NCBI GenBank assembly: GCA_963771275.1
Contig: CAVYSW010000009.1
Location: 224,001 to 288,000, forward strand
Direction: 5' to 3'
Length of the DNA: 64,000 nucleotides
Source of the DNA: an uncultured Gemmatimonadales bacterium
Lineage (GTDB): Bacteria > Gemmatimonadota > Gemmatimonadetes > Gemmatimonadales > GWC2-71-9
Under the pieces are notes generated by a model. The model searched no databases. It was not told the DNA's origin and worked only from the letters and a program-made list of their open reading frames with translations. The translations under genes were made by a program, and so were the position numbers. Each line of letters starts with the position of its first letter. Position 1 is the stretch's first letter. Shown here piece by piece: positions 1-64,000 of the stretch.

Positions 1-767
1 AGACCCGGTACGCGGTGGGTGACGCCCCGCAGCAAGACGTGCTGCAGGCGCAGGTGGCCGTCGCCCGGATGACCGAGGACATCACGGTCCTGGAGCAGCG
101 TCGCATCGCGGGGGGTGCCCGGCTCAACACGCTGATGGGACGGGACGCGACCAGCCCGATCGGCGGGCTCGAGCTTCCCGCGCCCGGCACCTCGCTGCCG
201 CCCGCGGATTCACTGATGCGCCTCGCCGCGACGCACCGGCCCGCGCTGCTCGCCGCGCAGCAGCGGGTGACGGCCGCGCAGGACGGCTACCGCGCTGCCC
301 GCCGCGAGCTGTACCCCGACCTCATGATCTCGGCGGCCTACGGCCAGCGCCCCCAGTACGGTGACATGGGGTCGCTGATGCTCGGGGTGAGCATCCCGCT
401 GTGGGCGGGGAGCCGGCAGCTGCCGCTGCGCCGCGAGATGGCGGCGCTGCGCACCGCGGAAGACGCGGCGGCCCGCGACCGCTACAACGAGACGTTCGCC
501 CAGCTCACCGAGCAACGCGCCGAGGCGGAGCGCGCACGCAGTCTCGCCGCGCTGTACACCACCGCCGTTCTGCCCCAGGCCCGGGCCGCGGTGGACGCGG
601 CGCTATCGGCGTACCGGGTGGGACAGGTGGAGTTCACGACGCTAATTGAGAGCGAGATGACGGTGAACAACTACGAAACCGAGCTGGTGCGACTCGCCGC
701 CCAGTATCACGCCGCCGTGGCGCGGGTGGTCGCGCTGATCGGCCTGGATCTTGGAGGCACCCCATGA
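1..767 (+). CDS. TolC/CusC-family outer membrane efflux protein (5' end outside window)
   Basis: Frame open from the window edge; OEP-like helical repeats (YPDL...GVSIPLW, AYRVGQVEF); first gene of an RND operon. Confidence 0.85.
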   Translation, partial: TRYAVGDAPQQDVLQAQVAVARMTEDITVLEQRRIAGGARLNTLMGRDATSPIGGLELPAPGTSLPPADSLMRLAATHRPALLAAQQRVTAAQDGYRAARRELYPDLMISAAYGQRPQYGDMGSLMLGVSIPLWAGSRQLPLRREMAALRTAEDAAARDRYNETFAQLTEQRAEAERARSLAALYTTAVLPQARAAVDAALSAYRVGQVEFTTLIESEMTVNNYETELVRLAAQYHAAVARVVALIGLDLGGTP

Positions 768-1996
768 ACGCCCGCATGGTCGTCCCCGCCCTGCTCGTGC
801 TCGCCGCCGCCTGCGGGCGTCGCCCCGAAGAGCAGTCCCCGATGGCCGGCATGACCGCCGAGGAGCACGCGCGCATGCAGGCGGGCGGCGCGACCATGCC
901 CGACACCGGCGGGGCGCCCGCCCGCCAGGCGGTCCATCTCACGCCCGAGCAGGAGCGCGCGCTCGGCGTCACCTACCTCACCGTGCGACGGCAGCCGCTC
1001 AGGCGCACGGTGCGGACCGTGGGCGAGATCATGGCCGCCGAGCCCCGGATCGCGGACGTCACGCTGAAGATCGACGGGTTCGTCGAGACGCTGCGCGTGA
1101 GCACCACGGGCGCGGAGGTGCGGCGCGGCGAGGCGCTGCTCGCCCTCTACAGTCCCGCGCTGGTCGCGGCGCAGGAGGACCTGCTGACCGCCCGCCGTCT
1201 GGTCGCGGAGGTCGCGTCGGCGGGCGGCGAGCCCGCGCGCGACGCCGACGCCACGCTCGCGGCGGCCCGCCGGCGGCTCGAGTTCTGGGACATCACGCCC
1301 GCGGAAGTCGCGCGGCTCGAAGCGACGGGCGAGGTCCGCAAGACCCTCACCCTCGTGTCGCCGGTCACCGGCGTGGTGCTCGACAAGGACGTGCTGCAGG
1401 GCCAGCGGGTCATGCCGGGGATGCGGCTCTACCGCATCGCGGATCTCTCGGAGGTGTGGGTCGAGGGCGAGTTGTTCGAGCAGGACCTCAAGCTGATCCG
1501 GGCCGGCACGCAGGCGCACATCGAGGTGGCGGCCTACCCCGGACAGCATCTCATGGGCCGCGTGTCGTTCGTCTATCCCACCGTCGACACGGAGAGCCGC
1601 ACCAACCGGGTGCGCGTGACCGTGCCGAATCCAGATCGCCGGCTCAAGCCCGGCATGTTCGCCACGATGTACTTCGACGTCACCGTCGGCAGCGACCTCA
1701 TCGTGATCCCGATGGAAGCCATCGTGGTGACCGGCGAGCGCAACCTCGTGTTCGTGCGGGACAGCAGCGGCATGCTGAGCCCGCGCCAGATCGTGCTCGG
1801 CGCCAGGGCGGATCACGAGGCGCAAGTGCTCGCCGGCCTGCAGGAGGGCGAGCGCATCGTCGCGTCTGCCAACTTCCTGGTGGATGCCGAGTCCCGGCTC
1901 GCGAACACCGGCGGCGGCATGCCGGGCATGCAGCACGGGGCGATGGAGCCGCCCGCGCCAACGCCACCCGCGGCCACGGAGCACCGCCATGATTAG
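764..1996 (+). CDS. cusB: CusB-like RND periplasmic adaptor subunit
   Basis: Lipoprotein-like signal, Met/His-rich termini, LYSPALVAAQED and LKPGMF motifs; ATGA overlap with the upstream gene. Confidence 0.85.
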   Translation: MNARMVVPALLVLAAACGRRPEEQSPMAGMTAEEHARMQAGGATMPDTGGAPARQAVHLTPEQERALGVTYLTVRRQPLRRTVRTVGEIMAAEPRIADVTLKIDGFVETLRVSTTGAEVRRGEALLALYSPALVAAQEDLLTARRLVAEVASAGGEPARDADATLAAARRRLEFWDITPAEVARLEATGEVRKTLTLVSPVTGVVLDKDVLQGQRVMPGMRLYRIADLSEVWVEGELFEQDLKLIRAGTQAHIEVAAYPGQHLMGRVSFVYPTVDTESRTNRVRVTVPNPDRRLKPGMFATMYFDVTVGSDLIVIPMEAIVVTGERNLVFVRDSSGMLSPRQIVLGARADHEAQVLAGLQEGERIVASANFLVDAESRLANTGGGMPGMQHGAMEPPAPTPPAATEHRHD

Positions 1997-4900
1997 CGCG
2001 GTCATCGCCTGGTCGCTGCGCAACCGGTTCCTGGTGCTGCTGGGGACGCTGTTCCTCGCCGGCGCCGGGGTCTGGGCCATGCGCGCCACGCCCCTCGACG
2101 CGATCCCCGACCTGTCGGACGTGCAGGTGATCGTCCAGACCGACTTCGCCGAGCAGGCGCCGCAGATCGTCGAGGATCAGGTGACGTACCCGGTTGCGAC
2201 CGAGATGCTGAAGGTGCCGGGCGCCCGCGTGGTGCGCGGCTATTCGTTCTTCGGGCTGAGTCTCGTGTACGTGATCTTCGAGGACGGTACGGACCTCTAC
2301 TGGGCGCGCTCCCGCGTCCTCGAGTACTTGAACGGGATCCGCCGCCAGCTCCCGGCCGGCATCGAGCCCGCTCTCGGCCCGGACGCCACCGGCGTGGGCT
2401 GGGTGTTCGAGTACACGCTCGAATCGGACAGTCTCGACCTCGCGCAGCTGCGCAGCCTGCAGGACTGGAACATCCGCTACCAGCTGACCGCCGTGCCGGG
2501 CGTGTCCGAGGTGGCGAGCGTCGGCGGCTTCGTGAAGCAGTACCAGGTGGAGGTGGACCCCGAGCGGCTGCGCGCGTTCAACATCCCCGTCACCCGCGTG
2601 GCGGAGGCCATCGGCGCGCACAACGTCGACATCGGCGCCCGGGTGCTGGAAATGGGCGGGCGCGAGTACATGATCCGCGGGCTGGGCTACCTCCAGGGCA
2701 TCGACGATATCGCCGACGTCACGGTCGGCGCCACGCAGAACGGCACGCCGATCCGTGTCGCCGACGTGGCCACGGTCCAGACCGGACCGGCGCCCCGGCG
2801 CGGCGCCGCCGATCTCGACGGCCGCGGCGAGGTCGTGGCCGGAATCGTCGTGATGCGCTTCGGGTCGGATGCCCTGAAGACCATCGAGGCCGTGAAGGCG
2901 CGCCTCGAGACGGTCCGGGCGGGGCTGCCGCCGGGTGTGCGGCTCCGCACCGCCTACGACCGGAGCGACCTGATCCACCGCGCCATCGCGACGCTGCGCG
3001 GCAAGCTGCTCGAGGAGTCGCTGATCGTGGCGGCCGTCGCGCTGCTGTTCCTGCTGCATGCGCGCTCCGCGCTCGTCGCGATCGTCACGCTGCCCCTCGG
3101 CATCCTGTTCTCGTTCGTGATCATGCGGCTCATCGGGGTGAGCGCCAACATCATGAGCCTGGGCGGCATCGCGATCGCCATCGGCGCCATGGTGGACGCC
3201 GCCATCGTGATGATCGAGAACATGCACAAGCACCTCGAGCGCGCCGGCCCCGACGCCTCGCGCTGGGACATCGTGCTGGCGAGCGCGAAGCAGGTGGGGC
3301 CGCCGTTGTTCTTCTCGCTCCTCGTCATCACGTGCAGCTTCCTGCCGGTGTTCGCGCTCGAGCAGCAGGAGGGCCGCCTCTTCAAGCCGCTCGCCTACAC
3401 CAAGACGTTCGCCATGGCGGGTGCCGCCCTGCTCTCGATCACGCTGGTGCCGGTGCTGATGGGGTATCTCGTCCGGGGAAGGATCCGCGCCGAGCGCGCC
3501 AATCCCGTCAACCGGCTGCTCCAGGGGCTCTATGCCCCGGTCATCCGCTTCACCCTGCATCGGCCCTGGTGGATCATCGGCGGTGCCGTGGCGTTGGTCG
3601 GCGCGACCGCGGTTCCATGGACCCGGCTCGGCAGCGAATTCATGCCACCCCTGCACGAGGGCTCGATCCTGTTCATGCCCACCACCGTGCCCGGCGTGTC
3701 GATCGCGCAGGCGCGCGAGATCATGCGCTACCAGGACAGCGTGCTGGCCTCGTTCCCGGAGGTGGAGCGCGTGCTCGGGAAGGCCGGACGGGCGGAGACC
3801 GCGACCGACCCCGCCCCGCTCGACATGTTCGAGACGACCGTGACGCTCCGGCCGGAGCGGGACTGGCGACCCGGTATGACGTACGACCGGCTCGTGACCG
3901 AGATGGACCGCGCCGTGAAGCTCCCCGGCGTCACGAACGCGTGGACCATGCCGATCAAGGGGCGGATCGACATGCTCGCCACCGGCATCCGCACGCCGGT
4001 GGGGGTCAAGATCTTCGGCCCCAACCTCGACACGCTCCAGGCGCTCGGCGAGCGGGTCGAGCGCGTGCTGCAGCAGGTTCCCGGCACCCGGAGCGCCTTC
4101 GCCGAGCGCGGCGTCTCCGGCTACTACATCGACATCACCATCGATCGGGCGGAGGCCGCGCGCTACGGCTTGAACGCGGGCGACATCCACGCCGCGATCA
4201 TGGCCTCCGTGGGTGGGCTGGACGCCGCCATTACCGTGGAGGGCCGCGAGCGTTACGCCGTGAACGTGCGGTATCCCCGCGAGCTCCGGGACAACGTGCA
4301 GAAGCTGCGCGAGGTGCTTGTGCCCACGATGACCGGCACGCAAGTGCCGCTCGGCCAACTCGCGCGCGTGACCGTCCTCCAGGGGCCGATGGCCGTGAAG
4401 ACCGAGAACGCCTTCCCCGTCTCCACCGTGTTCGTGGACATCGGCCAGCGCGACGTCGGGCGCTACGTGCGCGACGCCCAGGCGGCCGTGGCGCGCACGG
4501 TCGTCCCGCCGACCGGCTATTCCATCGTGTGGAGCGGCCAGTACGAGTTCATGCAGCGGGTGAAGCAGAAGCTCCGACTGGTCGTGCCGGTGACGGTCGC
4601 CATCATCTTCCTGCTGCTGTACCTCAACTTTCGTGGGCTGACGGAATCGGCGATCGTCATGCTGTCGGTTCCGTTCGCGCTCGTGGGCGGGGTCTGGTAC
4701 CTCTGGCTCGCCGGCTACAACACCAGTGTCGCGGTTTGGGTCGGCTTCATCGCACTGGCGGGGGTCGCGGCAGAGACGGGTGTCGTGATGCTGATCTACC
4801 TCGACGAGGCATACCACCGCATGGCGCTCGCGGGAACCATCCACACCGCGGCCGACGTCGGGACGGCGGTGCGTGACGGTGCGGTGGAGCGCCTCCGGCC

Positions 4901-5132
4901 CAAGATCATGACCGTCACGGCCATCATCGCCGGCCTGGCCCCGATCCTCTGGAGCCACGGGACCGGCGCCGACGTGATGAAGCGAATCGCGGCGCCGATG
5001 GTGGGCGGCATGGTCACGTCGACCGTGCTGACGCTGGTCGTGATCCCGGCGATTTACCTGTTGTGGCGGCGGTGGGAGGTGGGGCGGGCGAGCCGCGCAG
5101 CGCCGGCCCCAGGGAGTGAACTGCGCTCTTGA
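1989..5132 (+). CDS. cusA: CusA/CzcA heavy-metal RND permease
   Basis: Starts [14 protein letters not shown] at ATG 1989; [39 protein letters not shown] motifs. Confidence 0.92.
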
Positions 5133-5218
5133 GCCCGATGATCGCCGCGGCGGCGATGAGCTTCAGCTCCGTGTCCGTGATCGGCAACGCGCTCCGGCTG
5201 CGACGGGCCCGGGTGTGA
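5126..5218 (+). pseudogene. C-terminal stub of a Cu-type P1B ATPase (CopA-like)
   Basis: Translates [30 protein letters not shown], the characteristic last TM helix of P1B ATPases; the rest of the gene is absent. Confidence 0.8.
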
Positions 5219-5293
5219 CCGCGTCGGCCCGCGGGGGCCACTGACGGTTCGTGTCGCGGCAGACCTCGCTCATCGCAGCCGCCGGCGTGCCCG

Positions 5294-5357
5294 AATGTCC
5301 GATGATCAATGCCCAATATCCAAGTACTTGGACATTGGCCATTGATCATTGGACCTT
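5294..5357. repeat. Heptamer palindrome H1
   Basis: AATGTCC-GATGATC-AATGCCC-AATATCC / AAGTACTT / GGACATT-GGCCATT-GATCATT-GGACCTT. Confidence 0.9.
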
Positions 5358-5360
5358 TCG

Positions 5361-6062
5361 TCACCGTCCCAACCCCACCGTCACGCCGAGATGGTAGAGG
5401 ATCAGGTTGGTCTGACTCTCGATCGGCGTGTACGTCACGGTGTTCCCCGTGATGGCGATGCTACCCTCGCGCAGGTACCGGGCGCGCCCGTTGTACAGGT
5501 AGCGGGCACCGAGGTCCAGCGACACCGGGAACCGCCCGTGCGAGACTCGGAACCGCACTCCGCCACCCGCCGAGGTCGCGAACGTGAAGTCGTCGAAATT
5601 GGTGGTGTTCGCGAACGGCGCGACGTTCCCGCTCCCCTCGACGGACGACGACGTGACGAAGTACGAGAAGCCCAGCTCACCGTATCCATACACCTGGGCG
5701 GCACCCGTGCCGAGCGTGACCTGGGGACCGAGCTGGAACCCCGCGATCTGATTGTTGGTGGTCACGTCCACGTCCACCAGCGGGACGAGCTGATACCGCC
5801 GCGTCTCGCTTCCATAGATCAGGTAGCTCGCGTCCGCGCGAAGGCCCAGAACGCCGCCCGGCGTCCAGACGGCGTACCCAGCCAGTCCGCCGCCGAGGCC
5901 GACGTAGTTGGCGAACTCGCCCGTGGGCTGTGCCAGCAGCACCGCGAGGCCGAGGTGCGTGTTCGTCGTTCGCACGGGCCTCAAACCCTGCGCCTGCGCC
6001 GCGCTCGCCGTCACGGCCAACACCAGCACCGTTCCCGCGATGACTTTCAGTCCGGTCCTCAT
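5361..6062 (-). CDS. Outer membrane beta-barrel protein
   Basis: GGAGG SD before ATG 6062; signal peptide (..ASAAQA-Q); alternating beta-strand pattern. Confidence 0.7.
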   Translation of the reverse strand: MRTGLKVIAGTVLVLAVTASAAQAQGLRPVRTTNTHLGLAVLLAQPTGEFANYVGLGGGLAGYAVWTPGGVLGLRADASYLIYGSETRRYQLVPLVDVDVTTNNQIAGFQLGPQVTLGTGAAQVYGYGELGFSYFVTSSSVEGSGNVAPFANTTNFDDFTFATSAGGGVRFRVSHGRFPVSLDLGARYLYNGRARYLREGSIAITGNTVTYTPIESQTNLILYHLGVTVGLGR

Positions 6063-6094
6063 ACGGCCTCCTGACGTTCGCGAAGGACCATAAG

Positions 6095-6150
6095 GCAGGA
6101 GGTGTGCCAATGCACATCGCTCGCGCATGGCCTTGTGAATCAATCGGTTA
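6095..6150 (-). promoter_or_regulatory. Sigma54-type promoter with IHF site
   Basis: Minus strand TGGCAC-ACCTC-CTGC (6095-6109); AATCAATCGGTTA (6138-6150) matches WATCAA-N4-TTR; CTGTCC..GGACAG palindrome at 6182-6201. Confidence 0.6.
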
Positions 6151-6266
6151 CCCTGCTGGCCCCGGGTTGACCTCTGTCGTTCTGTCCTCGTTCGGGGACA
6201 GCGCGCCGACGCGAGAGGGTTCCGCGGTGGGCGCTCCTCCACGGACGGGTCGAAGCGCCGCCCGGT

Positions 6267-6932
6267 TCATGGCTTCTCCATCACGAACACGAAAAACGGC
6301 CAGAGCGGAATGCCGATGTACCTGGTGAACAGCGTGCGCGCGCCGGCGCGCTCGAGAGCGGGAAGCACCGAGACCGAACGGCAGCCAAGGGACAGCGTCG
6401 GGAACCGCCACACGACGTCCTCGACGACATTCGCGAGCCACCGCGTCAGGCGGCCCGGGGGCTCCGCCGAGTGCGCGATCCCGATGCGGCCACCGGGCTT
6501 GGCGACCCGCAGGAGCTCCAAGGCGCCGTCCGCCGGCCTGTACAATGGACACATGCTGTAGGTCGAGAGCACGACATCGAAGCTCCCGTCCGCGAACGGC
6601 AGGGCGAGGATATCGCCGGTGCGAAACTCGACGCGCGCGGAGAAACCCGCGGCCGCCACCCGACGTCGGGCCACGGCGAGCATGCCCTCGCTGGCGTCGA
6701 GCGCCGTGACGCTCCCCGATGGCCCGACCTGCGATGCCGCGAGCAGCGCGGTCGACCCCGTGCCCGCGCCGCAGTCCAGCACACGGTCGCCCGCCCGTAC
6801 GGCCTGCTCCACCAGCAGTCGGCGTCCTCGTTGATCCGAGCGGGCAGTCAGGACCCCGTGCTGAAGGTCGTAGCGCTGCGCCACGCGGTCGTACACCGTC
6901 TTCAGCGTCTGTGGATCGAGTCCCTCCCGCAT
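6267..6932 (-). CDS. Class I SAM-dependent methyltransferase (UbiE-like)
   Basis: VLDCGAGTG motif I, LDASEGML, LPFADGSFD; GGAGGAG SD before ATG 6932. Confidence 0.85.
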   Translation of the reverse strand: MREGLDPQTLKTVYDRVAQRYDLQHGVLTARSDQRGRRLLVEQAVRAGDRVLDCGAGTGSTALLAASQVGPSGSVTALDASEGMLAVARRRVAAAGFSARVEFRTGDILALPFADGSFDVVLSTYSMCPLYRPADGALELLRVAKPGGRIGIAHSAEPPGRLTRWLANVVEDVVWRFPTLSLGCRSVSVLPALERAGARTLFTRYIGIPLWPFFVFVMEKP

Positions 6933-6945
6933 GGGCTCCTCCGAG

Positions 6946-7048
6946 AATGCCCTAATGACTAATGTCCTGTGATCGGCGTCCAATGGGCAGGCCTGCGATC
7001 TCCTGCCCTTGCTAATTGGTAATTGGACATTGGGGATTGGACATTGGA
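6946..7048. repeat. Degenerate heptamer palindrome H2
   Basis: AATGCCC/AATGACT/AATGTCC left arm; AATTGGT-AATTGGA-CATTGGG-GATTGGA-CATTGGA right arm. Confidence 0.75.
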
Positions 7049-7149
7049 TCCCCGCAACGCCAATCGCCCCAGCCACTTGCCGAAGCCGCGCCGAATTTCC
7101 GTTACCCACGTCACGGCGCCGCACCCCCCGCCGGTGACTTCGTGTACCC

Positions 7150-8172
7150 GTGCCGATGCCTCTACCCGCTCCGCCCGGACCGGCGCGACGACGTGCGCGG
7201 TCTCAGCGGTGCAGCCACTGGTGCGTCATCACGTGGCTGGTCGCGCTCCCGGCCTGCGCGCCGGCGGTTCCCACCGACCTCGTGTGGGTCGAGATCCCAG
7301 AGGGCGCGCCGGTCGAAGCCGTGGCGGAGTCGCTCGCCGTGCACGGCATCGTTCCCTCGGCTGAAGGGTTCGTGCGCCTCGCGCGATACGACGGCCAGTA
7401 CCGCGATATCAAGCCCGGGCTCTATCCCCTGCCGCCACGCATGGGCCGGTACAACGCGCTATCCACCCTGCTCAAGGGTGTCGGACGGGTGCGGGTCATC
7501 GAGGTGCGGGAGCGGATGACGCTGATCGAGCTGGCTGACGCGCTGGTACAAACCCTCGGGGTGGGGCGCGCAGAGGTGCTGGCGGCCGCGAGCGATTCCG
7601 CGCTCCGCGCCCAGGTGGGCGCGGCGGGCCCGACCATCGAGGGGTATCTGTTCCCCACGACCTACCATGTGCCCTTCGACGCGTCGGTGCCGGTAATCCT
7701 CGGCCAGATGGCGGACACCTTCGAGGCGCGCTGGCGGCCCGCCTGGAACGCGCGCCTCGACACGCTCGGGCTCTCGCGTGACCAGGTGGTGATCCTCGCC
7801 TCGATCATCGCGGGGGAGATGCCGCTCGGCGACGAGCGCTTCCAGGTGGCGTCGATGTACCACAACCGGCTCGCCCGCCGGATGCGGCTCCAGGCTGACC
7901 CCACGGTGGTCTACACGCTGGGCGAGCGTCGTCGCCTGACCTTTGCGGATTACCGCGTCGCGTCGGACTACAACACGTACACGATCAACGGCCTTCCGCC
8001 CGGCCCCATCGGGCAGCCGTCCACCGAGAGTCTCGAGGCCGCGCTCTACCCGGCGACGACCGATTTCCTGTACATGGTGGCCGGGCCCGACGGGTCCCAC
8101 GCGTTCTCGCGCACGTACGTTGAGCACCTGCGGACGATTCGGGAGATCCGGGGCGGGGGGAGAGGGCGGTGA
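7150..8172 (+). CDS. mltG: Endolytic transglycosylase MltG
   Basis: EGYLFPTTY, LASII.GE, RLQADPTV.Y, YNTY..GLPPGPI motifs; start uncertain. Confidence 0.88.
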   Translation: MPMPLPAPPGPARRRARSQRCSHWCVITWLVALPACAPAVPTDLVWVEIPEGAPVEAVAESLAVHGIVPSAEGFVRLARYDGQYRDIKPGLYPLPPRMGRYNALSTLLKGVGRVRVIEVRERMTLIELADALVQTLGVGRAEVLAAASDSALRAQVGAAGPTIEGYLFPTTYHVPFDASVPVILGQMADTFEARWRPAWNARLDTLGLSRDQVVILASIIAGEMPLGDERFQVASMYHNRLARRMRLQADPTVVYTLGERRRLTFADYRVASDYNTYTINGLPPGPIGQPSTESLEAALYPATTDFLYMVAGPDGSHAFSRTYVEHLRTIREIRGGGRGR

Positions 8173-8175
8173 TCG

Positions 8176-8213
8176 AATGCTCAATGTTCAATGCTCAATG
8201 TTCAATGTTCAAT
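8176..8213. repeat. Heptamer arm H3a (left-type)
   Basis: AATGCTC-AATGTTC-AATGCTC-AATGTTC-AATGTTC-AAT starting 4 nt after the mltG stop. Confidence 0.9.
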
Positions 8214-8327
8214 ACTGGTTTCCAGGTATCCGGCATCGAGTCCCAGGATTGAGTCGTGGGATTCGAATTGCGCTGCCTCGCAGCACTTTGGTGATGCACG
8301 AGGGCACGGTCGCCCCAGAGTTGGGGC

Positions 8328-8699
8328 ATGGCTCCGCGTCGGTACGATCTGGAGGATCGCCTGCTCGCGTTTGCGATCTCCGCGTCTCGCCTCACGACTG
8401 CCTTTCCGCCCAGCATGGTGGGCCGGCACGCCGGGCTACAGCTGATTCGATCTGCGACATCTCCGGCCGCCAACTATGCGGAAGCCGTGGCGGCGGAGTC
8501 CCGCCGCGATTTCGTACACAAGCTCCGCATCTGTCTCAAGGAGCTGCGCGAGGTGCGCATCTGGCTCCGGTTCGTTGTGGGAGTCGAACTCGCTCCGAGC
8601 GCGGCTGTCGTGGGAGCGGGTCGCGAATGCGATGAGCTGATCGCGATCCTCGCCGCCTCCATCAGGACGGCGAAAGGCAGAGCGTCAAGCGATCAATGA
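8328..8699 (+). CDS. Four helix bundle protein (23S rRNA IVS protein / Avd-like family)
   Basis: DLEDRL..FA, QLIRSATS..ANYAEA..AESRRDFVHKL.I.LKE.RE...WL signature; 123 aa. Confidence 0.9.
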   Translation: MAPRRYDLEDRLLAFAISASRLTTAFPPSMVGRHAGLQLIRSATSPAANYAEAVAAESRRDFVHKLRICLKELREVRIWLRFVVGVELAPSAAVVGAGRECDELIAILAASIRTAKGRASSDQ

Positions 8700-8791
8700 T
8701 CAGTGTTCAAATGATCAGTGTTCAATAGATCAGTGTTCAAGTCCCCTCTAGACCTTGGATATTGGATATTGAACATTGATCATTGAACATT
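8695..8791. repeat. Heptamer palindrome H3b
   Basis: (AATGATC-AGTGTTC)x3-like left arm containing the four-helix stop; right arm GGATATT-GGATATT-GAACATT-GATCATT-GAACATT. Confidence 0.9.
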
Positions 8792-8797
8792 GCTCCC

Positions 8798-10012
8798 ATG
8801 ATCCCTATTCCTCCCCGCATCCTGCAGGTGGATGCCGACGCCTTTTACGTCCAGGTCGCCCGCCTGGCGGACCCGGAGGGCGCGGGGCGCGCCGACCTGC
8901 TGCTCGTGGGCGGCTCGCCCAAGGGCCGCGGGGTCGTTACCTCGGCGTCCTACGGCGCGCGCCGGTTCGGCGTGCGATCGGGCATGGCCATGGCACAGGC
9001 GGTGCGGCTCTGCCCCGATGCCCTGGTGGTCGGGGTGCCACGGCGCGCGACGTCGGAGCGCAGCCGGGCGATCGTCGCGGTGCTGGAGCGATTCACTCCC
9101 GTGGTGGAGCCCGCGTCGATCGACGAGATGTACCTCGACCTCTCCGGCACCGAGGGGCTCTATCGCCACGAGCCGCTCGAGGCGACGGCGCGCCGCATCC
9201 GGGAGGCCGTGCTCGCCGAGTCCGCGATCGCGGTCTCGATCGGCGGCGGCACCAATCGGCTCATCGCCAAGCTCGCGGCGGGACGTGCCAAGCCGCACCA
9301 CACGCCCGAGGCGGCGGGCGTGCTGATCGTTCCGCCGGGGGAGGAAGCGGCGTTCCTCCGGACTTTCGATCTGGCGGATATCCCGGGGGTCGGCCCCAGA
9401 TTCCAGGATCGGCTGCTCGCGCTGGGCCTCAAGACGATCCCCGACGCGCTGCGCCACGACCGCGCGGTGCTGCGCCGCTGGCTGAGCCCGCGCGCGGGCG
9501 ACTGGCTCTACGACCGGATCCGCGGGGTGGATGCCTCGACCGTCGAACGCCGCGCCGCCGCCCGGTCGATCAGCCGCGACGAGACCTTCGCGACCGACCT
9601 GGACGCGGACGAGGCGCTGCGGGCCGAGCTGCTCCATCTCGCGGATCGCGCCGCCGCCGATCTCCGCGGCGACGGCTATCGGGTGCGGACCGTGAGTGTC
9701 CGGATCCGGGATCGCGATTTCAAGGACCGGCGCGCAAGCCGGACCCTCGCCGTACCGGTGAGCAGCGATCACGCGATCGCGCAGGTGGCGCTCGAGCTGC
9801 TCGCCCGGCTGCGGCGCGCGCGCCACATTCCCGCCCGGCTGCTGAGCGTGGCGCTGACCCAGCTCTCCCGGGAGCCGTCGGCCGTGCAGGGTGGCTTGTT
9901 CCCGGAAGACGACCTCGCATCGTTGGAGACGGAGCGGGACCGGCGCCTGTCCCGCGCGCTCGACGAGCTGCGAGGCCGGTTCGGCCGGGACGCGGTGGAT
10001 CGGGGGCGGTAG
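8798..10012 (+). CDS. dinB: DNA polymerase IV (Y family)
   Basis: VDADAFY, SASYGARRFGVRSGM, SIDEMY, AKLA, IPGVG motifs. Confidence 0.92.
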   Translation: MIPIPPRILQVDADAFYVQVARLADPEGAGRADLLLVGGSPKGRGVVTSASYGARRFGVRSGMAMAQAVRLCPDALVVGVPRRATSERSRAIVAVLERFTPVVEPASIDEMYLDLSGTEGLYRHEPLEATARRIREAVLAESAIAVSIGGGTNRLIAKLAAGRAKPHHTPEAAGVLIVPPGEEAAFLRTFDLADIPGVGPRFQDRLLALGLKTIPDALRHDRAVLRRWLSPRAGDWLYDRIRGVDASTVERRAAARSISRDETFATDLDADEALRAELLHLADRAAADLRGDGYRVRTVSVRIRDRDFKDRRASRTLAVPVSSDHAIAQVALELLARLRRARHIPARLLSVALTQLSREPSAVQGGLFPEDDLASLETERDRRLSRALDELRGRFGRDAVDRGR

Positions 10013-10181
10013 GACCGCGGGCCCGGTCACTTTCGGGTCTCGCGCGCCCCGCCGCCCGTCGCAACGCGCGGGCGTCTTCGAGCATCACATAGGAGATGAA
10101 CCCTGAATCTTCCGGTCCCCCACCCCGTACGGCATGTTTGGACCGCTGGTTAGCCACCCTGCCCCACACCGGAGTCGCGTC

Positions 10182-13100
10182 ATGAGCCGAAGCCGACTGT
10201 TCGCCCTCCCGTTCGTCCTCTGCCTCGTCGCCGGGCCGGCCGCCGCGCAGGTCGACGCCCGCATGTTCCGCTATCCCGACGTCTCGGCCACCCAGATCGC
10301 GTTCGTCTACGCCGGCGACATCTGGGTCGTCCCCAAGACCGGCGGTGTCGCAAACCGGCTGAGCTCCCCGCGCGGCGAGGAGATGTTCCCGCGCTTCTCA
10401 CCCGACGGGTCCAGGATCGCCTTCAGCGCCAACTACGACGGCAACCTCGACGTCTACGTCGTGCCCACGATGGGCGGCGAGCCCGCCCGGGTTACCTACC
10501 ACCCGATGGGCGACCGTCTGGTGGACTGGCATCCCGACGGCAAGCGCGTGCTGTTCGCGTCGGGCCGCGAGAGCGGCCGCCAGCGCTACAGCCAGTTCTA
10601 CCTCGCGAGCGCGGCGGGCGGGCTGCCCGAGAAGCTGCCGATCCCGTATGGCGAGTTCGGAGCGTTCTCCGACGATGGCCGCCTGTTCGCCTACATGCCC
10701 CTGTCGCAGGACTTCCGCACCTGGAAGCGCTACCGCGGCGGCTGGGCGGGCGACATCTGGCTGTTCGATCTGAAGGACTCGTCGGCGACCAACATCGCGC
10801 AGAACGACGCCGACGACGGCCAGCCGATGTGGCACGGGAACACGCTGTACTTCCTCTCCGACCGGGGCCCCAACCAGCGCCACAACATCTGGGCCTACGA
10901 CCGCACCACCAAGGCGGTGCGCCAGGTCACGCAGTTCAAGGACTTCGACGTCGCGTTCCCAGCCATCGGGCCCAACGACATCGTGTTCCAGGCGGGGAGC
11001 GGTCTGTACCTGCTCGACCTCGCCACGGAGAAGGTCGCGGAGGTCACCGTGCGGGTCGTGACCGACGAGATCACGCTCAAGCCGCGGAGCGAGCAGATCG
11101 GCCAGTTGATCCGCTGGGCGGACGTCTCGCCCACCGGGAAGCGGGCGGTGTTCAACGCGCGGAACGAGATCCTGACGGTCCCGGCCGAAAACGGGCCGAT
11201 CCTGAACCTCACCCGCACCGCCGGCACCGCCGAGCGGTACCCGGCCTGGTCGCCCGACGGCAAGACGGTGGCGTTCTGGAGCGATCGCTCCGGCGAGTAC
11301 GAGCTGTACGTGCGGCCCGCCGACGGATCGGGTGACGAGAAGAAGCTCACGTCGCTCGGGGCCGGGTACCGGTATCCGCCCTCGTGGTCCCCGGACGGCA
11401 AGAAGATCGCCTTCGCCGACCAGCTGGCGGTGTTCCGGATCTATGACCTCGACACGGACAAGGTGACCGAGATCGACCGCAGCAAGGTCTGGCTGTCCCA
11501 CGGCGGGCTCGAGAACCTGGGGTTCGACTGGTCGTCCGACAGTCGCTGGCTGACCTATGCCCGCCCCGACGAGAACCGCGGCGGCGCCGCGATCTTCCTG
11601 TACGACACGAAGGACGGCTCGCTGCATCAGGCGACCAGCGGGTACTTCACCGACATCCAGCCGGCGTTCGACCCCGACGGGAAGTACCTCTTCTACCTCT
11701 CGAACCGGAACTTCGAGCCGGTCTACGGCGACTTCGACAACAGCTGGACGTACCCCAACGCGACGATGATCGTCGCCGTCCCGCTCCGTGCCGACGTGCC
11801 GTCGCCGCTGGCGCCGAAGAACGACGTGGAGGCGGCGGCGGACTCGGCGAAGAAGCCGCCGGAGGGACCGAAGGGGCAGGCCAAGGCCGATTCCGCCAAG
11901 GCGGTGACGATCGACCTTGCCGGCTTCGAGGACCGGGCGGTGATTCTGCCCCCCAAGGGCGGCAACTACGCGAACCTGCGCGCCGTGCAGGGCAAGCTGC
12001 TCTACATCCGCGGCGCCCGCACCGGCTCGGGCGAGACCAAGAGCCCGCTGATGTACTTCGATCTCGCCGAGCGCGAGGAGAAGACGGTGCTGGACGACGC
12101 CGGCCGGTTCGTGGTGACCCACGACGGCAAGAAAGTGCTCGTCACGGCCACCCGTCGCTGGGCGATCGTGGAGGTGAAGCCGGCTCAGAAGTTCGACAAG
12201 CCGCTCCGCACCACCGAGATGGAGACGGTCGTCGACCCGCGGGCCGAGTGGCGCCAGATGTTCGCCGACGCCTATCGGTTCGAGCGCGATTTCTTCTACG
12301 ATCCGAACATGCACGGCGTGGACTGGACGGGACTGCGCGACCGCTACGCCAAGCTGATCGACGACGCGGTCACCCGCTGGGACGTCAACGCCGTGCTCGG
12401 CGACTTCATCGCCGAGCTCAACTCGTCGCACACGTACAACGGCGGCGGGGAGGTGGAGAGCGCGCCGCGCCGCGCGGTCGGCATGCTCGGCGTGGACTGG
12501 GCGCTCGAGAACGGCGCCTACCGCGTCAAGCACATCGCCGCCGGCGGGCCGTGGGACGCGGACGCCCGCTCGCCGCTCAGGGAGCCGGGGGTCGACGTCA
12601 AGGAAGGTGACTACGTCCTGGCCGTGAATGGCGTACCGCTCGACGTTGCGAAGGACCCGTGGGCCGCGTTCCAGGGTCTGGTCAACGCGCCGGTGATGCT
12701 CACTGTGAGCGGCACACCCAGCATGACGGGATCCCGACAGGTGCTGGTCAAGCCGCTCGCCGACGACACCGAGCTCAGGTTCCGCGAGTGGATCGAGGCG
12801 CGCCGCCAGCGCGTCGACCAGGCGACCGGCGGCAAGGTGGGCTACATCTACGTCCAGAGCACCGGCGTGGATGCCCAGAACGAGCTCGTCAAACAGTTCA
12901 TGGCCCAGTGGCGCAAGGACGGGCTGATCATCGACGAGCGGTGGAACAGCGGCGGCCAGATTCCCGACCGGTTCATCGAGCTGCTGAACCGCCCGATGCT
13001 GAGCTACTGGGCGGTGCGCAACGGCCAGGACTGGCAGTGGCCCCCGGTGGCCCATCGCGGTCCCAAGGTCATGCTGATCAACGGCTGGAGCGGATCCGGT

Positions 13101-13436
13101 GGTGACGCCTTCCCGTTCTACTTCCGCCAGGCGAAGGTCGGACCGCTCATCGGCATGCGTACGTGGGGCGGCCTGATCGGCATCAGCGGCGCGCCGGCTC
13201 TGGCGGACGGCGGGTCGATTACCGTGCCGACGTTCCGGATGTACGACGTCACGGGCAAGTGGTTCCCCGAGGGACACGGCGTCGAGCCGGACATCCCGGT
13301 CGTGGACGACCCGGCCCAGCTGGTGCGCGGGACGGATCCCCAGCTCGAGCGGGCAATCCAGGAGGTGCAGCGCCTGATCCGCGAGCACCCGCCGACGCCG
13401 CCCAAGCGACCGGCGTACGAGAAGCGGATACCATAA
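10182..13436 (+). CDS. Tricorn-like S41 family protease
   Basis: Signal peptide, PD40 propeller repeats, PDZ, DERWNSGG, SGSGGD catalytic Ser, RTWGG. Confidence 0.93.
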   Translation: MSRSRLFALPFVLCLVAGPAAAQVDARMFRYPDVSATQIAFVYAGDIWVVPKTGGVANRLSSPRGEEMFPRFSPDGSRIAFSANYDGNLDVYVVPTMGGEPARVTYHPMGDRLVDWHPDGKRVLFASGRESGRQRYSQFYLASAAGGLPEKLPIPYGEFGAFSDDGRLFAYMPLSQDFRTWKRYRGGWAGDIWLFDLKDSSATNIAQNDADDGQPMWHGNTLYFLSDRGPNQRHNIWAYDRTTKAVRQVTQFKDFDVAFPAIGPNDIVFQAGSGLYLLDLATEKVAEVTVRVVTDEITLKPRSEQIGQLIRWADVSPTGKRAVFNARNEILTVPAENGPILNLTRTAGTAERYPAWSPDGKTVAFWSDRSGEYELYVRPADGSGDEKKLTSLGAGYRYPPSWSPDGKKIAFADQLAVFRIYDLDTDKVTEIDRSKVWLSHGGLENLGFDWSSDSRWLTYARPDENRGGAAIFLYDTKDGSLHQATSGYFTDIQPAFDPDGKYLFYLSNRNFEPVYGDFDNSWTYPNATMIVAVPLRADVPSPLAPKNDVEAAADSAKKPPEGPKGQAKADSAKAVTIDLAGFEDRAVILPPKGGNYANLRAVQGKLLYIRGARTGSGETKSPLMYFDLAEREEKTVLDDAGRFVVTHDGKKVLVTATRRWAIVEVKPAQKFDKPLRTTEMETVVDPRAEWRQMFADAYRFERDFFYDPNMHGVDWTGLRDRYAKLIDDAVTRWDVNAVLGDFIAELNSSHTYNGGGEVESAPRRAVGMLGVDWALENGAYRVKHIAAGGPWDADARSPLREPGVDVKEGDYVLAVNGVPLDVAKDPWAAFQGLVNAPVMLTVSGTPSMTGSRQVLVKPLADDTELRFREWIEARRQRVDQATGGKVGYIYVQSTGVDAQNELVKQFMAQWRKDGLIIDERWNSGGQIPDRFIELLNRPMLSYWAVRNGQDWQWPPVAHRGPKVMLINGWSGSGGDAFPFYFRQAKVGPLIGMRTWGGLIGISGAPALADGGSITVPTFRMYDVTGKWFPEGHGVEPDIPVVDDPAQLVRGTDPQLERAIQEVQRLIREHPPTPPKRPAYEKRIP

Positions 13437-13447
13437 GAGAACGTATG

Positions 13448-13492
13448 GCGTGCAGCGTGCAGCGTACGGCAGTTACGCTGCACGCTGCACGC
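13448..13492. repeat. CGTGCAG-heptamer hairpin H4 (possible bidirectional terminator)
   Basis: Perfect 19-bp stem GCGTGCAGCGTGCAGCGTA / TACGCTGCACGCTGCACGC between convergent genes. Confidence 0.85.
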
Positions 13493-13515
13493 GATACGCT
13501 GGACGACACCAGCTC

Positions 13516-14628
13516 CTAGGATCTTCCTGCCGGACTCCCCGTATGTCCCGCGACGCCGAACGGCAGCATGCGGAAGAACAGCGCAAACCGGAGTCCGTCC
13601 TCCGCGTTCCATTCCAGCGTGAACCCGGGCCGGAACGCGCGCGGGCCGAGGACGCCCGGGTACACGCTGAGGGTGGCGCGGTCGAGCTTGTCGGGCGTCA
13701 CGCTGAGCGAGGCGAGCAGCGAGTTGTTGCGGTCGAGGAAGATGGCGGCGGCCGGGCCCGTGGTCGCCGTGACCTGACGCGCCTGCGTGCTGTCCTGCGT
13801 TTCGAACAGCTCGGTCGCCGCGATGCCTCCGGCGAGGGTCAGGCGGTCGCGCCAGCTCAGCTTGTAGGACAACCCCACGAGCCCCTGCGTCCCGTACGTC
13901 GCGAAGATGCCGTAGCGCGACCGCCCGGGATGGATCCGGAACACCGTCCGGTATCCCGTGTTCTGCAGCGTGTGCGACACGGGGTCATAGGCGGGCTGGT
14001 TGGGCCAATACGCCAATCCGAGATGGCGGCCGAGAAACCGCGACGCCCGATCCGAGCTGAACAGCACGAGCGCGATCGGGTTGAAGACGTAGCAGTCGGC
14101 GATCGGATCCACGTTGGCGCCGCGGTAGTCGCCGTTCTCCACCGCCTCGTTGAGTATCGCACCCGCCCAGAAACTCAACAGGGCCATCACCTGCGGGTGC
14201 GGCACGCCATAGTAGCGGTACCACTCGAGGTCGTGACGGTACACCAGCCCCTCGCCAAACACGTGCCCGATGTAGTTGGGCACCCACTGCGCATTGTCCC
14301 GCTCGAAACTGGGGAGGACCTCCGACGTGAGGAACCGCCCCCAGCCGTAGTCACCGATCGCGCGGAACGGGTGTACCAGGTTGTCCAGCACGTTGTCGAA
14401 TCCGATGCCGTAGGCCACGGCGAAGGGATCGTCGCCCCGGTTGTCGATCTGAAACGTGTAGTAAGCGCTGTTGAGAAGCGCCGACAGCGGGTTCACCACG
14501 GACTGGGAACCGTAGGCCAGCCCGTAGTAGTAGTAGTTGGCGGGCTCCGTCTGGGCCCGAGCTGGCCCGGACGTCGCCAATGCCAGGATCGCGATTCGCA
14601 TCGCGCGCACCGCACGCCGTGATGACAT
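13516..14628 (-). CDS. Hypothetical exported/outer membrane protein
   Basis: Signal-like N-terminus; NYIGHVFGEG, NEAVEN, DPIAD motifs; start could be 14601. Confidence 0.65.
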   Translation of the reverse strand: MSSRRAVRAMRIAILALATSGPARAQTEPANYYYYGLAYGSQSVVNPLSALLNSAYYTFQIDNRGDDPFAVAYGIGFDNVLDNLVHPFRAIGDYGWGRFLTSEVLPSFERDNAQWVPNYIGHVFGEGLVYRHDLEWYRYYGVPHPQVMALLSFWAGAILNEAVENGDYRGANVDPIADCYVFNPIALVLFSSDRASRFLGRHLGLAYWPNQPAYDPVSHTLQNTGYRTVFRIHPGRSRYGIFATYGTQGLVGLSYKLSWRDRLTLAGGIAATELFETQDSTQARQVTATTGPAAAIFLDRNNSLLASLSVTPDKLDRATLSVYPGVLGPRAFRPGFTLEWNAEDGLRFALFFRMLPFGVAGHTGSPAGRS

Positions 14629-14657
14629 GACCCCTCAGTGAGGGGAGGAATGTATGC

Positions 14658-14741
14658 AATGTCCAATGCCCAAGGCGCAATGTCCAATGTCCTAGGCCCG
14701 TCACTTGGATATTGGACATTGGACGTTGAACATTGGACATT
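14658..14741. repeat. Heptamer palindrome H5
   Basis: Five AATGTCC-like units, spacer, five GGACATT-like units; ends 5 nt before the ATG at 14747. Confidence 0.9.
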
Positions 14742-14746
14742 GAATC

Positions 14747-15631
14747 ATGCTCGCGCTCCCCACCCGCCCCCTCGGTCCCGACATCCCCGCCGTGAGCGGC
14801 ATTGGCCTCGGCGGCATGGCCCTGTCGCTTGCCGACCGGCCGCCGGCCTCCCAGGCGATCCGGGTGATCCACGCGGCCCTCGATGCCGGCGTGACCCTGA
14901 TCGATACCGCCGACGTGTACTGCCTCGACGACCGCGACCTGGGCCACAACGAGCGGCTCATCGCCCGGGCGCTCGGCACGTGGAGCGGCGCGCGCGATCG
15001 GGTAATGGTGGCCACCAAGGGCGGCCTCACCCGACCGGCCGGCCGCTGGGAGCCCAACGGACACCCCGACCACCTCAAGGGGGCGTGCGACCGCTCGCTC
15101 AAGTCCCTCGGCGTGGAGCGGATCGACCTGTACCAGCTGCACCGTCCCGATCCCGCCGTCCCGCTCGCGGACAGCGTCGGTGCGCTCGCGGCGCTGCGCG
15201 CGGAGGGCAAGATCCGCTGGATCGGTCTCTCCAACGCAAGCGTCGCGGAGATCGAGGAGGCGCGCCGGATCGCGCCGATCCAGAGCGTGCAGAACCGGCT
15301 GAATCCGTTCTTCCGCGAGGCGCTCGAGACCGGCGTGGTCGCCTACTGCGTCCGGCACGGGATCGGCTTCCTCGCCTACAGCCCGACGGGCGGCGGTCGG
15401 CTCAACAAGACGCTGCCGTTCCATGCCGTCGCCGCCGCCCTCGCCGAGCGCCACGGGGCGACGGCGCACGCCGTGGTGCTCGCCTGGGTGCTGGCGCAGG
15501 GATCGACGGTGATCCCCATCCCGAGCGCCCGCACCGTCGAGCACGCGGTCGACGCGATCCGGTCGCTGGCCCTGGCGCTCACCGATGAAGAGCTGGGGGC
15601 CATCGACCGGGCGGAGTTCTCGCGGGCCTAA
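14747..15631 (+). CDS. Aldo/keto reductase
   Basis: IGLGGM, IDTADVY, ATKGG, IDLYQLH, IGLSN, AYSP motifs. Confidence 0.92.
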   Translation: MLALPTRPLGPDIPAVSGIGLGGMALSLADRPPASQAIRVIHAALDAGVTLIDTADVYCLDDRDLGHNERLIARALGTWSGARDRVMVATKGGLTRPAGRWEPNGHPDHLKGACDRSLKSLGVERIDLYQLHRPDPAVPLADSVGALAALRAEGKIRWIGLSNASVAEIEEARRIAPIQSVQNRLNPFFREALETGVVAYCVRHGIGFLAYSPTGGGRLNKTLPFHAVAAALAERHGATAHAVVLAWVLAQGSTVIPIPSARTVEHAVDAIRSLALALTDEELGAIDRAEFSRA

Positions 15632-15635
15632 AGCG

Positions 15636-15724
15636 AATGTCCAATGTTCAATGTTCAATACCCAATGTCCAGGGACTTGGACATTGAGCATTGGACATTG
15701 AGCATTGGACATTGGATATTGGAC
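15636..15724. repeat. Heptamer palindrome H6
   Basis: AATGTCC-AATGTTC-AATGTTC-AATACCC-AATGTCC / AGGGACTT / six GRRYATT units. Confidence 0.92.
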
Positions 15725-15751
15725 CGTCCGCCGCTCTCAGGAGCCCACGCC

Positions 15752-16369
15752 ATGTCCATCCGCACCGCGCTCATCGTGGTCGACCTACAGCCGGATTTCA
15801 TGCCGGGGGGCGCGCTCCCGGTCGCGGAAGGCCACCGGGTGGTCGCACCGATCCGCGACCTCCTGCTGAGCGGCCGGTTCGACGTGGTCGTCGCCACGCA
15901 GGACTGGCACCCCCGGCACCATGCCTCATTCGCCAGCGCGCACGCCGGGAAGCGCCCGTTCGACGTCGTGACGCTGCACGATCACGAGCAGGTGCTCTGG
16001 CCGGACCACTGCATCCAGGGCACACCGGGCGCCGCGCTCCACGAAGGCATCGCGCTGGAATGGGTCGATGCCATCATCCGGAAGGGCTCCGACCCGACCG
16101 TCGATTCCTACAGCGGGTTCCGCAACAACTGGGACGCCTTGGGTGCGCGTCCCCCCACCGGGCTCGGCGGCTACCTCAAGGAGCGCGGCATCACGCACAT
16201 CCTGACGTGCGGGCTCGCGCGGGACTACTGCGTGAAGTGGACGGCCGAAGACGCCGCGGCGGCGGGATTCCGGACCCGGCTGCTGTGGGAGCTGACCCGC
16301 CCGGTGGACCCGGCATCCGACGGGCGCGTGCGGGAGGAGCTGGGAAGGGCGGGAGTCGAGATCGTGTAG
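15752..16369 (+). CDS. pncA: Nicotinamidase/pyrazinamidase
   Basis: VDLQPDF, TQDWHP, WPDHC, RKG, GLARDYCV; AGGAG SD before ATG 15752. Confidence 0.92.
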   Translation: MSIRTALIVVDLQPDFMPGGALPVAEGHRVVAPIRDLLLSGRFDVVVATQDWHPRHHASFASAHAGKRPFDVVTLHDHEQVLWPDHCIQGTPGAALHEGIALEWVDAIIRKGSDPTVDSYSGFRNNWDALGARPPTGLGGYLKERGITHILTCGLARDYCVKWTAEDAAAAGFRTRLLWELTRPVDPASDGRVREELGRAGVEIV

Positions 16370-16444
16370 CGTGTCGCGTGTAGCGTATAGCGTGCCTACT
16401 GCCACCTCTCGCCGCCTTTGCCGCCCCTGCCGCTACTGCCGCTG
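16363..16444. repeat. CGTGTAG heptamer tract followed by a CTGCCGCNN nonamer tract
   Basis: CGTGTAG-CGTGTCG-CGTGTAG-CGTATAG (contains the pncA stop), then about five CTGCCGCNN units (contains the kinase stop). Confidence 0.75.
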
Positions 16445-18010
16445 CTCCCCATGCAGCAGCTGCCGCACTTCCTCCTGCGCCCCGACGGCCAGGTCGATCC
16501 GCTCGCCGATCTCCTTGGCCCGCGCGATGTGCTGGGTGATGTCGCCGACCGAGCCGACGCCTGCGTGCAGCCGCAACAACCCGACCCGGATGTTCTCCAG
16601 TGCGGCGACGGCCTCCGTGAGACGGGCGCCAGTATCGCCCCCGGCCCGCAGGACCTCGGCACGTTCCTCCAACAGCTGAATCACCCCCCGCACGCCGCGC
16701 AGCTGGGCGCGGGTCATGTCCGGCAGCGCGTCGAACGCTTCGGTGGCCGCACGGCCGAGCGCCAGCTCGGTCGCCTCGCGGCCCGGCAGCGCGGCCCGCT
16801 TCGGCCGCTTGATGCCGACGCCCGCCGCCTTGAAGAAGAGCCGCCCGAGCCGTCCCGCCCACAGCCGGTGCCACAGCCCGGTGACCCACCGCATGAGCCG
16901 ACGCTCGCCGATCGCCCCTGATTCCTCCTCCTGGAGCCGCGCCTCGGCGAGCAGCGCCGCGCGGATGTCGTCGAATACGTAGCCCTCGCGGAGCAGCCGC
17001 CGCGCGGCGCCGATCAACTGGACCACGATGGCGAGGAACACGATGTTCACCTCGCCACCTTGGGTTCCCATACGCACCACCGCGGTGCCGGCCAGAATCA
17101 CCGCCGTCGAGATCTCGGCATTGCGCATGAAACGGCGGAGCAGCGGCGGGGCGCGCAGCTCCTGCCCCCGCAGCTCACCCGCCAGGGTCGCCAGCTCGTC
17201 GCCCGACTGCACCCGACCGCGCGGCTCGCGCGCCAGGCACTTCTCGATCAGCTGACCCAGTTGCTTCGGCACTTCGGGCCGCAGGGAGCAGACCTCCGGC
17301 ACCGGGCGCGTCAGCTGCTCGTTGATGATCGCGGGGAGGGAACGGCCCTCGTACGGCGCGCGCCCGGTGAGCGCGAAGAACGCGGTCGCGCTCAGCGAGT
17401 AGAGGTCGCTCCGCCCGTCCACCGGCTCGCCGCAGGCCTGCTCGGGACTCATGTAGCGCGCGGTGCCGATGATCTCGCCCGACTGCGCCGCGGAGGGCCC
17501 GGTCGTGACCTGCGCGATTCCGAAATCCGTCACCAGCACGCGATCGGTGTCGCGCTCGATCATGATGTTGTCGGGCTTCACGTCGCGGTGGACGATGCCG
17601 CGCTGATGGGCGTAGGCGAGCGCCCACGCGGCTTCCTGCACGACCTTCGTCACGAACTTGGGCGACAGCGGCCCGAGCCGGTCCACGCGCTGGCGCAGCG
17701 TCTCGCCGTCCACATAGCCCATCACGAAGAACACCAGATCGCCGTGCGCCTCGACGAGGTGAATCGGAACGATATTGGGATGGGACAACCCCGCGGCGGT
17801 CCGCGCCTCGCGCAGAAACCGGTCCCGCACCCCGGCGTCCTGCGCCAGCTCGCGGGGCAGCAGCTTGATGGCAACCAGCCGATCCAGCGCCACGTCGTGC
17901 GCGAGCAGCACGATCCCCATGCCGCCACGTCCCAGCTCCCGCTCGATGGAGTAGCGACCGGCGAGGACTTCCTGGAGAGACAGGAACTCGGGGGAGATGG
18001 CGTCCGGCAT
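16433..18010 (-). CDS. Ser/Thr protein kinase with membrane/C-terminal domain
   Basis: LGRGGMG, VAIK, HRDVKPDN, DFG, YMSPE. Confidence 0.92.
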   Translation of the reverse strand: MPDAISPEFLSLQEVLAGRYSIERELGRGGMGIVLLAHDVALDRLVAIKLLPRELAQDAGVRDRFLREARTAAGLSHPNIVPIHLVEAHGDLVFFVMGYVDGETLRQRVDRLGPLSPKFVTKVVQEAAWALAYAHQRGIVHRDVKPDNIMIERDTDRVLVTDFGIAQVTTGPSAAQSGEIIGTARYMSPEQACGEPVDGRSDLYSLSATAFFALTGRAPYEGRSLPAIINEQLTRPVPEVCSLRPEVPKQLGQLIEKCLAREPRGRVQSGDELATLAGELRGQELRAPPLLRRFMRNAEISTAVILAGTAVVRMGTQGGEVNIVFLAIVVQLIGAARRLLREGYVFDDIRAALLAEARLQEEESGAIGERRLMRWVTGLWHRLWAGRLGRLFFKAAGVGIKRPKRAALPGREATELALGRAATEAFDALPDMTRAQLRGVRGVIQLLEERAEVLRAGGDTGARLTEAVAALENIRVGLLRLHAGVGSVGDITQHIARAKEIGERIDLAVGAQEEVRQLLHGEQRQ

Positions 18011-18011
18011 G

Positions 18012-18100
18012 GTTCAATGTTCAATGTTCAATGTTCAATATCCAAGTGCTTGGACATTGAGCATTGAACATTGAGCATTGAACATTGAGCATTGAACATT
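18012..18100. repeat. Heptamer palindrome H8
   Basis: (AATGTTC)x3-AATATCC / AAGTGCTT / GGACATT then alternating GAGCATT/GAACATT x6; core differs from H1 at one base. Confidence 0.93.
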
Positions 18101-19130
18101 CTGCTCCGCTACGCCGCACTCTCCATGCTCTCGCGCGGTACTTCCCGTACCGCGCGGCGCTGACGAGGCGGCCGCGACGCGCGAACGCCTCCTGCCCCTG
18201 CCCGACCTTGGCCGGGTCGCCGCCCCACGCCTTGAGGGCCTCGTCCTGGAGCGCGCGCCCATAGGAGTAGGACAGCTCCCAGGGGTGTTTGCCCATGGCG
18301 TTCATCGCGTTGAGGTTGGCGGTGGCCTCCTGCGGCGTCTGCCCACCCGACAGGAACACGATGCCGGGCACCGCCGCCGGCACGGTGCGCAGGAAGCAGC
18401 GCACGGTCGTCTCGGCGATCTGTCCGGGGGTCCACTTGCCGGGGCCCTTCTTGCCGGGGATCACCATGTTCGGCTTGAGCAGGATGCCCTCAAGCGCCAC
18501 ACGATGGGCGTGGAGGTGGAAGAACACGCTCTCGAGCGTGGTCGCCGTCACCTCCCCGCAGCGCTCGCCCGAGTGATCGCCGTCCATCAGCACCTCGGGC
18601 TCGACGATCGGGACGATGCCGACGTCCTGACACAGCGCGGCGTACCGCGCCAGCGCGTGGGCGTTCGCGTCGATGCAGAAGCGCGTCGGGATCCCGCTCC
18701 CGATCGTGATCACCGCCCGCCACTTCGCGAAGCGCGCGCCGAGCTTGCGGTACTCGACCAGCCGCTCGCGCAGCCCGTCCAGGCCCTCGGTGATCTTCTC
18801 GCCGGCGTACCCGGCGAGGTCCTTGGCGCCGGTGTCCACCTTGATCCCCGGCACGACGCCCGCCTTGGTCAGCAGATCGCAGAACCGGACCCCGGCCTGC
18901 GTCTTGTGGCGGATCGTCTCGTCGAACATGATCACGCCGCTGATGTAGTCGCCGACGCTCGCGGTCGTGAACAGCATTTCGCGATAGGCGCGCCGACGCT
19001 CTTCGCTCGACGCGACGTTGATGCTCTTGAAGCGCTTCTCGATCGTCCCGAAGCTCTCGTCCGCGGCGAGGATCCCCTTCCCCTTCGCAACGAGCGCTTC
19101 GGCCACCGCATTGAGCTCCTGCAGATTCAT
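18021..19130 (-). CDS. Fructose-bisphosphate aldolase class I
   Basis: GKGILAADES, FAKWR, VPIVEPE, LLKPNM, FLSGGQ, SYGRALQ; probable frameshift near 18135 (natural-looking end ..MESAA* at 18109 in another frame). Confidence 0.92.
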   Translation of the reverse strand: MNLQELNAVAEALVAKGKGILAADESFGTIEKRFKSINVASSEERRRAYREMLFTTASVGDYISGVIMFDETIRHKTQAGVRFCDLLTKAGVVPGIKVDTGAKDLAGYAGEKITEGLDGLRERLVEYRKLGARFAKWRAVITIGSGIPTRFCIDANAHALARYAALCQDVGIVPIVEPEVLMDGDHSGERCGEVTATTLESVFFHLHAHRVALEGILLKPNMVIPGKKGPGKWTPGQIAETTVRCFLRTVPAAVPGIVFLSGGQTPQEATANLNAMNAMGKHPWELSYSYGRALQDEALKAWGGDPAKVGQGQEAFARRGRLVSAARYGKYRARAWRVRRSGAECSMLNVQCSMFNAQCPSTWILNIEH

Positions 19131-19191
19131 GAGCGTGTACCTCTCAAGAGATCGACCTGAAGACGACCCGATTCCCAATTATGTCGCCGTG

Positions 19192-19206
19192 GCAGCAAGC
19201 GTGCCA
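19192..19206 (-). promoter_or_regulatory. Candidate sigma54 promoter for the aldolase
   Basis: Minus strand TGGCAC-GCTTG-CTGC about 60 nt upstream of the ATG. Confidence 0.45.
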
Positions 19207-19256
19207 CCCCGACCGGCGAGCCGCCGCACGGCTGCGCGCGCTGGTGGGGCACTCCT

Positions 19257-19790
19257 TTAGTGGCGTTCACCGGACTCGTCGTCACCGCGCCCCGCGGCGG
19301 GCGGCGCTTGCTTCCCGACCCCGTCCGGTGTCGGCTGCACGTAGGCGTTGGCGGCGCCGTGCTTGTACACGAGATCGCCACCGAGCTTGCCGGCCCGCAC
19401 GCCGAGGCCGGCCACGACCACCGCGCCGGCGACCGTGAGCAGCCGCGCGCTCTTCCCGACCATTCCCGGCACCAGGCCCAGCAGGGTCAGCCCGAGCACG
19501 ACCGTCGAGGCGATGGCGAACAGGTGGCCCGCGTCCTCGTGCTGCTCGACCAGGCGCTCGGCCACGACCTTCTCCACCTTCTCCGCCTGATCGTCGCCGG
19601 CCTCGTGAGCCACCCACGCGGAGCCCGTGAGAGCGGCGGCGGTCAGGACCGCCCACCCCCAGGTCCTCAGCCGGCCCCCGTCGTGGATCACCCACCAGGC
19701 GCCGAACGCCACGAGCGGCAGGATGAACATCAGGACAAGCGGGAAATGCACCACGGCCGGGTGCAGCGGATCGGGTAGCATGGCGGTCAT
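19257..19790 (-). CDS. DUF2231-like membrane protein
   Basis: PLHPAVVHFPL, conserved His residues, GKLGGDLVY.HG. Confidence 0.75.
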   Translation of the reverse strand: MTAMLPDPLHPAVVHFPLVLMFILPLVAFGAWWVIHDGGRLRTWGWAVLTAAALTGSAWVAHEAGDDQAEKVEKVVAERLVEQHEDAGHLFAIASTVVLGLTLLGLVPGMVGKSARLLTVAGAVVVAGLGVRAGKLGGDLVYKHGAANAYVQPTPDGVGKQAPPAAGRGDDESGERH

Positions 19791-19895
19791 CCTCCGGTGG
19801 CGTTTGGGCAGCCGGAAACCTACCCAGCCGGCCCCCACCGCGGGCAGATGGGATCCCGCATTGAACGGCGCCGTACTCGGGTGAAGATTTCGTCC

Positions 19896-21416
19896 ATGCT
19901 GCGCCGCCTCACGATCGTTGGTCTCGTTGCGCTCACCCCGGCCGGTGTGGCGGCCCAGGGCGACGGCGTGGCGGCCGCCCGCGCCTGGCGCCAGGCGCAC
20001 GGCGCCGACGTGCTGCGCAGCTTCGCGGACCTGCTGGCCATGCCCAACGTGGCCAGCGACGCGGTGGGGATCCGGCGCAACGCCACCGCCCTGCGCGAGG
20101 CCTTGACGCGGCGCGGCGTGCGGGCCGAGCTGCTCACCGTGCCCGGGGCTCCGCCCATCGTGTACGGCCGGGTCACCGTCGCCGGCGCGCGGCGCACCAT
20201 CGCGCTCTACGCCCACTACGACGGCCAGCCGGCCGACTCGACACGGTGGCGCGAGAATCCCTGGACCCCCACCCTGTACACCCGCGCCGTCGAAGCGGGC
20301 GGCACCCCCCGGCCGTTTCCCGGCCCCGGTGAGGAGATCGATCCGGAGTGGCGCCTGTATGCCCGGTCGGCGGGCGACGACAAGGCGCCGATTGGGGCGG
20401 TGCTCGCGGTGCTCGACGCGTTCCGCGCCGGGAACGTCACCCCGACCTCGAATCTCGTGTTCTTCTTCGAGGGCGAAGAGGAGGCAGGCTCCCCACACCT
20501 GGGCGAGTACCTGCGCACTTACCGCGACCGGATTGCGGACGTCGGCATCTGGCTGTTCCTCGACGGGCCGGTGCACCAGAGCGGTCGCCCGCTGATCGCG
20601 TTCGGCGCGCGCGGCGTCGCGACGCTCGAGATCACGCTGTACGGCGCCAACCGGTCGCTCCACAGCGGGCACTACGGCAACTGGGCCCCGGACCCCGGCG
20701 GGATGCTCGCCCGGCTGCTCGCCGCGATGAAGAACGACAGCGGTCGGGTGCTGATTCCCGGGTTCTACGAGACGACGGAACCGATCAGCGAGGCGGAGCG
20801 CGACGCGCTCCGCCGCCTGCCGGACTACGACGCCGCGCTCAAGCGCGAGCTGGGCCTGGCGCGCACCGAGGGCGAGCCGGCGTCCCTGGCCGAGCGCCTG
20901 CTGCTGCCGTCGCTCACGGTCCAGGGGCTGCGCAGCGCCGACGTAGGGCGGCTGGCGGCCAACGTCATCCCGGCGACCGCGACGGCGAGCCTGGGCATCC
21001 GCCTGGTCAGGGGGAATGACCCGGCGCACATGCTCGATCTCGTCGAGACGTACGTCCGGAGCCAGGGCTACCACATCGTGCGGGACGACCCCGACCAGGC
21101 CACGCGGCTGCGCTATCCCCGCATCGCCAGGGTCGTGCGCGAGCAGGGCTACCCCGCGGCGCGCGCTCCGATGGACGCGCCGGCCGTGCGGGACGTGGTG
21201 GCCGCCGCGCGCCGCGTCGCGGGCGAGGATCTCGTGCTGCTGCCCACGATGGGCGGCTCGCTCCCGCTCTACCTGTTTACCGGTGGCGGGGCCCAGGTGC
21301 TGGTCGTCCCGGTCGCCAACTACGACGACAACCAGCACGCCGCCGACGAGAACCTGCGGATCGGGAACCTGTGGTACGCGATCGACGTGTTCGGCGCGCT
21401 CCTCACGATGCCCTGA
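19896..21416 (+). CDS. M20/M25/M40 metallo-hydrolase
   Basis: Signal peptide; YAHYDGQP, RSAGDDK, EGEEEAGS, HSGHYG, NQHAADEN. Confidence 0.9.
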   Translation: MLRRLTIVGLVALTPAGVAAQGDGVAAARAWRQAHGADVLRSFADLLAMPNVASDAVGIRRNATALREALTRRGVRAELLTVPGAPPIVYGRVTVAGARRTIALYAHYDGQPADSTRWRENPWTPTLYTRAVEAGGTPRPFPGPGEEIDPEWRLYARSAGDDKAPIGAVLAVLDAFRAGNVTPTSNLVFFFEGEEEAGSPHLGEYLRTYRDRIADVGIWLFLDGPVHQSGRPLIAFGARGVATLEITLYGANRSLHSGHYGNWAPDPGGMLARLLAAMKNDSGRVLIPGFYETTEPISEAERDALRRLPDYDAALKRELGLARTEGEPASLAERLLLPSLTVQGLRSADVGRLAANVIPATATASLGIRLVRGNDPAHMLDLVETYVRSQGYHIVRDDPDQATRLRYPRIARVVREQGYPAARAPMDAPAVRDVVAAARRVAGEDLVLLPTMGGSLPLYLFTGGGAQVLVVPVANYDDNQHAADENLRIGNLWYAIDVFGALLTMP

Positions 21417-21423
21417 GCGCCGC

Positions 21424-22161
21424 GTGGACCCGACCCTCGTCGTCCTGCTGTACTCGTCGCTGTCGGCCGGCACCGCCGTGCTGGGCGGCGGGCCGTTTCT
21501 GTTCGGCAGGCGTCTTCCCATCGAGCGGATCGGATGGGCTAACGCCCTCGCCGCGGGCATGATGCTGGGGGCGGCCTACGTGCTCCTCGTCGCGGGCCTG
21601 TCGCCCGCCCGCAGCGTCGTGCCGATCGCGGCGGGGACGATCCTCGGCATCGGGTTCGTGTGGTGGACGCACGCCGCCGCCGGCACCGAGGAGATGAGCC
21701 TCAATCGCCTCGACGATCCGGGCCCCACGTACGGCTACCAGGTCCTGCTCGCCAACTCGCTGCACTCGGCGTCGGAGGGGGTCGCGATCGGGACCGCGAT
21801 GGCCCTGAGCCTGCCGTTCGGGATCTTCGTGGCGCTGGCGATCGCCGCGCACAACATCCCCGAGGCCACCGTGCTGTGCGCGATTCTCACGGGGCGCCGC
21901 GTGTCCGTGGCGAACGCCGCCGGGCTCGCGGTGGCGGCCAACGTCGGTCAGATCCTGCTGGCGATCGTCACGTTCGCCATCGTGGACGCGGCACCCGCCG
22001 TGCTGCCCTGGGCGCTGGGGTTCGCCGTGGGTGCGCTGATCCAGCTCGTGATGGTGGAGCTGCTGCCGGAGTCCTACCGGCAGGCCGGACACCGGACCAT
22101 CGCCCTCGTCGCGATCGTGGCGATGGGGTTCGTCGTGCTCCTCAGCACGTTCGCGCCGTGA
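21424..22161 (+). CDS. ZIP family metal transporter (copy 1)
   Basis: AAGMML, HSASEG, HNIPEA, ELLPE; GTG start inferred. Confidence 0.82.
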   Translation: MDPTLVVLLYSSLSAGTAVLGGGPFLFGRRLPIERIGWANALAAGMMLGAAYVLLVAGLSPARSVVPIAAGTILGIGFVWWTHAAAGTEEMSLNRLDDPGPTYGYQVLLANSLHSASEGVAIGTAMALSLPFGIFVALAIAAHNIPEATVLCAILTGRRVSVANAAGLAVAANVGQILLAIVTFAIVDAAPAVLPWALGFAVGALIQLVMVELLPESYRQAGHRTIALVAIVAMGFVVLLSTFAP

Positions 22162-22889
22162 CCGCCACTCCCACCACCGTCTTTCTCGCCGCCCTCGCGA
22201 CGGCCCTGGCCACGGGGCTGGGGGCGGTGCCGTTCATCTTCCTCCGCCGGATCTCGCCGGTGGTGGTCGCGTCCGCCAACGCGATCGCCGGGGGCCTGAT
22301 GCTGGGGGCGAGCTTCGGCATCGTGGCCGAGAGCTCGCAGTTCGGGGCGTGGCAGACCCTGGGGGGGGCGCTGCTGGGCGTGCTGTTCATCGTCGGCACA
22401 CAGCGGCTGATCGGCGACCGTGAGGTCTCGTTCGGCGCGGTCCGTGGCGCCGACGCCCGCCAGATGGTGCTGATCGTCCTGGTGATGACGATTCACTCGT
22501 TCGCCGAAGGCGTGGCGGTCGGCGTGTCGTTCGGGGGCGGGGCGACACTGGCCCTGATGATCACGCTCGCCATCGCGATCCACAACATCCCCGAGGGCCT
22601 TGCCATCAGCGCCGTGCTGCGGCCGCGCGGCGTTGGCGTCCTGGCGTGCGTCGGCTGGAGCATCGTCTCGTCCCTGCCGCAGCCGCTCATGGCGGTGCCC
22701 GCGTTCCTGTTCGTCGAGACGTTCCGCAAGGCCCTGCCGTACGGACTCGGCTTCGCGGCGGGCGCCATGGTCTTCATGGTGCTCGAAGAGCTGCTTCCTG
22801 AGGCGTATGACCGCGCGCCGCGGCCACTCGTGGCCCTCCAGGTGAGCCTCACGCTGGTGGGGATGGTGCTGTTCCAGCAGTTCTTGTGA
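22158..22889 (+). CDS. ZIP family metal transporter (copy 2, GufA-like)
   Basis: ATGLGA, HSFAEG, HNIPEG, SSLPQP, GFAAGAM; GTGA overlap with copy 1. Confidence 0.88.
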   Translation: MTATPTTVFLAALATALATGLGAVPFIFLRRISPVVVASANAIAGGLMLGASFGIVAESSQFGAWQTLGGALLGVLFIVGTQRLIGDREVSFGAVRGADARQMVLIVLVMTIHSFAEGVAVGVSFGGGATLALMITLAIAIHNIPEGLAISAVLRPRGVGVLACVGWSIVSSLPQPLMAVPAFLFVETFRKALPYGLGFAAGAMVFMVLEELLPEAYDRAPRPLVALQVSLTLVGMVLFQQFL

Positions 22890-22897
22890 CCACTGCA

Positions 22898-23016
22898 GCG
22901 GCAGAAGAGGCGGAGGCGGCAGGGGATTGAACGGCCCCGGGACGACTCGGCTGCCGCATGTGCTGCGTCTGCCACATCCGCCGCCCCTGCCGCATCTGCC
23001 GTCCTCTACCGTATCT
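22898..23016. repeat. Nonamer palindromic tract upstream of efp
   Basis: GCGGCAGAA-GAGGCGGAG-GCGGCAGGG ... six CTGCCGCAT-like units. Confidence 0.7.
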
Positions 23017-23055
23017 GAGTAGATTGCCGACCCACACGGGAGGACGAAGTACGAG

Positions 23056-23619
23056 ATGTCGATTACCGCCACCAACATCCGCCGCGGCATGGCCATCATG
23101 TTCGAGGGCGAGCCGTGCCGCGTCATCGAGTTCCATCACCACACGCCCGGGAATCTGCGGGCGATGGTGCACGCCAAGCTGCGCAAGCTCAAGTCCAACG
23201 CCACCATCGAGCACCGGTTCCGGGCGGTGGACCAGGTCCAGGAGGCGAGCCTCGAGACCCACGAGCTGGAGTTCCTGTACCGGGCAGGCGACAGTTACCA
23301 TTTTATGAACATCGAGAATTACGACCAGGTCGAGATGGACGCCGAGGCCCTGGGCGACGCCGCCCCCTGGGTCACGGAAGGCATGAAGATCATCGCCGAG
23401 TTCTTCGAGGGCCGGCCGGTCGCGATCGACCTCCCGTCGTCGCTGGTTTACGAGATCGTGGAAACGGCCCCCGTCATGCGGGGCGCCACGAAGACGGCGT
23501 CCACCAAGCCGGCGAAGCTGGCGAACGGCGCGACGGTCAACATCCCCGAGTTCATCGGCACGGGCGAGAAGATCCGCGTGAACCCCAACACCGGCGAGTA
23601 CCTGGATCGCGCGAAGTAG
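23056..23619 (+). CDS. efp: Elongation factor P
   Basis: HHTPGNLR loop, YHFMN.E.Y.Q, KPA.L..G..V.IPEFI..GE.I.V. Confidence 0.93.
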   Translation: MSITATNIRRGMAIMFEGEPCRVIEFHHHTPGNLRAMVHAKLRKLKSNATIEHRFRAVDQVQEASLETHELEFLYRAGDSYHFMNIENYDQVEMDAEALGDAAPWVTEGMKIIAEFFEGRPVAIDLPSSLVYEIVETAPVMRGATKTASTKPAKLANGATVNIPEFIGTGEKIRVNPNTGEYLDRAK

Positions 23620-23637
23620 CGGAGCGGCGCGCCGAGC

Positions 23638-24522
23638 TCAGCGGGCGACCGGCAGCTCCGCGTGGCGGCTCCACTGCTGGAACGACCCGTCGTACAGCCG
23701 CACGTCGTACCCCAGTCGTCGGGCGGTGAAGTACACCACCGTGGCCTGCTGGCCGGCGTGACAGTACGGCACGACGCGCTTTCCGGGCCCGGCGCCGGCA
23801 TCACGCAGCAACTGCTCCGCGGCCGGGAGAGCGAGCAGCCGGCCGTCACGGATCAGGCGCGAGAAGGGCACGTTCTTCGCCCCGGGGATGCGGCCGGCGC
23901 GCGGCTGCGATCCCGCATCGCTGCCGTCCCAGAAGCGCGGCTCCCGGGTGTCCACCACCACGACCTGCCGGTCCTCGAGGTGCCGGGCGAGCCACGCCAG
24001 CTCGACCGTCACGGCGCGCGGGCGCGCGGTGAGCCGCCCCGGCGCCGCGGGCGCCGGGACCACGGCGGTCACCGCACCTCCGGCCGCCTGCCACGCCGCC
24101 AGGCCCCCGTCGAGAATCGACGCCCGCTCGGCGAGTCCCAGTCGGTCGAGCGTGAACCACACGCGCGTGGTCGGCGGCAGCCAATCGGCGTCCCAGTACA
24201 GCACGATCCGGGAGCCGTCGGTCACGCCGAGCGCCTGGAATGCGCGCACCAGATCCTCCACCGGCGGCAGCTCGAGGGCGAGCGTGTCCGTGCGCGTCGT
24301 GATCGCGCTGACCTGTACCAGACGGGCGCCCGGGATGTGGGCGCGCGCGTAGCCGTCCGGCGGGCCCACGTGCAGCAGCACGAGCCCGGCATCGTGGAGA
24401 TGCGCCTGGAGCCACGCGGCGTCCACGATCGCGTCGGGAAGCGCCGGTGCGGGGCGAGCAGCCGGGGGCCGGAGGGGTGGGGCCGCAACACTGAGCATCA
24501 GGGTCAGGGCGAGAGTGACCAT
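23638..24522 (-). CDS. Exported sulfurtransferase (tandem rhodanese)
   Basis: YARAHIPGA, LDGGL.AW, GRIPGA, YCHAGQQA, LYDGSFQQW. Confidence 0.88.
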   Translation of the reverse strand: MVTLALTLMLSVAAPPLRPPAARPAPALPDAIVDAAWLQAHLHDAGLVLLHVGPPDGYARAHIPGARLVQVSAITTRTDTLALELPPVEDLVRAFQALGVTDGSRIVLYWDADWLPPTTRVWFTLDRLGLAERASILDGGLAAWQAAGGAVTAVVPAPAAPGRLTARPRAVTVELAWLARHLEDRQVVVVDTREPRFWDGSDAGSQPRAGRIPGAKNVPFSRLIRDGRLLALPAAEQLLRDAGAGPGKRVVPYCHAGQQATVVYFTARRLGYDVRLYDGSFQQWSRHAELPVAR

Positions 24523-24679
24523 GGGTTCTCCAATCAACACAGGCCGTGACGGTGCCGGGGCGTTCCGCTGGACGGTAACCGTCCGGCTGCCCGCCACGCC
24601 AGGGCTCCCCGGGGCATGAAGCACCGTGGCCGCCCTCATCGGGGGCGGCCACGCGCTTGTGGGGGAACAGGAGGCCGGC

Positions 24680-25139
24680 TTACGGCGTGATCGTCGGGCC
24701 CTTGATCGTGTACAGCTGATAGTTCTTGAAGTTGCCCTTCTGATCGGGCCACTCCGTGTTGCCCTTCGAGCCACTGCCCAGGGTCACGGCCAGGTAGAAT
24801 CCCACCTGATCGCCGAACCCCCGCTGGAAGTCGCGCGCCGCGTCGCCGCTCTTGAGCGGGTGCTTGATCTCGTAGACGAACTTCCCGGTCGCGGCGTTGT
24901 ACGCCGCGGCACCCACGCCGTCCTTCATGCCGCCCGCCGAGGTATCGTCCGGGCCGCAGTCCGACTGCTTGCTGCCGACGCACGCCTGGCTCAGGAACCG
25001 ATCGCGGAACAGCCAGGTGCCGGTGGAGATCTTGGCGAGGCTGAGGATGTCGTCGTCCGCGGACTCGCCTCCAGGCGGCGTGTTGTCGAACTCGGGTGGC
25101 GTCGCACCGGCGCCACCCGCGAAAGGCACCTTGCTCCAT
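24680..25139 (-). pseudogene. Probable N-terminally truncated exported-protein gene (DOMON/CBM9-like C-terminus)
   Basis: Coding-like region (EFDN..DDIL, YEIKHPL.SGD) without a convincing start; the ATG at 25139 after cstA is in a different frame. Confidence 0.4.
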
Positions 25140-25156
25140 GACCTGCCGTTCCCCGC

Positions 25157-27202
25157 TCAGTCGCCCACCGCCCACGCGCTGCGCACGTACGGCGCCTCGT
25201 GCACCGCCGCCGCCCGCCGCTTGGTGAAGACCGCGTGCCACTCGCGCGCCGCGGCGAGCAGCACGAGGATCACCACCGCCATGAATGCCAGGGCGAGCCC
25301 GGCGTCGACGTAATCGTTCACGATCAGCCGCGTCGCGTCGGCGTTGGCGCTTCCGGCCAGCGAGCGCGCGTGCGCGAGGAAGCCGAGCCGGGGGCTCGGC
25401 GCGAACACCTTGGCGATCCCCGCGGACATCGTGACGATGACCAGCCACACCAGCGGCAGGGCCGTGATCCAGACGTAGCGGGCCTTCCCCATCTTGATGA
25501 AGATCGTGGTCGCCACGGTGAGCGCGATCGCCGCGAGCAGCTGGTTCGAGATGCCGAACAGCGGCCACAGCGAGTTGATCCCGCCCAGCGGGTCGAGCAC
25601 CCCCTGGACGAGGAAGTACCCCCATGCGGCCGACACGACGGCGCTGGCGAAGATGTTGGCCGGGTACGACGACGTGACGCCGAGCTTCGGCACCAGCTGG
25701 CCGCCGAGCTCCTGGAGCATGAAGCGTCCCACCCGCGTCCCGGCGTCGATCGTGGTGAGGATGAACAGCGCCTCGAACATGATCGCGAAATGGTACCACA
25801 GCCCCATCAGGGCGCCCGCCCCCAAATGGCTCGTCAGGTTCGAGAAGATGTGCGCCATCCCCACGGCCAGCGAGGGTGCCCCGCCGGTGCGCGACAGCAG
25901 CGAGTGCTCGCCCACGGCCGCCGTGATGCGATGGAACTCGTCGGGTGACAGCGTGAATCCCCAGCTGCCGATCGTCTGGGCCGCCTGCTCCACCGTGCTG
26001 CCGATGATGCCGGCCGGCGAGTTGATCGCGAAGTAGACACCCGGGTCGAGCACCGCGGCGGCGCACATCGCCATCACGCCGACGAACGACTCGGTGAGCA
26101 TCCCGCCGTAGCCGATGAACGGCATGTCACCCTCCCGCCGGATCATCTTGGGCGTCGTGCCGGACGCCACGAGCGCGTGGAATCCGCTGATCGCCCCGCA
26201 GGCAATGGTGATGAACGCGAACGGGAACACTTTCCCCGCGAAGATCGGCCCCGTGCCGTCCACGAACTGCGTGACGGCCGGCAGCCGGAGCGGCGGCAGC
26301 ACGATCAGGATCGCGATGCCGAGCGCGCCGATCGTCCCGAGCTTCATGAACGTCGAGAGGTAGTCGCGCGGCGCCAGCAGCAGCCAGACCGGCAGCACCG
26401 ACGCGATGAAGCCGTAGCCGATGACGAGATAGGCGAGCGTCGTCGCCTTGAAGGTGAACAGGTTGGCGAGGACCGGATGCTCGGCCACCAGCTTGCCGCC
26501 GTACAGGGCGAGCAGCAGGAGCGCCACGCCGCCGATCGTCGCCTCGACCGTCTTGCCCTTCCGGAACACGTTCATCCACCAGCCCATGGCGATCGCGATC
26601 GGGATGGTGCAGGCGATGGTGAACGTGCCCCACGGGCTCTCGGCGAGCGCGCGGACCACCACGAGGGCGAGCACCGCCAGCAGGATCACCATGATGGCGA
26701 GAATCGCGATCATGGCCGCCGTGCCCGTCACGCGGTTCACTTCCTCCTTCGCCATCTGGCCCAGCGACTTGCCGTCCCGCCGCACCGAGGCGAACAGAAT
26801 CACGAAGTCCTGCACCGCGCCCGCGAGCACGACACCGATGATCAGCCAGAGGGTTCCCGGCAGATAGCCGAATTGCGCCGCGAGGACGGGCCCCACGAGC
26901 GGGCCCGCGCCCGCGATGGCGGCGAAGTGGTGCCCGTACAGGACCCACCGGTTGGTCGGCACGAAGTCGCGCCCGTTCTCGAGCCGCTCGGCGGGGGTGG
27001 CGCGCGTGTCGTCCAGCGCCATCACCTTGCGGGCGATGTACCGGGCGTAGAACCGGTAGGCGACGGCATACGTGCAGAGCGCCGCCACGACGAGCCACCC
27101 GGCGTTGATCGTCTCGCCGCGGTGCAGCGCGAGCACGCCGAGGGCGCCGGTCCCGGCCGCCGCGACGAGGCCCCATATTAGGACCTTCAAGGTGGTGCGC
27201 AT
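25157..27202 (-). CDS. cstA: Carbon starvation protein A (peptide/pyruvate transporter)
   Basis: GHHFAAIAGAGPLVGP, LAPRDYLS, ACGAISGFH, LWPLFGISNQLLA. Confidence 0.93.
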   Translation of the reverse strand: MRTTLKVLIWGLVAAAGTGALGVLALHRGETINAGWLVVAALCTYAVAYRFYARYIARKVMALDDTRATPAERLENGRDFVPTNRWVLYGHHFAAIAGAGPLVGPVLAAQFGYLPGTLWLIIGVVLAGAVQDFVILFASVRRDGKSLGQMAKEEVNRVTGTAAMIAILAIMVILLAVLALVVVRALAESPWGTFTIACTIPIAIAMGWWMNVFRKGKTVEATIGGVALLLLALYGGKLVAEHPVLANLFTFKATTLAYLVIGYGFIASVLPVWLLLAPRDYLSTFMKLGTIGALGIAILIVLPPLRLPAVTQFVDGTGPIFAGKVFPFAFITIACGAISGFHALVASGTTPKMIRREGDMPFIGYGGMLTESFVGVMAMCAAAVLDPGVYFAINSPAGIIGSTVEQAAQTIGSWGFTLSPDEFHRITAAVGEHSLLSRTGGAPSLAVGMAHIFSNLTSHLGAGALMGLWYHFAIMFEALFILTTIDAGTRVGRFMLQELGGQLVPKLGVTSSYPANIFASAVVSAAWGYFLVQGVLDPLGGINSLWPLFGISNQLLAAIALTVATTIFIKMGKARYVWITALPLVWLVIVTMSAGIAKVFAPSPRLGFLAHARSLAGSANADATRLIVNDYVDAGLALAFMAVVILVLLAAAREWHAVFTKRRAAAVHEAPYVRSAWAVGD

Positions 27203-27253
27203 GGGGGGCATATCTACCAACTCCCCCCGCAGACGCAAGGTTGGGGGGCCGGC

Positions 27254-28003
27254 ATGCGATTCATGAACAAGGTCGTGCTGATCACCGGCGGCACCCGGGG
27301 CGTCGGGCTGGCCACCGCCCGGGCATTCGCCCAGGAGGGTGCCAGCGTCGTGATCACGGGGCTCGACGCGGCACGCGGCCGCGAGGCGGCGGGCATGGTC
27401 CTCCGAGCCACGTTCATGGAGGGCGACGTCCGGGTCGCGGCCGACTGCGGCCGCGTGGTTGCAGACACCACGAAGCGACTCGGACGACTCGACGTGCTCG
27501 TCAACAACGCGGGCGTGATCTATCGCAACCGCACGGTCGAGCAGACGACCGACGACGAGTGGGACACGACGTTCGCGACCAACGTGAAGGGCGCGTTCTT
27601 CATGAGCCGGAGCGCCCTGCCCGCCCTGCGCGCGACCACGGGCAACATCGTGAGTGTCGCGTCATACGCCGGCCTTGTGGGATTCGCGGGGGCGGCGGCC
27701 TACGCGGCGTCCAAGGCCGCCCTGGTGAACCTCACGCGCACGATGGCGCTCGACCACGCGGGCGAGGGCATCCGCGTCAACTGCGTATGTCCGGGGAGCG
27801 TCGAGACCGACATGATCTACCAGGCCTGGCAGGCGTTTCCCGACCCGGAGGCGGCGCGGCACCGGTGGGAGGAGAAGCACCCGCTCGGCCGGATCGCCAC
27901 CCCCGACGAGGTCGCCAAGGGGATCCTGTTCCTCGCGTCGGACGACGCGGCGTTCATCACCGGCGTCGCCCTGCCGGTGGATGGAGGGATCACGGCGGCC
28001 TGA
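27254..28003 (+). CDS. SDR family oxidoreductase
   Basis: TGGTRGVG, NNAG, YAASK, PLGR motifs. Confidence 0.92.
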   Translation: MRFMNKVVLITGGTRGVGLATARAFAQEGASVVITGLDAARGREAAGMVLRATFMEGDVRVAADCGRVVADTTKRLGRLDVLVNNAGVIYRNRTVEQTTDDEWDTTFATNVKGAFFMSRSALPALRATTGNIVSVASYAGLVGFAGAAAYAASKAALVNLTRTMALDHAGEGIRVNCVCPGSVETDMIYQAWQAFPDPEAARHRWEEKHPLGRIATPDEVAKGILFLASDDAAFITGVALPVDGGITAA

Positions 28004-28021
28004 ACCGGCGCCGCGCGCGCC

Positions 28022-28051
28022 TTGACGCCGCGCGCGTCGGCGGCTTACCGT
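28022..28051 (+). promoter_or_regulatory. Sigma70-like promoter for riboswitch 1
   Basis: TTGACG-18 nt-TACCGT just upstream of the aptamer. Confidence 0.5.
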
Positions 28052-28068
28052 TCGCCAAGTCGCAGTCA

Positions 28069-28148
28069 GGCGATGGAGTTCGCCGTACAACCGCCGCCAT
28101 GCCGAAGGCGGCTGATGACTCCTGTCACCCTTTGGGTCGGCAGGAGTT
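28069..28148 (+). ncRNA. Fluoride (crcB) riboswitch 1, translational ON switch
   Basis: GGCGATGGAGTTCGCC...AACCGCC...GGCTGATGACTCCTGT; aptamer 3' ACTCCTG can pair with CAGGAGT, which holds the SD of ATG 28154. Confidence 0.92.
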
Positions 28149-28153
28149 CTTGC

Positions 28154-29872
28154 ATGTCAGCAACCCTGACCGTCACCTGCGTGGTGCCCGACGCGCTGGA
28201 TCGCCTCCGCCACCTCGCCACGACCGCCGGTGCGCCCGACATCGCGGCCGAGGCGCGGGAGCTCGCCGAGCGCGCCGCCGCCGGCCGCTTCTACGTGGTC
28301 TGCATCGGGCAGTTCAAGCGCGGGAAATCCACCCTGATCAACACGCTGCTGGATGACGATCTGCTCCCGACCGGCGTGCCGCCGGTCACCTCGGTGCCGA
28401 CGATCGTGCGGGCCGGCGAGCGCAGCGCCCGCGTGCGGACCGCTGAGGGCTGGCAACCCGTCCCGATCGAGGAGCTGGGGCGCTACGTGTCGGAGGACGG
28501 CAACCCCGGCAATGTGCAGCGGGTGCTCGCCGTCGAGGTGTTCTCGTCGAGCCCCCTCCTCGCCGGCGGCCTGTGCCTGGTGGATACGCCCGGCCTGGGC
28601 TCGGTCATCGAAGCCAATTCGGCGGCGACCCGCGAGTTCCTCCCGCACGTGGACGCGGCCATCGCGGTGCTCGGCGTCGATCCGCCGGTCTCGGCGGAGG
28701 AGATGGCGTTCCTCGCGGAAACCGCCCGGCAGGCGGACACCATCGTGTTCGTGCTGAACAAGGCCGATCACCTGCCCCCCGGCGAGCGGGCGGCCGCCGT
28801 CGCGTTCACGGAGCGCGTGCTCACCGAGCGGCTCGGACGGCCCCCGGATCGGCTCTACCAGGTGAGCGCGCTTCCCAGCAAGCGGACACCGGAGAGCGAC
28901 GCCGAGTGGGCCGCGCTGGTGGAGCGGCTCCGTGGCCTGCCGGACGCGGCGGGCGATCGCCTGCTGGACGCCGCCGCGCGCCGCGGGGTAGCCCGCCTTG
29001 GCGGCCGCCTGCGCTGGGCACTCGACGAAGAGCGGCGGGCGCTGCTCGCGCCGGTCCAGGAGGCCGAGACCCGCGCCGCCACGTTGCGTGACCTCGCGGC
29101 CGACGCCGACCGCGCGCTCGGCGACCTCGGCCCGTTGCTCGCCGCGGAGCACCAGCGTCTGGGCCGCGCCTTCGTCACCGCCCGCGAGGACTTCCTTGCG
29201 CGGGCTCGTCCGGCCGCGCGCCAGGACCTGGATCGACGGCTCCCGGCGGCCGCCGATCGGAGGCCGCCAAGTCGCGCGGTCGCCCTGGACCTCGCATGTC
29301 AGACGGCCCGCGAGCACCTCGAACCCTGGCTCCGGGAGGCGGAACAGCAGGCGTTGCGCGCGTACGTCACGGCGACGGCCCGCTTCACGAGCATCGCGCA
29401 CGCGTTGCTCAAGCAGCTGACGGCGGCGGCCGGCGTCACGCCGGACGGCTGGAGTGCGGACGACCTCGTGCCCGCGGGCCTCTCCGCCCCGCCGCGGTTC
29501 TACTTCGCGGGGCGCATGGCCTACCACTACCCGAGCGCCCCATGGGCGGCGTGGCTCACCGACCGGCTCACGCCGCGGGGCCCGCGCGGGCGCCGGGTCC
29601 GCGCGGCCGCCGGGGCGTACCTCGAGGATCTGCTGAGCGTCAACGCGGAACGGGTCAAGAACGACCTGGATCAGCGCGTCCTGGAAAGCCGGCGGCAGTT
29701 CGAGTTCCGATTCCGCCGCGTGCTCGGCACGATCGTCCGTTTGGCGTCCGAGTCGCTCGAGCGTGCCCGGACGCATGGCGAAGGGCTCCCGCATGAACGT
29801 CCGCAGGAGCCATCAGCCGGCCCGGACGCCGGCGGTTTTCGGTGGGCCCCATCACCTTCGGCGGGATTCTAA
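28154..29872 (+). CDS. Dynamin-family GTPase (C-terminus runs into riboswitch 2)
   Basis: G1 GQFKRGKS, G2 PVT, G3 DTPG, G4 NKAD, helical C-terminal half; SD AGGAG at 28142. Confidence 0.88.
   Translation: MSATLTVTCVVPDALDRLRHLATTAGAPDIAAEARELAERAAAGRFYVVCIGQFKRGKSTLINTLLDDDLLPTGVPPVTSVPTIVRAGERSARVRTAEGWQPVPIEELGRYVSEDGNPGNVQRVLAVEVFSSSPLLAGGLCLVDTPGLGSVIEANSAATREFLPHVDAAIAVLGVDPPVSAEEMAFLAETARQADTIVFVLNKADHLPPGERAAAVAFTERVLTERLGRPPDRLYQVSALPSKRTPESDAEWAALVERLRGLPDAAGDRLLDAAARRGVARLGGRLRWALDEERRALLAPVQEAETRAATLRDLAADADRALGDLGPLLAAEHQRLGRAFVTAREDFLARARPAARQDLDRRLPAAADRRPPSRAVALDLACQTAREHLEPWLREAEQQALRAYVTATARFTSIAHALLKQLTAAAGVTPDGWSADDLVPAGLSAPPRFYFAGRMAYHYPSAPWAAWLTDRLTPRGPRGRRVRAAAGAYLEDLLSVNAERVKNDLDQRVLESRRQFEFRFRRVLGTIVRLASESLERARTHGEGLPHERPQEPSAGPDAGGFRWAPSPSAGF
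29783..29856 (-). ncRNA. Fluoride riboswitch 2 (antisense to the dynamin gene)
   Basis: Minus strand GGTGATGGGGCCCACC-GAAAACC-GCCGGC..GCCGGC-TGATGGCTCCTGC; GGCTCCTGC can pair with GCGGGAGCC (SD) ahead of ATG 29776. Confidence 0.85.
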
Positions 29873-29894
29873 GCCAGCCCGTTCGGGCGGTCAA
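29866..29894 (-). promoter_or_regulatory. Sigma70 promoter for riboswitch 2
   Basis: TTGACC-17 nt-TAGAAT. Confidence 0.8.
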
Positions 29895-29916
29895 TCGCCG
29901 GGCGATGGCGGGAGAT

Positions 29917-29940
29917 CGTGCAGCGTGCGGCGTGCAGCGT
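29917..29940. repeat. CGTGCAG heptamer tract
   Basis: CGTGCAG-CGTGCGG-CGTGCAG-CGT just past the DUF456 stop. Confidence 0.6.
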
Positions 29941-29947
29941 CGGGGGC

Positions 29948-30454
29948 TCAGAGGCGCAGCATTGCCACCACGCCCAGCACGGCGATGACCAGGCCGAGGG
30001 CGACCTTCGCCGCCGCGCCGACCGCCCGCCCAAGCACGGCGCCCCATCCCGCGCTCACCGCCGCGCCGCCGGCCCGTGCAACCGTGTACTCGCCCAGCGT
30101 GGCACCGGCAAACGAGCCGGCGAACGCGCCGATCACGCTGCCGACGATCGGCACCGGCACGCCGACCACCGCACCGACGATCCCGCCCACCAGCGCGCCC
30201 CAGCCCGCGCGCCGCGATCCCCCGTAGCGCCGCGCGTACCGGAAGCCCGCCCACGCCTCGATGATCTCGCCGGCCATGGCCAGCCCGACGACGAGCGCGA
30301 TCGTGGCGATGCCCACCGACGCGAAGCCGGTGAGCCAGCCGAAGCCGATCACCCCCAGCACCATCAGCCACAGGCCCGGCAGGCCAAGCGGCACGAGGGC
30401 GAGGCCGACGGCGAGGACGGCGCCGAGCAGCAGCCCGGCAAGCAGCGCGGACAT
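29948..30454 (-). CDS. DUF456 family membrane protein
   Basis: LGLPGLW, A.RYGGSRRA.WGA.VGG.VG, G.FAGA.LGE. Confidence 0.85.
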   Translation of the reverse strand: MSALLAGLLLGAVLAVGLALVPLGLPGLWLMVLGVIGFGWLTGFASVGIATIALVVGLAMAGEIIEAWAGFRYARRYGGSRRAGWGALVGGIVGAVVGVPVPIVGSVIGAFAGSFAGATLGEYTVARAGGAAVSAGWGAVLGRAVGAAAKVALGLVIAVLGVVAMLRL

Positions 30455-30491
30455 GTGCGGCGATCAGCTCGTCAAGTGTACCTTCGGCGGG

Positions 30492-30520
30492 ATTCTATCG
30501 GCGCCCGCTCAGGTGGTCAA
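30492..30520 (-). promoter_or_regulatory. Sigma70 promoter (paralogous to the 29.87-kb copy)
   Basis: TTGACC-17 nt-TAGAAT; 18-nt block 30480-30497 identical to 29854-29871. Confidence 0.8.
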
Positions 30521-30632
30521 TCGCTGGCAGAGTCGGTGCCGGCGCGTAGCTTAGAGGTGTCCGCCACCCCCCGGCCGCGCTGCGGCGTCCTGGGGCGTAC
30601 GGATGGACCAGGCAACCGGGGGTAGCGCCACC

Positions 30633-33600
30633 ATGAGCGACGCCATCGAGCGCCTGAACACCGCCTGCGCCGGCCACTACCGGGTCGAGCGCGAGCTGGG
30701 CCGCGGCGGCATGGCCGCCGTCTATCTCGCCGAGGATCTCAAGCACCATCGTCACGTCGCCATCAAGGTCGTGAAGCCCGAGCTCGCGGCTGTGCTCGGG
30801 CCCGACCGGTTCCTGCGGGAGATCGAGATCTCGGCTCGGCTGGATCACCCGCACATCCTGCCGCTGTACGACTCGGGCGAGGCGAACGGGCTGCTCTACT
30901 ACGTGATGCCGTACGTGGAGGGCGAGTCGCTGCGTGACCGCCTCGCGCGCGAGAAGCAGCTCCCCGTCGATGACGCGCTCCAGATCGCCCGCGAAGTGGC
31001 GGACGCGCTGTCGTATGCGCACAGCCACGACGTCGTGCATCGCGACATCAAGCCCGAGAACATCCTGCTGGCCGGGGGGCACGCCCGGGTGGCGGACTTC
31101 GGTATCGCCCGCGCCATCACCGAGGCGGGGGGGCAGCGCCTCACGCAGACGGGTCTCGCGATCGGCACGCCGGCCTACATGAGCCCCGAGCAGGCCGCGG
31201 GGAGCCGGGACCTGGACGGCCGCAGCGATCTCTACAGCCTGGGGTGCGTGCTGTACGAGATGCTCGCCGGCGAGCCGCCGTTCACCGGCCCGGCGGACAC
31301 GCTGGTGCATCAGCATCTCACCGTGCAACCGACCCCGATCACGTCGCTCCGGCCGGCCGTGCCGCCGGCTGTCTGCGCGGCGCTGATGCGGGCGCTCGCC
31401 AAGACGCCAGCAGACCGGTTCAGCCCCGCAGCGCAGTTTGCGGAGGCGTTGCGCACGTCCGGGACGCCGGCTCCGCTGCCCAGTGTCGCGCAACCGTCCG
31501 AGACGCTGGGCGCCGACCCGCTGCGCGTGGCGGGCGTCGTTGCCGTCGCCGCCGTCGCGCTGCTCGCCGCGGCGTCGTTCCTCGTGAGCCGGCTCGGGCT
31601 GCCGCGCTGGGTGCTGATCGTAACGATCGTCATCGTCGCCGTGGCACTCCCCACCGGCGTGGTCACGAGCCTCGCAGAGCGATGGCGGGCGCGCGGGACG
31701 GCACCGCGGAGCGGGCTCGGCCTCTTCACCTGGCGGCGCACCGCGGTCGCTGGCGGCACCGCGCTCACCGTCCTCGCCCTCACCACGGCGGGGTACGTCG
31801 CGTCCCGCGCCCTCGGCATCGGTCCGGCGGCGACCCTCCTCAGCACCGGAGCGATCAGCGAGCGCGAGCCCCTCATCCTCGCCGACTTCGCGAACCGGAC
31901 CGCCGACTCGACGCACGGGGCCACAGCAACCGAGCTGATGCGGATCGGGCTCTCCCAGTCACCGACCGTCTCAATCCTCGACCCGGTTCAGGTGAGCCAG
32001 ATCCTCCGCCGGATGCAGCGGGATCCGGCCAGAGGCGTGCCCCAGGCGGTCGCGCTCGAGGCGGCCGAGCGCGAGGGCATCAAGGGCGTAGTCGCCGGAG
32101 AGATCGCGTCAGTGGGAACCGGCTACACGATCTCGGCGCGCCTGATCACAGTGGACGGCACCGTGCTGGCGACACAGCAGGAGCTGGCCCGGAACGAGGA
32201 CGGGATCATCATGGCGGTGGACCGGCTGTCGCAGAACCTGCGGGAGCGCTTCGGGGAAGGCCTCCGGAGCATCCGCCGGTCCGAGCCGCTGGACCGAGCC
32301 ACCACGGCCTCGCTTTCGGCGCTGCGCCTCCTCTCCCAGGGGTTCCGGGCGTCGAATCAGGGAGACGATCCGCGGGCCATGCAGTTTCTCGAGGAGGCGA
32401 TCGCGCTTGACAGCACGTTCGCGATGGCGTGGCGCAAGCTGGCGATCATCCTCGGGAACGTCGGTGAGCGCCGCTCCCGCGCCGTCGAGGCGGCTACACG
32501 GGCGTACGACTATCGGGACCGGCTCACCGAGCGGGAGCGGTACCTCGTGATCGCCGCGTACCACTCGGTCGTCACCGGCGACCGGGACCAGCAGATCAGC
32601 GCGTACCAGACGGTGCTCGACCTCTACCCCACGGACATCATCGCGCTCAACAACCTCGGGACGATCTACTCCGCCCTGCGCGACCACACGAAGGCCGCCG
32701 ATTACTACCGGCGCGCCCTCGTGGTGGACTCCACCACGCGTCTCCACTACTCCAACCTCGCCGGCGCACTGGGGCAGATGGGGCGGTTCGATTCCGCCAC
32801 CGCAGTGATCGAGGGATTCGCGCGGCGGTTCCCCGGCAACCCGGAAGTGGCGATCTCGCGCATCCTTCAGGCCGCGCAGCGGAAGGACTACGACGCCGCG
32901 GAACGGCTCGGCTGGGGCTTGATGGCGGAGCAGCGCGGGCGCGTCTTCTGGGAAGCCACCGCGTACGAGTGGATGGGGGCGCTGGATGCCATGCGCGGCA
33001 GAATGGCGTCGGCCGAGCGGGCGTGGGCTCGTGCACTGACGCTGACCGGCGAACGGGGTCTGGGCGGCGTCTTCCTGGCGCGCGCCGCGCGTAGCGCCGT
33101 GACCGAGCGGCTGCTGCGGGACGACCCGGCCCGCGCGCGGCGGATGCTGGACGACGCGCTGGCACGCTACCCGCTCGAGCGGTTGCTCCCGCTCGACCGG
33201 GCCTACACGGCGTTGGCGGCAGCCTACGCCGCCGCCGACGATCCCCGCCGCGCCCGCAGTTTGCTGGCCGAATACGACGCCGCGCCCGACGCCGATCACG
33301 GTCGCGACATGGAACGCACCAGGGACGGCGCGGCGGGGCTCGTGGCGCTGGCCGACGGCCGCCTGGAGGACGCGATCGTCGCCTTCCGCCGGTACGACGA
33401 CGGCAACGCCTGCGAGACGTGCGCCACCGCCTGGCTGGCGCGGGTGTACGACCGCATGGGCAACACGGACTCGGCGCGCGTGCTGTACGAGCGCCTCGTC
33501 ACGACGCCTTCAGACGCCGTGTTCGAGGACGCGGGGCACCTCGGGTACGGGTACTTGCGGCTGGGAGAGCTGTACGAGCAGCAGGGTGACCGCCGCCGGG

Positions 33601-33725
33601 CAGCGGAGAACTACGGGCGGCTCGTCAGTCTGTGGGACAGAGCCGACCCGGAGATGCAGGCGTGGGTGCGGCAGGCCCACGCGGCGTTGGCCCGCCTGGC
33701 CGGGGACCGGCCCGGGACGCCGTGA
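30633..33725 (+). CDS. Membrane Ser/Thr kinase with TPR-rich C-terminal domain
   Basis: LGRGGMA, HRDIKPEN, DFG, YMSPE, TM helices, TPR repeats. Confidence 0.92.
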   Translation: MSDAIERLNTACAGHYRVERELGRGGMAAVYLAEDLKHHRHVAIKVVKPELAAVLGPDRFLREIEISARLDHPHILPLYDSGEANGLLYYVMPYVEGESLRDRLAREKQLPVDDALQIAREVADALSYAHSHDVVHRDIKPENILLAGGHARVADFGIARAITEAGGQRLTQTGLAIGTPAYMSPEQAAGSRDLDGRSDLYSLGCVLYEMLAGEPPFTGPADTLVHQHLTVQPTPITSLRPAVPPAVCAALMRALAKTPADRFSPAAQFAEALRTSGTPAPLPSVAQPSETLGADPLRVAGVVAVAAVALLAAASFLVSRLGLPRWVLIVTIVIVAVALPTGVVTSLAERWRARGTAPRSGLGLFTWRRTAVAGGTALTVLALTTAGYVASRALGIGPAATLLSTGAISEREPLILADFANRTADSTHGATATELMRIGLSQSPTVSILDPVQVSQILRRMQRDPARGVPQAVALEAAEREGIKGVVAGEIASVGTGYTISARLITVDGTVLATQQELARNEDGIIMAVDRLSQNLRERFGEGLRSIRRSEPLDRATTASLSALRLLSQGFRASNQGDDPRAMQFLEEAIALDSTFAMAWRKLAIILGNVGERRSRAVEAATRAYDYRDRLTERERYLVIAAYHSVVTGDRDQQISAYQTVLDLYPTDIIALNNLGTIYSALRDHTKAADYYRRALVVDSTTRLHYSNLAGALGQMGRFDSATAVIEGFARRFPGNPEVAISRILQAAQRKDYDAAERLGWGLMAEQRGRVFWEATAYEWMGALDAMRGRMASAERAWARALTLTGERGLGGVFLARAARSAVTERLLRDDPARARRMLDDALARYPLERLLPLDRAYTALAAAYAAADDPRRARSLLAEYDAAPDADHGRDMERTRDGAAGLVALADGRLEDAIVAFRRYDDGNACETCATAWLARVYDRMGNTDSARVLYERLVTTPSDAVFEDAGHLGYGYLRLGELYEQQGDRRRAAENYGRLVSLWDRADPEMQAWVRQAHAALARLAGDRPGTP

Positions 33726-33733
33726 GGCCGCAG

Positions 33734-33765
33734 CCGGGAGCCGGCGGGCTACGTCCGGCTCCCGG
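33734..33765. terminator. GC-rich hairpin between convergent genes
   Basis: CCGGGAGCCGG / CCGGCTCCCGG 11-bp stem; no U tract. Confidence 0.45.
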
Positions 33766-33779
33766 GCCACGCGGCATCT

Positions 33780-34415
33780 TCAGGCCGTCTGCGCTTGCAG
33801 CTTGAACACCCCCGCCGCGAGCGCACCGCCCGCGAGGGGTCCCACCAGGTAGAGCCACGCATCCGCCAGCGATCCGCCGCCCAGCGCCACGTTGACCAGG
33901 ATCGGGCCGACGCCCACGGCCGGGTTGAACGCGCCGCCCGAGATCGGCCCGCCGGCGAAGGCGGCGACCACGATCGTGAAGCCGATGGCGAGCCCGTAGT
34001 ACGAGTTGCCCGCCGTCTTCTCCGATGTGGCGGTCTGCAGCACGACCAGGACCAGCGCGAACGTGAACAGCGCCTCGGCGAGGAACGCCCCCAGCGTCGT
34101 GCTGCCGAGTCCCGGCTCGGGCGCGAATGCGTGCCCGGCGATCACGTTGACGACGAGGGCAGCGACGATGGCGCCGGCCAGCTGGGTCACGAAGTACGCG
34201 CCGAAGTCCTTCGCGGTGAGCTTGCCGCGGAGCCACACGCCGAGCGAGACGGCGGGGTTGTAGTGACCGCCCGAGATGTGCCCGCCCATGTACACCATGA
34301 TCATGAGCGACGAGCCGATCGCGAGGGGGGCGAACTCCGTGCCACTGACTACCGTGAGCCCGACGGTGAGGACGAGGAAGAACGTGCCGATGAACTCGGT
34401 GAGCAGCTTCGCCAT
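33780..34415 (-). CDS. Aquaporin (MIP family)
   Basis: TEFIGTF, SGGHYNPAV, EALFTF, SGGAFNPAV. Confidence 0.92.
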   Translation of the reverse strand: MAKLLTEFIGTFFLVLTVGLTVVSGTEFAPLAIGSSLMIMVYMGGHISGGHYNPAVSLGVWLRGKLTAKDFGAYFVTQLAGAIVAALVVNVIAGHAFAPEPGLGSTTLGAFLAEALFTFALVLVVLQTATSEKTAGNSYYGLAIGFTIVVAAFAGGPISGGAFNPAVGVGPILVNVALGGGSLADAWLYLVGPLAGGALAAGVFKLQAQTA

Positions 34416-34444
34416 GGAATGATCTCCGTTTGAGTCCAGACAAC

Positions 34445-34825
34445 CTACGCGTCGATCTCCCAGTCCGCGGCGCGCGCCCCGGGAGGCAGCTCCGGCCGGT
34501 ACATGATGACGCGCGCCCGTTCGAGCGTGATGAGGCCGCCGCCGATCATCTCGTCCAGCAGCGGCAGGATCTCCTGGATCTTCTCCTCCGTCTCCACGCA
34601 CTCCACCACGATCGGCAGGTCGAGCGACAGCAGCTCGATGCGGTCGGTCCGCAGCCGGGCGCTGGCCCCGAAACCGAGAATCGCGCGGAACACCGTCGCG
34701 CCCGCGAAGTGCCGCTCGCGCAGCAGGTCCACGATCGCCTGGTAGAGCGGTTTCCCCTGGTACTTGTCGCGCTCGCCGAGGTGGATCCGCATCAGGGTCC
34801 GCTCGCCCTTGAATCCGTGCATCAT
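34445..34825 (-). CDS. DUF190 (PII-like) protein
   Basis: GE.D.Y.GKPLY, GATVFR...GFG, LSLDLP; the usual crcB neighbour. Confidence 0.88.
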   Translation of the reverse strand: MMHGFKGERTLMRIHLGERDKYQGKPLYQAIVDLLRERHFAGATVFRAILGFGASARLRTDRIELLSLDLPIVVECVETEEKIQEILPLLDEMIGGGLITLERARVIMYRPELPPGARAADWEIDA

Positions 34826-34837
34826 TTGCCCCCTCCC

Positions 34838-35215
34838 TCAGGCCGCCAGCAGGCGGCGCGCGGCGTCGAAGCCGGCGAGCATGGCGGCGAGCGACAGCAG
34901 GACGCTCGCCAGGACGTAGATGGCGACCCGGCGATAATCCCCGTCCTGCAGCAGGGTCGCGGTCTCGTAGCTGAACGTGGAGAACGTGGTGTAGCCGGCG
35001 CAAAACCCGGTGGTGAGCAGCGCCCGCAGCTCGGGCGAGATCGCCGGCGTCGCCAAGGCGTACCGCATCAGGAACCCGAGGAGCAGCGACCCGGTGACAT
35101 TGACCACCAGCGTGCCGACCGGGAAGTCCACGGCGGCCCGCTGCTGGATGAACGTGCCGAGCAGGTAGCGGGTCGCGCCACCCAGCGCACTGCCCACCGC
35201 GACGTACCAGATCAT
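34838..35215 (-). CDS. crcB: Fluoride channel Fluc/CrcB
   Basis: GGATRY, FPVGTLVVN, GFCAGYTTFSTFS.E; ATG 35215. Confidence 0.93.
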   Translation of the reverse strand: MIWYVAVGSALGGATRYLLGTFIQQRAAVDFPVGTLVVNVTGSLLLGFLMRYALATPAISPELRALLTTGFCAGYTTFSTFSYETATLLQDGDYRRVAIYVLASVLLSLAAMLAGFDAARRLLAA

Positions 35216-35261
35216 CGAGCTGCCCTCCGCACGGCACCGTCCCTGAGTCAAGGTGTCGGAC

Positions 35262-35290
35262 GGAATAGCACCCACCTGCGTCCCGGTCAA
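35262..35290 (-). promoter_or_regulatory. Candidate sigma70 promoter of crcB operon
   Basis: TTGACC-17 nt-TATTCC. Confidence 0.5.
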
Positions 35291-35310
35291 GGGACGCTCG
35301 TGGTTGCACG

Positions 35311-37137
35311 ATGGGGCCTGCCTGCCGAATATCCGGTGTGCCCGAGCCAGCCCGGTCCACCTCGGAACTGCTCCTCACCCGACCGGCGCGTGCGCTGCAG
35401 GAATCCGCCCGCGCCGTCTCCGGCACCCTGACCGCGATGGGGAGCGACGAGCACACCCAGCTCCTCGTCCTGGCGGTGGTGATCGGCACGGCGTCCGGCG
35501 CCGCCGTCATCGTCTTCTACAAGGCGATCGACCTGATTCAGGGCCTGGTGCTGCACAGCGCGCTGCGCATGCCGATCCCCGCCCCCCTGCTGATCCCGCT
35601 GTTCGTGGCGCTCGGCCTGATGGCCTGCCGCGCGCTCGTCCGCTGGGGCGCCAACGGCTCGCCCGGAGAGAACATCCCCGACGTGATGTACCGGGTGACG
35701 GTCAAGGGCGGGGTGATCCGCTCGATCCCCGTGCTGGTCAAGACCCTCGCGGCCGCGGTCGTGATCGGCACCGGCGGCTCGGTCGGGGCCGAGGGCCCGG
35801 TCGTCGTGCTCGGTGCCGCGGCGGGGTCGCGCATCGGCCGGTGGCTCCGCGCCTCGCCCAACCGCCTGCGGACCCTGGTGGGCTGCGGCGCCGCCGCCGG
35901 CATCTCCGCCGCGTTCAACGCGCCCATCGCGGGCGTGCTGTTCGGCATCGAGAAGATCCTCGGCGCGGCCGGCGGCATGGCACTGGGACCGTTCGTGGTC
36001 GCCTCCATCCTCGCCGCCACGGTCGGCCGCAGCGTGTTCGGCAACCACCCGGTGATGGCGCTCCCCACGGAGTTCGGCGTGGGCGCCCCCTGGGAGCTGC
36101 TGCTGTACGTCGGTCTCGGCGTGCTCACGGGCGTCGTGTCGGTGCTGTACTCGCGCAGCGTGTGGCGGGCCCAGGACCTGTTCGCCCGGCTGCGCGCGCG
36201 CTGGTTGCAGGTCGCGCTGGGCGCGGCGGTGATCGGAGGACTCGACATTGCGTTCCGGAGCGATCTGTGGGGCCAGGGCCACGAGAGCCTCGACATCGGC
36301 ATCGTGGCGACCCGCAGCGCGTTGTTCCTGCTCGCGCTGGCGGGCGCCAAGCTGGTGGCCACGGCCGCGACGTTCGGCGCGGGTGGCGCCGGCGGCGTGT
36401 TCACGCCCGCGCTGTTCATCGGCGCGACCCTGGGCGGCGCGTACGGCGTCGCGATGCACGGCGTGATCCCGAACGCCGACTTCGCGCCGGGCGCGCTCGC
36501 CCTAGTGGGGATGGCAGGCCTGGTGGCGGGATCCACCCATGCGCCACTCACCGCGATCATGATGGTGTTCGAGATGACCGGGGACTACGGCCTGATCCTC
36601 CCGCTGATGCTCACCAGCGTCCTCGCGTACGGCATCGCCCGCCGGCTCCATCCCGAGTCGATCTACACCGAATGGCTGGTGCGCCGCGGCGTGGTGCTGT
36701 CGAACGGCGCGGACGCCGCCGTGCTGGCGCGCCTCCCCGTGCAGGAGTGCATCAACCGGCAGCCGCTGGTGATTCCGGAAGCCGCCGACCTTCCGGCGAT
36801 CGTGCAGCGGATCGGCGAGAGCCGGCAGACCGACTTCCCGGTGGTGGACGACGGCGGCCGCCTCGTCGGCATGCTGTCCCACGCGACGGTCCGCGAGGCG
36901 ATGGAGGGCCGCGACCAGCTCGGCGGGATTCTGCTCGCGGCCGACCTCGCCCTTCCGGACGCGGAGCCCGTCACCGCGGAGGACACGCTGCTCACCGCGC
37001 TCCGCCGGCTCGGCAAGCGGGACGTCAACGTCTTGCCCGTGGTCGTGGCCGGCGACCGCGAGCGGCTCGACGGCACCGTGAGCCGGCAGGACCTGATGGC
37101 CGCGTACGAGCGGGCGCTGACCTCGGAGGGACATTGA
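35311..37137 (+). CDS. CLC-family anion transporter with CBS pair
   Basis: GGSVGAEGP, AAFNAP.AG, GGVFTP, SIY, C-terminal CBS domains; start may be GTG 35338. Confidence 0.92.
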   Translation: MGPACRISGVPEPARSTSELLLTRPARALQESARAVSGTLTAMGSDEHTQLLVLAVVIGTASGAAVIVFYKAIDLIQGLVLHSALRMPIPAPLLIPLFVALGLMACRALVRWGANGSPGENIPDVMYRVTVKGGVIRSIPVLVKTLAAAVVIGTGGSVGAEGPVVVLGAAAGSRIGRWLRASPNRLRTLVGCGAAAGISAAFNAPIAGVLFGIEKILGAAGGMALGPFVVASILAATVGRSVFGNHPVMALPTEFGVGAPWELLLYVGLGVLTGVVSVLYSRSVWRAQDLFARLRARWLQVALGAAVIGGLDIAFRSDLWGQGHESLDIGIVATRSALFLLALAGAKLVATAATFGAGGAGGVFTPALFIGATLGGAYGVAMHGVIPNADFAPGALALVGMAGLVAGSTHAPLTAIMMVFEMTGDYGLILPLMLTSVLAYGIARRLHPESIYTEWLVRRGVVLSNGADAAVLARLPVQECINRQPLVIPEAADLPAIVQRIGESRQTDFPVVDDGGRLVGMLSHATVREAMEGRDQLGGILLAADLALPDAEPVTAEDTLLTALRRLGKRDVNVLPVVVAGDRERLDGTVSRQDLMAAYERALTSEGH

Positions 37138-38366
37138 CCTGCCACACCGTTTTCGCCGCCGTGGCGCTCGCGACGGCGCTGTTCCAAGCCGCCTGCGCCG
37201 AGGATCCGCTCGACCGGCCACGCGCCCTCTACGCCGAGAACAAGCTCGCCGAGGCGTACCCGCTGTTCGCGGCCGTTGCGGCGAAGAGCCCGCGCGACGC
37301 GGACGCCCACGCCTGGCTGGCTGAGACGGCCCGGAGAACCGGCCGGTACCACGAAGCGGATGACGCGGCGCGCGCGGCCCTTGCGATCGACTCGTGCAAC
37401 GCCTTTGCCCTCACCGTGCTCGCCTACCTCTACCAGCCGATCTACAGCGGCTGGGAACCCGCGAGCGCCGACTCATCCTGGCACTACTACCGACGGGCGG
37501 TGACCTGCGACCCGGGGGACGGCAACGCGTGGGTGGGGCTGTGGATGGAAGCGTTGCGCCGCGGCGAGCAGGCGTGGGAGACACGGGCGCTCACGAGTCT
37601 GGACACGAGCGGGTTCCTCACGCCGCCGGTGCTCGCGTACAACCGGTGGGTGCTCCGGGAGCTCCCGCCGCGCGCCCTCCTGGTCACCAGCGGCGACTGG
37701 GACACGTACCCGGCGCTCGCGCTGCAGGTCGTGGAACGGCTCAGGCCGGACGTCGGCATCGCGAACCTCGCGCTGCTCAACCTGCCGTGGTACGTCCGGC
37801 TGGTGAGCGAGCGGTACGGCCTGCGGCCGTTCGCGGATTCGGTGCTCGACCGGCTGCAAGCGTCGGGGCACCTGGCGGACAGTGTCGTGCAGGTCTGGCG
37901 CACGTGGAGTCTCACCGGACACCTCGAGCGACCGCTCGCCGCGGCGACCACCGTGGGGTCGGCGTTGGAGCACGGGGGACCGGGAACGTTGCAGGACGCC
38001 GGCCCGTATCAGCTCCTCACATCCGACACCGCCGCGGCGGACACGTCCGCCATGCGGCGCGCGCTCACCGACGTCAAGGCCGGCGATTTCGCCGGGCCGG
38101 AGGTCAGTCCGGCCGACCGCAGCGCCATCCGCGTGAGCGCCGCCGGCCGCCACGCGCTCGCCACGGCCGTCGTGTGGACGGCGCTGCGCTACTCGGCGGC
38201 CATGCTCGACGCCGGGAACGGGGCCGAGGCCACACGCGCGCTCGACTGGGCCGACGCGTTCGTCAAGGACGCGGGCCTCGGCCAGGAGCAGCGCGAGATG
38301 GTGCAGCGCTGGAGGGCCCGCGCGGCCGGAGCGGCGGGCGACAGCGTGCCGGGGACCGGGCGCTAG
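37134..38366 (+). CDS. TPR-containing exported protein
   Basis: TTG start overlapping the CLC stop, signal peptide, TPR helices, T.GDWDTYP motif. Confidence 0.7.
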   Translation: MTCHTVFAAVALATALFQAACAEDPLDRPRALYAENKLAEAYPLFAAVAAKSPRDADAHAWLAETARRTGRYHEADDAARAALAIDSCNAFALTVLAYLYQPIYSGWEPASADSSWHYYRRAVTCDPGDGNAWVGLWMEALRRGEQAWETRALTSLDTSGFLTPPVLAYNRWVLRELPPRALLVTSGDWDTYPALALQVVERLRPDVGIANLALLNLPWYVRLVSERYGLRPFADSVLDRLQASGHLADSVVQVWRTWSLTGHLERPLAAATTVGSALEHGGPGTLQDAGPYQLLTSDTAAADTSAMRRALTDVKAGDFAGPEVSPADRSAIRVSAAGRHALATAVVWTALRYSAAMLDAGNGAEATRALDWADAFVKDAGLGQEQREMVQRWRARAAGAAGDSVPGTGR

Positions 38367-38384
38367 GAACACCCGCGGGGCGGA

Positions 38385-39171
38385 TCACCGGCCACGCTGG
38401 GCCGCGGGCCGGTGTGCGGCGAGTCGCCCCGGGTAGTCCGTCACGATCCCCGACACGCCGCGCGACCAGAGCCGGCCGGCCGCTGGTGCGTCGTTCACCG
38501 TCCAGACGTGGACGGGGCAGCCCGCCGCGTGGGCCATGCGGACCAGCCGCCGCGTCACCACCGGGAGGCCGTGCCACCGCTCCGGCACCGCGAGGAGATC
38601 GCAGACGCCGGCATCGAGCGGCAGGCCCACCAGCGCGGCCGCCCACAGCCGCGCCGTGTCTGCCCGCGTAGCCGCGCGCCTGAACGGCGGACGCGGAAAC
38701 GACTCCAGCGCAGCGCGATGAAACGACGCGACCACGCACCGGCCGATCGCGTCCCGCTCTTCCAGCAGCCGCCGCACCGTGGGGGCGGCGGCCGGCGTCT
38801 TCAGCTCCAGCAGCAGCGGCGTGGCCGGCAACGCATCGAGCACCTCGGCGAGCGTCGGGACGCGGAGCCCGCGGCCCCGCCACGGGAACGCGTGGCCGTC
38901 CGGCGTAAAGCGATGCCCGGCGTCCGCCTGCCGCACGATCTCAAGCGGGAGGCGCGCCACAGAACCCGCTCGGTCGGTGGTGCGGTCGAGCGCGGGATCG
39001 TGGAGTACCACGGGCACGCCGTCCGCGGTCACCCGGAGGTCGAGCTCCAGGCGCGTCGGCGCCCTGCGCGAGCGCCAGCTCGAATCCCGCGATGGTGTTC
39101 TCCGGCGCCTCGCCCGCCGCACCGCGATGCCCGATCACGAGCCGGCGCGCGGGATCGAGCAGTGGGTTCAC
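38385..39171 (-). pseudogene. Glycerophosphodiester phosphodiesterase, frameshifted
   Basis: IGHRGAAGEAPENT..AQGADA in one frame, LELDLRVT.DG..V.LHD..VHVWTVN..TDYP in another; extra C at about 39051. Confidence 0.85.
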
Positions 39172-40121
39172 GAGAGGGTGGGTCCCGGCAGCCTCACGGG
39201 CGGCAGCGCCGCCGCGATCGCGCCGCGCTCCGGCTCGAGCCATGGCGGCAGCACGAGCTGCTCGCCCAGGTGGGCCGGATCCTCGTCCACGGCGAATCCG
39301 GGGCCGTCGGTCGCGAGCTCGAACAGCACGCCGCCCGGCTCCCGGAAGTAGACCGACCGGAACCAGAACCGGTCGATCACGGGGGTCGGCTGGAGCCCCG
39401 CCGCCTGGACGCGCGCCCGCACCGTACGCTGCGTGGCCTCGTCCGCCACGCGGAAGGCGATGTGGTGCACCACCCCGGTACCCATGCGGCCGTGCGGCCC
39501 CTCCGGCGCCGCGCGCACGTCGAGCACCCTTCCCGACCCCCCGCTCTCCACTCCGTAGCGCCGCCAGCCGCCCTCATCCCCGAGCACGGTGAAGCCGAGC
39601 ACGTCCTGCAGCACGCCGGCGGTGTCGTCGAGTGCGTGCTCCAGCAGGCGGACGCCGTGCAGGCCCCGGATCTGGATCTCCGCCGGCACGGACCCCGCAT
39701 CCCACGGCGTGAAGTCGCGCGCGTCGGCCGTCTCAACGAGCGCGAGCGCCAACCCGTGCGGGTCCGTGAACGGCAGCGCCCGCTCGCCGAACCGCTCGAC
39801 GGCCGCCGCCGGCGTCCGGCCCGCGCGCTGCAGCCGATCGGTCCAGAGCTCCAGGGTACCGCGCGGCACCGCGAGCGCCACCTCGGTGGTGAGCCCCGTG
39901 CCCGCGCGGCCGCCGGGAAGGCGCGGCCACGGAAAGAACGTGAGGTCGCTCCCCGGGTGGCCCTCGGCGTCGGCGTAGAAGAAGTGATAGGTGCCGGGAT
40001 CGTCCTGATTGACGCTGCGCTTCACGAGCCGCATCCCCAGCACGCCGACGTAGAAGTCGAGATTCTGCTGGGGATCGGCGGCGATCGCCGTGACGTGGTG
40101 GATGCCGTGGACGTCGGTCAT
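39168..40121 (-). CDS. Ring-cleaving dioxygenase (glyoxalase/VOC, MhqA-like)
   Basis: GIHHVT, VKRSVNQDDP..YH, HHIAF, DRFWFRSVYFREPGG.LFELAT. Confidence 0.92.
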   Translation of the reverse strand: MTDVHGIHHVTAIAADPQQNLDFYVGVLGMRLVKRSVNQDDPGTYHFFYADAEGHPGSDLTFFPWPRLPGGRAGTGLTTEVALAVPRGTLELWTDRLQRAGRTPAAAVERFGERALPFTDPHGLALALVETADARDFTPWDAGSVPAEIQIRGLHGVRLLEHALDDTAGVLQDVLGFTVLGDEGGWRRYGVESGGSGRVLDVRAAPEGPHGRMGTGVVHHIAFRVADEATQRTVRARVQAAGLQPTPVIDRFWFRSVYFREPGGVLFELATDGPGFAVDEDPAHLGEQLVLPPWLEPERGAIAAALPPVRLPGPTLS

Positions 40122-40264
40122 ACCCGGAACGTACCGACGGCCGGGAGAATCGTACAGCGGGGTCCGGGCAGGCTGCGGTGTTCCGGCACGGTCTGCCGCG
40201 TTGCGGAACTCGGCCGGCCGAGCGTATGCTGCATCGTGGGACCGGCTGGAGCCTGGAGATCCTC

Positions 40265-40465
40265 ATGCCGGTCACGGCAAAGCTGTCGCGCAAGTTCTAC
40301 GACGCCCTGGGTGATGACGAGGCAAAGCTCGAGGCGAGGATCGGGAGCGTCGCCGCGGACCTGCATGCGGTCCTGGAACGCCGGCTCGCCAAGCAGACGC
40401 GGTGGTTCTTCGTGGCGTGGGCGAGCCTGCTCATCCCGATCGTCGGGTTGTGGTTCCGGGGGTAG
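40265..40465 (+). CDS. Small C-terminally anchored coiled-coil protein (DUF1640-like), probably internally shortened
   Basis: MPVTAKLSRKFYDALGDD..AKLE.RI..QTRWFFVAW; GGAG SD; 66 aa. Confidence 0.55.
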   Translation: MPVTAKLSRKFYDALGDDEAKLEARIGSVAADLHAVLERRLAKQTRWFFVAWASLLIPIVGLWFRG

Positions 40466-40562
40466 GCCGCCGGAGCCGCCGGCCGCGGCACCGATCCACG
40501 CGCGTCGACGCGCCGGGACGTTTCGAGGAACACCCCCGGCGGCCACCTGCCCGCCGTGCCGC

Positions 40563-41312
40563 CTACTGCATCGCCCGGATCCGGACCTCGATTCCCGCCT
40601 CGCCCTTGAGCAGCTTGACCAGCTCGTTCGTGTCGGTGGTGCCGTAGTGGTACGGATAGAGAATGCGTGGACGAAACGCCGTGGCCGCATCCGCCACCAT
40701 CGCCGGCGTCATCGTGTAGGGCAGGTTCATCGGCAGGAACGCGACGTCGATGTTCTCGAGCGCTTTCATCTCCGGTGTGTTCTCGGTGTCGCCGGCGATG
40801 TAGACCCGCTTGTCGCCGAAGGTGAGCACGTAGCCGTTGCCGTTCCCCTTCGGGTGATACGGCTCGCCGTTCGGCCGGCGGTGCGTCAGGTTGTAGGCGG
40901 GAACCGCCTCGATCCGGATGCCGGCCTCCGTGCGGCTGTCGCCGTTTGCCATGACGACCGCGCCCTCGAGTCTGCCGGCGCAGGAACGGGAGACGATGAC
41001 GCGCGTCTCACCCGTTCTGATCGCCGCGATCGCCGTGGGATCGAGATGGTCGCCGTGCTCGTGGGTGACGAGGATGAGGTCCGCCTTGGGCATCTTGCCG
41101 TAGTCCGCCTCGCGGCCGACCGGATCCACGTGGATCACCTTGCCGGCGAACCGGAACATCAGCGTGCCGTGCCCCACGAAGCCGATCGCGAGCGGGCCCG
41201 CGGCGGTCGGGATCGTATCTTCGGCCCACGGAGCCTGCGCGTGGGCGCCAGTGGTCATGCCGACCTCCAGCAGGACCGCGAGGAACGGAAGCAGCGCACA
41301 GAACCCATGCAT
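40563..41312 (-). CDS. MBL-fold metallo-hydrolase
   Basis: THEHGDHLD, AVPAYN, YIAGDTE, PYHY. Confidence 0.9.
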   Translation of the reverse strand: MHGFCALLPFLAVLLEVGMTTGAHAQAPWAEDTIPTAAGPLAIGFVGHGTLMFRFAGKVIHVDPVGREADYGKMPKADLILVTHEHGDHLDPTAIAAIRTGETRVIVSRSCAGRLEGAVVMANGDSRTEAGIRIEAVPAYNLTHRRPNGEPYHPKGNGNGYVLTFGDKRVYIAGDTENTPEMKALENIDVAFLPMNLPYTMTPAMVADAATAFRPRILYPYHYGTTDTNELVKLLKGEAGIEVRIRAMQ

Positions 41313-41326
41313 CGGTCACCACCAGA

Positions 41327-41402
41327 AATGTCCCATCCCAATATCCCATGGCCAATACCGGACTGGCAACCGTCATCGGCCATCGGCTATCGGCTATCGG
41401 CC
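41327..41402. repeat. Mixed heptamer tract H10
   Basis: AATGTCC..AATATCC-CATGGCC-AATACCG, then ATCGGCY x4 containing the kinase stop. Confidence 0.7.
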
Positions 41403-44074
41403 CGGCGGGTGCGCGCACGCAGCTCCGACTTCCAATCATGCACCATGATGACCGCGGCTCCCGCGTCCGCGCTCTTCACGTAGGCGAACCGCCCGCCCTG
41501 CGGAGCGACGTCGTAGTTGGCGTGAAAGCCGAACCCCTGCTCGATGCCGCTCAGGAGGGTGTCACGGGCCGTGACGGCGAACGAGGGTGCGAAGGTCAGC
41601 GACGCCGACATCAACCGCGCACCGTCGAGGTAGAACAGCCGCCTGCCGTCATGCGACCATACCGGCTGGTTGCCCGACTCCAGGGACACCTGATACCGCG
41701 CGTCGAGGGCGGGGAATGGCTTGACGTAGACCTGATAGGTCCCCAGCTCGTCCGACTGATAGGCCACCCACCGGCCGTCGGGCGAGAAGCGCGCGGCGGT
41801 CTGCTGCCCGTCGTTCGCGGCCGCGACGATGTGGGGGAGGGTGTCGCCCCGCAGCCCGCGCACCCAGGTCCGGCCACCCGTGCCCGTGGAATCCCGCTGG
41901 AACAGCAGGTAGGCACCGTCGGCGGAGATCACGCCCTCGTACACGCCCGCGTCCGCCGCCCGGAAGAATTCCCGCGCCGGACGGTTCCCGTCGACCGGCT
42001 GCGTCCACAGCGCGTAGCCGCCGCCCCGATCGGACCGGAACAGCACACTGCGGCTGTCAGGCGTCCATTCGGGCCGGTCATTGACGGACCCCTCGGCGGT
42101 GAGGCGTCGCAGCGGGCCGGATGGGAGGTCCAGGATCCAGATGTCGGCCGACGTCGCGCCGCTGAGGGTTACCGCCAGGTGCCGACCGTCGGGAGAAAAC
42201 CGCGGGTACGAGGGACGCTGGTCTCCCGGGATGAGCGTTTGCCCCTGGCCCGAAGAGCCGGCGAGGACCAGCGGTTGCTGCTCGCTGCCCTGGGCCACAT
42301 ACACCAGCGATCCACTCGGGGACAGGGCGCCCTTGAACACTCCGCCCCCGCCGACGTACACGCCGCTGGCGACGGGAAGCGGCGTCCCGACAACACGCTG
42401 GTGGCGGGCATCGAACCCGACCGCCATGATCGCGCCGGACGCGCTCGCGTACACCAGTTGATCGTCCAGCACCGCCAGGGGGTGGGTGCCGACCAGGTCG
42501 AGCACGTGGGTCGTTCCCCCGGCCAGCGCACCGACCGCGATGCGGGCACCCGCGACCCCCGCCCGCGGCCAGCTCGTGTACAACACCGTTTTCCCGTCGG
42601 GGAGCACCAGCGGCCAGAACTGCAGCAGCTCGCCCCCTGCGGTGTCGATCGATCCCACCACGCGGGGCTCGCCGCCGTTCGCGGGGAGCACCGCCAGCCG
42701 GCCCTGCGCGCTGACCACGATTTGGTCGGCGGTCGCCCAGCTGGCTCCCTGCAGCAGCGGCAGCGACGCCAACGCTAACGGCGTGCCACCTTGCACCGGC
42801 ACCTTCATGAGCTGGGCACCGTTGTAGTAGCCGATCCACCGCCCGTCCGGAGAAAAGAACGGCTGCATCGCGCGATCCGTGCCGGGGAGCGCGTGCGCGG
42901 CAAGCTCGGCCAGGGACCGGACATACAGCTGCCGGTTCCCGCCACCGGCGATGCCGATGTACGCCAGTAGCGTTCCGTCGGGCGACAGGGCGAAGGGGGA
43001 TCCGACGGGGTCCACCCAACGTTCGTTCGCCGCGAAGTTGAGCACAAACCGCACGGGGGTGCGTGCGTCCTCGCGGTGCGGGACCATCCACGACACCGCG
43101 GCGGCGCCGAGCCCCGCTACCGCCAGCGCCGCAAACAGCAGCGTGACGGGGTGACGCAGCGCCTCGGGCCACGGTGCGCGGCGGGCTCGCCCGGGAAAAC
43201 CCCGGCGGGCGGGGCGCGCGGCTCCGGCAGGCGCCGTCGCGTCGGCGTGCAGGGCGTCGGCAAACTCCTGGGCGCTCGCGAAGCGGTCGGCGGGTAGCTT
43301 CTCCAGCGCTCTGAAGACCGCGGCCTCGATATGGGGCGCGACGGTGTGCCGCTGAACCGTGAGGCCGCGGGGCTCGTCCGTGAGCACCTGCGCGATGATG
43401 GCCTGCGCGGTGGGCCCGTTGAACGGCGGCTGGCCCACCAGCATCTCGTAGACCACGCAGCCCAAGGCATACACGTCCGCCTTGCCCGTGACGTCCCGCT
43501 CGCCCATCGCCTGTTCGGGCGCCATGTAGGCGGGGGTGCCGAGGCTCAAGCCTGTCTCGGTGAGCCGGGTGGCGCCGTCGGTGCGGCTCGCCGCCAGGGC
43601 AATGCCGAAGTCGGCCACCACCGCCCGGCCCTCGTGCAGCAGGATATTCTCGGGCTTGATGTCCCGGTGCACCACGCCGTGCCGGTGCGCGTAGTCGAGT
43701 GCGCTCGCCACCTCCGTGGCGATCCGCACCGTCTCGTCGATCGGCAGCTGCTTCTCGCGCAGCAGCCGGTCGCGCAGCGACTCGCCCTCGACGTACGGCA
43801 TCACATAATAGACGAGGCCTTCCACCTCGCCGGAGTCGTGCAGCGGCAGGATGTGCGGGTGCTGGAGGTTGGCGGTGGTCTTGATCTCCTTGAGGAACCG
43901 TTCCGCGCCGAGGATGGCAGCCAGCTCGGCGCGCAGCACCTTGAGGGCCACGCGGCGGTCATGGCGCAGGTCGTAGCCGAGGTACACGACCGCCATGCCC
44001 CCCTGGCCAAGCTCCCGCTCGACACGGTAGCGGCCGGCGAGGGCGGACGAGAGGAGATCCAGGTAGTCGGGCAT
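41387..44074 (-). CDS. Ser/Thr kinase with TolB/PD40 propeller
   Basis: LGQGGMA, HRDIKPEN, DFG, YMAPE; SPDG repeats. Confidence 0.92.
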   Translation of the reverse strand: MPDYLDLLSSALAGRYRVERELGQGGMAVVYLGYDLRHDRRVALKVLRAELAAILGAERFLKEIKTTANLQHPHILPLHDSGEVEGLVYYVMPYVEGESLRDRLLREKQLPIDETVRIATEVASALDYAHRHGVVHRDIKPENILLHEGRAVVADFGIALAASRTDGATRLTETGLSLGTPAYMAPEQAMGERDVTGKADVYALGCVVYEMLVGQPPFNGPTAQAIIAQVLTDEPRGLTVQRHTVAPHIEAAVFRALEKLPADRFASAQEFADALHADATAPAGAARPARRGFPGRARRAPWPEALRHPVTLLFAALAVAGLGAAAVSWMVPHREDARTPVRFVLNFAANERWVDPVGSPFALSPDGTLLAYIGIAGGGNRQLYVRSLAELAAHALPGTDRAMQPFFSPDGRWIGYYNGAQLMKVPVQGGTPLALASLPLLQGASWATADQIVVSAQGRLAVLPANGGEPRVVGSIDTAGGELLQFWPLVLPDGKTVLYTSWPRAGVAGARIAVGALAGGTTHVLDLVGTHPLAVLDDQLVYASASGAIMAVGFDARHQRVVGTPLPVASGVYVGGGGVFKGALSPSGSLVYVAQGSEQQPLVLAGSSGQGQTLIPGDQRPSYPRFSPDGRHLAVTLSGATSADIWILDLPSGPLRRLTAEGSVNDRPEWTPDSRSVLFRSDRGGGYALWTQPVDGNRPAREFFRAADAGVYEGVISADGAYLLFQRDSTGTGGRTWVRGLRGDTLPHIVAAANDGQQTAARFSPDGRWVAYQSDELGTYQVYVKPFPALDARYQVSLESGNQPVWSHDGRRLFYLDGARLMSASLTFAPSFAVTARDTLLSGIEQGFGFHANYDVAPQGGRFAYVKSADAGAAVIMVHDWKSELRARTRRADSR

Positions 44075-44234
44075 GGGCGAGCACGTAAGATGCAATGGAC
44101 CGGGCGCCCCAGCCAGTCGGCGCGTGGGGCGTGCGGCTCAACCCTCACGCGGCCGTTACCGTCCTGTCATCCGGGCGACACGCCAGCCTCACCTTGGTTT
44201 CCCATGTTCGGGATGGCCACAGCGAGGAGCGCCC

Positions 44235-44696
44235 GTGCGCACGATCGCCGGGTCTAACCGGCAGGGTCTCCAACGGGACGTGAACGTCGTCCCGATGATC
44301 GACATTCTCCTGGTCCTGCTGGTCATCTTCATGCTGCTCCAGGAAGGTCGGAAGGTGATCCACCTGCAGCTTCCCCCTGTCTCGCGGGCTGGGATTCCAG
44401 GGCCACAGGTCCCCCCGCAGATCGTCCTCGAGCTCCGCGGGGACGGGTCATACGCCATCAATGGGTCGCTGGTCGCCAAAGCCGTGCTCGGCCGCCGGCT
44501 GCGCGAGCTCTACCTCGAGCGGCCCGTCAAGCTGCTGTTCGTGCAGGCGGCGCCGGGGCGGCGCTTCGAGGACGTGGTCGAGGCCGCGGATATCGCGAAG
44601 GGCGCGGGCGTCCAGGTGATCGGGCTGGTCCCGCGAGCCGACCACGGTCCGGCCGGAGCCGACAGTCGCGCCCTCACCGCGCGACGTAGACCGTGA
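44235..44696 (+). CDS. ExbD/TolR family protein (orphan)
   Basis: NVVPMIDILLVLLVIFM; GAGGAG SD before GTG 44235. Confidence 0.85.
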   Translation: MRTIAGSNRQGLQRDVNVVPMIDILLVLLVIFMLLQEGRKVIHLQLPPVSRAGIPGPQVPPQIVLELRGDGSYAINGSLVAKAVLGRRLRELYLERPVKLLFVQAAPGRRFEDVVEAADIAKGAGVQVIGLVPRADHGPAGADSRALTARRRP

Positions 44697-46575
44697 CGTG
44701 TGACGGCGCGGCCGCCGTGCGGTAGATGCGCTGCGTCGCCTTCACGTAGTCCTCCGCGCGGGCCTGGAAGATGTTGGGCACAAACGTCTGCGGGTTGCGG
44801 TCGATGACGGGGAACCAGGAACTCTGCACCTGCACCATGACGCGGTGGCCCGCGCGGAAGGTGTAGTCCTGGGTGTGCAGGTCGATGACGTAGGCCACCA
44901 CCCGGTTCGCGGGAATGGGCGCCGGCTTCTCGTAGCTGTCCCGGTAGCGGCCGCGGAACACCTCGTTGGCCACCATCAGTTGGTATCCGGCCAGACCCCA
45001 CTCCTGAGGGTAGTCCTCGGGATACACGTCGATGAGCTTGACCACCCAATCGGCATCGGTACCGGTGGTGCTGGCGAACAGGTGCGCCTCCAGCCTGCCG
45101 GCGATGGTCAGGTCCTCGGTGAGGGGTGCGCTCTCCCAGCTCAGCACGTCGGCCCGGTCATCCACGAAGCGCTGGTCCTCCAGCAGCCAGGTGTACCACT
45201 GCGAGCCGCCCGGGAAGTAGGTGGCCTGGATGGGCCGGCGGCGATACGGCACCGGGTGCGCCGGGTCGGACACATAGGCGTCATACGCCACCGTGTCGTC
45301 CGTCGCGGGCGGGTCGAACGACAGCTCCTCGTTGGCGCCAAAGTACAGGTTCCGCGCGGTGGTTTCCGCGCGGGGCGGCCAGGCGCTCCAGCGCCGCCAG
45401 CGGTTGCTGCCCGCCTCGAAGGTGAGCGCTTCCTCGACCGGTGGCCCTCCCGTGTCCTTGAGATAGTAGGCGAAGAACGGCGCCTGCACCCGGGCGCGGA
45501 AATACTCCCCGGTGGGGCTGCCGAAGGCGATCGGTCCCAGCGCGCTTCCCTCGCGATTCCACCCGCCGTGGTTCCACGGGCCGACCACGAGGAAGTTCAG
45601 GTGCTTGGTGTCCCGCAGCTCGAGCGTGTCGTAGATGGCGATGGGGCCGTAGAAATCCTCCTGATCCCACCAGCCTGCCACGTTGAGCGTGGGAACGGTG
45701 GGGGTCTTCAGGTAGCGCACGATGGTCTGGCGCTGCCAGAACGCGTCGTAGTCGGGATGCGCCACGTAGTCATTCCAGGTGGGGATCTGGCCGTGCAGGT
45801 GCCGCGCGTTGACATTGGCCAGCGGCCCCAACGAGAGGTACCAGTCGTAGGTGTCGTAGCGGTCGAAGGAGAAGTTCGTGCTGACGCTCGACGTTTCCAT
45901 CCTGGCGGCGTACTCGAAGCCGTAGCTCAGTCGGAAGGCACCGTTGTGATGGAAGTCATCCCCCAGCCACATATCGGCGGGCGAGGCCTGGGGCGAGGCC
46001 GCGCGCAACGCCGGGTGCGGATCGATCAGCGCCATGGCGGTGGTCCAGCCGTCGTAGGACACGCCCAGGATGCCTACCCGCCCGTTGTTGTTCGGCACGT
46101 TGCGGACGAGCCACTCGATGGTGTCGTAGGCGTCGGTGCTCTCGTCGGCGGCCCCGTGCTCCCAGGTGTGGACTGGCGGCCGCTGCATCACGAATGAGCC
46201 CTCCGAGCCGTATCGGCCGCGGATATCCTGGAACGCAAAGATGAACCCCTCGTCCGCCAGCTCCTTGTAGGACGAGCGGAACGCGCCGGCGGCGTCCATG
46301 ACGCCGTAGGGGGTGCGCCGGAACAGGATGGGGAGCGGCCCGGACTGGTCGCGCGGCGCGTAGATCAGCGTGTGCAGTCGCACGCCGTCACGCATGGGGA
46401 TCATCACCTCGCGGGACTCGAACCGGGAATCCTGCGCCGGCTGCTGCGCCCCGCCGATCGCGGGCGGCAGCGAAAGAACCAGCGCCGCGACCGCCCGCAC
46501 AACGCGGTGGGCCGCGCGAGCGGGCGGCCGATCCGGGGGTAGGGAGAATCCGGCGGAACGATGTCCGGCGCGCAT
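44674..46575 (-). CDS. CocE/NonD (S15) hydrolase
   Basis: MRDGVRL, RTPY, QDIRGRYGSEG, GVSYDG, GWWDQED, GPWNHG; start uncertain. Confidence 0.9.
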   Translation of the reverse strand: MRAGHRSAGFSLPPDRPPARAAHRVVRAVAALVLSLPPAIGGAQQPAQDSRFESREVMIPMRDGVRLHTLIYAPRDQSGPLPILFRRTPYGVMDAAGAFRSSYKELADEGFIFAFQDIRGRYGSEGSFVMQRPPVHTWEHGAADESTDAYDTIEWLVRNVPNNNGRVGILGVSYDGWTTAMALIDPHPALRAASPQASPADMWLGDDFHHNGAFRLSYGFEYAARMETSSVSTNFSFDRYDTYDWYLSLGPLANVNARHLHGQIPTWNDYVAHPDYDAFWQRQTIVRYLKTPTVPTLNVAGWWDQEDFYGPIAIYDTLELRDTKHLNFLVVGPWNHGGWNREGSALGPIAFGSPTGEYFRARVQAPFFAYYLKDTGGPPVEEALTFEAGSNRWRRWSAWPPRAETTARNLYFGANEELSFDPPATDDTVAYDAYVSDPAHPVPYRRRPIQATYFPGGSQWYTWLLEDQRFVDDRADVLSWESAPLTEDLTIAGRLEAHLFASTTGTDADWVVKLIDVYPEDYPQEWGLAGYQLMVANEVFRGRYRDSYEKPAPIPANRVVAYVIDLHTQDYTFRAGHRVMVQVQSSWFPVIDRNPQTFVPNIFQARAEDYVKATQRIYRTAAAPSHVTVYVAR

Positions 46576-46729
46576 GGGGTTCGCTCCCGAGCTGGCGGTG
46601 ACGCCTCGACCGGAACGGCTCCGGTCGCTCACGCGCGAAATTACCGCGATGGTGGCGCGGCGGGAATCACGCGGACTCGCCCAGCAGAGTTGGGCCGCTC
46701 GACCCGGCGCTGTCCGGCCCGGAGCGCCC

Positions 46730-47434
46730 TCACTGCTTCGTCACCGCCAACCCCGTGACCAGCCCCTCCGTGTTATGGGCAAACCGGATCCCGTACACGC
46801 CGTCGGTGGACTTGAGCTTGCCGGCGGTCACCAGGGCGGCCTTGTCGTAGCTTCCCACGACGGTGCCGTTGATCGCGCACTCGACCTTGTCCCCCTTGAC
46901 CGAGACCGCGATCTCCTGGGTCACGGGCTCGCCCTGCCCGGCGGCTTTGTGGACCGCCGCGTTCGGCTCGGCGCGCCGCCCGTTCACCTGGAACGGCTCC
47001 GGGCCGAAACCGCGCACGATGAAGCTCCCGTTACCGTACGCGGCGCAGTAGAGGTAGCTCTGCTGATCCGTGCCCAGATCGTTCCCGCCGATCACGATGC
47101 CGTACGGATGGGGATGGTCGTTCAGGCTCATGTACTTGGGCTCGCGGAACGTCGCCTTGACCGTGTAGTTGCCGCTCGCCGTGTTGGCCGGATTCCAGTA
47201 GGTCACGGCGGGACCGGTGGTGACGTGGAGGGCGTCGCCCTCCTTGGCGAGCTTGGCGTCGCTCAGCGTCTGGCCCTGACCGGCCTCCCGGGCGTCGATC
47301 TTGCCCTGCCAGCCCGCCACGGAGATCCCGCCGCCCGCGACGGAGCGGGACGCTTCGGCTTGTTGGGCTGGGGCGGGCCGCGGCGCGAGCAGGATGGCGG
47401 TGGCGACGAGCGCGGAACCGTACGTACGGCGCAT
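46730..47434 (-). CDS. Hypothetical secreted protein
   Basis: Signal peptide ..PAPA-QQ; beta-rich; strong coding bias. Confidence 0.7.
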   Translation of the reverse strand: MRRTYGSALVATAILLAPRPAPAQQAEASRSVAGGGISVAGWQGKIDAREAGQGQTLSDAKLAKEGDALHVTTGPAVTYWNPANTASGNYTVKATFREPKYMSLNDHPHPYGIVIGGNDLGTDQQSYLYCAAYGNGSFIVRGFGPEPFQVNGRRAEPNAAVHKAAGQGEPVTQEIAVSVKGDKVECAINGTVVGSYDKAALVTAGKLKSTDGVYGIRFAHNTEGLVTGLAVTKQ

Positions 47435-47485
47435 GGGGGACCTCGCATTGTGGGGGGTGGCTGGATTACCCAACAATAGCCGCGT

Positions 47486-47596
47486 CTACCCCGCGCCGCG
47501 ATCCGGGGTCCGGAAGGCGCCGCCCACCGACGCCGACCGCCCGGTCTTCGCGCATGCCGCGAGCGCGACGCACAGCAACACGACACCGTACCGCAT
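47486..47596 (-). pseudogene. 36-aa lipoprotein stub
   Basis: MRYGVVLLCVALAAC-AKTG...*: lipobox LAAC followed by an early stop. Confidence 0.4.
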
Positions 47597-47672
47597 GCGA
47601 TGCCCCCCGATTCGGATTGCACCAAGGTATCGCCGGGCGGGCCGGGGGACGACCGTCACCGGGCCGGCGGCG

Positions 47673-48191
47673 TCACTGCGGTGCTGGCGTCCCGCCCCCG
47701 CGCCCGGCGGTGCCGATCGCCCGAATGCGCGCTTCGAGGGCCATCCGCTCCAGCTTCGCGAACGGCAGGGCGAGCAGCAGATCGATCCGGCGCTTGAGCA
47801 GGTCGCGCGCGAGCCGGAACGCGCGGAGCCGCTGGGCCTCGTCCCCGAGCGCGGCGGCCGGGTCTTCCACCCCCCAGTGCGCCGTCATCGGCAGCCCGGG
47901 AACGATCGGGCAGCTTTCCCGGGCCTGGTCGCACACGGTGATCACGAGATCCCACCCGTCGCCCAGCACCGACTCGACCGTCTTGGGACGCAAGCCCGTG
48001 CCGTCGAGCCCGACGTCGGCCAGCACGCGGAGCGCCAGCGGATGCACGGCGGCGGCGGGGAACGTGCCGGCGCTCGACGCCCGGAACGCGCCCCGGCCCC
48101 AGTGGTTCAACAACGCTTCCGCCATCTGGCTGCGGGCGGAGTTGCCGGTGCAGACGAACAGCACGCGGAGCGGCGACCTGGGCTGGGACAT
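47673..48191 (-). CDS. arsC: Arsenate reductase, LMW-PTP type
   Basis: CTGNSARSQMAE, ITVCD..RESCP, HWG.EDP. Confidence 0.88.
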   Translation of the reverse strand: MSQPRSPLRVLFVCTGNSARSQMAEALLNHWGRGAFRASSAGTFPAAAVHPLALRVLADVGLDGTGLRPKTVESVLGDGWDLVITVCDQARESCPIVPGLPMTAHWGVEDPAAALGDEAQRLRAFRLARDLLKRRIDLLLALPFAKLERMALEARIRAIGTAGRGGGTPAPQ

Positions 48192-48233
48192 CGGGTCAGG
48201 ACCTCACGTCGAACAAGGTGAACGGGCCGTGCC

Positions 48234-48677
48234 TCATCGCAGACGGGTGCGCGCCGGAGCGACGAGCTTGTTGAAGGCGCAGCACGCGCCCCCCAAGGGG
48301 TTCGCCTTCCGCTCGGCCACCCGGGCCATCGCGGCGCGGCGCTCGCGATCGAGCAACGGGATGCCCGCGAAGCACGAGCGCACGCAGTTGATCAGGTTGC
48401 GATGCAGGGAATGCCGTGGTGTCGCCAGACGGTAGTGCGCGAACTTCCAGCCGCGGCGCGCCTCAACCAGGCCCGCGCGGCGGAGATAGGCGAGATGGCG
48501 AGAGACCGTGGGCTGCGGCAGCTGGAGCAGCGCCACCACGTCGCAGACGCACAGCTCGCCCGCCGCGAGCAGGTTGAGAATCCGAAGCCGGGTCGCGTCG
48601 GCGAAGCCGCGATACAGGGTCTCCAGCCCCCCGACGGCTGGCGCGGCCGCGCCGCGCTTGGGAACGGTGGTTGTCAT
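48234..48677 (-). CDS. ArsR/SmtB transcriptional regulator
   Basis: D.TRLRIL.LL..GELCVCD, SRHLAYLR, C-terminal CC. Confidence 0.9.
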   Translation of the reverse strand: MTTTVPKRGAAAPAVGGLETLYRGFADATRLRILNLLAAGELCVCDVVALLQLPQPTVSRHLAYLRRAGLVEARRGWKFAHYRLATPRHSLHRNLINCVRSCFAGIPLLDRERRAAMARVAERKANPLGGACCAFNKLVAPARTRLR

Positions 48678-48737
48678 ATTCGTCTACGCGGATATAATCA
48701 GCAGCCGGACGTCGCGGCGCAACAGCGAGGATCACCC

Positions 48738-48894
48738 GTGTTGATCGAGATTCTCGGCAGCGGCTGCCCCAAGTGCTTCGAGACCGAGCGGCGTGATGCG
48801 CACGCCTGCGGTGGCGGTCGACGGGACTGTCAGGTTGAGTGGAGGTGTCCCCGCGGTCGAGGACCTGGTGGGACTGCTGGCCCCATCCGGCTGA
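48738..48894 (+). pseudogene. Small thioredoxin-like (MTH895-type) gene with internal deletion/frameshift
   Basis: MLIEILGSGCPKC.. then, in another frame, GVMRTPAVAVDG..SGGVP..*; middle section absent. Confidence 0.75.
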
Positions 48895-49041
48895 GCGGGG
48901 CGGACGCATCCTGTAACCGGCGGGCGGCCGACTCCGAGACTCCCGTGCCGCTCTCGGCGCGGCGCCGCCCAACACCGCATCGCGCTCGCACGGCGGCGGC
49001 CGCCGCGGCCGGACGCATGGAGCCCGCGCCCCGCTGACGCG

Positions 49042-50319
49042 CTACACGCCGCTTCGGAGGAACCGTCCGATCGCCGCGACCGTGCGATCCACCTCGGCCA
49101 TCGAGTTGTAGAGATGCGGTGACAGCCGGATGCCCGGGCGGTCGTCCCCTCCGCGCGCGATGCCGACCACGCCGTCCTTCTCGTAGAGGGCCGTGGCAAG
49201 TCGTGACGGGTCGAGTCCGGCCGGGCGGAACGACACCACGGCAGCCGACCGCTCGGGATCCGGGTGGGTCCACAGGGTGACGCCGTCCAGTCCTCGCAGC
49301 CCGGCCATCAACGCCTGCGCCAACTCGCGGGCGCGCGCTTCGATGGCGGCCCGGCCGATCCCCGTCTGGAACCGGATCGCGTCGCCCAGCGCCGCCAGCG
49401 CCGGCTCGTCGCGCTGGCCCATCGCCTCCAGCGTGCGCGACGCACCGACCCGCCCGGCATAGAGGCTCACCACCGTCGGCAGCAGCCTGTCCTGCACGTC
49501 GCGGCGGACGTAGAGCACGCCGGTTTCCTTGGGACCACACAGCCACTTGTGGGCGGACCCCGTGTAGAAGTCCGCCCCCATTTCGGCGGGGCGCACGGCC
49601 AGCACGCCGAAGGTCTGCGCGCCGTCCACCAGGGTCAGCACGCCGCGCTCGCGCGCCACCCGGCACAGCTCGGCGGCGGGCAGCAGGTCGCCCGCCGTGT
49701 TGGTGACATGGCTGAACGCGAGCACGCGGGTGCGCGGCGAAAGGGCCCGCGTGAACGCCTCCACGTAGTGCTCGGGCCCCGGGTGCGGATTCACCTGCGG
49801 CACGACCACCACCCGATACCCGAACCGCTCGGCCTTGACGTGCCAGGCGCGGAGCGCGCTCGGGTGGTTGTCGGCGAACACGACGACTTCGTCCTGGGGC
49901 CCAAGCGCCAAACCGCTCGAGACCAGGTTGTTGCCCTCGCTCGTGTTGCGCGTGAGCACGATCTCCTCCGGCGCCACGCCCAGGAACACGGCCACGAGCG
50001 CCCGCGTCGCTTCGCGCGCGTCGGGCAGCTTGGCCCGCGTCACCGGCGACGGGTCGCTCTCGAGCAGGCGGGTCCACCGCTCGAGGCTCTCGATCACCGG
50101 GCGCGGTGTCGGGCACAGGTTCGCCGCGTTCATGAAGGCCATGCGCTCCGGCAGCAGGAACTGCGCGCGGACATCGGCCCAGTATCGTTCGTCCGGAGCA
50201 TCGGGCATTGGCGGGAGCGGCGCGGGCTGGGCCCGGGCGGCGGGAGCACGACCGAGCAGGGTAGCGGGGCCCGACAGGGCGAGCAGTCGGGCAAAGTCAC
50301 GGCGGGACAGTCTCGGCAT
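49042..50319 (-). CDS. Class V aminotransferase (isopenicillin N epimerase/SufS-like), Tat-exported
   Basis: SRRDF Tat motif, RNTSEG, VDGAQ, SAHKWLCGP, IRLSPHLYN. Confidence 0.88.
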   Translation of the reverse strand: MPRLSRRDFARLLALSGPATLLGRAPAARAQPAPLPPMPDAPDERYWADVRAQFLLPERMAFMNAANLCPTPRPVIESLERWTRLLESDPSPVTRAKLPDAREATRALVAVFLGVAPEEIVLTRNTSEGNNLVSSGLALGPQDEVVVFADNHPSALRAWHVKAERFGYRVVVVPQVNPHPGPEHYVEAFTRALSPRTRVLAFSHVTNTAGDLLPAAELCRVARERGVLTLVDGAQTFGVLAVRPAEMGADFYTGSAHKWLCGPKETGVLYVRRDVQDRLLPTVVSLYAGRVGASRTLEAMGQRDEPALAALGDAIRFQTGIGRAAIEARARELAQALMAGLRGLDGVTLWTHPDPERSAAVVSFRPAGLDPSRLATALYEKDGVVGIARGGDDRPGIRLSPHLYNSMAEVDRTVAAIGRFLRSGV

Positions 50320-50437
50320 GGCAGCCTCCTGGTCGCCGATGAAGCTACGGGCGCCGGCCGGCCCCGGCGAGCCGCGCTCCCCTTCCGCCATCGCCGCTTC
50401 GGCGCGAACTTAGACCATCCCCAGCCGGAGCCCCCGC

Positions 50438-50893
50438 ATGCCCCCCGTCGACTTCACGGTCAACGGCACGCGTCACTCCGTGGACGTCGCGCCCGACACC
50501 CCGCTCCTCTGGGTGCTGCGCGACGACCTCGGCCTCACCGGCACCAAGTTCGGCTGCGGCATCGCCGAATGCGGCGCCTGCACCGTCCACGTGGACGGCG
50601 TCGCCACCCGCTCGTGCGTGGTCCCCATCAGCACCGTGGCCGGCAAGCGTGTGACGACCATCGAGGGGCTATCCCGCGACCGCAGCCACCCGGTGCAGCG
50701 GGCGTGGATTGCCGAGGAGGTCCCGCAGTGCGGCTACTGCCAGTCCGGCCAGATCATGGCCGCGGTGGCGCTGCTGGAGGCGACGCCCAAGCCGAGCGAC
50801 GCGGAGATCGACGCCGCCATGACGAACATCTGCCGCTGCGGGACGTACCTCCGCATCCGGGCCGCCATCCATCACGCGGCCGGGGAGGTGTGA
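50438..50893 (+). CDS. (2Fe-2S) subunit, IorA-like
   Basis: KFGCG...CGACTV, QCGYCQ.GQ, CRCGTY. Confidence 0.92.
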
Positions 50894-50894
50894 C

Positions 50895-53021
50895 ATGACC
50901 ACCCGAATGGAGTTGACCCGACGCGAGTTCCTCCAGGCCGCTGCCGCCGCCGGCAGCGGACTGGTGATCGGCTTCACGCTGCCGAGTTGCGCGCGCCCGC
51001 CGGAGGGCCCGCCGCTCGAGCCCAACGCCTGGCTCAAGATCGGCGCCGACGAGAGCATTCTGGTGATCGTGGACCGCTCCGAGATGGGCCAGGGCGTGGC
51101 CACGTCGCTCCCGATGCTCTTGGCTGAAGAGCTCGAAGCCGACTGGTCGAAGATCGGGTTCGAGTTCGCGCCCGCGGACCCCAAGTACAACAACCTGCTG
51201 TTCGGAATGCAGGGGACCGGTGGGAGCAGCAGCATCCGCGCGGCGTATACCCCGCTGCGCAAGGCGGGCGCGGCCGCGCGGGAGGTCCTCATCGCGGCGG
51301 CTGCCCACACGTGGGGCGCCGACCGCTCGGCCTGCCGGGCGGAGCAGGGCGTGGTGATCCATACGGACGGGCGGCGGCTCACATACGGGCGGCTCGTCGC
51401 CACCGCCAGGACGCTCCCCGTGCCGACCGACCCGCCGCTCAAGGAGGCGAAGGACTGGAAGATCCTCGGCACCCGCGTGCCCCGGCTCGACACACCCTTC
51501 AAGGTGGACGGCAGCGCCCAGTTCGGCATCGACGTGACGCTGCCGGGCATGCTGGTCGCGGTGGTCGCCCGGTGCCCCGTGTTCGGCGGCACGGTGGCGA
51601 GCTTCGACCCGGCGGCGGCGCAGGCCGTGCCGGGCGTGCGCCATGTGGTGCAGATCTCGAGCGGCGTCGCGGTCGTGGCGGACGGGTACTGGCCGGCCAA
51701 GACCGGCCGCGACGCGCTCCAGGTCTCCTGGACCGAAGGCCCGAACGCCGCGGTCTCGAGCACGACCATCGCCCGGCTCTTCGCCGAGCGGGCCGGGCGT
51801 CCCGGGGTGCGGGCCCGGCACGACGGCAACCCCGACGCCGCGCTGCCGGGCGCCGCGCGGCGGCTGGAGGCCGTGTACGAAACCCCCTTCCTGGCGCACG
51901 CCACGATGGAGCCGATGAACGCCACCGCGCACGTGCGGTCGGACGGCGTGGACATCTGGGCGCCCACGCAATTCCAGACCGGCGCGCACCAGATGGGCTC
52001 AGCCATCGGCGGGGTGCCGCCAGAGCAGGTGAAGGTCCATACCACCTACTTGGGCGGCGGGTTCGGCCGTCGCTTCGAGCTGGACTTCATTCAGGAGGCG
52101 CTCGAGACGTCCAAGGCGGTGGGGGCGCCGGTCAAGGTCATCTGGTCGCGCGAGGACGACGTCCGGCACGAGTGGTATCGGCCGGCGTCGTATCATCACG
52201 TGCGGGCGGGACTGGACGGCCGCGGGCAACCGGTCGCGTGGACGCACCGGGTCGTGGCGCCCTCGATCATGATCCGCGTCTTCCCCAACACGGTGCAGAA
52301 CGGCCTGGACGGCGAGGCCGTCGAGGGCGCCGTCGAGATGCCGTACAGCGTCTCCAACGTGCACGTGGACTACGTGATGACCGACACGGGGATCCCGGTG
52401 GGATTCTGGCGGTCGGTGAACCACTCGTACAACGCGTTCGCGGTGGAGAGCTTCATCGACGAGCTGGCCCACGCCGCCGGGCAGGACCCGTACGAGTATC
52501 GGCGGGCGCTGCTGGGTAGTGCGCCGCGCTATCTCCGCGTGCTCGAGCTGGCGGCGACCAAGGCGGGCTGGGGCACGCCGGCACCGGCCGGCCGTTCCCG
52601 GGGCATCGCCGTCCACAAGGCGTTCGAGTCGTACGTGGCGCAGGTGGCCGAGGTGTCCGTGGGGTCCGACGGCACGGTGCGGGTGCATCGCGTGGTGTGC
52701 GCCATCGACTGCGGGCCGGTGGTGAACCCCGACACGGTCGAGGCGCAGATGCAGAGTGGGATCGTGTACGGACTCACCGCGGCGCTCTTCGGCGAGATCG
52801 GCATCGAGGGCGGTCGCGTGATGCAGAGCAACTTTCATGACTACCCGATGCTGCGCCTGGCGGAGATGCCGACTGTGGAGGTGCACATCGTGCCGAGCAC
52901 CGACGCGCAGGGAGGGGTGGGCGAGCCGGGAACGCCGCCCATCGCGCCGGCGGTGTGCAACGCGATCTTCGCGGCGACGGGCAAGCGGATCCGCAAGCTG
53001 CCGATCGGCAAGGTGGTCTGA
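50895..53021 (+). CDS. Molybdopterin-binding subunit, IorB-like
   Basis: TRREF Tat motif, [28 protein letters not shown]. Confidence 0.92.
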
Positions 53022-53066
53022 GCGTGGGTGCCAGGCCAAAACACACCACTACCGGGAGGATGATCC

Positions 53067-53597
53067 ATGAAACGTCTGATTGCGCCGGCCTTTGCGGCCT
53101 GCATGCTCGCGGCGCCGGCACTCGCCCAGGAAGCCCCGAAGCCCGGGCCGGAGCACGCGCGGATGGGCTACTTCGCCGGTACCTGGGAATTCGCCGGCGA
53201 GGCCAAGGCATCGCCGATGGGCCCGGGAGGCAAGATCAGCGGCGGTGAGACCTGCCAGTGGTTCGCCGGCGGGTTCCAGCTGGTGTGCCAGGGCGATATG
53301 ACCGGTCCGCGCGGGTCCGGGAAGAGCGGGAGCGTCTGGGCCTACGACCCGATGCAACAGGCTTACACGTTCTACGGGTACAACAGCTTCGGCGAGGCGT
53401 TCTCCATCACGGGCACCGTGGCCGGGAAGGTGTGGACCTGGAATGCCGAGTTCCCGTTCCAGGGCGCCTCGATGAAGATCCGGGCGACCATGACCGAGGA
53501 ATCTCCCACGGCCTATTCGTACATGATGGAGACCTCGACCGACGGAACGACCTGGGCGTTGGGAGAGGAAGGTCGCGCGACCAAGAAGACCCGATGA
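53067..53597 (+). CDS. DUF1579-like secreted protein
   Basis: Signal peptide; PGPEH..M.YFAGTW, C.WF.GGF.L. Confidence 0.7.
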
Positions 53598-53601
53598 CGC
53601 G

Positions 53602-53641
53602 GATGGACGCAGCCCGGATCATCGTCCGGGCTGCGTCCATC
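53602..53641. repeat. GATGGACGCAG-type hairpin (same outer stem as the GxxExxY element)
   Basis: Perfect 17-bp stem GATGGACGCAGCCCGGA / TCCGGGCTGCGTCCATC. Confidence 0.85.
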
Positions 53642-53651
53642 AACCGCGAGC

Positions 53652-53897
53652 TTGATGGCCCAGGCGGACACGCTTCGGTGGCAGGGCGAGCAGGACAAGA
53701 TCGGGCCTGAGCACGTGGCACCCATGGTCGAGGTGGCACGGGCAGTCCTGCTCGCCGAGCGCCGGCGGCGCGCCACCGTCGGTGAGAGCGACCCGTGGGT
53801 CTTCCCTGCCCCAGAGGACAGTCAGCAGCCGGACCCCGAGGCGATGCGGCTGGCGCCGGACAACCGGGGCGTTCTCAGGGATAGCCGTGCGCCCTAG
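53652..53897 (+). pseudogene. Tyrosine integrase remnant
   Basis: LRWQGEQDKIG.EH..P, WVFPAP and QQPD..AMRLA segments resemble phage integrase pieces; catalytic HxxR/Y region absent. Confidence 0.55.
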
Positions 53898-53935
53898 AAC
53901 CTCGCCCACGTCCCGGGGCGCACCAACGGCAGGCC

Positions 53936-55426
53936 CTAACGAGCCGTCCGCGGAATGCGCAGGCGCACGCCTTCCTCTGGCGGGGCCATGGCGTTCGCGG
54001 CGGCAAGATCGGCCAAGGCAGCCGCGTATTCCTCCCACCGGACTGACCCGGTGAAACGCTGGGCCTCGTCCAGCATCAGAACAAACGGCATCGGGCGGTC
54101 TTGCCGCGACAAGGCGCGCAGCCCGCCGAGGTAATCATCCCGGTACACGGTTGGGACAACGATGCGCCGTTCTCCCGCCGCCACGAGTTCCGCGTTCATG
54201 AAGGCGCGCGCAATTCGCCCGTTGCCATCCGTAAAGGGATGCACCTCCGTCAACACGAACATGACCATCGCCGCCCGTTGAAACGCGGTGCGAAGGGCGC
54301 GTGCAGCTTCCCACCCCTTCATGAGCGTTCCCGGGACGAGTTCCGGCTCGACGAACCGCGTGCCGCCGGCTTGGTTGGGCTTGGTCTTCCACTGCCCCGG
54401 CCCCACTTCGGGACGTCCGGCCATCAGCGTTGCATGGGACGTCGCCACGCGCTCCAGGAAGTCCACTGCGCTTCGGTCACCGGCGACCGCACGGCCCAGC
54501 CAGGTAGCGTCGCCAACCAGGCGATAGGTGCCCAGGACATCGTGCGCGTCGGCTGGTCGGCGTGCTGGAATGAGGCCATCGAAAACGATCGCGCGCGCCT
54601 CCTCGACCTCAAACTCAGTACCCTCGATGTAGTTCGAGAAGTACGCGTCGAAGAACGACACATTCGCAAACGCCGGTCCGGCCGTAACCCGATCTTCCCG
54701 CAACGGAGGCGACACCGTCGGGAGGGTCCGCGCCAACAGGTCAAACCGCTCGACGCGTTCCGGATCGAACGGCGCTCCCGCGGCGCGAGCCCGTGCGGCT
54801 GGGGTCCGCAGGGCAGCGGCCGGCCGGGACCGGAGAAGCGCCCCGATCAGCCCGTCGAGCTGCGCCATTTCCCGGTCGGCGCCGAGCGCGGCAGTCAGGG
54901 CCCGAGCCTGGTCCCGGATGGCGTTCACCGCCGTCTCCCCGCGACTCCTAAGCATGGTCTCAAGGCGCGTTTCGATCTCCTGTCGAGACACCGTACGGCG
55001 CACCCCAGCCCGCGCGCGGGCGATAGCGAGGTTCTCGAGCAGCAGACGAGCTTCCGAAGCAAGCAGAAGCCCGTTGAGGAACGGCTGATCGCCCGCAAGG
55101 GCTGTTGGACCCTTGTACACTCGGAGCCGAAGGCCTGGAAGGTCGAGGCGCCTGCTCGTGGAGCTCGTCATGAACACGGTGCCGTCTGGACTCGGTCTGG
55201 CTTCAAAGGCCGTGCGATGGGAGACGACGGCACCCGGGGCGTAGTGGGCCGCAATCTCCCACAGATGCCGGCCGACGACCAGAGCAGGGTCGTCAGCGAG
55301 ATTCGGCGTGTACAAGGCAGGTCCGATCTTCCGAAGTTCACCGCGCGCTACTGCGCGGCTTACTCGTGAAGAGCCGGTTCCGCCACCGAAGACGAACTCG
55401 GGCCAGGGGACGCGCGGTTTTGCCAT
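53936..55426 (-). CDS. Fic domain protein
   Basis: HPFTDGNGRIAR catalytic motif; SNYIEG inhibitory-type motif; ATG 55426. Confidence 0.9.
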   Translation of the reverse strand: MAKPRVPWPEFVFGGGTGSSRVSRAVARGELRKIGPALYTPNLADDPALVVGRHLWEIAAHYAPGAVVSHRTAFEARPSPDGTVFMTSSTSRRLDLPGLRLRVYKGPTALAGDQPFLNGLLLASEARLLLENLAIARARAGVRRTVSRQEIETRLETMLRSRGETAVNAIRDQARALTAALGADREMAQLDGLIGALLRSRPAAALRTPAARARAAGAPFDPERVERFDLLARTLPTVSPPLREDRVTAGPAFANVSFFDAYFSNYIEGTEFEVEEARAIVFDGLIPARRPADAHDVLGTYRLVGDATWLGRAVAGDRSAVDFLERVATSHATLMAGRPEVGPGQWKTKPNQAGGTRFVEPELVPGTLMKGWEAARALRTAFQRAAMVMFVLTEVHPFTDGNGRIARAFMNAELVAAGERRIVVPTVYRDDYLGGLRALSRQDRPMPFVLMLDEAQRFTGSVRWEEYAAALADLAAANAMAPPEEGVRLRIPRTAR

Positions 55427-55459
55427 GAGAAGACCACCAGGAGTGCGATTGAGCAAGTA

Positions 55460-55487
55460 ATTATAACGAGATATGTCGGTAATGCAA
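55460..55487 (-). promoter_or_regulatory. Sigma70 promoter of fic
   Basis: TTGCAT-16 nt-TATAAT in an AT-rich patch. Confidence 0.6.
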
Positions 55488-55557
55488 GAAATCGGCACGA
55501 GAAATGCTCGAAGCTGGGACCATCAACGTCTGGAATCTGACACCCATGTCTGTAATT

Positions 55558-55642
55558 CGTTGACAGACCGCGTGATCTGCCGGGGTTCCAGGCGTGAGGC
55601 GACGGGGGTCTTTCGGGGTCAATCGACACCGGAATCGACACC
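55558..55642 (+). repeat. ~85-bp direct repeat, copy 1
   Basis: 26-nt and 32-nt blocks identical to copy 2; internal AATCGACACC x2. Confidence 0.9.
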
Positions 55643-55816
55643 AGATGACGGCTGCGATCCGTCCAGGACTTGGACCTTTCCCGTCCCTCTGGCAATGAGT
55701 CCCGAACACGCGTACCCTTGAGCAAGAAGCACCGCTGCCTCTTCTGGCGAATGCGGACTCGACGGACGCATGGACATGACACGTCGACCCGACCTGACGC
55801 CAGCTCCATCCTCGCG

Positions 55817-56131
55817 ATGGCTTTGACCACCGTCGGGGAGTACGCTGGAGACGCCGCAAACGACGCGATTCAGCACATCAGATCGGCGGTCATCCCCCTG
55901 TACCGCGAGTCCAAGGGGAACCCCGAGTCTGAAGGGGACCCGTCGTTCGTGGGGTCGGGCGTCCTGTTAAGGGCGGGGAACCACCATCTCCTTCTGACGG
56001 CAGCGCACGTCCTGGATGACGCAGCCGACTCGCCTTTCGTGGCCCTCGGGGGTCGATCGCTCAGCTTGGGCAGCGAGTTGATCGAGCAGTACGGGCTGCG
56101 CGTCGCCGCTCCCGCTAAGACGCGCGCATAG
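55817..56131 (+). pseudogene. Truncated trypsin-like serine protease
   Basis: GSGVLL...LLTAAHV (His motif); ends before any GxSG Ser motif. Confidence 0.6.
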
Positions 56132-56139
56132 AAGCTCGC

Positions 56140-57366
56140 ATGGTGCAAGACCACAGGCCTCCACGTCGACTGCACGCGATCCCACCAGTCCTTTGCCTTA
56201 TTCTGGCATCGTGCAAAGGCGGGGTCGAGAATGGGCGAAGCCGGGCGGAAGCAGGATCACGGCCGAGCGTGGGAGCTATGACCGAGTGCCTGCCGCTTCC
56301 GCATGAGGTCGCATCGGACGCTGACGTGACGATCGGAGACACGAATCCCGATTCTGCCCAGTACGCGTTTTCGGGCGTCACTAGCGTCGCGACCACTGCT
56401 AATGGCATGGAACTCGTGCTCGACGCACCGGAGCGCAGGGTACGCATCTTTGATCAGGCTGGACGGTTTGTCCGCGACATTGGCCGGGAGGGCCGCGGTC
56501 CCGGCGAGTTCATCGATCCAGTCGGAATGGGCGTTCTTGGCGATTCTCTTGTTGTGCTATTCGATCGTCAGCTTGAGCGCGTTACTGTGTTTCACCTTGG
56601 TGGATCCCTTGTCTTCACGAAACGAGTGGGCGTCGGACTGATGGTTCAGGGCTTGGTCCTAAGGATCGCCGCGCTCGACCTTCAAACGCTCGTATTTGAG
56701 ACCTTTCGGGGGTACCGTCAACCGGCTCGCATCGGCGTGGATGGTACAGGCGCACTGCTTCGAGTGCACGTTGACATCACGCAACTCGACTCACTTGTCA
56801 CGTTTGAGGGCCGCGACGCCATCCCGCTGCACACCGAGGCGCAGCCTTACCCACTCGTACTACAGGCACCGTTCTCTCGGGCACCACACTGGGCGCTGGG
56901 TCCGAGTGTGCTCGCCTTCGGCAGGAGCGACGAGCCGTGGATTCGGATCATGAGTCTGGATGGGCAAGTGCTTGACAGCGTCGAGCTCTCAGACTTCCCC
57001 GACCAAGTGACGTCAGTTGACATTGCGGAGTACAAAGCGTCACAGCGGGCGCTTGTAGACGATCGGACGGCGGCACCGCTTCGACGCGCTGTCGAGAACG
57101 CATTGAGCAGTCTTGCATACCCGAGTACATGGCCGTGGTTCCGGTCGGTGCTCTTTGACCGGTGCGGAAGCCTGTGGGTTGAACGCGTCCGGCCGCGTGA
57201 ACCGACTCGTGTTTGGGACGTCTTCGACTCTCGCCTTCGGTACCTCGGTGAGGTCAGGACACCCTCTGGGCTAACCGTCCACGTCGTGGATTCTACTGGC
57301 CTATGGGGTACGCGTACCGACAGTCTGGGAGCGGTACAGGTTCAGCGCTACCGTTTCGTCCGATAG
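56140..57366 (+). CDS. 6-bladed beta-propeller lipoprotein
   Basis: Lipobox LASC; G.FVR.IGREG.GPGEF; D..G.LWV. Confidence 0.8.
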   Translation: MVQDHRPPRRLHAIPPVLCLILASCKGGVENGRSRAEAGSRPSVGAMTECLPLPHEVASDADVTIGDTNPDSAQYAFSGVTSVATTANGMELVLDAPERRVRIFDQAGRFVRDIGREGRGPGEFIDPVGMGVLGDSLVVLFDRQLERVTVFHLGGSLVFTKRVGVGLMVQGLVLRIAALDLQTLVFETFRGYRQPARIGVDGTGALLRVHVDITQLDSLVTFEGRDAIPLHTEAQPYPLVLQAPFSRAPHWALGPSVLAFGRSDEPWIRIMSLDGQVLDSVELSDFPDQVTSVDIAEYKASQRALVDDRTAAPLRRAVENALSSLAYPSTWPWFRSVLFDRCGSLWVERVRPREPTRVWDVFDSRLRYLGEVRTPSGLTVHVVDSTGLWGTRTDSLGAVQVQRYRFVR

Positions 57367-57384
57367 TCAAGACCTTCGCGCTGG

Positions 57385-57467
57385 CGTTGACGGACCCGCG
57401 ATCTGCCGGGGTTCCAGGCGTGAGGTGCCGGCCTGTTTCGGGGTCAATCGACACCGGAATCGACACC
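57385..57467 (+). repeat. ~85-bp direct repeat, copy 2
   Basis: GATCTGCCGGGGTTCCAGGCGTGAGG and TTTCGGGGTCAATCGACACCGGAATCGACACC. Confidence 0.9.
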
Positions 57468-57528
57468 GCGCGGTGGTCAGGCCGTGCACCGGTAGGCGGA
57501 GGACATGCAGACTAGTTAGAGACTGCGG

Positions 57529-58059
57529 ATGTCCATGTCCAACGAGCCACTTCACCTGCTTCTGACCGCACTCGGCACCCCGGCATCCTGCTTTGTGCTT
57601 GGCGCTGGCGCCTCTGCTCCCGACGTCCCGACGATCGCAGAACTGCCGTACCGTGTAGCTGCCTACGCCGGCCAGCTCGGCTCATTCCCGGCAGGGCCGA
57701 TCGCCGACTCCCCTCTGCGTCAGCTGATCGCCCCTCTGATACGACGGGCTCGGCTAACAACGTCGATTGAAGAGTGGAAGGCCGGAGCGATGACCGACTC
57801 TACGGTAGCGGCAATCCTCGAACATCTCATCGCCCTGGCGCACTGGCGCCCCTTGGTCCAGTACTCCGTCTTTCGTCTGTTCCCGATCAACGCCGCGCTT
57901 GTCAGCTTCAACTGGGACGGGCTCGCGTTCACTCGTTGTCCTCAGTCCATCGTACTGCACCCCCATGGCCGCGTACCACCGAGGGGGAAACGTCGGACGT
58001 CTGCTCTCGGAATCCCGACAAAAAGAGTCTTCGCATTCTGCAATACCTGCTACCAGTAG
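57529..58059 (+). pseudogene. Truncated SIR2-like protein
   Basis: FVLGAGASA, SFNWD, LHPHG motifs; similarity appears to stop after HG. Confidence 0.65.
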
Positions 58060-58151
58060 CAGTTGCGGATCAGCGCTCCGACGCCGAATCTTGGTGCGAC
58101 CGACTCACTCACGCAGAGCAACAGGGTGTTGAGCGATGGATCGAGGGTGAC

Positions 58152-61106
58152 GTGTCACGCATCCTACGCTGTCGTATCTCAGGGGTTGTCTGCTTCACGG
58201 TTGCCACGCTAGGCCTGGGGTCGTGCGAGTCCACGACCGCACCGGCCGACGGCGATAACCACATCGCGATCGGTACCGTCGTGACCGGGTCGCTCGCCGC
58301 GGGCGACTCCGGGCGTGCCTACCTGTTCCCGGCCACGGCCGGCTCGCGTTATGTGGTCTTCACCGCGGTGCTCGAGGGGACCCTGCAGCTGAGCGTTCGA
58401 GACTCCGCACAGCAGTTCGCCATCGCGTCGGCGGTGGCGAGCCCGACGGGCCGGCCGCTCGAAGAGACCGCCTCTCTGCAGTTCACGGCCTCCGTGAGCG
58501 GGACACACGTCCTCGCGGTGGGCGGCTACCCGGCCCACGCGGTGGTGCGGTTCCAGTTCCTCATCTATGGGGTGGTCGACGCTCCCGAGAACCGACCAGC
58601 CGCGTTCGCGATCGGCGACACGGTGAGCGGCGAGACCCTCGATCCCATCGCCGATGTCGACCTGTTCACCGCGCACGTGCCGGTGGGGCAGGACTTCGTC
58701 GTGGTCGCGGAGGCTCCCGCCGCAACAGGGGTCGGCCCGCTGGCCCTCGCGGTCTGGGACTCGACGGAAACGCTGGCGTTCACGTTCTTCCCGACGGGCA
58801 TGCCCGCCGCGATCACGACCGGCCGGGTGCATGCGCCCGTCGCTGGCACCTACTGGTTTCGGTTCGAGGCCGCCGGCGCGGGCGTCGGAGGATCACCGCG
58901 GTTTCACGGAGCGTATCGATTCTGGACCTACACGATCGACCCGGCACCGGAGCACCGCGTCGCGGCGGTTACGCCCTCGACCGTGATCAGCGGCGAGACG
59001 CTCGATCGTGCCGGAGACCTGGACGTGTTCACATTCTCGGCGGCGGCCGGCGACGAGCTGAACGCGTTCTACCAGTCGACGGTGCCGTCCCATCTCGAGA
59101 TCGCATCCGGCGCGGGGCCCGCGCTCGCCACTGTCTCGGCCGGCCCCGACACGGCCCTGTTCAGCCGGAACACCGGTCGGATGCGGCTGGCCCAGGCGGG
59201 CTCCTACGTCGCGCGCGTCAGCGCGGACGGGCCGACGCTCAGCGACACGGGCGCGTATCGCTTCTTCCTCTACCCGATCGACCGGCGGCCTGAGAACGTG
59301 CCGGCAGCCATCGTCCCCGGTGACTCGATCGCCGGCGAAGCCATCGACCTGCCGGGAGACGTGGACGAGTTCACGTTCACCGCGTCCGCCGGGGACGAAT
59401 TCAACGCCTTCCTCCAGGCGGAGCACGGCTCAGCCCCGACCACGCTAGAAGCCGTTGACGCCGACTCGACGGTGCTCGCCACTGTCCTGAGCACCGCGGC
59501 GGACACGAGCCTTCTGGGACAGGCTACACCGCGCTTCGCAGTCAGGACCAACGGGACGCACCGGCTACGCGTGGAGGGTACGGGAGCCGGCAGCGAGGGC
59601 GGCGGCCCGTACCGGCTGTTCCTGGCCCGAATCAACCGCAAGCCAGAATCGCGGCCCGATACGCTCGCGCCTGGCGACACGGTCGTGGCCGAGGCGATGG
59701 ATCTCCCCGGCGACGTGGACGAGTATGTGGTCCACGTACCTGATTCGAGTGGAGCGAACCTCGTGGTCCAGCTGGGGTACGTGGCGGCTGGCGGCTACCT
59801 CCTGGCGGAGCTCACCGACTCGGCTTCCGGCCAGGTTCTCGGGAGCGCGACCAGCTACGGCTGGCCCGGCCTGACCGGGACGCTGGCGCTCGCGCCGGGC
59901 ACCTACGTCATCCAGGTGGAGGAGCCGTACACCTATCGGCCGGTGCTCCGCGGCCCGTACCGCTTGTGGCTGTATCGCTTCGGCTTTGGACCCGAGGCGG
60001 TGCCCGACAGCATCGTGCCCGGCGACACCGTCTCGGGCGAGGCGCTCGACGTGCCGGGCGACGTCGACGCCTACCGCCTGTACGTCGGTCCGCGACAGCA
60101 CGTCAACGTGATGATCCAGGGCCTCTCGTCGGGAAACGGCGGCTTCCAGGTCTGGATCAGCACCTCGTGGGGTAGGCCACTCGCGCTGGTGGCAACGCCC
60201 CTGTCATCGGCCGCGCTGGCCGATCACCAGACGCTCCGGCTCGATCTCCTCGGGGCGGGATGGTACAACGTGGGAGTTTCCGGAGGCACCTCGCCAACCA
60301 CCCAACTGAGCGAGCGGGGCACGTATCGGCTGGCCGTTCTGCCGGTGGACACGCTGCCGGAGACGGCAAGTCCGTCGCTCGCCATCGGCGATTCGCTCAC
60401 CACGGAGGGCATGGACTTCATTGGGGACTGGGACCAGTACAGCGTGACGGCGCCGCCGGGCCAGGAGCTGAACGTCCTGTTCGGCACCGACGCGCCGTGC
60501 TGCGGTCCGCAGGTTCTGGTGTTCGACCCCGCGACCGGCGACACCCTGGCCGCTTCGGGCGGTCAAGGCGACCACATCGCGGGGGCAGCGCGTGTCCCGG
60601 CGAGCGGCCGGGTCGCGGTCGCGGTATTCGAGCCGCCCTCCGTCTACTTCAGGCAGTGCTACGACGCCACCTGCGGAGGCGTGTTCCACTATACGGGACC
60701 GTACCGCCTCCAGGCGCTCTTACTCAATCGCGCGCCCGAGACCGCGCCGGCGGCGTACACGCTCGGCGACACGGTGCGCACCGAAGCGATCCTCCCCGCC
60801 GGCGACATCGACGAGTTCACCCTGACTGCGACGCCGGGCGAGACGCTGACCCCATGGTATCGCCTCCGCGCGGCTCCTGTTCCCCCGGGCAGCATGATCA
60901 AGCTCGAGGTGATCGATCCGGCGACGGGAACCGTTCTGGTGGGCGCGAACGCCGCCGTGAACGTCTTCGCACCGGAGTTCTTCTCGCCGGGCTCGTTCAC
61001 GGTGCCTGCCTCGGGGCAGGTGTTGATCCGACTCCGAGGGACCGGCACCTTCGGCAATGAGGTGGGGACCGCTCCGTACGAGTTCTACATCACGCGGGAG
61101 CCCTGA
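58152..61106 (+). CDS. Large lipoprotein with about 8 PPC-like tandem domains
   Basis: LGSC lipobox; repeated GDT..GE.LD..GD.D.F/Y ... G.YR units; GTG start inferred. Confidence 0.75.
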   Translation: MSRILRCRISGVVCFTVATLGLGSCESTTAPADGDNHIAIGTVVTGSLAAGDSGRAYLFPATAGSRYVVFTAVLEGTLQLSVRDSAQQFAIASAVASPTGRPLEETASLQFTASVSGTHVLAVGGYPAHAVVRFQFLIYGVVDAPENRPAAFAIGDTVSGETLDPIADVDLFTAHVPVGQDFVVVAEAPAATGVGPLALAVWDSTETLAFTFFPTGMPAAITTGRVHAPVAGTYWFRFEAAGAGVGGSPRFHGAYRFWTYTIDPAPEHRVAAVTPSTVISGETLDRAGDLDVFTFSAAAGDELNAFYQSTVPSHLEIASGAGPALATVSAGPDTALFSRNTGRMRLAQAGSYVARVSADGPTLSDTGAYRFFLYPIDRRPENVPAAIVPGDSIAGEAIDLPGDVDEFTFTASAGDEFNAFLQAEHGSAPTTLEAVDADSTVLATVLSTAADTSLLGQATPRFAVRTNGTHRLRVEGTGAGSEGGGPYRLFLARINRKPESRPDTLAPGDTVVAEAMDLPGDVDEYVVHVPDSSGANLVVQLGYVAAGGYLLAELTDSASGQVLGSATSYGWPGLTGTLALAPGTYVIQVEEPYTYRPVLRGPYRLWLYRFGFGPEAVPDSIVPGDTVSGEALDVPGDVDAYRLYVGPRQHVNVMIQGLSSGNGGFQVWISTSWGRPLALVATPLSSAALADHQTLRLDLLGAGWYNVGVSGGTSPTTQLSERGTYRLAVLPVDTLPETASPSLAIGDSLTTEGMDFIGDWDQYSVTAPPGQELNVLFGTDAPCCGPQVLVFDPATGDTLAASGGQGDHIAGAARVPASGRVAVAVFEPPSVYFRQCYDATCGGVFHYTGPYRLQALLLNRAPETAPAAYTLGDTVRTEAILPAGDIDEFTLTATPGETLTPWYRLRAAPVPPGSMIKLEVIDPATGTVLVGANAAVNVFAPEFFSPGSFTVPASGQVLIRLRGTGTFGNEVGTAPYEFYITREP

Positions 61107-61176
61107 ACCACGCGCCCACGAAGCAAGGCCCGCCGGGCGGGAACCCGCCGGGTGCTAAGTCGTTGCGTTACTTGGG

Positions 61177-61204
61177 ATGGGCCTGAGTGGAGTTGAACCA
61201 CTGA
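61177..61204 (-). repeat. 28-bp duplicate of tRNA-Ile 3' end (att-like)
   Basis: ATGGGCCTGAGTGGAGTTGAACCACTGA identical to 61755-61782. Confidence 0.93.
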
Positions 61205-61309
61205 GCTCAAGCCGCAGACTGAGCAGAACCGCTGATCTGCGCTGATATGCTCCCACGCGCGTGCCCGGGATGGCACACGCGTCACTCCGGCACCTACCGT
61301 TGACGCGGG

Positions 61310-61678
61310 ATGAGCCCAACGCCCGCCGTCTATGCGCACGCCTCGCTGACCCACCAGATCATCGGTGGCTTCTACGAGGTGACAACGCTCTCGGGGCCGG
61401 CTTCCGTGAAGCGGTGTATGAGCGAGCACTGGCGATGGCGCTTGCGGATCGTCGCCTGAACGTGGAGCGTCAGGTCCCCGTTACCGTGCGGTTCAGGGGA
61501 AGGCGCGCTGGCCTCTTCCGGGCGGACGGTGCTGCTCGAGCTCAAGGCTCTCCCGGCACTCGAGCCGGCTCACGTCACGCAAGTGCTCAACGCGCTTCGC
61601 GCACCCGGACTGCACCTCGGTCTGCTGCTGAACTTCGGTCCGCAGCCACAGGTCAAACGCATTATCCAAAGCCGCTGA
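61310..61678 (+). pseudogene. GxxExxY (PD-(D/E)XK-like) protein, disrupted
   Basis: LTHQIIGGFYEV / NALGAGFREAVYE..FRAD / VLLELKA..H..QVLN..GLLLNFG spread across frames; frameshift about 61382, deletion about 61528. Confidence 0.85.
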
Positions 61679-61753
61679 TGGCGCATAAAGACACAGATGG
61701 ACGCAGATTCGGGCGAGTCTGCGTCCATCAGCGCGTTACAGCGTTATCTGCGG
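61671..61753. repeat. 9-10-mer repeat hairpin downstream of GxxExxY
   Basis: GATGGACGCAGATTC / GAGTCTGCGTCCATC stem (61696-61729) within CGCWGAT-type units; related units upstream at 61211-61246. Confidence 0.8.
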
Positions 61754-61755
61754 AA

Positions 61756-61830
<75 letters not shown>

Positions 61831-61921
61831 TGCTGCGCTCGCAATCTAGATTGCCCTCCCTCCCCATACCACCCCACATGAGGAGCAAGACCCTCATCCC
61901 CGTCCGCTCCGGGCGCCACCC

Positions 61922-62161
61922 CTATTCCCATTCGCCGCGCCGCTTGCCGGGCTTGGGCCCTTCCGCCTCGTCCCAGTCCTCCTCGATCTCGTCGTAATCC
62001 TCGTATTCGTCCTCGTCGACCTCTTCCTCGTCTTCGTCGTAGTCGTACTCGTCCTCGTCAAGCTCCTCGTCCTCCTCGAAGTCGTCGACATCGTCCTCGT
62101 TCTCGTCGTCATAGCGTGCGGCGACGACTCGCGACGAAACCGACGGATCCCAGGGCCACAT
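61922..62161 (-). CDS. Small, highly acidic protein
   Basis: GGGAGG SD before ATG 62161; long D/E tract punctuated by Y/F/W; basic C-terminal tail. Confidence 0.7.
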   Translation of the reverse strand: MWPWDPSVSSRVVAARYDDENEDDVDDFEEDEELDEDEYDYDEDEEEVDEDEYEDYDEIEEDWDEAEGPKPGKRRGEWE

Positions 62162-62215
62162 TGTTCCTCCCACTCCCGCGCTAAGGTTCACCACGACGAC
62201 GAACGTCCGACCGTC

Positions 62216-64000
62216 CTACGCTTCAGCGGCCGTCTTGGCGGCCCGCTGCGCCTTCTTCCGATCCGAGACGCCGAGCGTGCGCTTCCGCAGCCGGATCGCG
62301 GCCGGCGTCACCTCGATCAGCTCGTCCTCCTCGATGTACTCGAGCGCGAGCTCGAGCGTGATCTCGCGCGGCGGCTCCAGACGCAACGCCTCGTCCGAGG
62401 CCGTCGTGCGCATGTTCGAGAGCTTCTTCTCCTTCGTGATGTTCACGTCCATGTCGCCGACCCGCGCGTTTTCCCCGACGATCATCCCGCCGTACACCGG
62501 GTCACCCGGACGCACGAACATCTGCGCGCGCTCCTGCAGGTTGAAGATGGCGAAGGCCACCGCCACCCCCTCCCGGTCCGCCACCAGTACCCCGCGCTTC
62601 CGCCCCGCCAGGGGCCCGGCCCAGGAGTCGTAGCGCAGGAACCGGTGGTGCATGATCCCCTCGCCGCGCGTATCCGTCAAGAAGTCGGACCGATAGCCAA
62701 ACAGGCCCCGGCTCGGGATCGCAAACTGCATCCGCGTCTTCCGGTGGCCCATCGGCTTCATCGCCATGAGCTCGCCGTGCCGCGGACCGAGCTTCTCGAT
62801 CACGGTCCCGACCATGTCCTGGGGCACCTCCACCGACAGCTCCTCGTACGGCTCCAGCCGCTGGCCGTCCGCCGCGTCCTTCGTGATCACCCGCGGCCGA
62901 CTCACCTGGAACTCATACCCCTCGCGCCGCATCGTCTCCATCAGGATCGAGAGGTGGAGCTCCCCGCGCCCCGACACCGTGAGCGTGTCGGGCCGATCGG
63001 TATCCTCTACCCGGAGCGCCACGTTTCGCTCCAGCTCGTGGAACAGGCGGTCCCGCACCTGCCGCGACGTCACGAACCGCCCCGCCCGCCCCGCGAACGG
63101 GGAGTTGTTGACCGAGAAGTCCACCGAGATCGTCGGCTCCTCCACCGCGATCCCCGCCAGCCGCTCCGGCACGTCCGGGTCGACGATGGTCTTCCCGATC
63201 TCGATCCCCTCGAGCCCCGCCAGAGCCACGATCTCACCCGCGCCGGCCTCGGCGATCTCGACCCGGTGCAGGCCGTCGAAGCCGTACAGCCGCCCCGCCC
63301 GGGCCCGCTCCCCCTCGGCCGCATCCGCCATCCCCACAGGCCCCAGCGGGAGCAGCAGCACGTCCTGCCCCACCCGGATCCGGCCCCGCTCGATCCGCCC
63401 GATCGCGATCCGCCCCAGGTACGACGAGTAGTCCACCGTCGAGATCAGCATCTGGAGCGGCCCGGCGGGGTCCCCCGTGGGCTCCGGAATCGCGTCGAGA
63501 ATCGCCCGGAACAGCGGCTCCAGATCCCCCTCCATCCCTCCCCCGTCCGCCACTCCTGCCGCTCCTGCCGCTGCTGCCGCCCCGGCCGCTCCGGCCGCCC
63601 CGCGTCCCCACCCGTCCGGCAGCGCGCGCGACGACACGCCGTAGCGCGACGAGGCGTAGATGAACGGCGCGTTGAGCTGCGCGTTCGTCGCCTCCAGGTC
63701 CATGAACAGCTCGAGCACCTCGTCGTGCACCACGAGCGGACGCGCGTCAGGCCGATCGATCTTGTTGATCACGACGATGGGCTGCAGCCCCAGCTCCAGC
63801 GCCTTGCGCGTCACGAACCGCGTCTGCGGCATCGGCCCCTCGGCGGCATCCACCAGGAGCAGCACACCGTCCACCATCCGCAGGATGCGCTCGACCTCGC
63901 CCCCGAAATCGGCGTGCCCCGGCGTATCCACGATATTGATCTTCGTGTCTTTCCAGTGTACCGCCGTATTCTTGGCCAGTATCGTAATGCCGCGCTCGCG
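62216..64000 (-). CDS. typA: Translational GTPase TypA/BipA (5' end outside window)
   Basis: [36 protein letters not shown]-terminal E.TP..IRLRK. Confidence 0.96.

Follow-up and report, generated by a model that had tools for sequence, protein, structure and literature searches.

A four-helix-bundle gene between inverted heptamer arrays as the likely master gene of an intergenic repeat family in a Gemmatimonadales genome

In a bacterial genome whose closest named relatives are Gemmatimonadales (G000; 3.86 Mb, 70% GC, 96.7% complete), the spacer between mltG and dinB is filled by a small four-helix-bundle gene that lies between inverted arrays of heptamers. Is this gene a passenger of the repeats, or are the repeats its product? 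The window in which it lies, by which we mean the whole stretch of 64,000 nucleotides analyzed here, comprises positions 224001 to 288000 of contig C9. A first-pass annotation had taken the gene for a candidate autonomous member of a repeat-element family, acting as an intervening or mobile unit at the mRNA level. Our analysis supports this view in part and leads to the answer that the locus is likely best read as a REPtron-like master cassette whose Avd-like protein is not a transposase.

The anatomy of the spacer proved to be as annotated (Table 1). Five AATGYTC units begin 3 nt past the mltG stop codon (8172), the stop codon of the four-helix gene falls inside a repeat unit (8695-8701), and the right arm, which is complementary to both left arms, ends with its last unit 6 nt short of the dinB ATG (8798). 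What this description of arms and gene had missed was a leader of 117 nt with a conserved promoter-like motif, the core of which, YGCR-N7-YGRT, lies at ∼8279-8294; the motif ends 31 nt upstream of the ATG of the cassette gene. One strain carries 4 additional bases after position 8748 in the loop of the 3' hairpin.

Table 1. Features of the mltG-dinB spacer and further repeats of its family in the window
Feature	Position	Strand	Evidence
Gene-less palindrome, unit family of the window cassette	5294..5354	.	TRF
Single right-type arm, window-cassette family, ahead of the start of the minus-strand gene located upstream of mltG	7009..7048	+	
mltG paralogue, left host flank outside the cassette	7150..8172	+	TIGR00247 (183 bits), PF02618
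Outer left arm, AATGYTC x5	8176..8210	+	Sequence; TRF 8176-8213, 5.4 copies; left-type polarity
Leader, 117 nt, holding the conserved promoter-like motif	8211-8327		
Promoter-like motif, predicted competence-regulon site	8267..8296	+	De novo motif, LL 302 vs 103 shuffled
Four-helix-bundle gene, 123 aa, predicted Avd-like fold	8328..8699	+	TIGR02436/PF05635
Inner left arm, three 15-nt units each of two heptamers, overlaps the stop codon	8691..8740	+	TRF period 15, 3.1 copies
3' hairpin loop, 14 nt	8741..8754	.	
Right arm, five GRWYATT-type units (8757-8791)	8755..8791	+	Sequence, TRF
dinB, right host flank outside the cassette	8798..10012	+	PF00817, PF11799
Gene-less palindrome, window-cassette family	14656..14742	.	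TRF
Gene-less palindrome, window-cassette family	15636..15724	.	TRF
Gene-less palindrome, window-cassette family; origin of apparent skip joints in reads	18012..18100	.	TRF

Elsewhere in the window, arrays of two further heptamer families, whose cassettes lie on contig C3, occupy positions 13448-13492, 16363-16394, 29917-29940 and 41374-41402. The genome holds a second mltG at C3:450176-451144, and two mltG copies are also present in G005, G014 and G019. Near the far end of the window, at 61175-61829, degenerate inverted 9-10-mer repeats enclose a GxxExxY gene that is broken by a frameshift (TIGR04256, in two pieces); the gene adjoins a tRNA-Ile (61756-61829, minus strand), of which ∼30 nt of the 3' end are duplicated at 61175-61205. 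A long array with periods of 6, 9 and 21 nt (61980-62107; score up to 82) probably encodes an acidic low-complexity stretch.

It had also been suggested that the outer arms pair around the gene. This holds for single-stranded DNA, in which the outer arms form 29.8 expected pairs versus 2.4 for the local hairpin, but not for RNA at this locus, where the ensemble gives the outer arms 1.0 expected pairs versus 35.6 for the local 3' hairpin of the inner left and right arms. The latter hairpin reaches −48.2 kcal/mol (z = −8.1; 0/200 shuffles). Rfam contained no matching family at gathering score, only sub-threshold matches to miRNA-like hairpins.

The gene product matches TIGR02436 with 74 bits (cut-off, 24) and PF05635 with 48.4 bits (cut-off, 33.8). 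Its structure is predicted to consist of four helices (pLDDT, 92.6), and the model matches the solved homologues 2RLD and 2GSC (TM, 0.76 to 0.83) and, in agreement with the Avd-like fold proposed for it, Avd itself (4DWL; TM, 0.75; 19% identity). Six residues are nearly invariant (Q38, R41, S45, N49, E52 and E75), and the conserved columns of the 140-row alignment, which read Q, R, S, N, E and E, contain no HUH motif, conserved tyrosine, known nuclease or recombinase motif or other known catalytic motif. The entries 2RLD and 2GSC each contain five chains, and the Xanthomonas homologue is stated to be a pentamer (PMC4990558); by analogy with these homologues, the window protein probably forms a pentamer, too. 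The median arm length is 4.3 units, as measured with an array detector that needs about three. Compared with its orthologue in the congener G001, the gene shows 65% identity, with a dN of 0.33 and a dS of 1.6. Among strains in run X1, we counted 0 substitutions in 640 nt of the gene versus 16 in dinB, a difference that we do not count as evidence because mosaic recombination could produce the same pattern.

Heptamer arrays are abundant throughout the genome. There are 38 period-7 arrays per 0.9 Mb versus 1 in a codon-block shuffle, and 197 in the whole genome versus 2 to 24 for periods of 4, 5, 8, 10, 11 and 13. By single-linkage clustering, 158 of 176 arrays fell into four families (50, 45, 36 and 27 arrays), each containing exactly one cassette. 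All four TIGR02436 genes above the cut-off are armed, each with a heptamer of its own, and a weak fifth match is unarmed. Directly facing complementary arms at a distance of 200 to 1500 nt enclose only these four genes; if inner arrays are allowed, 7/13 long pairs are complementary, one arm having a nearer partner in the 3 extra cases. Likewise, complementary arms were found around only 1 of 600 small genes, which is itself a cassette gene. The genome also has 15 period-8 arrays yet no gene of the octamer clade described below. A decayed, unarmed partial four-helix match lies at C3:757058-757375 (E = 5e-6 with an in-house profile).

The arrays have a polarity, learned from 22 complementary training pairs, such that none of 247 7-mers was found in both orientations; purine content had been tried as the polarity rule before and failed. 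Classified pairs composed of different families stand in the left-then-right order in 13/13 cases, though they are unable to base-pair. The arms abut gene ends, with a median distance of 5 nt on the outer side versus 69 to 89 nt on the inner side, and 83 of the 96 arms adjoining a stop codon lie within 15 nt of it, all distances being based on a crude in-house gene caller (3275 genes) that missed three of the four cassette genes. Arrays of a cassette's own family were enriched within 20 kb of two cassettes (11/15 versus 23/159 and 4/8 versus 11/166), and this local clustering exceeds that around ordinary arrays (0.22 versus 0.15), which we regard as a hint only. No flanking-gene duplication was detected in the loops that were long enough to be compared with host sequence (20/39), and one pair of loops was mutually related. 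The gene-less palindromes at C10:830064-830126 and C4:11662-11724 have 63-nt loops that are related (92% over 37 nt), which suggests that an entire palindrome was copied together with its loop.

The association of gene and arms extends well beyond this genome. TIGR02436 genes were found in 36/41 relatives and 98/151 genomes of the phylum, at 0 to 13 copies per genome. We analyzed 143 loci, 110 of them from relatives, 30 from a search of family genomes and three more from G000, leaving out ∼30 weak or partial matches. Complementary arms flank the gene at 79/138 full loci, the other 59 being without detectable paired arms. For the first 57 full loci of the relatives, the count was 36, versus 0/100 for shifted controls, and arms were complementary in 36/40 pairs from the same locus versus 54/2075 pairs from different loci. 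The association of the four-helix gene with heptamer arms, on which the first-pass annotation had staked its interpretation, is thus borne out. Outside the phylum, 14/54 full homologous loci are armed, all 14 with heptamers that are closer to the units of the window clade, a likeness to which lower host GC may contribute. Of four cyanobacterial plasmid genes that we viewed, two from Nostoc have a clear left arm-gene-right arm order and two have more complex arrays. In plasmids of Planktothrix and Pseudanabaena (L441 and L442), repeat-flanked four-helix genes are located in defence loci, between drmD and pglX and before cas1.

Importantly for the question of what couples gene and repeat, the repeat unit follows the protein lineage. 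In a tree of 140 proteins (104 columns; FastTree only), the window clade has AT-rich heptamers and a separate clade has mostly 8-9-mers. This tree requires 4 switches between period 7 and periods 8 or 9, and none of 500 shuffles gave fewer than 15; if each site is reduced to a single row, the numbers are 2 and at least 11, and shuffles within genomes need at least 7. Protein identity correlates with arm similarity (rho = 0.28 over 2899 pairs from different sites and different genomes; shuffle maximum, 0.086). Where a genome has at least two armed genes (16 genomes), the top units of these genes always differ (mean similarity, 0.18; maximum, 0.69). Since kin share labels, we take the tree signal as a sign of co-inheritance of gene and arms rather than as proof of recognition.

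Gene-less arrays follow the resident gene as well. In samples of 165 to 200 kb per relative, with arrays matched to gene arms by eye, G022, with one octamer-arm gene, had 0 heptamer arrays and 4 octamer arrays of that type, and G029, with one heptamer gene, had 8 heptamer and 0 octamer arrays. All arrays of G026 (11 heptamer and 15 octamer) and G032 (3 and 7) match the arms of their own genes, and G023 had 3 matching heptamer arrays and 1 unmatched octamer array; thus, gene-less arrays mostly match the unit and period of the resident genes in 5/5 sampled relatives with armed genes. In G031, which has 8 genes, of which 6 fetched loci lack detected paired arms, we found 0 heptamer arrays and 1 octamer array, and in G014 and G011, where no gene was found, 1 and 0 arrays, respectively. 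Among 300 family genomes, a palindrome of the window was matched in 15/33 with a window-clade gene versus 16/267 without one, the former number falling to 13 if two matches to the genes' own arms are subtracted and kin being non-independent. The two gene-less palindromes sampled in G001 resemble those of G000 rather than the arms of its own gene, in a sample biased by the query. Altogether, the match of one gene to one repeat family that had been predicted by likeness to RAYTs and REPINs is present in G000 (158/176 arrays; one cassette per family), and the sampled relatives agree with it. We are highly confident that gene and repeat family are coupled.

If cassettes move, orthologous sites should exist without them, and relatives' cassettes do have such sites in G000. 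The 143 loci form 94 site groups, including 71 singletons. Both flanks were found in G000 for 68 loci and are neighbours there for 33, which represent 17 sites: 10 are empty and without array (spacers of −17 to 106 nt), 3 hold gene-less arrays, 2 hold cassettes of G000 itself and 2 are otherwise occupied. One of the empty sites, which precedes a gene that we take to be mnmG, is filled in all six congeners. For the mltG-dinB junction itself, on the other hand, reads, strain contigs and relatives yielded no empty allele, so that the expectation of empty sites was borne out for the cassettes of relatives (10/17) only. Strain contigs in runs X1 and X2 retain the window gene. Read joints skipping positions 8213-8762 were considered as an empty allele and rejected, because their loop and flanking sequence are those of the paralogous palindrome at 18012-18100.

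Among the relatives, a close mltG orthologue followed by a four-helix gene was found only in G001 (mltG, 72%), with the same layout as in the window and a 5.4-kb efflux block standing before dinB. The gene is retained there, but all three arms are built of another heptamer. In five congeners, an octamer right arm stands just before dinB where G000 has its heptamer arm. We conclude that the window copy is likely a resident master, kept behind mltG since the split from G001 while its arms changed in concert. In view of this long residence, of the lack of an empty allele at the junction among the reads and relatives examined and of the absence of an HUH motif, catalytic tyrosine or other known catalytic motif from the protein, we do not call the gene an autonomous member of its family.

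The leader offers a clue to when such a master would act. A de novo motif search over 86 leaders returned YGCR-N7-YGRT at a fixed distance before the start. The window cassette ranked 8th of 3277 genes for this motif and 19th of 3276 when the motif was trained without the genus. With the genus held out in this way, comEA ranked 1st, comM 3rd, a prepilin gene 8th, an integron integrase gene 9th and a Y1 transposase gene 12th, with three cassettes at 2, 4 and 19 and dinB at 1814; the rank of cassette C3b (181) is uninformative, its start coordinate being off. In the relatives, scores of at least 5 were reached by 15/20 Y1 (RAYT-type) and 11/28 comM genes, versus 0/16 dinB and 0/26 mltG genes and 19/3273 genes of G000, the comM, Y1, dinB and mltG counts excluding loci without upstream sequence or hit (originally 30, 30, 19 and 29). 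Most of the Y1 loci (L280-L308) are flanked, by eye, by REP-type palindromes, and three copies in G023 also have heptamer arrays on both sides; because most motif-bearing Y1 genes show such palindromes, true REPtrons appear to share the leader motif. The motif is equally common at unarmed (43/64) and armed (52/78) genes, was found at 3/15 Gemmatimonadota loci of the window's clade and at 1/54 loci outside the phylum, scores low at radC and was not found at dprA. In the genome-wide histogram of motif distances, the peak at 32 nt is equalled in height by others. The ComEA and ComM proteins have their role in DNA uptake, and the leader motif is, judging by the genes that have it, probably a competence promoter.

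Several other genes of G000 came up in this search. The integron integrase gene (C7:6186-7247; TIGR02249 over the cut-off) has the leader motif of comEA and comM, and 2 kb from it lies a weak, unarmed four-helix-like open reading frame (C7:9203-9589). The motif is also located at 31 to 33 nt before the genes at C3 654756, C3 1284664, C10 829432 and C9 351089, which presumably encode an ORF6N-like DNA-binding protein, a DUF559-like nuclease, a Uma2-like nuclease and HolB, respectively.

What, then, would copy the arms? A PF00078 search of the 96.7%-complete genome found no reverse transcriptase (RT), and no Y1 transposase was found in G022, G026, G029 and G032, all of which contain cognate arrays. 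It follows that the known movers are not needed, and an RT or a RAYT acting in trans was rejected as a candidate, neither having been found in the respective genomes. The four-helix bundle is the only protein encoded by the element, and its gene is likely the master gene of its own repeat family. We propose that the gene would be switched on together with the DNA-uptake genes, as its leader predicts, and that the predicted pentamer would then bind the cognate repeat on single-stranded DNA during competence, possibly with about four to five units per arm being read by five subunits. Host recombination or repair enzymes might perform the strand transfer and thereby copy the arms to other gene boundaries. 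The protein would serve as a specificity factor or as a chaperone, in the way that Avd serves its RT, a role suggested to us by its being the sole protein, by its lack of a known catalytic motif and by the approximate agreement between units and subunits.

Three other explanations of the locus have to be weighed against this proposal. According to one, the palindromes are spread by host processes such as slippage, template switching or gene conversion, and a captured gene merely rides along. A passive cargo of this kind could well be a protein without a known catalytic motif, and it would fit the many unarmed genes inside the phylum and outside (40/54), the arrays without a detected partner within 200 nt (87/176) and the persistence of repeats in genomes without the gene (the 16/267 family genomes mentioned above and the octamer arrays of G000). 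We nevertheless consider it unlikely, given that the cargo is nearly exclusive, directly facing complementary arms enclosing cassettes in 4/4 cases, that every family has exactly one gene, that the period tracks the protein rather than the host, and that genomes without armed genes are almost free of arrays. A role in transformation would instead make the system a domesticated one, in which protein and repeats label the cell's own DNA or promote recombination at gene boundaries when DNA is taken up, rather than spreading selfishly. DNA uptake sequences are the model for such a role. It agrees with the leader motif common to comEA and comM, with a gene that is under purifying selection and has long stayed at one site, with the location of arms at gene ends and with chimeric pairs that exchanges in the loops could produce; the patchy presence at 0 to 13 copies per genome, the many independent sites, the different repeat of each paralogue and the number of just ∼180 arrays per genome do not fit it, and the motif at RAYT genes fits parasites borrowing a promoter. 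On balance, domestication strikes us as improbable.

The remaining explanation, an intervening sequence at the mRNA level, had been favoured by the first-pass annotation. Here, the arms would pair in the host transcript and RNase III would cut the stem, making the cassette a free-living relative of the ORF-bearing intervening sequences (IVS) of 23S rRNA. The S23p proteins of the latter belong to the same family and their genes are bordered by complementary sequence that is cut by RNase III (PMC4990558); moreover, the outer arms of the other three cassettes of G000 do pair as RNA (26/27, 20/26 and 60/61 pairs), and the 3' hairpin of the window cassette is very stable. However, at the window locus the RNA fold prefers this local hairpin and does not loop the gene out, and the transcribed strand shows no preference for G·U pairs (9 versus 13; cassettes, 49 versus 46). 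Arrays occupy divergent spacers (15/403) at a rate similar to that of co-directional ones (66/2456), with convergent spacers at 33/405, and non-complementary chimeric pairs are common. Finally, a promoter is predicted inside the left arm, so that the gene's own RNA would miss that arm. We therefore regard cutting at the RNA level as improbable, and the data favour a DNA-level system. That the system acts on DNA and is timed by competence seems to us reasonably probable, whereas for the whole chain, from master cassette through competence-timed binding of single-stranded DNA to the spreading of arms by host enzymes, our confidence is evenly divided. To generalize to TIGR02436/PF05635 proteins as specificity factors of transposase-free selfish elements, which, each as an Avd-like pentamer, would read their own 7-9-nt repeats on single-stranded DNA coming in by natural transformation and recruit host enzymes to place the arms at gene boundaries, is possible but for the present tentative.

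PF05635 is a widespread and structurally solved family without known function that is now tied one-to-one to repeats, with four proteins for four repeat families in G000. The gene-plus-repeat system is real and widespread, and the four-helix gene likely drives short intergenic repeats of bacteria that have long gone unexplained. If our reading of the cassette is right, the spread of repeats is run here by a protein that resembles no transposase; if the protein is passive, the cassette is a variant of the ORF-bearing intervening sequences. The action of the protein as a specificity factor, if true, would explain the excess of heptamers in Nostoc, Xanthomonas and other bacteria. It would also make the ORF-bearing rRNA IVS one landing site of such elements and Avd a recruit from the TIGR02436/PF05635 family.

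How do these cassettes compare with systems that have already been described? Heptamer tandem repeats are reported to be over-represented between bacterial genes and little studied (PMC4692102), and the papers on the arrays in Xanthomonas, Nostoc and Beggiatoaceae give no cause for them (PMC4692102, PMC4679880). Like the arrays of G000, those have about four units, lie near start or stop codons and often form convergent pairs. Row 15 of Rehm's table S2 lists, without comment, an array of four GGGAATC units that lies at the start of XCC0516, which encodes the protein of structure 2GSC (PMC4692102). The main texts of both papers do not mention a helix-bundle or S23 gene, and MacGregor's idea of a repeat-binding protein as the possible mobile agent is offered there as speculation only (PMC4679880). 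We found no link of TIGR02436 or PF05635 to heptamer repeats in the openly accessible full-text literature.

The fold of the window protein relates it to the Avd of diversity-generating retroelements (DGRs), described as an RNA-binding barrel of five subunits that helps a partner enzyme (10.1101/2023.10.23.563531, PMC10053308). In contrast to a DGR, the locus has no RT, template repeat or variable repeat. With the IVS of 23S rRNA, the cassettes share the PF05635 protein (S23p), an ORF between complementary flanks and a sporadic distribution (PMC4990558). ORF-bearing IVS sit in rRNA genes and are cut by RNase III (PMC4990558, 10.1101/2024.02.27.582315), whereas the window cassette, with a predicted promoter of its own, stands between the protein-coding genes mltG and dinB and not inside a 16S or 23S gene; its arms are tandem micro-repeats with many gene-less copies, and G000 shows no RNA-strand signature.

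The closest likeness is to REPtrons and the RAYT-REPIN system, where a single-copy gene also lies between inverted repeats, each paralogue has its own repeat class (PMC3116915, PMC3479197) and gene-less inverted doublets are dispersed in extragenic space; in addition, RAYT genes of Gemmatimonadota carry the leader motif of the four-helix cassettes. REPtrons, however, are described as needing an HUH tyrosine transposase (PMC3116915, PMC3479197), and the cassette protein, with neither HUH motif nor catalytic tyrosine, has a predicted all-helical, Avd-like fold. Unlike the self-folding palindromic REP with its guide tetranucleotide, the cassette arms consist of tandem 7-9-nt units anchored at gene ends, without any excision intermediate being seen in our data, and at the actual RAYT loci in these genomes one sees palindromes of the REP type rather than tandem 7-9-mers. 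The cassette thus works like a REPtron without being one and, because it lacks defining features of REPtrons, rRNA IVS and DGRs alike, we set it apart as a new category.

Follow-up and report, generated by a model that had tools for sequence, protein, structure and literature searches.

The window, by which we mean the whole 64,000-nucleotide stretch of DNA analysed, contains a plus-strand open reading frame (28022..29872) in which an in-frame ATG at 28154 opens a dynamin-like protein of 572 amino acids. The Pfam domain Dynamin_N was identified at residues 48-203 (4.8e-23, 82.5 bits against 27), with the P-loop GQFKRGKST at residues 52-60. The nearest solved chains by sequence were IniA 6j72 (9.1e-17), 5owv (5.2e-15) and 2j68 (1.8e-8), the match to solved structures being confined to the GTPase domain (query residues ~19-209). 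The protein resembles the bacterial dynamin-like proteins IniA, Campylobacter DLP1/2 and Nostoc BDLP in its Dynamin_N domain and its length of about 570 aa.

Scanning of the whole window with cmscan and Rfam at gathering thresholds returned three matches, two of which were fluoride riboswitches (RF01734) placed convergently around this gene, as the original prediction had claimed. Both passed the gathering threshold and spanned positions 1-64 of the 64-position model. Riboswitch 1 (hereafter referred to as RS1; 28060..28131, plus strand) scored 51.1 bits against a cut-off of 34 (E 3e-11), and riboswitch 2 (hereafter referred to as RS2; 29797..29865, minus strand) scored 49.0 bits against the same cut-off (E 1.5e-10). 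The third match was a tRNA. RS1 and RS2 are 1.7 kb apart, and only one more fluoride aptamer (riboswitch 3) was found elsewhere in the assembled genome. No riboswitch accompanies the crcB-DUF190-MIP operon and the CLC gene of this genome (33780-37137).

RS1 lies in the 5' UTR of the dynamin-like gene, on the plus strand, with its aptamer ending 23 nt before ATG 28154. Its expression platform (28117..28148, plus strand), ahead of this ATG, is a predicted hairpin pairing the 3' tail of the aptamer (ACUCCUG) with the Shine-Dalgarno sequence (SD; CAGGAGU), consistent with the sequestration of the dynamin SD proposed at the outset. The minimum free energy (MFE) fold of the 56-nt piece had a stability of -28.4 kcal/mol (z -4.31), equalled by none of 200 shuffled sequences. 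The folding tool does not model the pseudoknot, and the SD hairpins of both RS1 and RS2 are predicted alternatives to it. Both riboswitches match the covariance model of the translational fluoride riboswitch (crcB motif, RF01734) from end to end, and in each a pairing of the 3' tail with the SD is predicted as the alternative to the pseudoknot. RS1 would be a translational ON switch, in which fluoride binding would keep the 3' tail of the aptamer in the pseudoknot, and a tail held there would free the SD for ATG 28154 of the dynamin-like GTPase. The gene behind RS1 differs from those expected of RF01734, being a dynamin-like GTPase gene rather than crcB or eriC-F, and RS2 has no gene in the assembly. 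An aptamer placed like RS1, in the leader ahead of the gene, was also found at L006, L064 and 8 of the 18 collection loci.

At its annotated 3' end, the dynamin ORF contains RS2 in antisense orientation (29865-29797 on the minus strand, within 28022..29872 on the plus strand). The RS2 aptamer abuts a promoter-like site (site A; 29866..29894, minus strand) with the sequence TTGACC-17-TAGAAT, which agrees with the consensus at 10 of 12 positions. A promoter scan of 27500-30600 returned two sites, against 0.1 expected from shuffles, both TTGACC-17-TAGAAT and both on the minus strand, whereas no terminator-like site was found on the minus strand of this interval. The expression platform of RS2 (29784..29811, minus strand) is a predicted 10-bp hairpin in the MFE fold, pairing the aptamer tail GGCUCCUGCG with UGCGGGAGCC (SD), though at this GC content its stability is unexceptional (z -1.16), being matched by 23 of 200 shuffles. 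The SD, GGGAG (29790-29786), is 9 nt upstream of an ATG (29774..29776, minus strand) that, from this spacing and from the reading frame of a contig described below, is the putative native start of a gene lost by RS2. The original prediction had been right about the near-consensus promoter, ATG 29776 and the position of RS2 inside the dynamin 3' end, and its anti-SD hairpin is likewise predicted by folding. Behind ATG 29776, the window holds the dynamin antisense strand alone, and RS2 is not the leader of a real gene.

The upstream neighbour of the RS2 module is a minus-strand gene for a DUF456 membrane protein (29948..30454; Pfam DUF456, 1.6e-24). Ahead of it lies the second promoter-like site (site B; 30480..30527, minus strand), a 48-nt partial copy (81%) of 29854-29901 that reproduces site A together with the first 12 nt of the RS2 transcript, with its TTGACC-17-TAGAAT core at 30520-30492 on the minus strand. 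The exact 18-mer common to the two sites had no third copy in the 3.86-Mb genome. Former control of DUF456 by a riboswitch, suggested by this copy, was considered and rejected: the homology does not extend past GAAGGT, and the DUF456 loci of 18 relatives gave no riboswitch match. Synteny around DUF456 was uninformative, its neighbours not being kept even within the genus.

Facing the dynamin gene, a codon-aligned antisense frame stays open as far as 28157 (28157..29794, minus strand; 545 codons from ATG 29794, 539 from ATG 29776), close to the 540 or so codons first reported. Its openness is expected by chance, as had been anticipated for GC-rich DNA: a fully open aligned antisense frame was found in 188 of 446 genes of 450-700 codons (chance P about 0.32). 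The frame is not a gene. It has no Pfam match and no coding signature, its GC content by codon position (0.905/0.542/0.782) is the mirror of that of the sense gene, and its product is predicted to be rich in Arg and Gly.

The dynamin ORF is composed of two dissimilar parts. Codons 1-540 (28154..29773, plus strand) appear native from the Pfam match, from GC3 and from comparison with P0003, a protein from a 3569-nt contig of another assembly that is 98% identical over 94% of the query. After T540, P0003 has a 30-residue tail resembling those of P0004, P0005 and P0007, whereas the window protein has a 32-residue Pro/Gly-rich tail instead of a helical one. In a nine-sequence alignment, the conserved helical tail was kept in all eight relatives, as it was in P0003, and was replaced in the window copy, which therefore differs from bacterial dynamin-like proteins in lacking the complete C-terminal helix expected of them. 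GC3 falls from 0.909 in codons 1-540 to 0.594 in the tail. Judged from alignment and composition, the last 32 codons and the stop (29774..29872, plus strand) are evidently not native; they read as the reverse complement of the RS2 module, translated straight through.

The change of sequence coincides with a breakpoint among public contigs. In all four public runs, from four studies, contigs stop matching or change partner at exactly 29773, and none reproduces the 29773/29774 junction of the window. Run X1 has two such contigs (3569 and 2425 nt): on one, an SDR gene, RS1 and the dynamin gene reach as far as 29773 and give way to 174 other letters, and on the second, 29773-30476 comes after 301 other letters. 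In runs X2 and X3, a contig links 28011 to 29773 through 129 other letters; RS1 and the dynamin gene are absent from these contigs, and a third run may match. In run X7, 31 other letters precede 29773. Stretches without contig cover in X2, X3 and X7 were left out as evidence unless a contig joined across them. The flanks in these strains differ from the window by 0-11 letters. Among strains that are nearly identical, 29773 marks a structural breakpoint, and the contigs suggest at least three structural forms of the locus among conspecific strains. The junction at 29773..29774 is either a deletion scar or an assembly join, RS2 having been orphaned in the assembly most likely, on the sequences compared, by deletion and less likely by such a join.

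A join of this kind would mean that the living genome is intact, with the dynamin tail, a gene behind RS2 and RS2 itself, and that 29773 and 29774 were wrongly connected. The break of all four runs at 29773, with the junction in none, fits this explanation, as does the record of the chimeric dynamin protein (P0001), whose only source is the 460,881-nt contig of the window itself; public samples contain at least two other haplotypes, and such mixtures do mislead metagenome assemblers. We nevertheless consider an artefact unlikely. Neither inferred haplotype leads from codon 540 of the dynamin gene to ATG 29776, and both would hold the first ~43 codons of the gene behind RS2, which are missing from the window, so that mixing them would not yield the join. 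Moreover, the assembled genome consists of 11 contigs with 0.01% contamination, and no run is clearly the source sample, the best containing 0.74 of the words and being off by 11 letters and a 12-nt gap.

The identity of the gene lost behind RS2 is suggested by the short X7 contig (record 21), in which the 30 letters from ATG 29776 form 10 sense codons. These codons agree at 7 of 11 positions with the first 11 residues of P0150, a member of an unnamed family of 130-160 aa of Gemmatimonadales type (hereafter referred to as family X), in a comparison that covers the N-terminus, the only part visible. Family X has an N-terminal motif with invariant Q and R residues, followed by a central VEDLRARR..YG..LDP block, and the agreement takes in the invariant Q6 and R8 and the near-invariant L2. 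In this bacterial family, 23 riboswitch loci were examined, and at five of them the aptamer is directly followed by a family X gene. A family X HMM had no match in the six-frame translation of the genome as assembled (G000; best E 0.18), and no protein from a contig of 2425 nt, which would have been the copy of the X1 strain, was among the profile search matches (89 and 33). In the Protein Atlas, family X reached a best score of 0.84, short of the level required, and the clusters returned were all unnamed; NCBIfam held no family for it or for the 136-aa protein behind riboswitch 3.

In relatives, the dynamin gene and the convergent riboswitch are separated by other genes. The complete layout survives on contig C204 of genome G021: a plus-strand fluoride riboswitch (3453-3521), Na/H exchanger, USP and dynamin genes, and, convergent with them, DUF190, CrcB and family X genes headed by a minus-strand riboswitch (8382-8444). 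The dynamin orthologue there is 47% identical to that of the window. Both loci thus have two RF01734 aptamers facing each other across a cluster with orthologous dynamin genes, but in C204 the aptamers are 4.9 kb apart and all units are filled, whereas the window has nothing in its second unit. In L031, the closest metagenomic relative (75% identity), DUF190 takes the place of family X as the convergent downstream gene. No fluoride aptamer was found in the 70 nt available upstream of this DUF190 gene, and when L031 1900-2087 was scanned permissively with Rfam, the four matches obtained were at chance level and to other families, none being to the fluoride model. Layouts therefore vary among relatives. 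DUF190 itself, suggested by L031 as the gene lost by RS2, was rejected because of the missing fluoride match and because the X7 letters fit family X.

Taken together, the non-native tail, the breakpoint at 29773 and the intervening genes of relatives support the second of the two alternatives offered in the original prediction, a deletion that removed the gene of RS2 and the dynamin tail. We think it probable that the locus is the remnant of two convergent fluoride-riboswitch units. RS2, of the same design as RS1, would natively have driven a small minus-strand family X gene from ATG 29776. The lengths, the 10 codons and the synteny in another genus suggest that the intact haplotype carries this gene in full. 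A deletion of ~0.5 kb, presumably in a living strain, would have removed family X from its second codon on, together with the last 30 native dynamin codons. The dynamin frame would consequently read through the reverse complement of the RS2 module for 32 codons, and the promoter, SD and ATG of RS2 would face the antisense strand of the dynamin gene. The intactness of the RS2 module would reflect the recency of the event, since the flanks differ by 0-11 letters.

The contigs of X2 and X3 raise the converse sequence of events, in which a dynamin-less strain of their type gained a 3'-truncated RS1-dynamin cassette by illegitimate recombination, replacing a stub of the RS2 gene. The segment 28012-29772 is exactly what these contigs miss; it begins 8 nt past the SDR stop codon and finishes at the ATG. 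Likewise, no dynamin gene was found in the six same-genus genomes searched, although these are only 71-89% complete. Against such a gain, the near-identical strain represented by X1 and P0003 has the identical SDR-RS1-dynamin left junction with a complete tail, and a full-length resident copy of the dynamin gene therefore existed. In addition, the 129 letters behind the ATG in X2 and X3 fall short of a 130-aa family X gene, so this form is itself likely to be a deletion product. We regard the gain as extremely unlikely, and the loss of the RS2 gene and the dynamin tail remains the preferred reading.

The other alternative of the original prediction, a fluoride-gated sense/antisense circuit, found no support. 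RS2 would in that case have been retained or exapted, with fluoride opening translation of the antisense frame; protection of the antisense RNA from Rho would come from its translation, and dynamin expression would then be tuned by RNA duplexes or convergent transcription. There are precedents for other ligands: antisense RNAs are controlled by the B12 riboswitch in Listeria (AspocR) and by an S-box in Clostridium acetobutylicum, both being conserved arrangements based on regulated termination of a non-coding RNA. The window resembles them in that a ligand-sensing leader starts a transcript running antisense to an adjacent gene, but its arrangement occurs in one assembly only and its predicted SD-sequestering platform derives from a protein-coding unit. 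The near-consensus promoter, the intact aptamer, the predicted SD-sequestering hairpin, the ATG and the lack of a minus-strand terminator-like site in 27500-30600 are compatible with a circuit. An intact promoter A, aptamer, SD and ATG would also be predicted by a functional reading.

Nevertheless, the arrangement was found in no relative (four whole-genome orthologous loci, 18 collection loci and the tails of five close homologues), and no aptamer lay antisense inside the dynamin 3' end at L005, L006, L007, L064 or L031-L048. Among the points that the original prediction had named against itself is an intervening gene in relatives, and such genes are present. The module comes unaltered from a layout where a protein gene is under its control; the antisense product, Arg/Gly-rich and matching no family, has mirrored codon-position GC; a single ligand would turn on both switches, with no obvious logic; and the same event cost the dynamin gene its conserved C-terminal helix. 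We consider a circuit very unlikely, and no more probable is its variant in which the deletion is real and the orphaned RS2, gated by fluoride, now drives transcription and translation antisense through the truncated dynamin-like gene. If true, a riboswitch would here have been captured naturally as an antisense regulator, and a de novo frame of 539 codons would be translated only in the presence of fluoride. The apparent circuit is most likely a scar, the product of ordinary genome decay, and any fluoride-dependent antisense transcription or translation today would be a by-product rather than a selected circuit. The structural forms of the locus may together provide a dated, stepwise example of a riboswitch becoming orphaned.

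A more useful result than the antisense circuit is the recurrence of fluoride riboswitches ahead of this dynamin-like clade, which sets the clade apart from other bacterial dynamin-like proteins. No published link between the two was found in full-text searches. Should the link prove sound, the fluoride stress response would gain a testable branch in the remodelling or repair of membranes. Members of the clade lie directly behind fluoride riboswitches or inside fluoride-type operons, in which their partners are DUF190, CrcB, enolase, MFS, a MutS-like gene, Na/H exchanger and USP. The association was found in relatives named Gemmatimonadales, in Acidimicrobiales MAGs and on unnamed metagenome contigs.

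Two fluoride aptamers (RF01734) converge on a dynamin-like ORF, as originally predicted; together with one tRNA, they accounted for the three Rfam matches in the window (cmscan, curated thresholds). Riboswitch 1 (RS1) lies at 28060-28131 on the plus strand (51.1 bits) and riboswitch 2 (RS2) at 29865-29797 on the minus strand (49.0 bits), both spanning model positions 1-64, and the covariance model, applied to both strands, therefore accepted aptamer 2 as well as aptamer 1 (cut-off 34). The ORF located between them (P0001, 572 aa) runs on the plus strand from ATG 28154 to a stop codon at 29870-29872. Sequestration of its Shine-Dalgarno (SD) sequence by RS1 agrees with a predicted hairpin at 28117-28148 (+), in which the aptamer 3' tail pairs with the SD (z -4.31). 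The elements proposed for RS2 were each found as described: a promoter-like site, TTGACC-17-TAGAAT (29894-29866, -), adjoining the aptamer, and a predicted 10-bp stem (29811-29784, -) over GGGAG, 9 nt ahead of ATG 29776, although this stem is ordinary for such GC content (z only -1.16; equal stability in 23 of 200 shuffles). Two sites of this promoter type were present in the 3.1 kb scanned, versus 0.1 in shuffles. A 48-nt direct repeat (29854-29901 and 30480-30527; 81% identity) has an identical -35 region (GCGATTGACC) in its two copies, a 17-nt spacer agreeing at only about half its positions, and an identical 18-nt block, found nowhere else in the genome, consisting of TAGAAT and the first 12 transcribed nt of RS2. 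Copy B (30480-30527) is the putative promoter of the DUF456 gene.

P0001 matched Dynamin_N (Pfam, 4.8e-23, residues 48-203) and has the P-loop GQFKRGKST. Judged by sequence, the closest proteins of solved structure are IniA, Campylobacter DLP and Nostoc BDLP, which are similar in the GTPase domain only. Orthologues from three related genomes (42-47% identity) align to residues ~10-540 only; beyond this region comes a helical segment, 33-37 residues long, that is conserved among them. In a nine-sequence alignment, this C-terminal segment was kept in all eight relatives, whereas the window's protein has a Pro/Gly-rich stretch. A search of a large protein collection identified P0003 (566 aa), encoded on a 3569-nt contig in a different assembly. 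P0003 shares 98% identity across 94% of the query and, after T540, has a 30-residue tail resembling those of P0004, P0005 and P0007 (77-79% identical). GC3 was 0.909 in codons 1-540 versus 0.594 in codons 541-572. Codon 541, CAT (29774-29776), is ATG 29776 read on the opposite strand, and the native dynamin gene thus ends at 29773. On sequence grounds, the tail past this position is not native: the frame runs on through the RS2 module in antisense orientation. The sole terminator-like site of 27500-30600 lies within this tail, before the stop codon (29816-29842, +); here the complement of the P3 stem of aptamer 2 folds into a GC hairpin, with GGTTTTCGG after it.

Near-identical strains share a structural breakpoint at position 29773. 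Contigs from four public sequencing runs (X1, X2, X3 and X7), belonging to four studies, were compared with 27900-30600, and none bridged 29773 in the window's manner. The first X1 contig (3569 nt, the same size as that of P0003) matched 27900-29773, apart from 11 differences and one gap of 12 nt, before continuing with 174 unlike letters. The second (2425 nt) had 301 unlike letters before matching 29773-30476, and diverged again past 30476, the inner edge of repeat copy B. In X2 and X3, the contig passes from 28011 through 129 other letters to 29773, giving the order SDR, 129 nt and ATG/SD/RS2/promoter A/DUF456, without RS1 and the dynamin gene. A short X7 contig matched from 29773 on, preceded by 31 other letters. 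The only record of the chimeric P0001 is the 460,881-nt contig to which the window belongs and no run bridged 29773, so no independent assembly confirms the junction. The junction may, less probably, be an assembly error, but neither haplotype, as inferred, offers a route that would lead from codon 540 of the dynamin gene to the ATG. The 12 nt absent from the X1 strain (98% identical) at 28232 constitute an in-frame indel covering residues APDI near the dynamin N-terminus.

The minus-strand frame at 28157..29794, expected to be stop-free over about 540 codons, was open over 545, with ATG 29776 in frame. As this frame is codon-aligned with the sense gene, stops can arise only opposite TTA, CTA and TCA sense codons, which together make up 0.21% of codons in 1288 proxy genes of the window's genome (G000), giving a probability of ~0.32 for 540 codons without any. 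The corresponding frame was fully open in 188 of the 446 G000 genes of 450-700 codons, consistent with the original view that openness is to be expected here. The translated product is rich in Arg/Gly and had no Pfam match, and its GC content at the three codon positions (0.905/0.542/0.782) is the mirror image of the sense gene's. The open antisense frame is no evidence of a gene.

An intact arrangement was found in G021, a genome of the same family and another genus. On its contig C204, an aptamer at 3453-3521 (+) is followed by genes for a Na/H exchanger, a USP protein and the dynamin (about 5097-6896), all on the plus strand, and a second aptamer at 8382-8444 (-) by genes for family X (7885-8358), a small unnamed protein family, CrcB (7499-7888) and DUF190 (7070-7477), all on the minus strand. 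The full layout has genes between the convergent aptamers, and the window resembles a collapsed version of it. Of the two readings initially offered, a deletion of RS2's own gene and the dynamin tail is supported by the non-native tail, the 29773 breakpoint and the layout of relatives, whereas a fluoride-gated sense/antisense circuit is not supported, given an antisense frame lacking gene evidence and a module that heads a protein gene elsewhere. As elements, the paired riboswitches are of a known kind, and their arrangement is a decayed one.

The scan of 41 same-family genomes for RF01734 yielded 24 matches in 13 genomes; downstream sequence was read for 23, including the three of G000. A family X gene lay directly behind the aptamer at five of these loci (L051, L053, L056, L058 and L062), encoding four proteins of 134-157 aa and a 92-aa form that align well with one another. 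Profile searches yielded 89 and 33 members, the named ones only from Gemmatimonadales MAGs; none carried a Pfam domain or was informatively named, and NCBIfam and Protein Atlas added nothing informative. On the minus strand from ATG 29776, the 30 printed letters of X7 give ten sense codons without a stop. They agree with the first 11 residues of the family X protein P0150 at 7/11 positions, including the invariant Q6 and R8 and the near-invariant L2, and share the pattern LSxGQxRH with the G021 member. The family X HMM had no match in a six-frame translation of G000 (best E 0.18). The third G000 fluoride riboswitch, the only further copy in this genome (3.86 Mb, 11 contigs, 70.3% GC), lies on contig C3 (1449234-1449293, -; L003 1501-1560, -; 40.8 bits) and precedes a 136-aa protein (L003 1067-1477, -) with no Pfam or NCBIfam match. 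Its N-terminus resembles that of the ORF behind a G018 riboswitch (L067), and the two may form a second unnamed riboswitch-associated family.

The ancestral order was probably SDR>, RS1>, full-length dynamin>, <family X, <RS2, <promoter A, <DUF456. In the window form, a deletion would have begun at dynamin codon 541 and reached codon 2 of family X; in the X2/X3 form, a separate one would have taken out the stretch between 28012 and approximately codon 44 of family X. In length only, the extra letters of X1 (174 + 301 = 475) would accommodate a dynamin tail of 93 nt, stop included, and a ~400-nt family X gene. This reconstruction is weakened by the two profile searches, neither of which recovered a family X member from X1's 2425-nt contig, and by L031, the closest metagenomic relative (75% identity, tail intact), in which the convergent gene is DUF190, with no aptamer in the 70 nt available upstream. 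In the present locus, fluoride acting through RS1 would, as before, turn on synthesis of the dynamin-like protein at the level of translation, but this protein is without its conserved C-terminal helix. The RS2 promoter is predicted to direct transcripts antisense into the dynamin gene, and fluoride would open the RS2 SD, allowing translation of the antisense frame; we regard both as probable by-products of the deletion. The RS2 module is (nearly) identical in strains in which a protein gene follows it; that it is intact is therefore probably due to the recency of the event rather than to selection.

Association of the fluoride riboswitch with this GTPase clade recurs widely. Collection scans gave 18 dynamin-like loci, eight of which (L037, L039, L040, L041, L042, L044, L047 and L048) had RF01734 on the same strand, at most ~170 nt upstream of the aligned N-terminus; L039, L040 and L047 scored identically and might represent a single population. 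The 5' flank was missing from four (L031, L034, L043 and L045), and six had no upstream match (L032, L033, L035, L036, L038 and L046). Among whole genomes, the aptamer lies directly upstream of the dynamin gene in G018 (L006) and G062 (L064), and heads the dynamin operon in G021 and G027. DUF190, enolase, MFS, MutS-like, NADH-dehydrogenase-type and CrcB genes are typical of fluoride regulons. Pfam, run on the nearer 55 of the 86 ORFs chosen around dynamin-like genes, placed DUF190 directly upstream of the dynamin-like gene in L035, L036 and L038 (and, by reading, L007), enolase nearby in L035 and L037, and MFS in L037, L038 and L048; CrcB neighbours occur in L005 and L035, and NADH-dehydrogenase-type subunits in L047 and L009, while in L042 a second, divergent aptamer precedes a MutS-like gene. 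The position of DUF190 and its ~20-nt overlap with the dynamin start in L035, L036 and L038 suggest translational coupling of the pair.

Our literature searches found no published link between the fluoride riboswitch and dynamin, although a mention in the 2012 Science paper or its supplements is possible, no paper joining riboswitch, dynamin-like protein and fluoride, and none pairing the riboswitch with DUF190. Nothing relevant to fluoride riboswitches and GTPases emerged, judging by the search listing, nor, judging by titles and abstract openings among the matches listed, any report of a fluoride-riboswitch antisense RNA. Passages on the crcB motif in PMC2864571 and PMC7266159 mention mutS, transporters of K+ and Cl-, and formate hydrogen lyase, with no dynamin. 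What is new is the placing of the dynamin-like GTPase clade and of family X (P0123-P0216; about 130-160 aa), a candidate new fluoride-response protein, in the fluoride regulon.

The window also has a cluster at 33780-37137, in which crcB (34838-35290, -), DUF190 (~34508-34795, -) and a MIP-type channel gene (~33780-34440, -) are divergent from a CLC+CBS channel gene (35311-37137, +). The Rfam scan found no fluoride riboswitch there, and the main fluoride exporters of G000 therefore appear not to be riboswitch-controlled. On the low-GC metagenome contig L042, back-to-back divergent aptamers lie 60 nt apart (2379-2438, -, and 2500-2558, +), one pointing towards an ORF of no assigned family with the MutS-like gene behind it, the other towards the dynamin-like gene. 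Contig C38 of G062 looks like a fluoride island, with four fluoride aptamers inside 18 kb (L064, L066, L068 and L070), one directly upstream of the dynamin orthologue and two forming a divergent pair 80 nt apart.
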